Part shown: piece by piece, positions 1 through 64,000 of the stretch
Position numbering within the stretch: position 1 is the first letter of the stretch
How the letters are laid out: each line of letters opens with the position of its first letter
Source of the DNA: Flaccisagitta enflata
Lineage: Eukaryota
NCBI GenBank assembly: GCA_965153355.1
Contig: OZ231126.1
Location: 33,046,001-33,110,000 of the forward strand
Direction: 5' to 3'
Length of the DNA stretch: 64,000 bases
Translations under genes and position numbers: made by a program
Notes under the pieces: generated by a model
Told to the model about the DNA's origin: nothing
Seen by the model: the letters and a program-made list of their open reading frames with translations, nothing else
Databases searched by the model: none

Positions 1-98
1 TGCTTTCTTGTATTTGCATGCTAAATTGAAACATTTATTCATCCTATTCAAAATCTAAAAAAAAGACTGAGCTAAATGAACTATATGAGCTAAATGAG

Positions 99-833
99 CA
101 GGCCTTTTTTTAGAGATTTTTTTGGCAGAGCCAACCGGGCTCTCTCCTCACAATTTTACTGAGCCCGACGGCAAAACAGAGAGCCCGGCAAAAAAACAAT
201 ACTGGATGGAAGGCTACCTAAATTGCATTTGGGCGGGCAGGGGTAGTGAGGAAATTTGCTAAAAAACATTTGGGCAGGAGAAGTGACATCAAAATCACTT
301 GTAAATGCAAAAAAAAAAAAAAAAAAAAAAAACAGTGTCACCGACCAATAGAGCAACAGATGGACTAATGAATGGACTGACCAACAGATGGACAGACTGC
401 CATAGGTTATAGAGCAGCGTGCAAACAACTTGAAAAACTGAACATTTTGCTCTATTTTTCAAAAATGTGTAAGCCTCATGACATTATCATTGTTCAATGG
501 TAATTTCTCATAACAGAAATAAATTGGATTCATAGAAAGCAAAAATCATCACAGCCTTTATACCATCAATATAAGACGCATTTAGATTTACAAGAAAAAA
601 AAATGAGATGCTTTACTTGTTGATCAATTCACATTTGACAAGGTCACTATGGTAGAACTTCATTTAAGTCTCTCTCAACTTGTGAATCGGGTTTTCTAAT
701 TATGATTATAAATCTTCCAATCCTTGGTTTCAATTTTGAGAGAGCCAGCCGGGCTCAGAGCCAGCAGAACTAGAGAGCCCGACAGCAAAATTGAGAGCCA
801 CGGGCTCGCGGGCTCGCTCTAAAAAAAGGCCTG
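99..833. mobile_element. Non-autonomous hAT-type MITE
   Basis: TIRs CAGGCCTTTTTTT(T)AGAG ... CTCTAAAAAAAGGCCTG, 8-bp TSD TAAATGAG (91-98, 834-841), and subterminal GAGCCC/GGGCTC motifs. Inserted into a GAGCTAAAT-family repeat. Confidence 0.85.
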
Positions 834-2067
834 TAAATGAGCTAGAATACTTAAAAACACCCTCACAGATGAGCAGCTCTGCTCACTGACATGCTTTTTT
901 ATATCTGCTAGCTTAAACATGTATCAAAATCTTTATTCATTGTGTTTAAAATCAGAAAAAACTGAGCTAAATGAGCTAAAATGCTCAATATCACCCTCGC
1001 AGATGAGCAGCTATGCTTATGAATATGTTTTTTTTATATTTGCAAGCTCAAACAAACAAACACATTCCTTTATTGATCTTACTTAAAATCATAAAATACC
1101 AAAAAAAATAAAATTTGAATTTTTTGAAAATAAATCTTTGAAAATTCATAATGCAAAGAATATTAATCGTAGAGAACTCTGCTTGGCGCCAATGAAAGAA
1201 TTATCAAATTTACTTACCTTATCAATTTCATTGGAGGCCTCAATCAGTCGGATAAGTTCCAAGAATTCCTAATAAGAAAATGAAAACCTTGTTTCTCTTA
1301 AATATGTCAAAAATCTTGGACTGACTTCGACTTTTTTCCCAATAATTAAAATAATTAAAATCAATACTCCAGTTAAAGTCGGGTTTGCTCGAAATGTACT
1401 GTAACTGCGAGCAAAATTTCGACTAATCAACGTTTGTGTCACATTGTCACATTGTTATGACAATTGGTTTTTAGTCGCATGCATGCAACTCCATAATCCG
1501 CTATGTTGGCCGGTCTGTCCATCGGTCAATCTGTCACCTTTTGCTTTTTCGGCGTTTCTTGGTGTTTTTGGTGCTGCTGCCCAAATACCTTTTTCGTCAC
1601 TGCCCCCGCCCACCTGCATGCGACTATAGTAGCCGTGTATCCGGCCTTGTTTTTATGTACTACCACTAAGATTGAATCTCACTGGCTGATATTTCAAACC
1701 CCATCCTCTCCTTGAAAGAAAAAAAAAAAACAATAGGTGAACTGCCATTTCTTTCTAACCCAACACAAGTATTGAGAGTAAAATCGTTTAAACTTCAACC
1801 TGAACATATATACACACAAATATCATTCACACACTGTACACAAACAAAATGTCTTTCTTCTGTTCTTCGCCGTGAGATAAAGTCTGGTTGATCTGGATAA
1901 TTAAATTTGCTAAAATAAAGTCACTAACAGAGATGAAGTTAATGGGTCGTGGAGAGGATCAAGAAAAATGAGCGAGTTTTTTTTTAGGTCTCTTGTAATC
2001 GTCTAGAGACTTCAGAGTCATTGGCGATAGTTCTGTTTTCACTATTGTCGATTTTTTTTCAGTTGCA

Positions 2068-3242
2068 TTAGCGCAGAGAGTTAATGTAAATAGCAAATTC
2101 TTCCGGCGATAAAGCAGCGAGCCGACTCATGTCAACTGCCGGATCTTGTGCAGACGCAGTTGACGTTGAAGACGTGGTGGAGTTATTCTGCATCGTCGAC
2201 GTTGGCCTTGGAGCTGAGGACGCCTCGGCGATGCACGGCCTACCCATTGGCACACCGCCGTTCTTCATGGCTTGCAGCGCCAAGGGCCTTTGATCGAGAT
2301 AGTGACCATAGTTCATCGCAAATTGATTTAAAGACTTTTCGGCGAATTTGAAAATCACGGTATGAGCGCTCCCCGCTTGAAGACACCATATGAGCGAACC
2401 GAAACGAGCGAAGTAACTCTCCACTTGGAGAACGGAAAGAGGAGATCGATCGAGAGTAGACGCTTCCAAGTAATCAATGGCGTCGAGGTCGAGAGCTTCC
2501 GATTGCTTTTTAGAGGTCGGTTCTTCAAGACGATGAGAAGCAGTGCGAGAATTAGATTTGGACCCAAGGCTTTCAATCTGTCGTTGCGTCTTTCTCACTT
2601 GGTCGTCCGTCCGTTTGTCAATTTGTCCCGGCTTATTCAACGCCTCGGCGTTAGATTTGAGACAGGATTGAGCAAATTCCACCAAAGACCGCGCATTTTC
2701 CAAAACACTTCTTTCGGGGCCGGGATAACTCGATGATGGGACGTCTTTCAGCTCGTGAGCGCCCACTTTCCAATTACCATTTCCGGTTTTGCGCAAGACG
2801 TTGCTTCGCGATGAAGAATCTCGAGACCGCGATGGCGTTGAGGAAGAGGAGGAGGAGGAGAAAGAGGAAGATCGACGACGGCTGCGCTGATGGCGATCTT
2901 TGCTGCGGGATCTCGTTTGACGCCGACGACTTTCGCGTTCTCGACTTCTTGAACGAGATCGTGATCTGCTTTCCCTCACACGTTTTGATCCATGATCGTA
3001 ATCGTAGAAACTACTTCTTGAAGTTGATCCATGTTCGTATTCGTAGAAGTTACCCTGCTTGTGAAATTTAGGGATCGTGTGACCGTGTCTGCTTCTAGGC
3101 TGCGAGAGCTCGAAGTGGGAAGGATTGAAATTCTTGGGTTTGTAGTGAGAGTAGAGACATATCTTCCCTTCCTTCAAACGTCGACAATTGCCAAATTGGA
3201 CCAAATTGGGACACGGCCAGTTGTCATGAGAGAAATGGCAGG
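2068..3242 (-). CDS. 3' half of the LTR-interrupted CCCH zinc-finger/RS/RRM-like gene (end of ZF7, ZF8, RS-rich region, RRM-like domain)
   Basis: Open frame continuous with 16440-17589 once the element and one TSD copy are removed (..RIDTGQ|SCHFSHDNWPCPNLVQFGNCRRLKEGKICLYSH..). Contains an RSRSRSRSRERESRRR tract. C-terminal LSVLQVESYFARFGSLIW...VIFKFAEK...GHYLDQRPLAL resembles an RRM by pattern only. Confidence 0.85.
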
Positions 3243-3247
3243 ACTGT

Positions 3248-4160
3248 TGTAAATACGCCCACGAGTTTCAACTGGCACTGTCTATGAGCGTCTATCTGAC
3301 TGACGACTTGTGGTGAAAGAAAGTTGGCCGAATTGGAAAATAGGAAGGCGATCGTCTCGTTTATTCCATAAAAATTTCAACAACTGAAGAGAGGGGGAAA
3401 AATGAAAGGGAAAGTGGGCGTTAATTGTGATCAGCAAACGCAAAAGATAACATGAAATCGAGATAGGACACAATAAAGGACAGAAACAGCACATGACAAC
3501 ATGTTCATCTTCTTCAGAGCCCATGCCACCTGATAATACCTGCCCCTGCCCCGGCCCATCCCATTAAATTCATCCATATCATCCCTATAGTAAGCTGACC
3601 GGGCAAGCGATAAAACCATACTAAAATCCGGCGATAAAAATGCAAAAGGGCAAAAGACAAAAATAACAGACCGGAAACAAGATAAACAACGTTAATAAAA
3701 TCAGAAACACGTCTATAAAAACTTACTTTTAGGCCCACTTTCGTTGGTTTCAACCCACAGTCTGTCGATGTCAAATTAACGTTAATTGTCCGTTCATTAG
3801 TTTATCTGCAATAAAAAGATGAGAGATTATTGAAATTAGTGAATTCCAAGGGCGCATTCAAACGATCATAAAAATCAATCAATCACTTTAAGAAGCGATG
3901 CCATAATTAAATAAAACCAATCAATCCAAAAATTGGATGACACGAAAGACGAGTTACGTATATTTGCCTACGTAGTAAAAACAAATGGCACAAAATCAAG
4001 GCGCAACCATATGGTTACCCATCTAGCGTTCAATATAAAAAATGGCAAGAAACAAAAGACACGGGCATCGAATAGTAGAGAAAGAGAAAAAAGCCAAAAG
4101 CACGCAAAAGAGACAGAAGGCACACACACCTAAGCGACGGACAGACATACATTTCTAACA
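3248..4160 (-). repeat. 3' LTR (913 bp)
   Basis: Direct repeat of 15532-16439; by eye about 3 substitutions and 5 nt of small indels. Minus-strand AATAAA at 3360-3365. Confidence 0.97.
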
Positions 4161-4175
4161 TTCTGCCCCATTTTT
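4161..4175 (-). other. Polypurine tract (PPT) candidate
   Basis: Minus strand reads AAAAATGGGGCAGAA immediately before the TGTTAG start of the 3' LTR. Confidence 0.7.
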
Positions 4176-4979
4176 GGAATTTCACGAATTTCAAAAATCC
4201 GACATCTAGTTTCCAGTCGGGGAAACCCTACTAAAAAACCGATACTACCTTCCTTAAAAAAAAATTTACATAGACACAACCCCCGCCCCTCCCCCCCCGT
4301 CCACCGCCTCTTACATCCCCACCCTAACTATCAACAGATCGACGACTGCACGAATGATGATTCCCGTCCGGAAAGGATCCACCACCAGCAAATTTGCAAC
4401 GATCAATGACGACGCGGATGGAGACGAGGCGGCGACGAGGAGGTTGAGGCGCCCGTTCTGAAAAAAGTTAAAGGGAAGGGGGGGGGGAAAGGGGAACGGG
4501 CCTAGGAGCACTCCAAGCCTGGGATTTGACTTGAGAGTGGAAAAAGATAAGTGGGGGCATACTACTAAAAACATGTCATACGAAAGTATTCGTAATAATG
4601 ACTAAAAAGACCATGTCTAAAACAAACACAACAAAATGTACATGTTCCAAAGAACCAAACAAAACAAGACAAAATTAAATAAATTACTAACTATATAATA
4701 AAAACGAATCTGTTGAATAAAAGAAAAATTAGTAAGCATCATGGAACGACCACATCACCTGCGCCTTCTCCATTACAGAGACGAGCGGGTCATTCCGGCT
4801 CCAACACCTCGTCAACTCGTGGGCGAAAGGCGATGAGTGATGTCGTCGACGGCGACCGCATCGAAAGGCGCAGGTGGTGCAGCCGTCTGAGAGTGTATCC
4901 TCCCCGAAGGGAAGAAAAGGAAAGAGAAAAAATGGGGGCAGATTGATTAGTAAAGTTCTTATCGTACACAGATTCAAAT

Positions 4980-7329
4980 TTACAACAAAAACTCAACTTC
5001 AACCCTTCCCAAACCATGAAACTTACGCGGGCGTTTTTCGCCAGGCCCCGGGGCGGACGTCATTCCCACGCCCCGGGTAGCGCCCCCGACTTGGCCGGCC
5101 TGTCCATCGATGGGATGAGGATGTGAAGGTGGAATACGATCCTCAGCGAATGGCGGCGCTCTCCACGCCATGTTGCAAATTAAGTTGAACAGCAACTGGG
5201 CGTGGCACCAATCAGCGTTTAGCTGGCGGTCTGATTTTTCCAAGACCTGGTTCGATTTTTCTTATTCCCAGGCTTGAGAGCGTCTTTTTGCGACGGGATC
5301 TGCTGACCGACTTTTTCTGCTGGAGAAGACGCAGGAGGTGGAGATGCTGCATCGCAATTCGGCGCCAGTCGAAATTTTGGACGTACAGCGGACGCAGTTT
5401 TAAAATCGACGGCCATAGCCGCCTTTGCGCGTTCCACCGCTTCCTCTTTCTTCTTAGCCTTCATCGCACAGGCCTGCTTCTCCTTTTCAAGCTGCTTCTC
5501 CAGTTCCACGACTCGCTTATTGCCTTTGACCACCTCATTGTCCGCAGCCATTGCTGCTCGACGAGCATCGTCTTTCTCCTTTTGGATATTGCGACGAATT
5601 CGCTCGTCTAAGACTTGACGAGCCGCTTCAACTCGTTGACGCGGCGGAAGCGACGCGAAGAAGTCTTTTGGAAGCCTTGATGCTAAATTCTTCACCACCC
5701 CCAATGGAGCATTTGAGGTCAGTAAAGAGGCTTCTCGTAGCAATGACTCGGCGATGTGGTGTCCATGCGCAGGATCAAAGGCTGGATCCGACGGGGGAGG
5801 CGGGTTCTGCACTTGCTGCAGACCTTGGGCAGACTCGGTTTGCTGACGAGGCGCTACACCAGCTTTAACAGATGCTGAAGCACCGCCAACTAGTTCGCTT
5901 CCTACCGCTGGCTTTTGATGGCTGCGAGTGAAAGGAAGACGCTCCCGCCTGCTGACCAGAGCCTTGAGGTTTAACAGCGGACGCCGAAGCACCGCAAGTA
6001 GAACCTCCCTTGGTTGCTGCTTTGTGCTTCTTCCCAGCTCTCTTGGTCTTCTTCCCCTTTGCTGCTGCTGCCCCAGGCGCCTGATCCAGCTTCTGGGTTG
6101 CTGCCAACGTTGCCGTCGACGAACCGCTTGAAGCTTCTCCTTGGCCTTTGGGCGTTACTGCTGCAGGGGGCGCGCCTGGAGGCGCTTGAAGGGGGCCTTT
6201 GCTTTTGGAATCTGGCCCTTTTTGTTGACTCGGCACATTGCGCGTTTGTGGAGTCTTTCCCCGACGTGATCTCTTCGATTTTTGTGAGGGAGTGACGTCA
6301 CGAGGACCCTGTTGCTGCTGATTTGGGGGATGAACCAATCCAGGGCGCGATTGACGGCTTCCTGATGCTGTAGAGTGAATTGCCGCTGATGTAGCTGCGG
6401 CTGCGTCGAGCACGAATACCGCTGGTGGAATTGCGGAAGCGTCGACGGAAGTTGCACCAGGAGGCTTCGGAGCCGCATTCTTCCTCTTCGTCGCCTGGAC
6501 CATGCGACGAACCTCCTTATCATGCTCCCTCCTTCTCTTATTGCTTTGGATTTTGCGCTCCAGAGTCTCCGAGCCAAGCTCTGTTTGATTAGCCGATGAG
6601 CGCATGAGAGTTTGTTTGTTGCAGCATACCGAAAGTTTTTCAAACTCTTTGAAGAGGAGAGATACTTCGACGTCCGGGCTGATGATACGATACCACCAAC
6701 GCGCCTGCATCCGTTGGTGTTTCTCTTCCGGAGTCGCAGTGTCCACTTCCGGGTCAATGTCTTTCTCCACCACCTCCCCATTCACCAACACCTCCTCCTC
6801 CATTTCCATCCTCCTCCTCCACTCTTGCTCCATCATTGACCAATCTCTCTCTCTCTTCGCCCCCGCTGCGTTGATGTGCAGCTGCAGACGCTTGATCACG
6901 AGACGCTGGGCGCCCGAAATCAAGGCAGAATTGGCGAGGCGATGGGGGCAAATCCGACGATGATGACGCCGCCGCGGAAGTGGTGAATAAGTCCGTCGGC
7001 GGCCGATTGATCGAAATCCGCCTCGAACCTCCATCTCTGATGACCACCAATGGAGGAAGCGACGCGGGATCAACGGCGTTGGATGGCTGTTGACGATTTA
7101 CCAACGCATCATCTTGTTGACGCTTTTTATTCGCCATTTTTGCGTCGACGACGGAACGAAGGTCGCCATTGAAGGCTGCCAGCGCGACAGCCTCCTCCTC
7201 CGCCCCGAACGACGTCGTGGATGCAGATCCCTCTCGAGTTGAGCCGTCGTTGAAGAGTCGATGAAGATCCAAGGACCCGTACGACGTCGACACGTCGGCT
7301 TCAGCCTCGAGACGCTGCTGACGGGACAT
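4980..7329 (-). pseudogene. Accessory ORF3 of the BEL element; frameshifted, basic/low-complexity/coiled-coil, not env-like
   Basis: Overlapping same-strand ORFs 6754-7464, 5865-7073, 5219-5992 and 4980-5243 tile about 2.35 kb of GC-rich coding-like DNA. ATG (MSRQQRL) at 7329 is preceded by an acceptor-like TTCTTACCTTTATCAG ending at 7422. Confidence 0.65.
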
Positions 7330-7682
7330 CTTGACTCCGACGAGCGACTTCAAGATGCAAACTGACTTCGTAGATGGAATGACGTCGTCAGCGGAAGCTT
7401 TGAAATGTTCGTGTTGAAGAACTGATAAAGGTAAGAACGGATTTGGCACAAATAATATGTACATATAGACAGAGCGAATGAATCAGTGTTTTGATGTGTA
7501 AATGGAAATGGACAACATAATTGACAAGAGGAAAGATGAAAGCATGGATAATCAGAACCAAATATGAATAATAACAACTCTTTGTAAATATAACAAGTCA
7601 GAGTATCAATCACTCATATCTATAGTTACTAATGGACAGGCCCATGCGCCTTTTTCTCTCTCTCTCAAAAACTTAGCGTTTT

Positions 7683-9340
7683 TTATGAGTCCAATTCCAG
7701 CCGCACGAGCTTCGTGCGGTCTTTCGTCACGATCTTTCCATCCTGGCGCCGGATGTGAGCCCTCCGGACATGGGCTGACGAACCCTCGACGCCCATGACA
7801 CGTCCTAAACTCCAATTGTGACGAGGCAGCGTTTCGTCCATGACGATGACCATGTCATCCACCGCAAAGTCTTTCTCGGATCTCGACCATTTGCTTCGCG
7901 CGTGAAGAAGCGACAAGTATTCGACCCTCCATGATTTCCAAAATGCATCCACACGCGATTGCGCACGCCTCCATTGAATCTTCGCAGAGTCGGCGTCAGA
8001 GTTGACGCCTTGTTGCACCAGATCTAGAGGGGCATGGCCGGATGTAGATGGATTGAGGATATGATTCGGTGTAAGGGCCTCAGAGTCATTTGGATCATCG
8101 CTGAGCGCTGTCAGAGGACGGCGATTGAGAATTCCTTCAACTTCGACAACGGCAGTGTTGAAGGCGTCGACGTGGAGGATGGCGCCAGTTGAGATGGAAG
8201 CAAGATGGCGCTTAAAGAGAGCGACGATTCTCTCCCACACCCCTCCATAGTGGGGTGTTCTCGGCGTGATAAAGTCCCACCGAAGGCCGCGCCGCTGCAG
8301 TTCGGGAGTTGACGAGCGGTTCCAAGCTTCCATTTCCTTCTTGAGGATGTTATTGGCGCCTACTAGATTCGTCCCGCAATCTGAAGTGAAACGGCGAATT
8401 CCTGGGCGCCTTGCTGCAAAGCGGATGATTGCATTTACCATCGCATCAGCTGACATGTTGAAGAGCAATTCCACATGGACGGCGCGTGACACGAAACAGG
8501 TGAAGACTGCGATCCACACCTTGTGATCAGCACGCCCGTTCATCTTTACTAGGAAATGCCCCATGACATCCAATCCAGTCTCTGCAAAAACAGGTGCAGG
8601 ATTGACGCGATTTGATGGAAGATTGGCCATTTGCTGATTTGCGTTCTTTTTAAAGTTCTTCTGGCATCTGAAGCACGTGTTGACGACGCTCTTGACAGCC
8701 TGAAGACCTTTTGTAATCCACACAAACTGGCGTAATTGGCACAACGTATGCTTTGCACCCGCGTGAAAATCATTGTGATGATAATGACGAATCAATGATT
8801 TCACATTCTCGTCTTTTGGCGGCAAAATGAAGGGAAATTTAGCGTCATGTGCGATGTCGGCGTTTTCCAATCGACTGCCGACGCGAATGATACCGTCGTC
8901 GTCGACGAAAGGATTCAATTTTCGCATCTCTTTGTTTTTGATGATAAAGTCATGACGGCTTTCTGGCTTGAATACTTTTCCCAACTCCAATTGTTCAAAG
9001 ACGTCTGAATAATGATGCCGCTGCATTGACTTGACGAGCTGTTTGCGCGCCTCCTCCAAAACGTCTTGCGTCACTTCCGGTTTAGGAAGGAGATCCTTTG
9101 TTGCTCGTGTCTTCGCCCTTGGATACGCTCTCCACCTTTTGGCTGCGATAAGAACCATGCCGATGATCCGCAACTTGTGCATCCATTTTCCCCGAGAAGC
9201 TGCTGCAAGAAGTATCGCGTCAGCCACTTCTTTCTTTTCACTTTCAGCCACATATAATGCGGCGACTTGTGCAGAAATAGGGCACGTCGCGATGTTCGTC
9301 TTTGGCCATTGATCTTCGGGAAGACGCAAAAATGGGACCG
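7683..9340 (-). pseudogene. pol: BEL Pol: integrase region
   Basis: HHCC (H..FHAG...CFRC), DDE motifs GLDVMG / SDCGTNLVGA / GGVWERIV, and BEL-type C-terminus FWKSWRVEYL...WSLGRV. Joined to RNase H across a frameshift near 9335. Confidence 0.93.
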
Positions 9341-11200
9341 TGATGGAATTGACGCCATTTTTCGGCTTCATGGGCCTGGATGCCTCTGCTGCAGTGGTCC
9401 GCCGGGTTGTTTGACGAATCAACCCAGCGCCACTGTTGAGGATCAGACCCACTATGGATCTTGGAGAGACGATTGGCGAAAAACACAGGCCTCGGTTTTG
9501 CCGGATTGTAAATCATCTTCAGTGCAGATTCAGAATCAGACCAAAATCTGACGACGAGATTGTCCAAGTTGATGGTCCTTCCGACGAAGCGTTTGAGCTG
9601 CACTGCCTTTTCCGCGGATACAATCTCGACGCGTGGAACGCTGTTGTGATGAGAAGCACGTTTTGGATTGAGTGGAATGACGTGAGATTTGGAGGCGATG
9701 AATGAAATGTGAACATCTCCATCTCGGTTGACTTGACGTCGATATGCAACCGCTCCATATCCGCCTTTTGGAGCTGCATCGCAGAAGATCTCAATTGTTA
9801 TTTCCGCAATGTCACTGTTGTCGACGCCGCCATTCCACCAGCGTTCAATTCGGTATTGTTGTAGAAGAGGCCAAGATGAAGTGTAGCGGAAGAAGGATTC
9901 CTCGACGCTCTCTTCCAAGGGCGAATCCCATCCCACTTCCTGTGGACGACAGAGTTGAAGATGTCGTCTGCCGATGTATGCGCTTGGACTCCAAAATCCC
10001 AATGGATCATAAAGTTTGGCTTGCATGGAGACCAATTGACGAGGTGTCTTTGCCCTAAGAGTTTTGAATTCTTCGTCGCAGATGAAAATGAAGACGTCTT
10101 CCGCCGGAAGCCATGAGACGCCCAACACCTTCGTCGGCGCATCATCTTGCTTATCTGAAATGGGGATTGGCACATTTGGATCTCCATCCATCAATTGCCG
10201 CGCATTGCTCTTCCACTTCACAAGGTCCATCCCGCCTTCCGCCATCGCCGCCACTGAATCCACCTTTAGTTGCAGTGCTTCGCCGACCGAATCCCCACTC
10301 CTACTTCGTCGATTTAAAAGCCATAGCGAATAAGATCGTAGACGTTGTAGGGATATTTGGGCCGGATTACTTCAGCATGCTTTCTGACGGTGAAAGATGT
10401 GACGAATGAGCTGGATTGGCTGCCGAAGACGTGTGATAGAAACAGATTCAAAATTGCTTCTCGAAGGGTGCGATCTTTGAACCAAAAGAATCTGAATAAA
10501 TCAGCGTCGTCAGGATGGACGCGGATTTGGTGGAAAAACGCCTTTATGTCACACATAAAGGCGATTTTCCACTGACGAAAACGCATGAGGATGTCCATCA
10601 GGCTATTCATCAAGTTTGGGCCTCCGACGAGCAAATCATTGAGTGAGATCCCGTCGGTCGCCGCACGCGCATCATGGCATACGCGCGTTTTTCCGCGCAA
10701 TTCGACAATATGAAGCGGCAAATACCAGCGCGGCTTCAATGCCGCTGCCGCTGCCGGACGTTGTCAATCTCACCGCCACTCCTGCCTCGAAACTTCTCGA
10801 TTTCACGGAAGACTCTTTCTTTGAAGGCTGGATCACGCTTGAAGCGAAAACGCTGGTTGCCGAGTCGCTTCATCGCAGTCGGTCGTGATTTCACTCTTCT
10901 CAGAATCTCCATGATTTTTTCATGATGAAATTTCCATGTGACGGGAGCAAAGTACTTTTTCACAATTGGGCAAAAATATATCTTTTCCTCTAACGTTTTG
11001 CACGCTCTGACATTTTCGAGGGAATCACCCATCTCCTCTTGCGAGACGATTGATGATGCAAAGTCATGGTAGAAGATGCGCGATGTTGCTGTTGAGGACG
11101 CGATTGTCGAGGATGCGATCGATATTATCGTTGAGGACGCGGTCATCCGTCGCGATAGCGTTGATCGACGCAATATCTCGTCCTCTTTTGCCCGTTTTTC
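9330..11200 (-). pseudogene. pol: BEL Pol: reverse transcriptase and RNase H, disrupted
   Basis: WYLPLH, RVCHDA, SLNDLLVGGPNL, DIKAFFHQI, KVLGVSW, LYDPLG, IFCDA, FWSDS, NPADHCSRG. The Y(I/V)DD position reads TAA-ATC-GAC-GAA (stop at 10314-10316) followed by a frameshift. Confidence 0.92.
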
Positions 11201-11700
11201 CACATACAGTCCAACCGAATAGACATCTAAAGCAAGTCAAAGATCCTGAAGGCCCTCGACGGATTTCTTGAGCGACGGCGGCATCCGCATGCGCCGCTCC
11301 GATGATCATCATCACACCGCCTTCAGCTTCTGGAAATTTTACGCCTTCGATGTGAGGTTGGTCAGATAGGTCGCGGAGAAAAGGAGGAATATCGCGTTCA
11401 CTCGTTAACAAATCACCCACCAATGCGTCGCTGATGTCGACGACATATTCCTCGTCGACCGATTGCATGGTGAATGAAGCGATGAAACGATCCTCAACAA
11501 CATGACTTCCCACAGTAATCACCGTCATTTGCACTGTTTTTGTTGGAATCAGAAGACTGCGAATGACATTGGTACTGATCACGTCGCGATCAGCGCCTGA
11601 GTCGATCATAGCGTAAATCGTCCTCTGCGCGCACCCGAAGAATTGTTTATAATAGTCACTGGAACGATCGGACGGACAACGCCACCAATGAAGAGACGGA
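11064..11700 (-). pseudogene. pol: BEL aspartic protease region
   Basis: YAMIDSGADRDVIS active-site motif near 11610 (frameshift just upstream), MIIGA, and CLFGWTVCG. Confidence 0.85.
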
Positions 11701-11736
11701 CCGCGACGTTGCGCCGCCGCCAGTCATGCCGTGGCG

Positions 11737-14700
11737 TTAGGAGAGATGATTTCCGTTGATCGCTGCCTCCGTCGTCGACGGCTGTTGGTGCTGCTGCAGC
11801 CGCATCCTCTGACTTTTTGAAGGGAGCCAGCGGTACTTTATTTCCCTGCTTATTTTCTCCTTTCTTCTCTTCCTTTTCTTCTTTCTTGTAGGTGCGCCCG
11901 TGGAGAATCGTTGCGTGCCGCTTCTTGCAGGTTGGCAAGTCGGCCTGTTCACGCATCCTTTGGCGTTGTGTCCTGGCAAGAGACAGTGGAAGCAAAGACG
12001 ACGAGACATGATCTTTTGAACTCTCGCGTCCACTTCCAACTCTAACAGCTGATGACAGTTTTCTGTTTGATGCATTCCACTGCAGACATTGCAGCGGTCC
12101 GTCGACTGCGTCTTTTGCTTGCCATTGGTCAAAGCATCTTCATATGATGATGGCGCTTCTTTCTCTGTAGTTGCGACTGCTGCCACTGATGCTGTTTTGC
12201 AGCTGACGCCTTTGTTGCGCTGAATCACTGCCCATGTCTCGATCAAGTTGACCAAATTGTCGAATGAAAACATTTGTCCATTTAGGGCTGCTTCATGTTG
12301 CTTTTCCCAGAATTTATCTGCAAGATGAGGGACCCTCTTGTTGAGGATCTCCTGCAGCAGCTCGTCACGATAGCATTGTTGCACTTCTCCACAGGTCCTC
12401 GCAATCTTCTTTGCCTTTTGCAACCTTGCAGACAAATTGAAATGCCTTGCATGGTCGGCCGACTGGATCTTCGCCTCCGCGACGATTTCGTTGAACAGCG
12501 CCGCAATGTTGCAGCGCCTTGCCATGAAGACGACGTCCATTTTTGCGAAGGCGTCGTCAATCTCTCCTCTTGCTGTCGCTTCAGTTGCATCAATCGTCGC
12601 AGTTTCAATGATCTCTTTTGCCGGACCAGCAAACCACTTAGGCAATTCCAATAAGATGTCCATTTGCGTCAAGCCTTCATGCTTCTCAGCATCTTTAAAC
12701 TTCCTCTTCCACATCATAAAGTCAGTGGACGAAAGCTCCTGCAGAGGCTTCTCAGGTCTTGCTCTCTCCAACGCTTTGAGGCCGACCTCCCTTGCTCGCA
12801 TGAGATCATTGTACGTCGCTCTTTCCAAAAACCTGTCCAGAGCCGGATTGTTGGGCATCTGAACGTGAACTTCCGGTTGACGGACTACTTGGTGATGCTC
12901 CACTTGATGATACGCTGGGGGTTGTTGGACGAAAGCGTATTGACCCCCGACTTTCACCGGAGATCTCTTTTTGGTTTCACGCTCCACCCCACTTCCTCTT
13001 GCTGATTCACTTGTTGTTGACGATCATCTTGATGGAATCGGGGAGCATCAAAATCTTGGCGGACGTACTGTCGTTGTTGTTGTTCTTCTTTTCGCTGTTT
13101 TTCTGCTCTCGCTGCGGCAAGGTCAAAGTCTCTCTGCTGAATCTGCATCTTCAAACTGTCTACTTCTTGCTGCAAACGCTGATTCTGCTGGATAACTTCC
13201 GCTTGAGGCGTTGCTAGAGGCGCTTGCGCTATTTTCGGCGCCTTCGGCTGCAATCCATTCGTTGTCTTCTTAGGAGCGACTTTTCTTCTTTCTTTATCTT
13301 GCAGCTGTTGTGCCAACTTCGCGTCAGCGGCCTCCTGCTTCTGCCTCCTGCGCATTGCCTCCGTTGCATCACCCCCGCTTCCGGCTGTGTTGAAGACCTT
13401 TTCCTCTTGATGGGGAATACCAGTCTCCCTTCTAGCAGAGCCAATCTGCTTCTCGAAGATCACTTCCGGTGCGGTGGGGAGAATCGTTGCCGCTGGGGTT
13501 TGATGATGCTGATCCTGATGCTGTTGCTGTTGTTGAAGCCGTTGCTGCTGCCACTGTTGATGTTGAAGCTGCTGTTGCTGGTCAGGACGCTGTTGCTGCT
13601 CATTCTGCTGCTGCAGTTGACGCTGACGTTGTCCTTGCTGCTGCTGCTGCTCCATCTGTTGCTGCTGCTGCATCGGCTGCTTGACGGACGTTTCCACTGA
13701 CTGCACATGACGTCGCTGTATGTTCGGATTGAACGATCCCGGATTGACGTTTCTGAAGATAGATCGACGGTCTTTTGGCGGATGCTGCGGCTGCTGCTGT
13801 TCCAGCTCAGACAGTTGCCTAAGCTTCACATCTCGCTGCTCTAAAGCCCCACCAATGCCGCCGTCGTTCAGGCTATTCCAGTGCTTCCGTTGCATTTCTG
13901 CCGCATTGTTGAATATTCCCGCTCTTCTATCTTCATCTCGTTGCTGCTGCTGGCGAAAGTTACACATTTTGTCGTATGAGTCCTTGTCTTCTTGTGATGA
14001 GCTTCGTTGTTGGAATCCCAATGGCACCGCGATCGGCGCCTTTGGAGCTGTTGCTGCATCACCACCTTCACCTTCAGCCATCATGCGCAGCCGTTGATCT
14101 GCAAGGCGTTGCTGTCTCTCTTCTTCTGTCTCCTCACTGATGTTCATGCTTTCGACAAAATGGTTGTTTGAAGCTGGAGGATCCACCACCACCGCTGGGA
14201 TTACGGCGGGAGGTTGCTGTTGCTGCTGCAGTTGCTGTTGCATGTTTTCCCCTGCATCGTTTTGTGATTGTTGTTGTTGTTGTTGCTGCTGCTGCTGCTG
14301 ATCGTGTTGTTGCTGTTGCTGCGCCACAGGTTGTGGCGCCGGCTGCAGGTTCTGTTGTTGTTGCTGATCTTGTTGACAAAATTGTTGTAGTTGCTGCAAC
14401 TGCTGCTGCTGCAACAGCTCTTGCTGCTGCCGTTGAGCCGTCGTTTGCTGCTGCTCCTGTGGTCGGTGGAGTTGACGTTGCTGTTGGAGTTGCTGCTGCA
14501 TCTGCAATTGATGCTGCTGCTGTTGCTCCTGTTGCTGTCGCTGCTCCTCCTCCCGTTGTTGCTGCTGCATATCGTTAATCAGCCGACGGCCTTGTCGCAT
14601 TTCCTCCTCCAACTGCCTACCCCATCTGTCTCTCTCAGCACTCCTGTTGACGAAGCGTCGCCTCGCCCTCTCCTGCGGCGTCAATCCGTTGATGATCCCG

Positions 14701-15497
14701 CGGCCTCTTGCGAGAGCGTCGGCGTCGTCGAGATCCGCAAGCATGTCGTCAGCTTGCTGCATTGGAGACGCACGCGCAGGTTCAATTTCCGAGACCAAGT
14801 CTGATACCCATTGATTGACGGCATCTCCTCTTTGGATCGGCGGCAGATTTAGAAATTGGCCGCCAGTCGGAGATTGCGCACCATGTCGCCGGGCCGGAAG
14901 TGGTAGATACTCGGATCCGTCGGGGTTTGGCGAAGACGTTCGCATCCTTGGAGTCGGAGCGCCGTAACATTGTCACGGGGCGGCGGGAGTGTCAGTTGGG
15001 AGACTGTTCCATGAGAATTCGTTGACGGGTCTTTTGCGATTCCCAATGTCGTTGTGCACTGCGTTCACGATGTCGGCGTTGGAAGGAAAACCCTCTGGAT
15101 AGTTTTCACGATCAAAGAAACGCATGGAGTCCCATTCGCTGGATTCGACGCAGCAAAGAAGACGCCGCGAATCGAAGAGGGTCGCCGGCATCGAGTCGAG
15201 CGCCATTTCTCTTGCATACGATATGAAGTCGTAGACCATGTCCCGAAGGCCGTGTCGAGCGCCATCTGATTCACAGGCGGCGCCGTCGGTCACTGCCCCT
15301 TCGGCGCAAGTAGAGACGGCGTCGAAGAGGCGCCGGCATCCTTCCATTTCCGCAGTGATGTCGTTCTTCATTGCGCGCAAACGGTTCGACCTCGGACACT
15401 GATTCAAACCGAAATGAGATACACGAGATGACGTTGGGCGGTCGAGACGGTGTCGTCGTTGCGCGGCTGCCATTGTCCAATTTTTCTGGAGGTCCAT
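11737..15497 (-). pseudogene. gag: BEL Gag with long polyQ N-terminal region and three Cys/His knuckles, frameshifted
   Basis: ORFs 14973-15497, 12954-14945 (Q-rich) and 11737-12987. Knuckles CNVCSGMHQTENC, CFHCLLPGHNAKGC and a frameshifted C..CKKRHATILH. Confidence 0.88.
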
Positions 15498-15531
15498 GAA
15501 AAGAATCGAGTCGTTTTTTAAATTGTTGAAA

Positions 15532-16439
15532 TGTAATTACGCCCACGAGTTTCAACTGGCACTGTCTATGAGCGTCTATCTGACTGACGACTTGTGGTGA
15601 AAGAAAGTTGGCCGATTGGAAAATAGGAAGGCGATCGTCTCGTTTATTCCATAAAAATTTCAACAACTGAAGAGAGGGGGAAAAATGAAAGGGAAAGTGG
15701 GCGTTAATTGTGATCAGCAAACGCAAAAGATAACATGAAATCGAGATAGGACACAATAAAGGACAGAAACAGCACATGACAACATGTTCATCTTCTTCAG
15801 AGCCCATGCCACCTGATAATACCTGCCCCTGCCCCGGCCCATCCCATTAAATTCATCCATATCATCCCTATAGTAAGCTGACCGGGCAAGCGATAAAACC
15901 ATACTAAAATCCGGCGATAAAAATGCAAAAGGGCAAAAGACAAAAATAACAGACCGGAAACAAGAAACAACGTTAATAAAATCAGAAACACGTCTATAAA
16001 AACTTACTTTTAGGCCCACTTTCGTTGGTTTCAACCCACAGTCTGTCGATGTCAAATTAACGTTAATTGTCCGTTCATTAGTTTATCTGCAATAAAAAGA
16101 TGAGAGATTATTGAAATTAGTGAATTCCAAGGGCGCATTCAAACGATCATAAAAATCAATCAATCACTTTAAGAAGCGATGCCATAATTAAATAAAACCA
16201 ATCAATCCAAAATTGGATGATACGAAAGACGAGTTACGTATATTTGCCTACGTAGCAAAAACAAATGGCACAAATCAAGGCGCAACCATATGGTTACCCA
16301 TCTAGCGTTCAATATAAAAAATGGCAAGAAACAAAAGACACGGGCATCGAATAGTAGAGAAAGAGAAAAAAGCCAAAAGCACGCAAAAGAGACAGAAGGC
16401 ACACACACCTAAGCGACGGACAGACATACATTTCTAACA
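15532..16439 (-). repeat. 5' LTR (908 bp)
   Basis: TGTAATTAC...TTTCTAACA, a direct repeat of 3248-4160. Confidence 0.97.
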
Positions 16440-17589
16440 ACTGTCCTGTGTCGATCCTCGGGCATCTGCCTTTGTTCTCTAAATGCTTGCAAGGAGCCGC
16501 TCTGGCCGTAGGATCCCTGGGTGGGGCTCGGGGCTGGGGCGTGGGTGGAGGATGTATCGGCTTGTTGTGATCGATTACTTCTCTCTCTGCGGGATTAGGA
16601 TGTCGAGGGGCGTTTCCCTCGTGAGGATAATGACACCTTTTGCCCAATTCCAGACGATAACATTTGCCATCTTTGGCCAAATTGGGACAAGCGTAATCTT
16701 CGTGGGAAAAGAAGCAATCGATACCATTGTCGATTTTGATACATCTTCCTTTTGCTTCCAGATATTTGCAAGGCAGTCTAACTTTTGGCTTATCGCCTTG
16801 ACGCAATTCCTCTGGTCCATGAGCAAATGAGCATTTGTAAGAAAACCTTTCTTCGCCGCGTGGGCACGTCAATCCATTCTCCCAATGGTAACACATGGTG
16901 GTCTTGTAATTGTTCCTGCCATACTCGGACAAATCATCGACGCCGTGAGCATACGTGCAATCGTTGTCGCCTTTGCAATATCCAGTTTCCATAAACGCGA
17001 CACAAAGACGAATCTTGTGAGTAGAAAATCTGCCATCTTGTTGCTTTTGGCTTTTTGGAGTAAATTGTTGATGGGGCTGGCGCTTGTGAGTAGTGAACCC
17101 CCACTTGTCGGTACACAAAGGCTGGGATTGGGACTTCTTACCAGAGTAGCTGTAGTAACCATTTTTGATATTCAAAATTCTCTCGCCTTTTCGAGGCCGA
17201 TCGCTTTTGGGAACTTCCATTTTCGGTCGCAATTCTTTTTCTCCGTGAGCTTTGAGACACGCTTGTCGGTTTGGGCACGAGATGCCTTCCTTCCAGTAAC
17301 CGCAAAGCGAGGTTTTGTAGCGCATCCAACTGGCCAGCGTGAGATCTTTTGGTCCGTGAGCAAATTCACAAACCGAGGCGTCCAAGGGGCATTTCCCTTC
17401 CGCCATAAAAATGTTGCACAACGCAATTTTTCCGCTGTCGAGCAAATTGGCGAAATCTTCCGCCGTTTCGAGATCCTCGGCGCGGGCGGGTTTAGGATCT
17501 GGTTTCTCGTCGTCGTCGGCGGAAGGAGAAGCGTCGACTTTAGACGGCTCTTTACCCTCTTCATCACTCGAAATCTCGTCGTAATCCAT
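16440..17589 (-). CDS. 5' half of the LTR-interrupted multi-CCCH zinc-finger gene (TIS11/ZFP36-like tandem fingers)
   Basis: ATG (MDYDEISSD) at 17589. Fingers KIALC..C..CEFAHG, YKTSLC..CLKAHG, HKIRLC..CTYAHG, YKTTMC..CSFAHG, PCKYLEAKGRC..CFFSH, CPNLAKDGKC..CHYPH, and the start of a 7th cut by the TSD. Confidence 0.9.
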
Positions 17590-18284
17590 GATACGAATGA
17601 AGAAAAATTTACCGCACAAAAACACGCGTTGATTGGAGGAAAGTTTATGCAAATCAGAAGATAAAAGTTTTTGTTTTTTAGTTTTTGTTTTTTCTACGTT
17701 TTAAAAGGAGAGAAAGTTTTTTTTCTTTTTTCATTAAGAAGCAAATTTTACAATATTGATTTTTTTCCATGAGGAGAGGGAAAAGTTCTATTTTGTTCAA
17801 CAAGTTTATTTATCTTTTGTCGAGCATTTTGATTCGTGTCACAAAATTACTATTAGTGAGTCTATTGAAAGCTTCTTTTTCGAAATTGATAATCGAGTTT
17901 ACAGTTTTGGGCTTGATTCCAGAGCAACTTGGCCGAATTGCCGAAGCTGAAAGCAGAGCGCTAAAAATGTTTATTGTTTAATGTTTAATTAGGATTTTGT
18001 TTTTAACAGTCACAGATTAAAACGTTTTTTATTTCACTGAATCTTAAAATAAAGATTGTGTCAAAAGAGAAAATATTTGCGATATGGCGGCAAATTGTTT
18101 CAATTCGTTGATAACAAATAAGAAATGCGGGGTTACAACATCGTCATGGACGTGAGGGCAGGGGCATACGACCCCCTTTTACACCCCCTGCCACGCATAC
18201 TCGTCGCACACAAATCTGCCTAACACAAAACCAACAGACAAAAAAAAAAAGACTAACTAAAGAGGCAGACAAACGAAACAGACA

Positions 18285-19510
18285 AACAAAGCAAACAAAC
18301 AAAACACACAAACAAAAGACAGACACACAAAGCAGACAGACACACAAAGCAGACAGACACACAAAACAGACAGACACACAAAACAGACAGACACACAAAA
18401 CAGACAGACACACAAAACAGACAGACACACAAAACAGACAGACACACAAAACAGACAGACACACAACACAGACAGACACACAACACAGACAGACACACAA
18501 AACAGATGGACACACAAAACAGATGGACACACAAAACAGATGGACACACAAAACAGATGGACACACAAAACAGATGGACACACAAAACAGATGGACACAC
18601 AAAACAGATGGACACACAAAACAGATGGACACACAAAACAGACGGCCACACAAAACAGACGGACACACAAAACAGATGAACACACAAAACAGACGGACAC
18701 ACAAAACAGACGGACACACAAAACAGACGGACACACAAAACAGACGGACACACAAAACAGACGGACACACAAAACAGACGGACACACAAATCTGAAGGAC
18801 ACACAAAACTGACGGACACACAAAACAGATGGACACACAAAACAGACAGAAAGGCAAAACAGACAGACACGCAAAACAGACAGACACACAAAACAGACAG
18901 ACAGGCAAAACAGACAGACACGCAAAACAGACAGACACGCAAAACTGACAGACACGCAAAACTGACAGACACGCAAAACTGACAGACACGCAAAACTGAC
19001 AGACACACAAAACAGACGGCCAGACACACAAAACAGACGGCCAGACACACAAGACAGACAGCCAGACACACAAGACAGACAGACACAAGACAGACACACG
19101 ACAGACAGACACACAAGGCAGACAGACACACAAAACAGATAGACACACAAAACAGATGGACACACAAAACAGACACACAAAACAGACGGACACACAAAAC
19201 ACGGACACACATAACAGACGGACACACAAAACAGACGGACACACAAAACAGACGGACACACAAAACAGACGGACACACAAAACAGACAGACACACAAAAC
19301 AGACAGACACACAAAACAGACAGACACACAAAAGAGACGGACACACAAAACTGACGGACACACAAAACTGACGGACACACAAAACTGACGGACACACAAA
19401 ACAGACGGACACACAAAACAGACGGACACACAAAACAGACGGACACAAAACAGAAGGACACGCAAAACAGACGGACGCACAAAACAGACGGACGCACAAA
19501 ATAGACGGAC
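18285..19510. repeat. 17-bp minisatellite (ACACACAAAACAGAC[A/G]G variants)
   Basis: About 70 tandem units with blocks of variants (CAGACAG, CAGATGG, CAGACGG, CTGACAG); followed by (CA)n at about 19740-19820. Confidence 0.95.
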
Positions 19511-19761
19511 TCTTTACCATGTCTGCCAATTTACCCATTGTCCATCGCTTCACATATTGTGTGAATAAATGTCATAAAATACAGACGCACAAAACAGACA
19601 CACAAAACAGACACACACAATAGACACAGATAAACAAAAAGAGTCGAAACACACAACGAAACAGTAGAAAATACACAGACAAAATACACCTACAAAATAG
19701 TAAAACACAGACAAAACAGTCACAGAGACACACCCGTGACACACAGACACACACACACACA

Positions 19762-19821
<60 letters not shown>

Positions 19822-21092
19822 ATTATCATACGAGTCAATACGCTGGTACTCGTTGAAATCCGAATTAAACAGCAGCTTGACCATTTCTGAGAATTTCTGA
19901 AACAATCTTTGTTACTTTCTTTCCCTTTCAGTATCGATGAAATGAATCGGCTCAAATTTCCTTCCATGCTGGTTTGTGAGAATGAGTCAGAGGGCCGATT
20001 AGATACGGGAAATCCTGTAAAACATTGGCATTTCATCGTCCAAATCTGGGATATCGATTTTCTCGTAATTCCGATAATGCAATGGTACGATCACTTTAAG
20101 CTGCGCTCAATATTCGAGAACTATTTTTCATGACAACTACATATAACAAGTAACTTAGTGAGTTTGAACCGACGTGGAAAGGCCAGCATTAGTATCCTTT
20201 GGCACTTGGGGCGTCAACCACGCATCGTCATTGCCGAGTGCCGACTTTACCGCCCTCGCTGATTTAACCCCTCATCAAAAACATCATCATCGCTCAATAC
20301 CATAAATTATCATCGCGCAATACCATAAATTAAGTGAGTTAACGCCCAATTTCCTTTTTTGGCACGCCACCACCGGAAGCTACAACAGAAGCGTCGAGTG
20401 TCAGCCAAAAACAAATGCAACCAAACGACCACGCAGGCCACACTGTCCTTCGGGTGAACCCGACTGAAGTTGACAACAATCGTGAACGGTCCATTGCTAA
20501 TTTAGAGTCATCGTTGGATCGCATCGGCAGAACCACGTTATCATTTGGCAATTTGGATGTCGACGACGACGACGACATCGGTCAAACTGAGACTGAAAGA
20601 GTCGAAAACCAAGTAGGAATGAACGGGGTGAGTACGACGGTGATAATTTAATGAGGAGTTCCAATTATTCACATTGTAATGGGGTCTTTTAACGTCAAGA
20701 TCTTGTAAGGAGAGAGAGGCCAGCGACCGTTTAAAATTTTGTCGTCTACAGACGTGCTAACCTGCCATAAATAAACACGGACAGACTACCGAAAGGCAAA
20801 TTATAGAAATGTGTGCACAGGGTAAAGAAAACACGTACGACCGAGACGAAAAGAAGAGTGACAATAGACGTGTCTTTTCAAGCGATAGAAATGACGGTAG
20901 GTGTCGTCGCACCTTTTTCTGTCACGGTATTCTTCAATTACATCGGTCGCTTTACTCCGCCTCCGTGGGCGTTACTTTTTAATTTCATTCATCTAAGAAA
21001 CCATACATCGATAGGAACTACTTCCAAGGGAAGATGAGGGAGAAACTGGTGGAGTTTGCTCCTGCTTGAAACAAGCACGTGTCAGACGAACA

Positions 21093-28200
<7,108 letters not shown>

Positions 28201-28728
28201 CCGACTCTAAATTACACAAAGAACGGAAAGTTTCCCTGTTTTCACATGCCTAAGAATTGCCACATCATTGCCATGGACGTAAGAGATTACACGTCCTTGG
28301 ACACGTCCTTGGACACGTCCTTGGACACGTCCTTGGACGTTTTCATATTTTCGATTTTAGAAAAAATGTTTCTTTAAAATGGTAAAGCTACGTGATTTTC
28401 AGTTTATGTCGTTTGGGTGGCCTTTTCAAATATGATGCTTGAATATAAATGGATTCTTTCTGTCGGCTGTCTTCTATGATTTAAAGATAGCCGAAGAAAA
28501 AATCTTTCATCGTTACTATGCAATTTGCCAAATCGAAGAATATATGAGCTGGTCTGATACCAATAAAGGCGGCTAATCGCCGACCGGAAAAAAGTCGTAA
28601 ATGGGAGTCTTTTTTTTCAGTGCATGTTCTTTTGTGTGTGCATCTCATTTCTAGTTGATTGCTAGTTTGTTTTTGTCTTTCAATCTCTGTTTCTCTTTGT
28701 CTCTTTTCCCTCTTGGTCTTCCTTCCTC

Positions 28729-28808
<80 letters not shown>

Positions 28809-28848
28809 CGTGTGTGTATGTGTCTCTCTGTCTCACTCTGTCTCTCTT

Positions 28849-28879
<31 letters not shown>

Positions 28880-28967
28880 GTCTCTGTTTCTCTCTATGTC
28901 TCTCTTCTCTTTCTGTCTCTGTTGTTCTGTCTGTCTGTCTTGTTTGTCTGTCTCTCTCTCTGTCTCT

Positions 28968-29074
<107 letters not shown>

Positions 29075-29514
29075 TCTTTGATGGATAGCGTTAACTGCCG
29101 CCTCCATTGAACAGATGCAGTTCATTTAAGGTAAAAAGTAAAAGCTAGCGTCATAAAAGTCAGGGTCAATAAGTGTAACATGTTTATTTTTACTTATTGT
29201 TACATATATAGCCAAAAATTGGGATTAATGAAAAATCTCAATTTTTGCAAAATGCGAAAAAATAAAAAAAGATTAAAAATTTCATAACTCCTAAACTAAT
29301 CATCGTAGAGACTTCTGGTTGGCGCCATTTGAAAGAGAAAAATCAGCTCTTTCTTAGCTGTGAATATCAAAAAATGTATCATCCCAGCCCCAAAACTGCA
29401 CAACTTGCTAAAATTGCCGCAAACCGAAAATGGAAAACTTTATTTCTCCCATACGTAATTCGACTTTTTTCCAACAATGATACTACATTTTACCGGTCGC
29501 TACGTTATAAGCAC

Positions 29515-54507
<24,993 letters not shown>

Positions 54508-57073
54508 CGATGACTCTCAAACGGAATAAAATTCGCTTTCGGCAGAATCTAGTGTCTGAAATCTTCGGGCCGTGATTTATGAGGGAATGGGACTGAAATT
54601 TTCTTACTTTTTGCTCCCTCACTCTCGCTCGCTCGCGCGCTGAATTTATGAACTTGCGCATACGACGCAGTGTACGGGAAGAAGAAATTTCATGCGTCAT
54701 TACAATTTTTTTGATATTTTTTATATTTGTTTTCTACTTAATTTTTTTCTGAAAAAAACATTTTTTAAGTGTTGAACTATAAATATTTGCATAGATAATC
54801 TCTAAAATACAGATTTGATGTATATAATCTAATGACAAAAAGTAAAAAAAAGTAGATTTTTTACAGAAAATTATACTTTGTTATTTTACTCCTGTTAGGT
54901 GAAATTATATCATTTCATAAAAATAAAGAAATTTGCATTTCCAAAAACATGGCCTCTTTTTAAAAACATATAAGAAAAGGGCCATGTTCTTAAAAATGCA
55001 AAATTTTTTTTGATGAGGACGTAATATAATTTCACTTTACAACATTTTGAAATTTTGTTCAGCATTTTTCGAAGGAATTCAAATATTCAATTTTTATTTC
55101 TGATCGTTATGAAACCATAGTCAGTATTCTGGGTTTAAAAACATTGTTAAAACACCGTATACATTATATCAAAAGTATTTAACTGAAATTGCAATGATAA
55201 TTCTTCATTATGAATCTATATCATAAGCAAAAAGTAAAATGAAACCAAAATTTCCTGTTCCTGTACACCATGGCATAAACGCTTTTTTTCCTCCATCCTT
55301 CAGTTTTCCCCTTGTGTCAATGTTGCGTCATTAGTTTTGTTCTTGAACAGCATCTCCTTTCCTACCCCAGCTCCTGTTCTCCGACTTTCTCATAGTTACA
55401 GATTTTCTTCTTAGTTGTGTGCACGTGCACGCGACTCTATGACCCGCTCTGTCCATCTGTCTGTCAGTCGGTCACTCTTTGCTTTTTTTTGTCGTTTTTA
55501 CGTCATTTTAAGTCATTTTTAGTCATTTGGAGACAATTTACATTTAGTCTTTTGGTCTTTTATTCTTTTAGTCTTTGGGTATTATGGTCTTAACAACCGC
55601 ACGCGACTGTAAGGTGTTGGCCTTGTTGTCTCGTTTATGCGTCATAAGTTTGGTCCAAATTCGCACTTAACGTAGGAAGCGAACCTGAGCTCTGTCAAAG
55701 CGCTCAAAACCTGTAGTCAGCTTTTGCGTTTTTTTTCTGCGTGGAGCATAAGCTACATATCAACAAATTATTGTTTTCTTTTAACGATATAAGTGAATTT
55801 ATGGCCAAAAACACTTATAAACATGTTTTTCGAGGGCACAGAGGGCGTAGAGCAGAAAAAAATCTGGAAAAAATCCATACATTTGAACCATAGGAATGTT
55901 ATAACATGAACAGAACTTTGATACCACAGAACTGCTATTTATAATCGAGGTCCCCTCGAGTTTCAGATATATTTTGTAGAACAGGCTATGTGCTGTCTGA
56001 AACTGTTTTTGATAAAGATTTTTTCCGATACTAACTTAGTCTAATCATCCTATGTTTTTGGGGAGATTAAGCATAAAATTGTAGCTTCTGTTTTCAACTG
56101 CAGAAAAGGTGATAGTGCGGCAAACGATAATTTCTAAACAGTTATTGTTAAAACATTATAGTCTAGTATGTACAAAAATTGACCCTGGCTTGTATTTTCT
56201 TCTACAAATTGCATAATACATAGCTTATAGAGAGATTCCCCAATGAAAATCATATTTGACAAGGTACAAAATTTTGGATTCCCCTTACTAACTGAGTTAA
56301 AGAATCTCGCTCTCCCCCGCCCCCCCCCCTTTTTTTCTGTTATCTCGTAGTAACTGTTTCCGGCGTTACTCGATGTTGTGTCATAAGTTTGGTCCACTTG
56401 CGATTTCGAAGCCTTGAAGCCTCTAAACCCCCCCCCCCCCCTTTCCCCCACTTTTCTTCTCGAATTGCAGTTCCGGTTATGCCGGCTTGTTTTGTAATAT
56501 TGAAGTTTTTCTTTCTGCTCGGCTTTTTTTCTTTCAGCTTTTTTCGTGTTCCATGAAATTTCATCTCTATCTGTATGAGTCTGTCCTCCTCCGCGTATGT
56601 GTCTAGCTATCTAACGGCCTGTTTATCTGTTTCTCTGTCTATCTGTCTTTATGTTTATATCAGTCTGTCATTCTGACTGTATGTCTCCCGCATTTCAGCT
56701 TGGGGGTCTGTCTGTCTGTCTGTCTTTCTGTTGATCTATCTTTCTGTCTGTTTGTCACACTATCTGTCTCTGTCGCGGTAACGTTGTAAAGGTTGCCTGA
56801 TCGTAGCATTAACACGTTACTCTGCTGTATGTCATGGTTTATATTGTTAAAACCGAGGAGGAGAGAAGAAGTCGGGTTTCAGTTTTTTCCCTTGGTTAAT
56901 CTCTTTTCTTTTATTACTCCTTTTTTCCTCCTTGTCGCCTCCTTAATTTTTTTTCTTCTCGTTTTTTTGCTTGAATTTCCTTTTTTGCTCAAATGTCGGT
57001 GAGTCAAAAAGAGACGAAAAGAAAGAAAGAAAAGTTACGTCTTTATCACGCGAAGGAAATGACGCAGAAAACG

Positions 57074-57164
<91 letters not shown>

Positions 57165-57675
57165 AACAGGTCGCCCAAGGGCAATATGTGGTCAGCGATA
57201 CTCGTTGCCCTGCTTTGAGTGATTGTGAATTGGAGTGAGGGGAAGCAGGGCAGCGGCCCCGAAGGGGACGATGTCCTGTAGAACACAGGGGGAATTTTGC
57301 TTTTCCTGCCTCAAGAAGTGGATGAGATGCTGACTGAAGGCCTTCAAGAGCCTTATCTGAGGTCTAAGAAGGCTTATGTAAGGCCTGAGAATGTCAATTG
57401 GAAGCTTGAGATAGCTGGCCCTGAGAATTTGGATTTGAGGTCTGAGAGGCCAGGTTTGAGACCTGAGAGGCTGGATTTGAGGCCTGAGAGGTCAGATTTG
57501 AGGCCTGAGAGGTCAAATTTGAGGCCTCAGAGGTCAGATTTGAGGCCTGAGAGGTCAGATTTGAGGCCTGAGGGGCCCGATGAGGGGGGGGACGAACGAA
57601 CAAACGAACGGACGGACGGACGAACGAAAGTCCCCTGTGTTCTACAGGACATCGTCCCCTTCGGGACCGCTGCCC

Positions 57676-57741
<66 letters not shown>

Positions 57742-58331
57742 AACTAGTCATCCAAGGATCGCACATGGTCAGCGGTACCCGATGCCCTGCTTGGAGTGAT
57801 TGGCTAAAGAAGCTAAGTGGGAGCAGGGCAGCGGCCCCAAAGGGCCGATGTCCTGTAGGACACAGGGGTGAATTTCCAGACGTCCTGAGAAAGCACATTT
57901 AAGGACTGAGTTGATTGATTGCAGAACAGTAATGAGATAAGGGATGAGGGCAGATTTGAACCTGAGAGGGTCATTTTGAAGGCTGAATTGAGACAGATTT
58001 TAGGTTTGAGAGATCTGATTTCAGGCCTGAAATGGTTGATTTTGGGCCTGACAAGGCTGATCTAGTACCTTAGTGGGCTGATTTTGGGCTTGAGTGAGCT
58101 AATCTAGGATCTAGAAGGGCTTATTTTGGGTCTGAGAGGGGTGATTTTGGGTCTGAGAGGGCTGACTTGGGGCCTGAGAGGGCTGACTTGGGGCCTGAGA
58201 GGGCCGATTTGGTGTCTGAGAGGGCTGATTTGGGGCCTGAGAGGGGCCTCGGGGGGGGGACGTACGGACGTACGGACGTCTGGAAATTCACCCCTGTGTC
58301 CTACAGGACATCGGCCCTTTGGGGCCGCTGC

Positions 58332-58395
<64 letters not shown>

Positions 58396-58559
58396 GACAG
58401 AGAGACAGAGAGTCAAACCAGCAGTGACAGACAAACAGACAGTCATCAAATGAATAAGAATAGTAAGGGAATGGTGGCCAGATTTAATTTAGACCCTCTC
58501 AGCCCGCCCGCAGCCCCCCCCTCGCCCCCCCCCCTTTTGTCGGCGGCGAAGATTCTAGA

Positions 58560-58720
58560 CGCTCTTTGACGTCACTTCAGTAATAAACAAATTAATCGAA
58601 AGGAAAGAACATGGCGGAGGGATAGAAAAAACATTCACATCGTGACGTCAGCCTATCGATATCTATTGCGCAGTTATTTTCTGGGAGCTCCCGGGAAGCG
58701 CCGTCCGCGTTTTATGCTTA
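58560..58720. promoter_or_regulatory. Possible promoter-like motif cluster
   Basis: TGACGTCA (CRE) at 58567-58574 and 58643-58650; YY1-like AACATGGCGG at 58608-58617; unique, CpG-containing sequence. No linked gene identified. Confidence 0.3.
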
Positions 58721-59738
58721 ACACTCGCAGATTTATCGGACATTTCTGTTCTAGATTTTTCATAACATAAAGCTTATCATGTTAAGAATTTAAACGTTGA
58801 TTTTTAATCAAGATTGATTATTAGTCATTGTGGTTGAAGAAGCGCCAACGCCACGAAGGATTGTGCGCGTTGAATTCGGTCAGTAGGTTCTTTTGTGCGT
58901 ACTTATGCCAGTCACAGGGCCTACCAATCATCCCGCTTAGCCCTGGCGCGCTTTCTGGTAATCGTGTGTTGAGACTTGGACGTCACCCAATGCGACGCAA
59001 AGATGAATCGTCTTAGAGCTTCACAGCTACAGTGAGTTCGAACAAATGATTATGTTTATAAAACAATAGAAAAATTATAAAAATTTGACTAATTCAGCGT
59101 TTTGCGTTTATTTTTTGCTGAATGAATGCACATACTCTGGTGGAATGGCTTTTATTGTGCATGTTTTTATCATTGCATGATAGAAGTCAGTGTCAATAGA
59201 AAATGATTTTCTGTCAAATACTAGTTTTGCCATTTTAGGTCAATTCATTTTCAAATACTTTGTTTTGATTAGCCTTTTTAAATCATTTTTGTCTATTTCT
59301 AGCTTTATATGTCTTTTGTTGTACTTTGATAGGTTCATAGAAAAGTACTTTTTGTACATGGGCTAATTTTGTGTTTAGAATAACTGAATAAGAGTTGAGA
59401 CAAAAATGGATCACGATGTAATTAAGGAGAAAACAAAATGATCTCCTCATGGTGCCTCATACAACAAAAGGTGAATCGAACAACATACGTCATAACTTAC
59501 TCTCTCTCAATATTAACTAAAGCCAATTTCCAGACCAGATGCTGACTTGGCTTCCAGACGCCACGTCATCATTTTCGAACCCCCTCCCTCTCCTCCTCCT
59601 CCTCCTCCTCACTCTTCGACTCCCAGCGCGGTCTGGAAGTGGCTCATCCTCCTCAATTTACGGCCACCTAACGGGGATGACCGCGATGACCGCGGTGCCC
59701 TGCTCCCTACCGCTGCTTTCTAATTTCTGTAGACAATC

Positions 59739-59805
<67 letters not shown>

Positions 59806-62800
59806 TAATAATTGCCACAAGTTGTCATTGAGATGATTTATGAAATGGAATTGAGTATCATTATTAAACCATTTCCGACATTGAGAGAGCTAGCACTACG
59901 TTTTACGAACTGTCACTGAAGACCAGTGATAGAATGGCGTTGTTGTTGTTAGTGTTGTTTGCCGGGGAGTCTTACCCGGAAGGGCATTAAGAAAACAATA
60001 AAAGAATAACAATAGTCGCAAAAGCGTTAGATGGTCAGCGGTACCCGTTGCCCCTTAGTGAGTGTATGTTGGTGTGAGGTGGTTAGAGGGGCAGCGGTCC
60101 CTAAGGGGCCGATGACCTATGCTGTTTTTATTTGAGCCTCAAGGCTGGAATGGGGGCCTTGAGGCTGGGATTTGAGCCTCGTGGCTGGGATTTGAGCCTC
60201 AAGGCTGGGATTTGAGCCTTGAGGCTGGGATTTGAGCCTTGAGCCTGGGATTTGAGCATTGAAGATGGGATTTGAGCCTTGAGGTTGAGATTTGAGCCTT
60301 GAGGCTGGGATTTGAGCCTTGACGCTGGGATATAAGCTTCAAGGCTGGGATTTGAGCCTCGAAGATAAGATTTGGGCCTCAACATCAGGGTTTGAGGCTG
60401 GGATTTAAGCCTCAAGGCTGGGATTTAAGCCTTGAGGCTGGGATTTAAGCCTCGAGGCTAGGACTTAAGCCTCGAGGCTGGGATTTGAGCCTTAAGACTG
60501 GGATTTGAGCCTCGAGACTGGGATTTGAGCCTCGAGACTGGGATTTGAGACTTGAGGCTGGGATTTGAGCCTCAAGGCAAGGATTTGAGCCTCAAGGCTG
60601 GGATTTGTGCTTCGAGGCTGGGATGTGAGCCTCAAGGCTGGGATTTGAGCCCCGAGGCTAGGATTTGGGCCTCAAGGGGGGGGGGGGGGACGGAGAAGAA
60701 GAAGGAGAAGAAGGAGAAGGAGAAATTTCCCCTGTGTGTGAAAGCATAGGTCATCGGCCCCTTCGGGGCCACTGCCCAAAAGGGAGTTAAAACAACAATC
60801 ATATCGATATAAAGCTGATGGTTCACAGGGAAAAAACGCAAAAACCAACCTCAGGATTTGAGCGCTCCGACAGAGCTCAGGTTCGCTTACGTACTTTTAC
60901 ACGATTTCGAGAGGATATACGGCATGCAGTTTGCCCTGTTTGGCCATCAAGTTGGGGTGTGTCAGGGTGTCATTGTGTTGTCTTGTGTTGTCAAACGGCC
61001 TACCCCCCCCCCCCCCCACTATGGGCTGAAAATCACCACCTACCAGGAAGTACCTCCACCGACCACCCTCGACCACCTAACCACCCCCTTTCACTATCAC
61101 TATGGGCTGAAAATCACCACCTACCAGGAAGTACCTCCACCGACCACCCTTGTTGTTGTTAAATTTGCTTCCCTCCGTCAACAACGACCAAAACTTCTAC
61201 GGCAAGCACAGTTGTGAAGTTGCATAATGAACACTGTCATAGTCTTACAACACGTAATGCACGAATCAGCACTAAAACGATTTTCTGGATTGCGTAACCA
61301 AGGTTACAGTGACAACAAACTCAAGCATCGATTGGCTTGAGTCAAGAAAAGATGTTTAGGTATCTGTTCACTGTCTTTTTTCTTTAAAGAAAGTCGGTTA
61401 ATTTGCATATTGCAGAAACTTCTTTTTCCATTAATAAATCGAAACGTCAGAATTTCGCGGAGAAACCCCAACATTGACTTATAGATTTTTTAGAACAGAT
61501 GACATTTTTTAAGTTGTAAGTCTCGTAAGTAACTGACGTTAGCTGACGTTTTAAGAAAACTGTAATATTGTTACCATTCGACATGACGGACGATTTTAAA
61601 GAGGCGTTGGTAAGTACCGGTAACCACCCACTGTGCCCCCCCCCTCTCAGCTAGCTATTACTTCGGATGGGTCGTAGAACGGCGTCGACATGAAAGATGT
61701 TTTGTCTACTCATCCGAATTTCGGTTTGTTTCGCGCAGATAGTTTTCGGCTTGATTTAAAATCTAGAATAAGCATTGATTGTTCGCATTGAACTGCAAAC
61801 AATATTTTGAAGGTTGCACACGCAGAAGCATCTTAGAATCTACGTTTGTTCCTTACTACTTTTAATACTAGTGACTAGCGCTCGTCATGGCTAGTAATGA
61901 TTAAGCCATTACGTGCAAGTCCTCTACAACTCAGCTGTTCACGCCTTGGTCGTTATTGTCCTTTTGAGTATGCCTTTGTTAACCAGCAAATTGCCGCCTA
62001 CGCTTTCTTTCAAGCCTTGTTGCCGAACGCGTTTACTTCCGCTTTGCCCAGACGACAACAGCGCCAACGAGAGAAGCGAAAATGCCAGTCAAGGTTTGGG
62101 GACAAAAGGAAAATCGCGGTCCAACAAAACCTCAACTTTGGATATAAGACGATGACCTAAAGGACTAAAGGTAGAATAGAACGAGTTTGTCCTTCGTCTT
62201 CGGTCCATGCTCCATAACTGCCTCTCAACCTCACCGGAGGATTTCTTTTTGGGCAGCGGTCCCAAAGGGGACGAAGTCCTGTAGCACACAGGGGGCTTTT
62301 GTTTGTCCTTTCATCCGTTAGTCCTTCAAGCCCTCTCAGGCCTGAAATCTGCCCTCTTAGGCCTTGAATCTGTCCTCTCAGGCCTGAAATCCTTCCTCTC
62401 GGGCCACGAGATCTGTCCTCTAAGGCCTGAGAGGGCAGATTTCAGGTCTAAGAGGGCAGATTTCAGGTCTAAGAGGGTAGATTTCAAGCCTGAGAGGGCA
62501 GATTACAGGCCTGAGAGGGCCTGGGGGCACTGACGGATGGATAAATGGACAGATAAACAAAAGTCATTCTGAGTTCTACAGGACTTTGTCCCCTTCTGGG
62601 CCGCTGCCCTGCTTCCTCTCACTCTGATTCACAATCATACAAAGCAGGGCAACGGGTATCGCTGACCACATATTGCCCATGGGCGACCTGTTGTTCATAT
62701 GTACCGCAACTGCCAATGGGGGTCTAGGGTGGCGGTGGGGCCGAGTATCTCGGGAGGGTGGCGGAACGGGTAACGTGGAGCTGTGGGTGGTTGTGGTTGT

Positions 62801-63909
62801 GGTGTGGGCGCGAAGATTGGGCGGCGGCGGCGGAGGCGGAGGCGGAGGCGGGGACGCGGCTGGGAAGTCGTTAACCCACTTTGTCGCACAGAAATTCTGC
62901 GTCGAAGGAATTTCGAGGAAAGCATCTTATTGGAAAACTCGAAACGAGGCGAAGAAGAAGAGAAGGGAAATGTTCAGGTGGAAACCGCAGGTGCACACTG
63001 GAGATGGAGGTGGAATAAGAAGGAGAGAGAAAAAGAAAAGAAAAACAAGTGACGCGGGGTCACAATATCGTTGCGGACGGGTGGGCAGTGGCATCCAACC
63101 CCATGTCCCTCACACACATACACAATAACCATCTAAAACGCTCATTTTTGCACTTTTCAACGCGTATCCATAGACCAACGGACCAACGGACGAACCAATG
63201 GACGGACAAAGCCTCCTATAGAGTTGCGTGTCCGCATCTAAAAAAGACAAAGAGAGAGAGAGAGAGAGAGAGATAATGGGCGTTAAAAAAAGGAAATGTT
63301 AAAAAAAAGGAAAAACAAAAAACAATAAGAAAAAGAAAAAGAAACAACGTAGGAAAACAAATTGAGAGAATTAAACAAGTCTGCCTTAGTCACGTGTGGC
63401 TGGAAATGGTGATTCAGAAATGGTGTTCCAGAAACAGCAATCGGACGAATCGCAGCCGAGTTGAGTGCAAATCACCACGATTGGGTGTGGGTGTCGGTAT
63501 GAGTAGGGTGGTAATGACTAATGTAATGACCGATCGTCACCGAACATAGTTTTTAACGTATCAACTAACGAATGGACGGATGGACCGACCGACTAACACA
63601 GCAATTTACAAAGTCGCGAGTGTGCGACTTGAAAGATAGAATGAGGGTAAACAGATTGAGAGCGGCTTGAGGGAAATCCCAAGATGAACACCTGTATCTA
63701 TCTGCCGTTTACTGGTTCCTGCATGATGCAGGGCACGATAAACATTAAGGTCATGATGAGCATGATGAGGATGCTGGAGCGACCAATGGACATAACACAA
63801 CAAGAAATGACCTCCTTACAGGAGAAACGAGTTCTGAGCGTTGACGCACCTAGAAATGAGATGAGAAGGAGAAAAAAGTGGGATTCTCTCCAAGAAATCA
63901 TGGCGTGGG

Positions 63910-64000
<91 letters not shown>

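Follow-up and report, generated by a model that had tools for sequence, protein, structure and literature searches.

Insertional alleles of long terminal repeat (LTR) retrotransposons are known from animals and plants, for example copia in the white-apricot allele of Drosophila, and retrotransposon insertion polymorphisms in genes have been widely reported. Pao, BEL, roo and their relatives make up the BEL/Pao elements. The locus described here lies in the window, which is the whole 64,000-nt stretch of DNA that was analysed. It resembles the known LTR alleles in its co-oriented element in a gene, its target-site duplication and, probably, an intact empty allele in the population, and a truncated transcript ending in the 5' LTR would be expected. 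Unlike the textbook cases, the insertion interrupts the coding sequence itself, the gene has no introns, the host is a wild planktonic animal of the sea, and the allele is known from sequence alone. We read the locus, with a probability of about 0.8, as a young polymorphic insertion of a pol-defective copy of an abundant BEL/Pao family that created a loss-of-function allele of a conserved RNA-binding-protein gene.

The anatomy of the insertion was directly visible. As shown in Table 1, a 13,192-nt LTR element on the minus strand (3248-16439) interrupts a minus-strand open reading frame. The LTR pair was 99.1% identical over 913 columns and differed by 3 substitutions and 4 indel events, the latter being three single T letters within T runs and one TA. 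The original prediction had put the LTR difference at about 1%, which agrees with the 8 of 913 columns that differ, with only 3 of them being substitutions. It had also described the element as co-oriented with the gene, and the coding pieces of both are indeed on the minus strand.

Table 1. Positions in the window of the interrupted gene and of the element that interrupts it
Feature	Position	Strand	Description
Host gene 3' part	2068..3242	-	Stop at 2068-2070
Target-site duplication ACTGT, copy beside 3' LTR	3243-3247		
3' LTR	3248-4160	-	913 nt, TG..CA ends; purine-rich tract before it
Three more ORFs, integrase to 3' LTR	5219..7482	-	242, 410 and 311 aa; basic, low-complexity
pol	7686..11609	-	Protease, RT, RNase H/Pao region, integrase; broken into five pieces over three frames
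gag-like ORF	11737..13023	-	428 aa; two C-x2-C-x4-H-x4-C knuckles, read from translation
Element 5' region	12954..15536	-	861-codon frame interrupted by one stop: 187 aa, then 672-aa Gln-rich ORF
5' LTR	15532-16439	-	908 nt, TG..CA ends; AATAAA at 15648
Target-site duplication ACTGT, copy beside 5' LTR	16440-16444		
Host gene 5' part	16440..17589	-	Start codon 17589-17587; 383 codons + 1 nt

Restoration of the frame could be seen directly as well. When the element and one ACTGT copy were removed, the minus-strand pieces 17589..16440 and 3242..2068 joined into 2325 nt, equal to 774 codons and a terminal stop. The join contained no internal stop and neither half carried a lesion, as expected from the claim that excision would leave a stop-free frame. 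In a control with 13 junction offsets, 4 were in frame and only 2 had the terminal stop alone, namely the precise excision and one offset 9 nt longer. The junction falls after residue 383, between the second and third Cys of finger 7 (residues 367-389). It completes this seventh CCCH finger, as had been proposed, with the C-x8-C-x8-C-x3-H spacing of fingers 5, 6 and 8. The 5' part encodes an acidic N-terminus, fingers 1-6 and the first two Cys of finger 7, and the 3' part encodes, in order, the end of finger 7, finger 8, an Arg/Ser tract, a conserved helical region, an RRM-fold domain and a conserved C-terminal helix. The filled allele was confirmed by the assembly and its target duplication only. 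A repeat copy misplaced into the gene during assembly would fit with the filled site being seen in the assembly and in no independent run, and with the extreme abundance of the family, which makes repeats hard to assemble. However, an exact 5-bp duplication and complete TG..CA LTRs are present, and precise excision gives back a conserved frame and finger. No mis-join would produce these features, so such an artefact is very improbable.

In the joined reading the host protein has eight CCCH fingers encoded in a single coding exon, with Pfam matches to zf-CCCH and zf-CCCH_UNK in the 5' part. Residues 189-261 matched solved tandem fingers of the TTP/TIS11 type in the PDB, with E-values of 2.4e-08, 5.3e-07 and 1.7e-05 for 9y10, 1m9o and 1rgo, respectively. 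Tandem fingers of this type were taken as two C-x8-C-x5-C-x3-H fingers separated by about 18 residues, with a conserved lead-in. Finger 3 has exactly this spacing, and finger 4 has C-x8-C-x10-C-x3-H. The host protein resembles tristetraprolin/TIS11 (ZFP36) in the structural matches of residues 189-261 and in their YKT-x-x-C style lead-in, but differs in the 10-residue middle spacer of finger 4, in having eight fingers, four of them with C-x8-C-x8-C-x3-H, and in the added RS tract and RRM-fold domain. CCCH, RRM-type and RS modules also occur together in U2AF35/ZRSR2, RBM22 and RBM26/27. The host protein has the same three kinds of module in one RNA-binding protein but, unlike these, arranges them as eight fingers, RS tract and RRM fold, and has no Pfam RRM match.

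The RS tract, at joined residues of about 470-535, contains 25 Ser and 22 Arg. A Pfam match to "Transformer" on the 3' half (E 0.0011, below the cut-off) was rejected as a reflection of Arg/Ser composition only. SR splicing factors carry one or more N-terminal RRMs and then a C-terminal RS domain. This identity was also rejected for the host protein, in which the RS tract precedes the RRM-fold domain and the N-terminus consists of zinc fingers. An RRM had been claimed in the 3' half, and this holds at the level of fold but not of sequence membership. The AlphaFold2 model of the C-terminal domain, built from 24 sequences, had pLDDT values of 88-98 over residues 11-100 and predicts the beta-alpha-beta-beta-alpha-beta RRM fold. 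Against the PDB, the Foldseek matches listed for this model (best E 5.7e-04) were to RRM domains or to chains and complexes that contain an RRM, with target TM values of 0.6-0.75 for the single-domain chains. Pfam gave no RRM match on the host protein even at E up to 1, and the family profile matched the RRMs of Musashi and DAZAP1 in the PDB weakly, with E of 0.04-0.3.

Conservation and constraint of the host gene were observed directly. A relative of 985 aa (P0001) aligned with joined residues 54-774 (E 2e-68), spanning both halves, and the full-length relatives were colinear with both. The finger count varies among relatives, with 8 in the host protein and 10 in P0001. For the C-terminal 250 aa, 28 relatives were found among 1.84 billion representatives, including the full-length P0009 and P0030, and the C-terminal domain was conserved across them. 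One fragment, P0006, was identical to the host C-terminal region at 241 of 242 residues. No named relative was present among the matches of the protein searches. Between the window and run X3, 12 coding differences were listed, 7 of them synonymous and 5 conservative replacements, giving a pN/pS of 0.20 (binomial P 0.007), which shows ongoing constraint on the gene in the species. Contigs of the wild metatranscriptome X7 covered 1866-2828 and 16548-18000, that is, both halves. The results support a host gene that is functional, constrained and expressed in wild samples. Raw polyA RNA of the same species had 0 reads on the gene in the 12.2 million records covered, about 6% of run X22, so that the gene is expressed there at a very low level or not at all.

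BEL/Pao identity, as originally predicted, was confirmed by Pfam matches to Peptidase_A17 (3e-29), DUF5641 (1.3e-19), Integrase_H2C2 (3.2e-09) and rve. Weak matches to RVT_1 and Asp_protease were also found in pol, and PF05380 was present in all 120 listed relatives of the RT/RNase H piece. These Pfam signatures served as a proxy for an RT phylogeny in placing the element. It resembles BEL/Pao elements in its TG..CA LTRs, 5-bp duplication, CCHC gag and the order protease-RT-RNase H-integrase, but differs in its length of 13.2 kb, in the 861-codon Gln-rich frame upstream of gag and in about 3.5 kb with three ORFs downstream of integrase. No Pfam family was found for the Gln-rich ORF, the 187-aa ORF, the gag-like ORF or the three 3' ORFs. 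Matches of X7 and X22 inside 12079-14783 were rejected as Gln-repeat look-alikes of other genes, since they run on into unlike sequence.

A tblastn search with the 1312-aa relative P0033 showed that the pol pieces are colinear and 95-99% identical. The frame changes four times, near 11081, between 10790 and 10736, near 10305 and near 9330. Judged from these frames, this copy cannot make Pol and, with the in-frame stop of the 861-codon frame as well, lacks autonomous coding capacity, which concerns its autonomy and leaves its placement in BEL/Pao untouched. Family abundance was seen directly in the reads. Summed word depth, a measure of abundance and not of copy number, ranged from 159,456 to 681,597 in X3 bins of the element, in comparison to 102-327 in five of six flank bins, and from 745 to 4849 in X2, in comparison to 4.5-8.9 in the flanks. 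The sixth X3 flank bin (16407-16947) had a depth of 1246 and includes 33 nt of LTR. Furthermore, 15,599 of the 31,140 X3 contigs placed on the window were at least 99% like this copy. The element family is extremely abundant in reads. Neither the broken pol nor this abundance appeared in the original prediction.

The points at which matches of the other data sets stop bear on the claim that the insertion may be polymorphic. Contig matches from three of them (X3, X2 and X7) end exactly at 16440, and those of X3 also end at 3247. In X3, X2 and X7, the fitted piece ends 41 letters from the variant at 16480, which places the stop at 16440 in all three. At full depth, X3 departs from the window at each of the listed flank variants and therefore represents another haplotype. 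X3 record 12 fits 16440-16680 and continues for 13 letters that do not fit the LTR, and record 11 fits 3025-3247 and continues for 12 letters that likewise do not fit. The sum of 12, 5 and 13 is 30, the k-1 overlap that was also found between records 10/11 and 13/14. We infer from where the matches stop, and not from the letters of the overhangs, that these overhangs are the opposite flank of an empty site. The direct 3247/16440 joint was absent among the 15 joints listed out of 525, and an exact 31-nt scan with the left flank gave 0 matches. A near-length protein search with 137 junction-adjacent residues for a fragment crossing the empty site returned 15 candidates, none of them significant, and a protein-pattern scan of metagenome contigs with the 5' half gave 104 pattern matches and 0 confirmed. 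With matches in three data sets stopping at the boundary and overhangs unlike the LTR, the insertion is very probably polymorphic. The uninterrupted allele seems to be the one present in other samples of the species and in wild populations.

LTR substitution divergence was 0.33% (3 in 908 nt), below the synonymous difference (pS) of 1.5% between the window haplotype and X3, in keeping with the predicted recent insertion. An old, fixed insertion flanked by two halves of a dead gene would be consistent with pol broken in four places and a gag-side frame with a stop. This is highly unlikely given the low LTR divergence, the lesion-free halves, the matches of the three other data sets, which halt at the boundary without running into the LTR, the wild-sample RNA over both halves and the pN/pS value. 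For a strongly deleterious allele in a large population, fewer than three LTR substitutions would be expected. The three could instead stem from polishing errors between copies, from template switching during insertion or from weak selection on the gene.

A polymorphic but nearly neutral insertion, drifting in a gene that is dispensable, redundant with a paralogue or used at a narrow stage, would accommodate the time that the LTRs had for 3 substitutions, the lack of X22 polyA reads on the gene and the variable finger number. One X7 RNA contig that leaves the window sequence at 17525, with 138 unlike letters and the frame kept, could be a close paralogue or a variant allele and would fit as well. 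However, the pN/pS of 0.20 and the C-terminal domain conserved in 28 relatives speak against dispensability, no second copy was found within the 64-kb window, and X3 flank depth gave no obvious sign of duplication of the host gene. Near-neutrality is accordingly unlikely, although it is the least improbable of the alternatives considered.

The original prediction had also proposed two new products, a six-finger protein with a hydrophobic LTR tail and a 3'-LTR-driven transcript for ZF8-RS-RRM, which together would make the allele neomorphic. The reading frame of the first exists, with 383 host residues followed by 43 LTR residues (mean Kyte-Doolittle 1.37) and a stop at 16309-16311. The AATAAA further into the LTR could end such a fused transcript, and the shared orientation of element and gene would allow it. 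However, RNA running from the gene into the LTR was not seen, with no such contigs or reads in the two RNA runs X7 and X22 and no RNA depth in either run in the LTR bins adjoining either junction. X22, with 0 reads on the gene, is uninformative on chimeric transcripts because it yielded only 5 partial reads, all in the Gln-rich region. The second product found no support. A stop closes the frame of the 3' part 8 codons upstream of the junction, and no in-frame Met occurs until joined residue 693, which already lies within the RRM-like domain. The ZF8-RS-RRM frame would therefore be untranslatable by ordinary initiation, and a neomorphic allele is improbable.

Under the preferred reading of a young loss-of-function insertion, a pol-defective copy of the abundant 13.2-kb BEL/Pao family would have inserted into the single coding exon of the host gene. 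With its own pol broken, this copy most likely moved in trans with the help of intact members of the family. The filled allele would encode at best fingers 1-6 and 43 LTR-encoded residues; finger 7 would lack its last third, and finger 8, the RS tract and the RRM-fold domain would be missing altogether. On this reading the assembled haplotype would carry a loss-of-function allele, as predicted from its frames. Because the uninterrupted allele appears to be present in other samples and wild populations, the insertion would be a segregating null allele and not a fixed gene loss.

The phenomenon is well known, and the locus appears to be a common case, though a clean one, of a young gene knockout that is still segregating. 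It would offer a natural null allele, exactly delimited, for an RNA-binding protein that is lineage-restricted and uncharacterised, and would mark a retrotransposon family seemingly active now or very recently in a marine planktonic animal. We only tentatively suggest a joint reading, in which an unusually large BEL/Pao family is in an ongoing burst and the disrupted gene is possibly a stage-specific mRNA regulator. If true, a wild marine zooplankter would have nearly identical 13-kb copies numbering of the order of a thousand, and this insertion would be a single visible event of a burst that, if active enough, would leave natural populations with segregating null alleles of constrained genes. 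The lineage-restricted, eight-finger TTP-like/RS/RRM-fold protein could then be a germline or embryonic regulator, and its natural knockout could be followed in the wild. If allele frequency and family activity were measured, the locus would become a small case study of the mutational load of transposable elements in very large populations.

When the inserted element and one copy of ACTGT were removed in silico, the minus-strand segments 17589..16440 and 3242..2068 joined into 2325 nt with 774 codons, a terminal stop and no internal stop, and the seventh CCCH finger was completed, as the original prediction had stated. The junction falls after residue 383 of the joined protein, between Cys 2 and Cys 3 of a C-x8-C-x8-C-x3-H finger (residues 367-389), the seventh of eight; fingers 5, 6 and 8 share this spacing. 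The frame was kept at 4 of the 13 junction offsets tried, and the terminal stop was the only stop solely with precise excision and with one 9-nt-longer variant. The two LTRs start with TG, end with CA and were 99.1% identical over 913 columns, in line with the predicted difference of about 1%; global alignment gave three substitutions and four indel events (three of a single T in T runs, one of TA). The coding pieces of the element, all on the minus strand, run in the same direction as the gene, and the proposed co-orientation was therefore correct. Beside this anatomy, an assembly artefact that falsely placed the element within the gene is hardly credible.

The 5' half of the host gene matched zf-CCCH and zf-CCCH_UNK in Pfam, and residues 189-261 matched solved TTP/TIS11-type tandem fingers (9y10, 2.4e-08; tristetraprolin 1m9o, 5.3e-07; 1rgo, 1.7e-05). 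The RS tract, joined residues 470-535, contained 25 Ser and 22 Arg. The RRM claimed for the 3' half was recovered as a fold but not as a sequence family. There was no Pfam match to an RRM even at E up to 1, and RRMs among PDB sequences reached only E 0.04-0.3 with the family profile, whereas an AlphaFold2 model of the last 150 residues, made from a 24-sequence alignment, showed a beta-alpha-beta-beta-alpha-beta topology plus a hairpin, with pLDDT of 88-98 across residues 11-100. The Foldseek PDB matches listed were RRM domains or RRM-containing chains (Hrp48 RRM1 at 5.7e-04, Nop15, ALY, U1A and others), with target TM of 0.6-0.75 for the single-domain chains. A search of 1.84 billion representatives with the C-terminal 250 residues gave 28 relatives, of which 17 reached 1e-10 or better. 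The 28 include P0006, a 241/242-identical fragment from another source, further fragments at 59-67% identity, and the full-length proteins P0009, P0001 and P0030, of 948, 985 and 785 aa, respectively. The alignment of P0001 with the joined protein starts at residue 54, reaches the final residue (E 2e-68) and takes in the fingers and the RS tract, then a conserved helical stretch, the C-terminal domain and an identical-style C-terminal end. Because P0001 aligns across both halves, they are one gene with uninterrupted relatives. The searches with the host protein, made in libraries where few or no entries are named, gave no named relative. The host protein combines known modules in a lineage-restricted way.

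The BEL/Pao identity of the element, also predicted, was borne out by Pfam matches to Peptidase_A17 ("Pao retrotransposon peptidase", 3e-29) in 9244-10371 and to Integrase_H2C2, rve and DUF5641 in 7683-9512; the RVT_1 and aspartyl-protease matches were weak and below cut-offs. With the RT/RNase H piece as query, 320 proteins were found at E <= 0.001 among 2156 candidates, and PF05380 was present in all 120 relatives listed (at least 120 of the 320). The best match, P0033, a protein of 1312 aa from a cluster of 113 members, was 97% identical, and the named relatives among the matches listed, at about 30-35% identity, came from molluscs, echinoderms, barnacles, insects, fishes and cnidarians. 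Judged from its sequence, the element is a BEL/Pao retrotransposon; it agrees with such elements in the features tested and is unusual solely in its length and extra ORFs. Compared with P0033, its pol consisted of five pieces, 95-99% identical and spread over three frames, and because of the four frame changes this copy as assembled cannot make Pol. No Pfam match was found for the gag-like ORF, for the Gln-rich ORF between the 5' LTR and gag, or for the three ORFs 3' of the integrase. No further element copy or solo LTR was present within the 64-kb window.

Features of the BEL/Pao insertion (positions in the window)
Feature	Position	Strand	Remarks
3' LTR	3248-4160	minus	913 nt, direct repeat, preceded by a purine-rich tract
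5' LTR	15532-16439	minus	908 nt, direct repeat
Target-site duplication ACTGT	3243-3247 and 16440-16444		directly outside each LTR
Gln-rich 5' frame	15536-12954	minus	861 codons, one internal stop, upstream of gag; longer part is a 672-aa Gln-rich ORF
gag-like ORF	upstream of pol	minus	428 aa, two CCHC knuckles read from translation
pol piece, P0033 residues 1-176	11609-11082	minus	comparison with P0033
pol piece, P0033 residues 178-274	11080-10790	minus	comparison with P0033
pol piece, P0033 residues 294-437	10736-10305	minus	comparison with P0033
pol piece, P0033 residues 439-764	10305-9328	minus	comparison with P0033
pol piece, P0033 residues 764-1312	9332-7686	minus	comparison with P0033
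Three ORFs of 242, 410 and 311 aa	5219-7482	minus	between integrase and 3' LTR; basic, low-complexity

A run search with the 5' part of the gene recovered DNA runs X1 and X3 of organism A (fraction of words 0.86 and 0.67, respectively), marine metagenomes (0.57-0.68), the marine metatranscriptome X7 (0.50) and, again from organism A, the raw polyA RNA run X22. From these runs the organism is a marine planktonic animal. X3, the metagenome X2, X7 and X22 were compared over 1800-18000. Summed word depth in X3 was 159,456-681,597 in element bins. Of the six flank bins, five had 102-327, and the remaining one, 16407-16947, which includes 33 nt of LTR, had 1246. In X2 the element bins reached 745-4849 versus 4.5-8.9 in the flank. 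Depth was roughly uniform over the full 13 kb and as high in the three ORFs 3' of the integrase as elsewhere; since it also matched the rest in the 861-codon Gln-rich frame, this frame belongs to the usual structure of the family. At least 99% likeness to this copy was seen in 15,599 of the 31,140 X3 contigs placed on 1800-18000. The family is extremely abundant, with, on a rough reading, copies on the order of a thousand, summed depth not being equal to copy number. No element RNA with a match of at least 95% outside the Gln-rich part was found in X7 or in 12.2 million X22 reads, and the family appears transcriptionally silent in these samples despite its very high DNA depth.

X3 is another haplotype or individual, differing from the window at full depth at every flank variant listed, six in 2292-3054 and six in 16440-17372. 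Its record 12 (254 nt, depth 225) fitted 16440-16680 with 13 extra letters past 16440, and its record 11 (235 nt, depth 367) fitted 3025-3247 with 12 extra letters past 3247. Both matches ended exactly at the outer edges of the two ACTGT copies, and these records do not enter the LTR, because the match would have gone on there. The sum 12 + 5 + 13 equals 30; X3 records 10/11 and 13/14 overlap by this k-1 length too, and two adjacent contigs spanning an empty site would show just that. In each of X3, X2 and X7 the variant at 16480 and the end of the fitted piece are 41 letters apart, which puts that end at 16440 in all three. The 15 joints listed, of 525, were all high-depth X3 repeat joints, and six loose ends were listed per run. 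From the match end points, and not from overhang letters, we strongly infer an empty site in the other samples. The polymorphism suggested earlier gains support from these ends, at 16440 in three runs and also at 3247 in X3, although the empty site itself was inferred and not read.

The claimed recency held: LTR substitution divergence was 0.33%, well under the synonymous divergence between the two haplotypes (pS 0.015), and for this reason the insertion is younger than their common ancestor. This youth fits a segregating allele, and an old insertion fixed in the species is very improbable. Three LTR substitutions are rather many for a harmful allele; they may overstate the age if repeat polishing or template switching during insertion produced them, or else the gene may be weakly selected. 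A nearly neutral polymorphism, which overlaps with the main reading, is unlikely, and the constraint on the coding sequence speaks against it. X3 and the window differed at 12 listed coding positions, seven of them synonymous and five with conservative replacements (E624D, T617S, H501Q, Y204F and H173Q); one more, in 3025-3247, was counted in the piece table outside these 12. Across 2104 covered coding sites pN was 0.0031, a ratio to pS of 0.20, with a binomial P of 0.007 for so few replacements. Within the species, purifying selection acts on the host gene.

X7 contigs on 1866-2828, 16548-17521 and 17564-18000, at depth 3-11, were colinear with the DNA, so wild populations transcribe both host halves, with the coding region left unspliced. 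About 6% of X22 (12.2 million records) gave five partial reads, all within the Gln-rich region, and none on the host gene or elsewhere on the element. Neomorphic products of the interrupted allele are quite improbable. The fused frame would join 383 host residues (fingers 1-6 and two Cys of finger 7) to 43 LTR-encoded residues, with a stop at 16309-16311 and an AATAAA deeper in the LTR at 15648. The predicted hydrophobic tail (mean Kyte-Doolittle 1.37) and stop are there and such a product is possible, but RNA depth in the LTR bins adjoining both junctions was zero in X7 and X22. The second proposed product, from a 3'-LTR-driven transcript covering ZF8-RS-RRM, was contradicted by the sequence: a stop 8 codons before the junction closes the frame that leads into the 3' half, and the first in-frame Met is joined residue 693, within the RRM-fold domain.

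Several observations concern the surrounding sequence. In the part of the gene that codes for the acidic N-terminus, a metagenome contig (X2 record 7, 17138-17581) is an in-frame length variant with 18 letters more than the window. An X7 RNA contig diverged at 17525 with 138 unlike letters and the frame kept; a variant N-terminus, a close paralogue or a sibling species could account for this. An X3 contig on 17648-17830 had six differences in 183 nt at depth 94.8, versus 195-275 for its neighbours, and has the look of a single haplotype where the upstream region is highly heterozygous. At 18223-19510, about 630 nt upstream of the start codon of the host gene, the 17-nt unit ACACAAAACAGACAGAC is repeated about 76 times with 89% matches; the 400-475-codon open frames there, in several frames, are created by this repeat and are not genes. 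The open frame at 26957-27577 (+), with a partial Fibrinogen_C domain (Pfam, 2.3e-08), is probably an exon of a fibrinogen-related gene.

In the reading we favour, with a probability of roughly 0.8, a copy with defective pol, from an abundant BEL/Pao family active in recent times, would have entered the coding exon, probably with intact members, such as the source of P0033, acting in trans to mobilise it, and 5 bp would have been duplicated at insertion. Without the zinc-binding half of finger 7, and without finger 8, the RS tract and the RRM-fold domain, the resulting allele would most simply be null; other samples would carry the intact allele. Gene-interrupting retrotransposon insertions include classic cases in flies. 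Many published reports describe such gene-interrupting insertions that segregate within populations. The present case is a tidy, well-documented interruption that is likely polymorphic, and the phenomenon itself is already known.

Follow-up and report, generated by a model that had tools for sequence, protein, structure and literature searches.

A probable non-envelope third gene behind pol in a BEL/Pao retrotransposon

The window, which is the whole 64-kb stretch of DNA analyzed here, contains a 13.2-kb BEL/Pao LTR retrotransposon on the minus strand (positions 3248-16439). The 3' LTR (3248-4160, minus strand, 913 bp) aligns with the 5' LTR (15532-16439, minus strand) at 99.1% identity over 913 columns, with 3 substitutions and 4 indel events. 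This 13-kb element is young and has TG..CA termini (TGT...ACA). The same 5 bases, ACTGT, flank both of its ends as a target-site duplication, with one copy beside the 3' LTR (3243-3247) and the second at 16440-16444. Starting from the 5' LTR, the minus strand encodes an extra poly-Q-rich region ahead of gag (12954-15536; frames of 187 and 672 amino acids), for which Pfam returned no family; a gag-like frame with two CCHC zinc knuckles (11737-13023; codons starting at 12093 and 11994); a pol frame with the Pao retrotransposon peptidase, Peptidase_A17 (9244-10371; Pfam E value of 3e-29); and an integrase frame (7683-9512) with the Pfam families Integrase_H2C2 (3e-9), rve (6e-5), and DUF5641 (1e-19). 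Pfam reported no RVT family in the frames at 10314-13023, a region whose division over several frames weakens detection. The LTRs, target-site duplication, Pao peptidase, integrase with DUF5641, and gag-pol order on one strand identify the element as BEL/Pao. A BLAST comparison of the element with itself returned nothing beyond the two LTRs and a single inverted match of 43 bp.

The integrase stop (7683) lies 3,522 bp from the 3' LTR, in agreement with the distance of about 3.5 kb between Pol and the LTR given in the original prediction. This interval is made up of an AT-rich spacer from the integrase stop to the ATG of a third gene, ORF3 (spacer, 7330-7682, minus strand; GC content of 0.37), ORF3 itself (5219-7329, minus strand; ATG at 7329, stop at 5219-5221), and an untranslated tail from the ORF3 stop to the 3' LTR (4161-5218, minus strand). 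The GC content of ORF3 is 0.55, compared with 0.37 in the spacer upstream. The tail has a GC content of 0.48 (measured over 4161-5221); it contains a purine-rich tract that adjoins the 3' LTR and a frame at 4980-5261 that is outside ORF3.

Long same-strand frames occupy positions 7482-4980. The window copy of ORF3 is divided into three frames (7329-6811, ~6809-5907, and 5932-5222) that are 91 to 96% identical to an intact relative of 710 amino acids, P0001. The first break falls in the zone 6800-6811 (minus strand), its exact base not being fixed (P0001 residues 1-173 match 7329-6811, and the next frame runs from ~6809), and the second falls in the zone 5907-5932 (minus strand; P0001 157-482 corresponds to 6863-5907 and P0001 474-710 to 5932-5222). 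Unless they are assembly errors, these two frameshifts prevent the window copy from making a full-length protein; the other genes of this copy are likewise spread over several frames. No further copy of ORF3 is present elsewhere in the 64-kb window.

The original prediction had fused four frames into a protein of 700 to 780 amino acids. A single gene of about 700 codons is indeed present, with relatives of 703 to 710 or 755 amino acids, but it spans three frames rather than four. The stop at 5219-5221 is common to 14 of the 14 listed full-length members of the P0001 protein cluster; because intact relatives of 682 to 710 amino acids stop here, the block DWCHAQLLFNLICNMAW, formerly taken as the terminal part of the protein, is noncoding and belongs to the untranslated tail. 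The other peptides quoted at that time are present in the window frames, and the acceptor-like TTCTTACCTTTATCAG said to precede the ATG is located at 7437-7422 (minus strand), ahead of the ATG at 7329. Some relatives (755 amino acids) start at an upstream ATG, and the last 24 codons before the ATG (7401-7330) are in frame in every relative that extends upstream.

As anticipated, ORF3 is a single frame in other copies of the family. Four intact relatives (P0001 to P0004; 703 to 710 amino acids) are 82 to 95% identical to the window's middle piece and match the window frames with E values of 1e-144 to 1e-175, which excludes chance open frames. The P0001 cluster has 87 members, and among the 15 listed, 10 are 710 amino acids long and all are 703 to 803 amino acids long. 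Diverged relatives include P0028 (692 amino acids), P0029 (682 amino acids), P0020, P0011, and P0030, plus C-terminal fragments; the cluster of P0028 has 92 members, on contigs of up to 12,710 bp, and 12 of the 15 listed are 692 amino acids long. By region, P0028 is 33 to 49% and P0029 25 to 43% identical to P0001, in both cases with the highest value (49% and 43%, respectively) in a central domain, and the indels of 77 to 90 residues between the three lineages occur only in a linker. Members of the P0001 subfamily show little variation in identity from one region of the protein to the next (79 to 93%), with no differential constraint visible among recent copies.

We calculate that some 4% of base changes made at random would create a stop. 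A full-length frame kept across three lineages at 25 to 49% identity thus argues that ORF3 is under selection; judged from these sequences, keeping about 690 codons open at such divergence would require it. The three lineages, all of whose relatives come from marine assemblies, may represent subfamilies from a single host or a small number of related ones. As a same-strand reading frame outside gag-pol that is open in many copies and in diverged members, ORF3 has the features of an accessory ORF.

Other copies also place ORF3 with pol. In the DNA run X1, ORF3 bins have depths of 351,728 to 544,334 and pol bins depths of 443,791 to 873,483, and ORF3 is present across the family at a DNA depth equal to that of pol. 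The original prediction proposed a search for pol-linked homologs, and a deleted copy, P0013, joins integrase (window positions 8768-8298) in one frame to the ORF3 C-terminal domain (5791-5585). The family itself is abundant in the DNA run, with 39,495 contig pieces matched to the element, 15,482 of them at a likeness of at least 99%. Among 1.84 billion representatives searched at an E value of ≤0.001, nine matches were found, eight of them family members and one a low-complexity match to a 2009-amino-acid protein; there was no cellular homolog. Searches for the DNA of other copies confirmed none of 595 pattern matches from a profile search of JGI metagenome contigs and none of 528 pattern matches in IMG/VR, and a degenerate pattern for the conserved block matched nothing in the JGI contigs.

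These observations bear on two alternatives in which ORF3 is not a working gene of the element. It could be a passenger, that is, captured host or foreign coding DNA behind pol with no role in the life cycle, whose open frames reflect the youth of the copies. The flat identity along the protein among close copies fits such a passenger, as do the lack of a recognizable domain, the prediction that about 72% of the protein is disordered or of low complexity, and one X1 DNA contig that joins 4974 to ~7481 and so lacks the ORF3 block, although this contig has only 26 letters on its shorter side and a depth of 700 against ~400,000 to 500,000. We consider a passenger quite unlikely, given that frames of 682 to 710 amino acids persist in lineages that are 25 to 49% identical, with conserved blocks and with in-frame indels confined to the linker, that ORF3 and pol have the same DNA depth, and that the 1.84 billion representatives hold no cellular homolog.

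The same ORF3-less joint and the jump in GC content between the spacer (0.37) and ORF3 (0.55) could instead be read as signs of an unrelated mobile element nested between pol and the LTR, or of an assembly chimera there. Such a nested element might carry a target-site duplication of its own, but no second duplication and no internal repeats were found. Moreover, the ORF3 block shares strand and depth with pol, an integrase-ORF3 deletion chimera exists in another copy (P0013), and hundreds of relatives have a common start and stop (the stop in all 14 listed full-length members of the P0001 cluster), which makes nesting or a chimera extremely improbable.

The ORF3 protein is about 700 amino acids long and basic (pI of 9.8), with four conserved parts: short motifs in the N-terminal part, a central domain, a basic motif (RP..VHPP....RD.TP..KR-rich) inside a long Ala/Pro/Ser/Gln linker, and a C-terminal domain. 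The ordered block and coiled coil recognized in the original prediction are its most conserved parts. AlphaFold2 modeled P0001 with a mean pLDDT of 46.8 and placed 510 of 710 residues below 50, predicting a mostly intrinsically disordered protein; its confident parts are a helix at residues 253-285 (pLDDT of 87 to 89) and residues 530-650 (pLDDT of 86 to 95). The central domain (6456-6809, minus strand; a helical domain of about 110 amino acids, 118 by these coordinates) carries QARWWY..., FKEF, an invariant CC pair, and SSA.Q, and has 25 invariant columns among 10 sequences and 43 to 49% identity between lineages. Its model has three helices at low confidence (mean pLDDT of 61.8, pTM of 0.28).

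The C-terminal domain (P0001 residues 520-710; 5222-5794, minus strand) is composed of two short helices, an 85-residue helix (5644-5390), and a basic tail, and its relatives are 34 to 49% identical. Prediction of a two-copy complex of residues 520-710 gave a score of 0.51 (runs of 0.51, 0.54, and 0.51), compared with 0.00 for the best of three controls, in a procedure that ran without an alignment and is uncalibrated for disordered chains. The mark for this score was reached by 21 of 30 solved homodimers and 0 of 23 single chains in a microbial calibration and by 17 of 29 homodimers and 0 of 30 single chains in a eukaryote calibration. The runs share at least 45% of contacts, with a partner pLDDT of at least 61, and the predicted contact pairs (621-621, 600-642, and 603-638) correspond to an antiparallel homodimer. 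The predicted dimer depends on a long helix that is charged and Ala rich, a type that can also be stable as a lone helix.

Comparisons with known families gave no assignment. At an E value of ≤1, Pfam returned no family for P0001, P0011, P0012, P0028, P0029, or the central domain, and across the window pieces and P0001, P0011, P0012, P0014, P0015, P0020, P0028, and P0029, it gave only subthreshold noise (DUF4472, HTH_68, MctB, and Lin-8). A sequence profile search of the PDB (E value of ≤1) had no matches. Foldseek against the PDB found nothing at an E value of ≤0.001, its best rows being J-domain look-alikes (E value of 2.8, probability of ≤0.06). In the ESM Atlas, the best match for the C-terminal domain was 0.86, below the lead level of 0.9, and the central domain had no usable match. 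Wide VIA-align searches returned only mutually tied single-helix or coiled-coil rows (best Z scores of 5.2 and 6.9). Relationships of ORF3 to the element's own gag (hhalign probability of 0.2%) and to the 5' poly-Q ORF (best E value of 13) were rejected.

A third gene behind pol is commonly taken to be env, and to our knowledge those described in BEL/Pao are env. A diverged or degenerate envelope or fusion gene, as in roo or in mosquito and nematode BEL/Pao elements, would fit the same-strand position of ORF3 behind pol. Its long helix would also be compatible with such a gene, as coiled coils occur in class I fusogens, and two viral fusion cores (Z scores of 6.4 to 6.5) are among 50 tied, generic helix matches. 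However, by a crude method, P0001 has neither a signal peptide nor a membrane segment: the Kyte-Doolittle mean over 19 residues peaks at 1.32, and the N terminus is polar (MSRQQRLEAE...). The hydrophobic-looking upstream extension of some copies (MYIL...) was considered as a signal peptide and rejected, as this stretch changes frame between close copies. Of the 710 residues, only 6 are Cys, and the two neighboring ones in the central domain are the sole invariant Cys; the pI is 9.8, 510 of 710 residues are predicted to be disordered, and no env family appears in Pfam, nor did the PDB or Foldseek searches provide a match. We regard an envelope origin as having almost no probability, and, as judged from sequence and mostly low-confidence models, the ORF3 protein is almost certainly not env, in line with the original prediction.

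We next considered expression. In a polyA RNA run of organism A, 55 of 12,162,974 records read (~6% of the run) aligned to the element, all partially and all in low-complexity bins at 13591-14820, with no ORF3 reads in that portion. In two other RNA libraries, contigs cover the element from end to end at an even depth of ~6 to 20, which may represent genomic RNA or DNA carry-over. The original prediction proposed looking for RNA junctions landing at 7421. None landing at 7421/7422 was found among the 15 joints listed (527 more exist), all 15 coming from the DNA run and none from RNA, and one RNA-library contig is continuous over 5475-7647, unspliced across 7422. A strict splice-donor motif has 2 matches in the window, compared with 3.2 expected, and none inside the element.

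We conclude that ORF3 is very probably a real, non-env third gene of a BEL/Pao lineage. As to mechanism, our tentative reading is that it encodes an intracellular, dimerizing protein that binds nucleic acid or chromatin and serves the replication of the element. The protein would be made intracellularly from its own message, whether subgenomic or translated separately in some other way, and would dimerize via its C-terminal helix; its basic clusters may bind nucleic acid or chromatin, and it could act in replication as a ribonucleoprotein (RNP) scaffold or chaperone or as an adaptor for nuclear import or tethering. Taken as one statement, that ORF3 is a selected third gene, neither env nor nested nor a product of chance, and that it acts by the mechanism proposed, is in our judgment probable. 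Anti-silencing, targeting, and condensate roles are guesses, and no finding favors one of them specifically.

ORF3 might instead counter silencing (piRNA or heterochromatin) or another host restriction rather than take a direct part in replication. Short conserved motifs in disordered sequence are typical of host-factor binding, and the disordered N terminus and linker of ORF3 contain such motifs; the family's extreme abundance among the contigs of the DNA run (39,495 pieces) would likewise be indirect evidence for an antagonist of host defense. Abundance has many other explanations, however, and ORF3 has no similarity to known suppressors in Pfam, the ESM Atlas, or the PDB, so that we hold an antagonist to be unlikely. 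A broader reading is that ORF3 founds an undescribed class of accessory proteins, namely, dimeric, disordered, basic adaptors without a cellular or viral homolog, acquired by a marine-animal BEL/Pao lineage and actively promoting the spread of the family, for example, by tethering the preintegration complex to chromatin, by aiding RNP entry into the nucleus, or by blunting silencing. We think this class rather doubtful; if real, it would help account for the element's unusual length of 13 kb and for the great abundance that the family reaches in its host.

The env position of this element thus holds a conserved gene of some 700 codons that, judged by sequence and models, is almost certainly not env and matches no known family. 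Extra ORFs are a known theme in LTR retrotransposons; one behind pol in BEL/Pao that is not env appears to be new. Copies of the family are very numerous in the DNA run of the marine host, and the ORF3 frame stays open even between lineages with fewer than half of their residues in common. ORF3 offers a concrete and testable case in which retrotransposons, like complex retroviruses, evolve accessory proteins, and it defines an orphan family with a conserved central domain and a (predicted) dimerizing tail that lend themselves to direct study. For annotation, the lesson is that position alone should not earn the label "env." In the literature outside subscription journals and Repbase, our search found no paper on a non-env ORF3 in BEL/Pao.

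Among known systems, the closest in position are the BEL/Pao elements with env-like third ORFs, which include Tas and Cer. Like these ORFs, ORF3 lies behind integrase on the same strand and before the 3' LTR, with an acceptor-like motif in the spacer; unlike them, it encodes a basic, mostly disordered protein without a signal peptide, anchor, Cys-rich ectodomain, or similarity to fusogens. Further env-like examples, given in PMC13524379, are the F-like protein of Drosophila roo and the gB-like or Chuviridae-like glycoproteins of mosquito elements. At 13.2 kb, the window element exceeds the BEL/Pao size range of 4.2 to 10 kb given in PMC3118150.

LINE-1 ORF1p resembles ORF3 in possible mode of action rather than by membership: both are retroelement-encoded, basic, and partly disordered, with self-association by a long coiled coil (predicted for ORF3). 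ORF1p assembles into a parallel trimer, carries RRM and C-terminal domains, and is encoded upstream of pol, whereas ORF3 is a predicted antiparallel dimer whose gene lies behind pol; neither an RRM nor a C-terminal nucleic acid-binding domain was found in the ORF3 protein by Pfam, and its low-confidence models contain no predicted β-containing fold. The human ORF1p coiled coil is among the 50 tied VIA-align helix matches (Z score of 6.6, rmsd of 5.6, 95 aligned residues), a generic match.

Extra ORFs of unassigned function in plant LTR retrotransposons were reportedly described by Steinbauerova et al. in 2011. One such gene is ORF0 of rice Retrosat2 (PMC3485330). By description, these plant ORFs are lineage restricted and without homologs outside the element family, as is ORF3, but they belong to another superfamily and kingdom and are often upstream or antisense.

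The nearest parallel among non-env genes comes from the LTR retrotransposons of bdelloid rotifers, whose ORF3s were described by Rodriguez and Arkhipova (2017, PMC5408684) and fall into GDSL esterase, DEDDy exonuclease, coiled-coil, and TM types. According to that paper, such ORF3s are as a rule transcribed as units of their own, with spliced messages, and may assist replication in an auxiliary capacity. No GDSL/SGNH or DEDD match was found by Pfam (E value of ≤1) in P0001, P0028, or P0029. The rotifer elements belong to the Juno, Vesta, TelKA, and Mag clades and their best-characterized ORF3s are recognizable enzymes, whereas the gene described here is in BEL/Pao and has no recognizable domain; what the two share is a family-specific, non-env gene behind pol.

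The minus strand of the window carries a BEL/Pao LTR retrotransposon of 13,192 bp (3248-16439), which reads from right to left. Self-comparison of the window returned a single pair of direct repeats, 3248-4160 and 15532-16439, which share 99.1% identity over 913 aligned columns, start with TGT, end with ACA, and are flanked by the target duplication ACTGT (3243-3247 and 16440-16444). All long frames between the LTRs lie on the minus strand; these include a gag-like frame with two CCHC knuckles (11737-13023), a Pao retrotransposon peptidase (Pfam, E = 3e-29; 9244-10371), and Integrase_H2C2, rve, and DUF5641 (Pfam; 7683-9512). The usual size of BEL/Pao elements is 4.2-10 kb, and few contain env, according to de la Chaux and Wagner (2011, PMC3118150). 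The element described here is enlarged at both ends: a very Gln-rich extra open frame of about 2.5 kb (187 aa plus 672 aa; 12954-15536, minus strand), neither part of which matches a Pfam family, separates the canonical gag and its zinc-knuckle pair from the primer-binding region, and 3,522 bp lie between the integrase stop at 7683 and the 3' LTR, in agreement with the 3.5-kb gap noted in the original prediction.

Seven events distinguish the two LTRs: 3 substitutions and 4 indels of 1-2 bases. The host sequence around the element is an exon of a CCCH zinc-finger gene (flanks 2068-3247 and 16440-17700, minus strand). In the upstream host flank, Pfam recognises CCCH zinc fingers (zf-CCCH_UNK, 1e-9; zf-CCCH, 1.5e-6). 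Read across the empty site, the codon phase is preserved in the downstream flank, where further CCCH-like spacing and an Arg/Ser-rich region follow, and the insertion splits one C-x8-C-x8-C-x3-H finger in phase. Given only 3 LTR substitutions across 913 bp, the insertion seems to be recent and gene-disrupting, and it may be polymorphic. A 17-bp tandem array (ACACAAAACAGACAGAC; 76 copies, 89% matches) occupies 18223-19510, numerous other micro- and minisatellites lie at 22-61 kb, and no further large coding frames were seen in the remainder of the window.

Behind integrase, between 7482 and 4980, the minus strand holds overlapping open frames of 242, 410, 311, and 93 codons. When the 410-codon frame was used as query, a word-indexed search gave fragments and four database proteins of 703-710 aa (P0001-P0004; E = 1e-144 to 1e-175). 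Alignment and tblastn against the intact 710-aa P0001, our reference, placed the third gene (ORF3) in three consecutive minus-strand frames: residues 1-173 at 7329-6811 (96% identity), residues 157-482 at 6863-5907 (91%), and residues 474-710 at 5932-5222 (93%). In the window copy, the reading frame is thus broken twice, once somewhere in 6800-6811 and once in 5907-5932. Relatives are 703-710 aa long, or reach 755 aa with an in-frame upstream ATG, so the original prediction of four frames fusing to roughly 700-780 aa was right in length and one frame too many in count. The fourth frame carries the block DWCHAQLLFNLICNMAW, which had been taken as the terminal part of the protein; it lies past the stop common to intact relatives (5219-5221) and thus outside ORF3, whose last residues are identical in all 14 full-length sequences listed for the P0001 cluster. 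The gag-pol of the window copy is spread over at least seven overlapping frames within 7683-15536, and small indels separate other copies from the window at several places; at 11627, for instance, a 2-base indel is shared by 29 DNA contigs and every RNA-library contig that spans the site. Either indels have eroded the window copy even though its LTRs are young, or the assembly contains indel errors.

An exhaustive representative search with the last ORF3 frame identified nine proteins at E ≤ 0.001; eight are family members, including C-terminal fragments of only 31-51% identity and the deleted copy P0013, and the remaining one reflects low-complexity sequence. Further profile searches brought in P0020 and then full-length P0028 (692 aa, from a cluster of 92), P0029 (682 aa), and P0030. 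Identity to P0001 by region is 33-49% for P0028 and 25-43% for P0029, with the central domain most conserved (49% and 43%, respectively), and gaps of 77-90 residues are limited to an Ala/Pro/Ser/Gln linker. A calculation from the standard genetic code indicates that selection has kept frames of some 690 codons open at such divergence. That ORF3 is a functionless passenger of the element is improbable in our estimate. As far as the databases show, relatives are confined to marine assemblies, and the listed members of the P0028 cluster sit on contigs of up to 12,710 bp.

The original prediction called for pol-linked homologues and for retention of the region in other copies, and both were found. 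P0013, a copy with an internal deletion, fuses integrase (window 8768-8298) in frame to the C-terminal domain of ORF3 (5791-5585), which shows that deletion derivatives are in circulation within the family. Contigs of the DNA sequencing run X1 yielded 39,495 pieces that fit the element (15,482 at ≥99%, 15,394 at 95-99%, and 8,619 at 90-95% likeness), and their summed depth is similar in ORF3 bins (351,728-544,334) and pol bins (443,791-873,483), which makes the ORF3 block a regular family component and not a one-off capture. The block could instead be a nested element; self-comparison of the element gave no sign of one, and we consider this highly improbable. Together, the depth of conservation, the linkage to integrase, and the abundance indicate that ORF3 is a real gene of the element. 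We consider it very probable that ORF3 is a genuine third gene other than env.

One X1 contig joins 4974 to approximately 7481, with 12 letters reported between that equal window 7481-7492. The joint has 26 letters on its shorter side and a depth of 700, versus several hundred thousand; it hints at a rare variant without the whole ORF3 block, its leader, and 245 bp of tail.

As had been proposed, ORF3 does not resemble env. Its N terminus is polar, the maximum 19-residue hydrophobicity mean is 1.32, and only one adjacent pair among its six cysteines is invariant. Pfam searches at E ≤ 1 gave no match for P0001, P0011, P0012, P0028, P0029, or the central domain, and only sub-threshold noise for window pieces and other relatives. 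None of the testable defining features of an envelope was seen, and a degenerate env has a very small probability. The family profile had no match among PDB sequences at E ≤ 1, and the ESM Atlas gave nothing exceeding its lead level. Comparison with the element's gag and 5' poly-Q frame found no kinship.

ORF3 is a selected, family-wide gene behind pol, and its product is basic and largely disordered, with two conserved helical modules. The pI is 9.8 overall, rising to 11.3 for the linker. Basic residues form conserved clusters after the central domain (KRRR), in the linker behind a conserved RP..VHPP....RD.TP motif, and in the C-terminal tail. AlphaFold2 on P0001 with the family alignment gave a mean pLDDT of 46.8, and 510 of the 710 residues fall below 50. 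Confidence is high for a helix at 253-285 (pLDDT 87-89) and for residues 530-650 (86-95), a stretch made up of two short helices and an 85-residue helix (570-654; window 5644-5390). Modelled alone from 10 sequences, the central domain forms three helices at low confidence (pLDDT 61.8, pTM 0.28). Structure searches returned generic helices only: the top Foldseek match had E = 2.8, and the VIA-align searches peaked at Z = 5.2 and 6.9, with many rows tied.

Complex prediction for two copies of residues 520-710, run without an alignment, scored 0.51 (runs of 0.51, 0.54, and 0.51) versus 0.00 for the best of three controls; the runs share at least 45% of contacts, with partner pLDDT of at least 61. 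The benchmark mark was reached by 21/30 solved microbial homodimers and 0/23 single chains, and by 17/29 and 0/30 in eukaryotes (only 1/7 among those without an older solved relative), in a set that does not cover disordered chains. The closest contact pairs (621-621, 614-625, 603-638, and 600-642) imply an antiparallel arrangement. The model supports self-association of ORF3 via residues 520-710.

The spacer preceding ORF3 (7330-7682) is AT-rich (GC, 0.37 versus 0.55 in ORF3) and contains TTCTTACCTTTATCAG at 7437-7422. Passages of Rodriguez and Arkhipova (PMC5408684) describe expression from spliced messages as typical for ORF3s of LTR retrotransposons, which makes the spliced message suggested earlier a reasonable possibility. 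No RNA splice joint was found among the joints listed, all 15 of which come from the DNA run (527 further joints), and a strict donor motif is absent from the element. The polyA RNA run from organism A gave 55 partial reads in 12.16 million records (~6% of the run), all at low-complexity 13591-14820. Contigs from two other RNA libraries span the whole element at flat and low depth, one of them unbroken across 5475-7647; depth spikes at 13181-14820 are due to low-complexity repeats. The 24 codons preceding the ORF3 ATG (7330-7401, minus strand) are in frame and stop-free in all seven sequences that reach upstream (the window, P0008, P0026, P0030, P0034, P0035, and P0039). The tblastn match of the diverged P0030 lineage to the window starts at 7401, and frames farther upstream vary between close copies. 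A conserved untranslated element would fit this stretch, as would an N-terminal extension gained by splicing or through non-AUG initiation.

As to function, the protein is predicted to dimerise through its C-terminal helix, and it may act intracellularly on nucleic acid or chromatin to the benefit of the element itself. One possible role is that of an RNP scaffold or chaperone, comparable to LINE-1 ORF1p; another is that of an adaptor that imports or tethers the pre-integration complex. We offer such intracellular action, in either form, as a tentative reading. The protein could instead antagonize host defences, which we regard as unlikely; the remaining probability falls to something not yet thought of.

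Extra non-env ORFs are already described for rotifer Ty3/gypsy-like clades (PMC5408684) and plant elements (PMC3485330), and the BEL/Pao element studied here shares this feature with them. In contrast, the third ORFs described for BEL/Pao in portions of PMC3118150 and PMC13524379 are envelope-like, while ORF3 shows none of the envelope features that could be tested. A literature search, with Repbase, subscription journals, and supplements outside its scope and the slashed family name unsearchable, found no non-env BEL/Pao ORF3. As far as this search reached, the known extra-ORF theme takes a new form here, in BEL/Pao and built on an orphan protein family.
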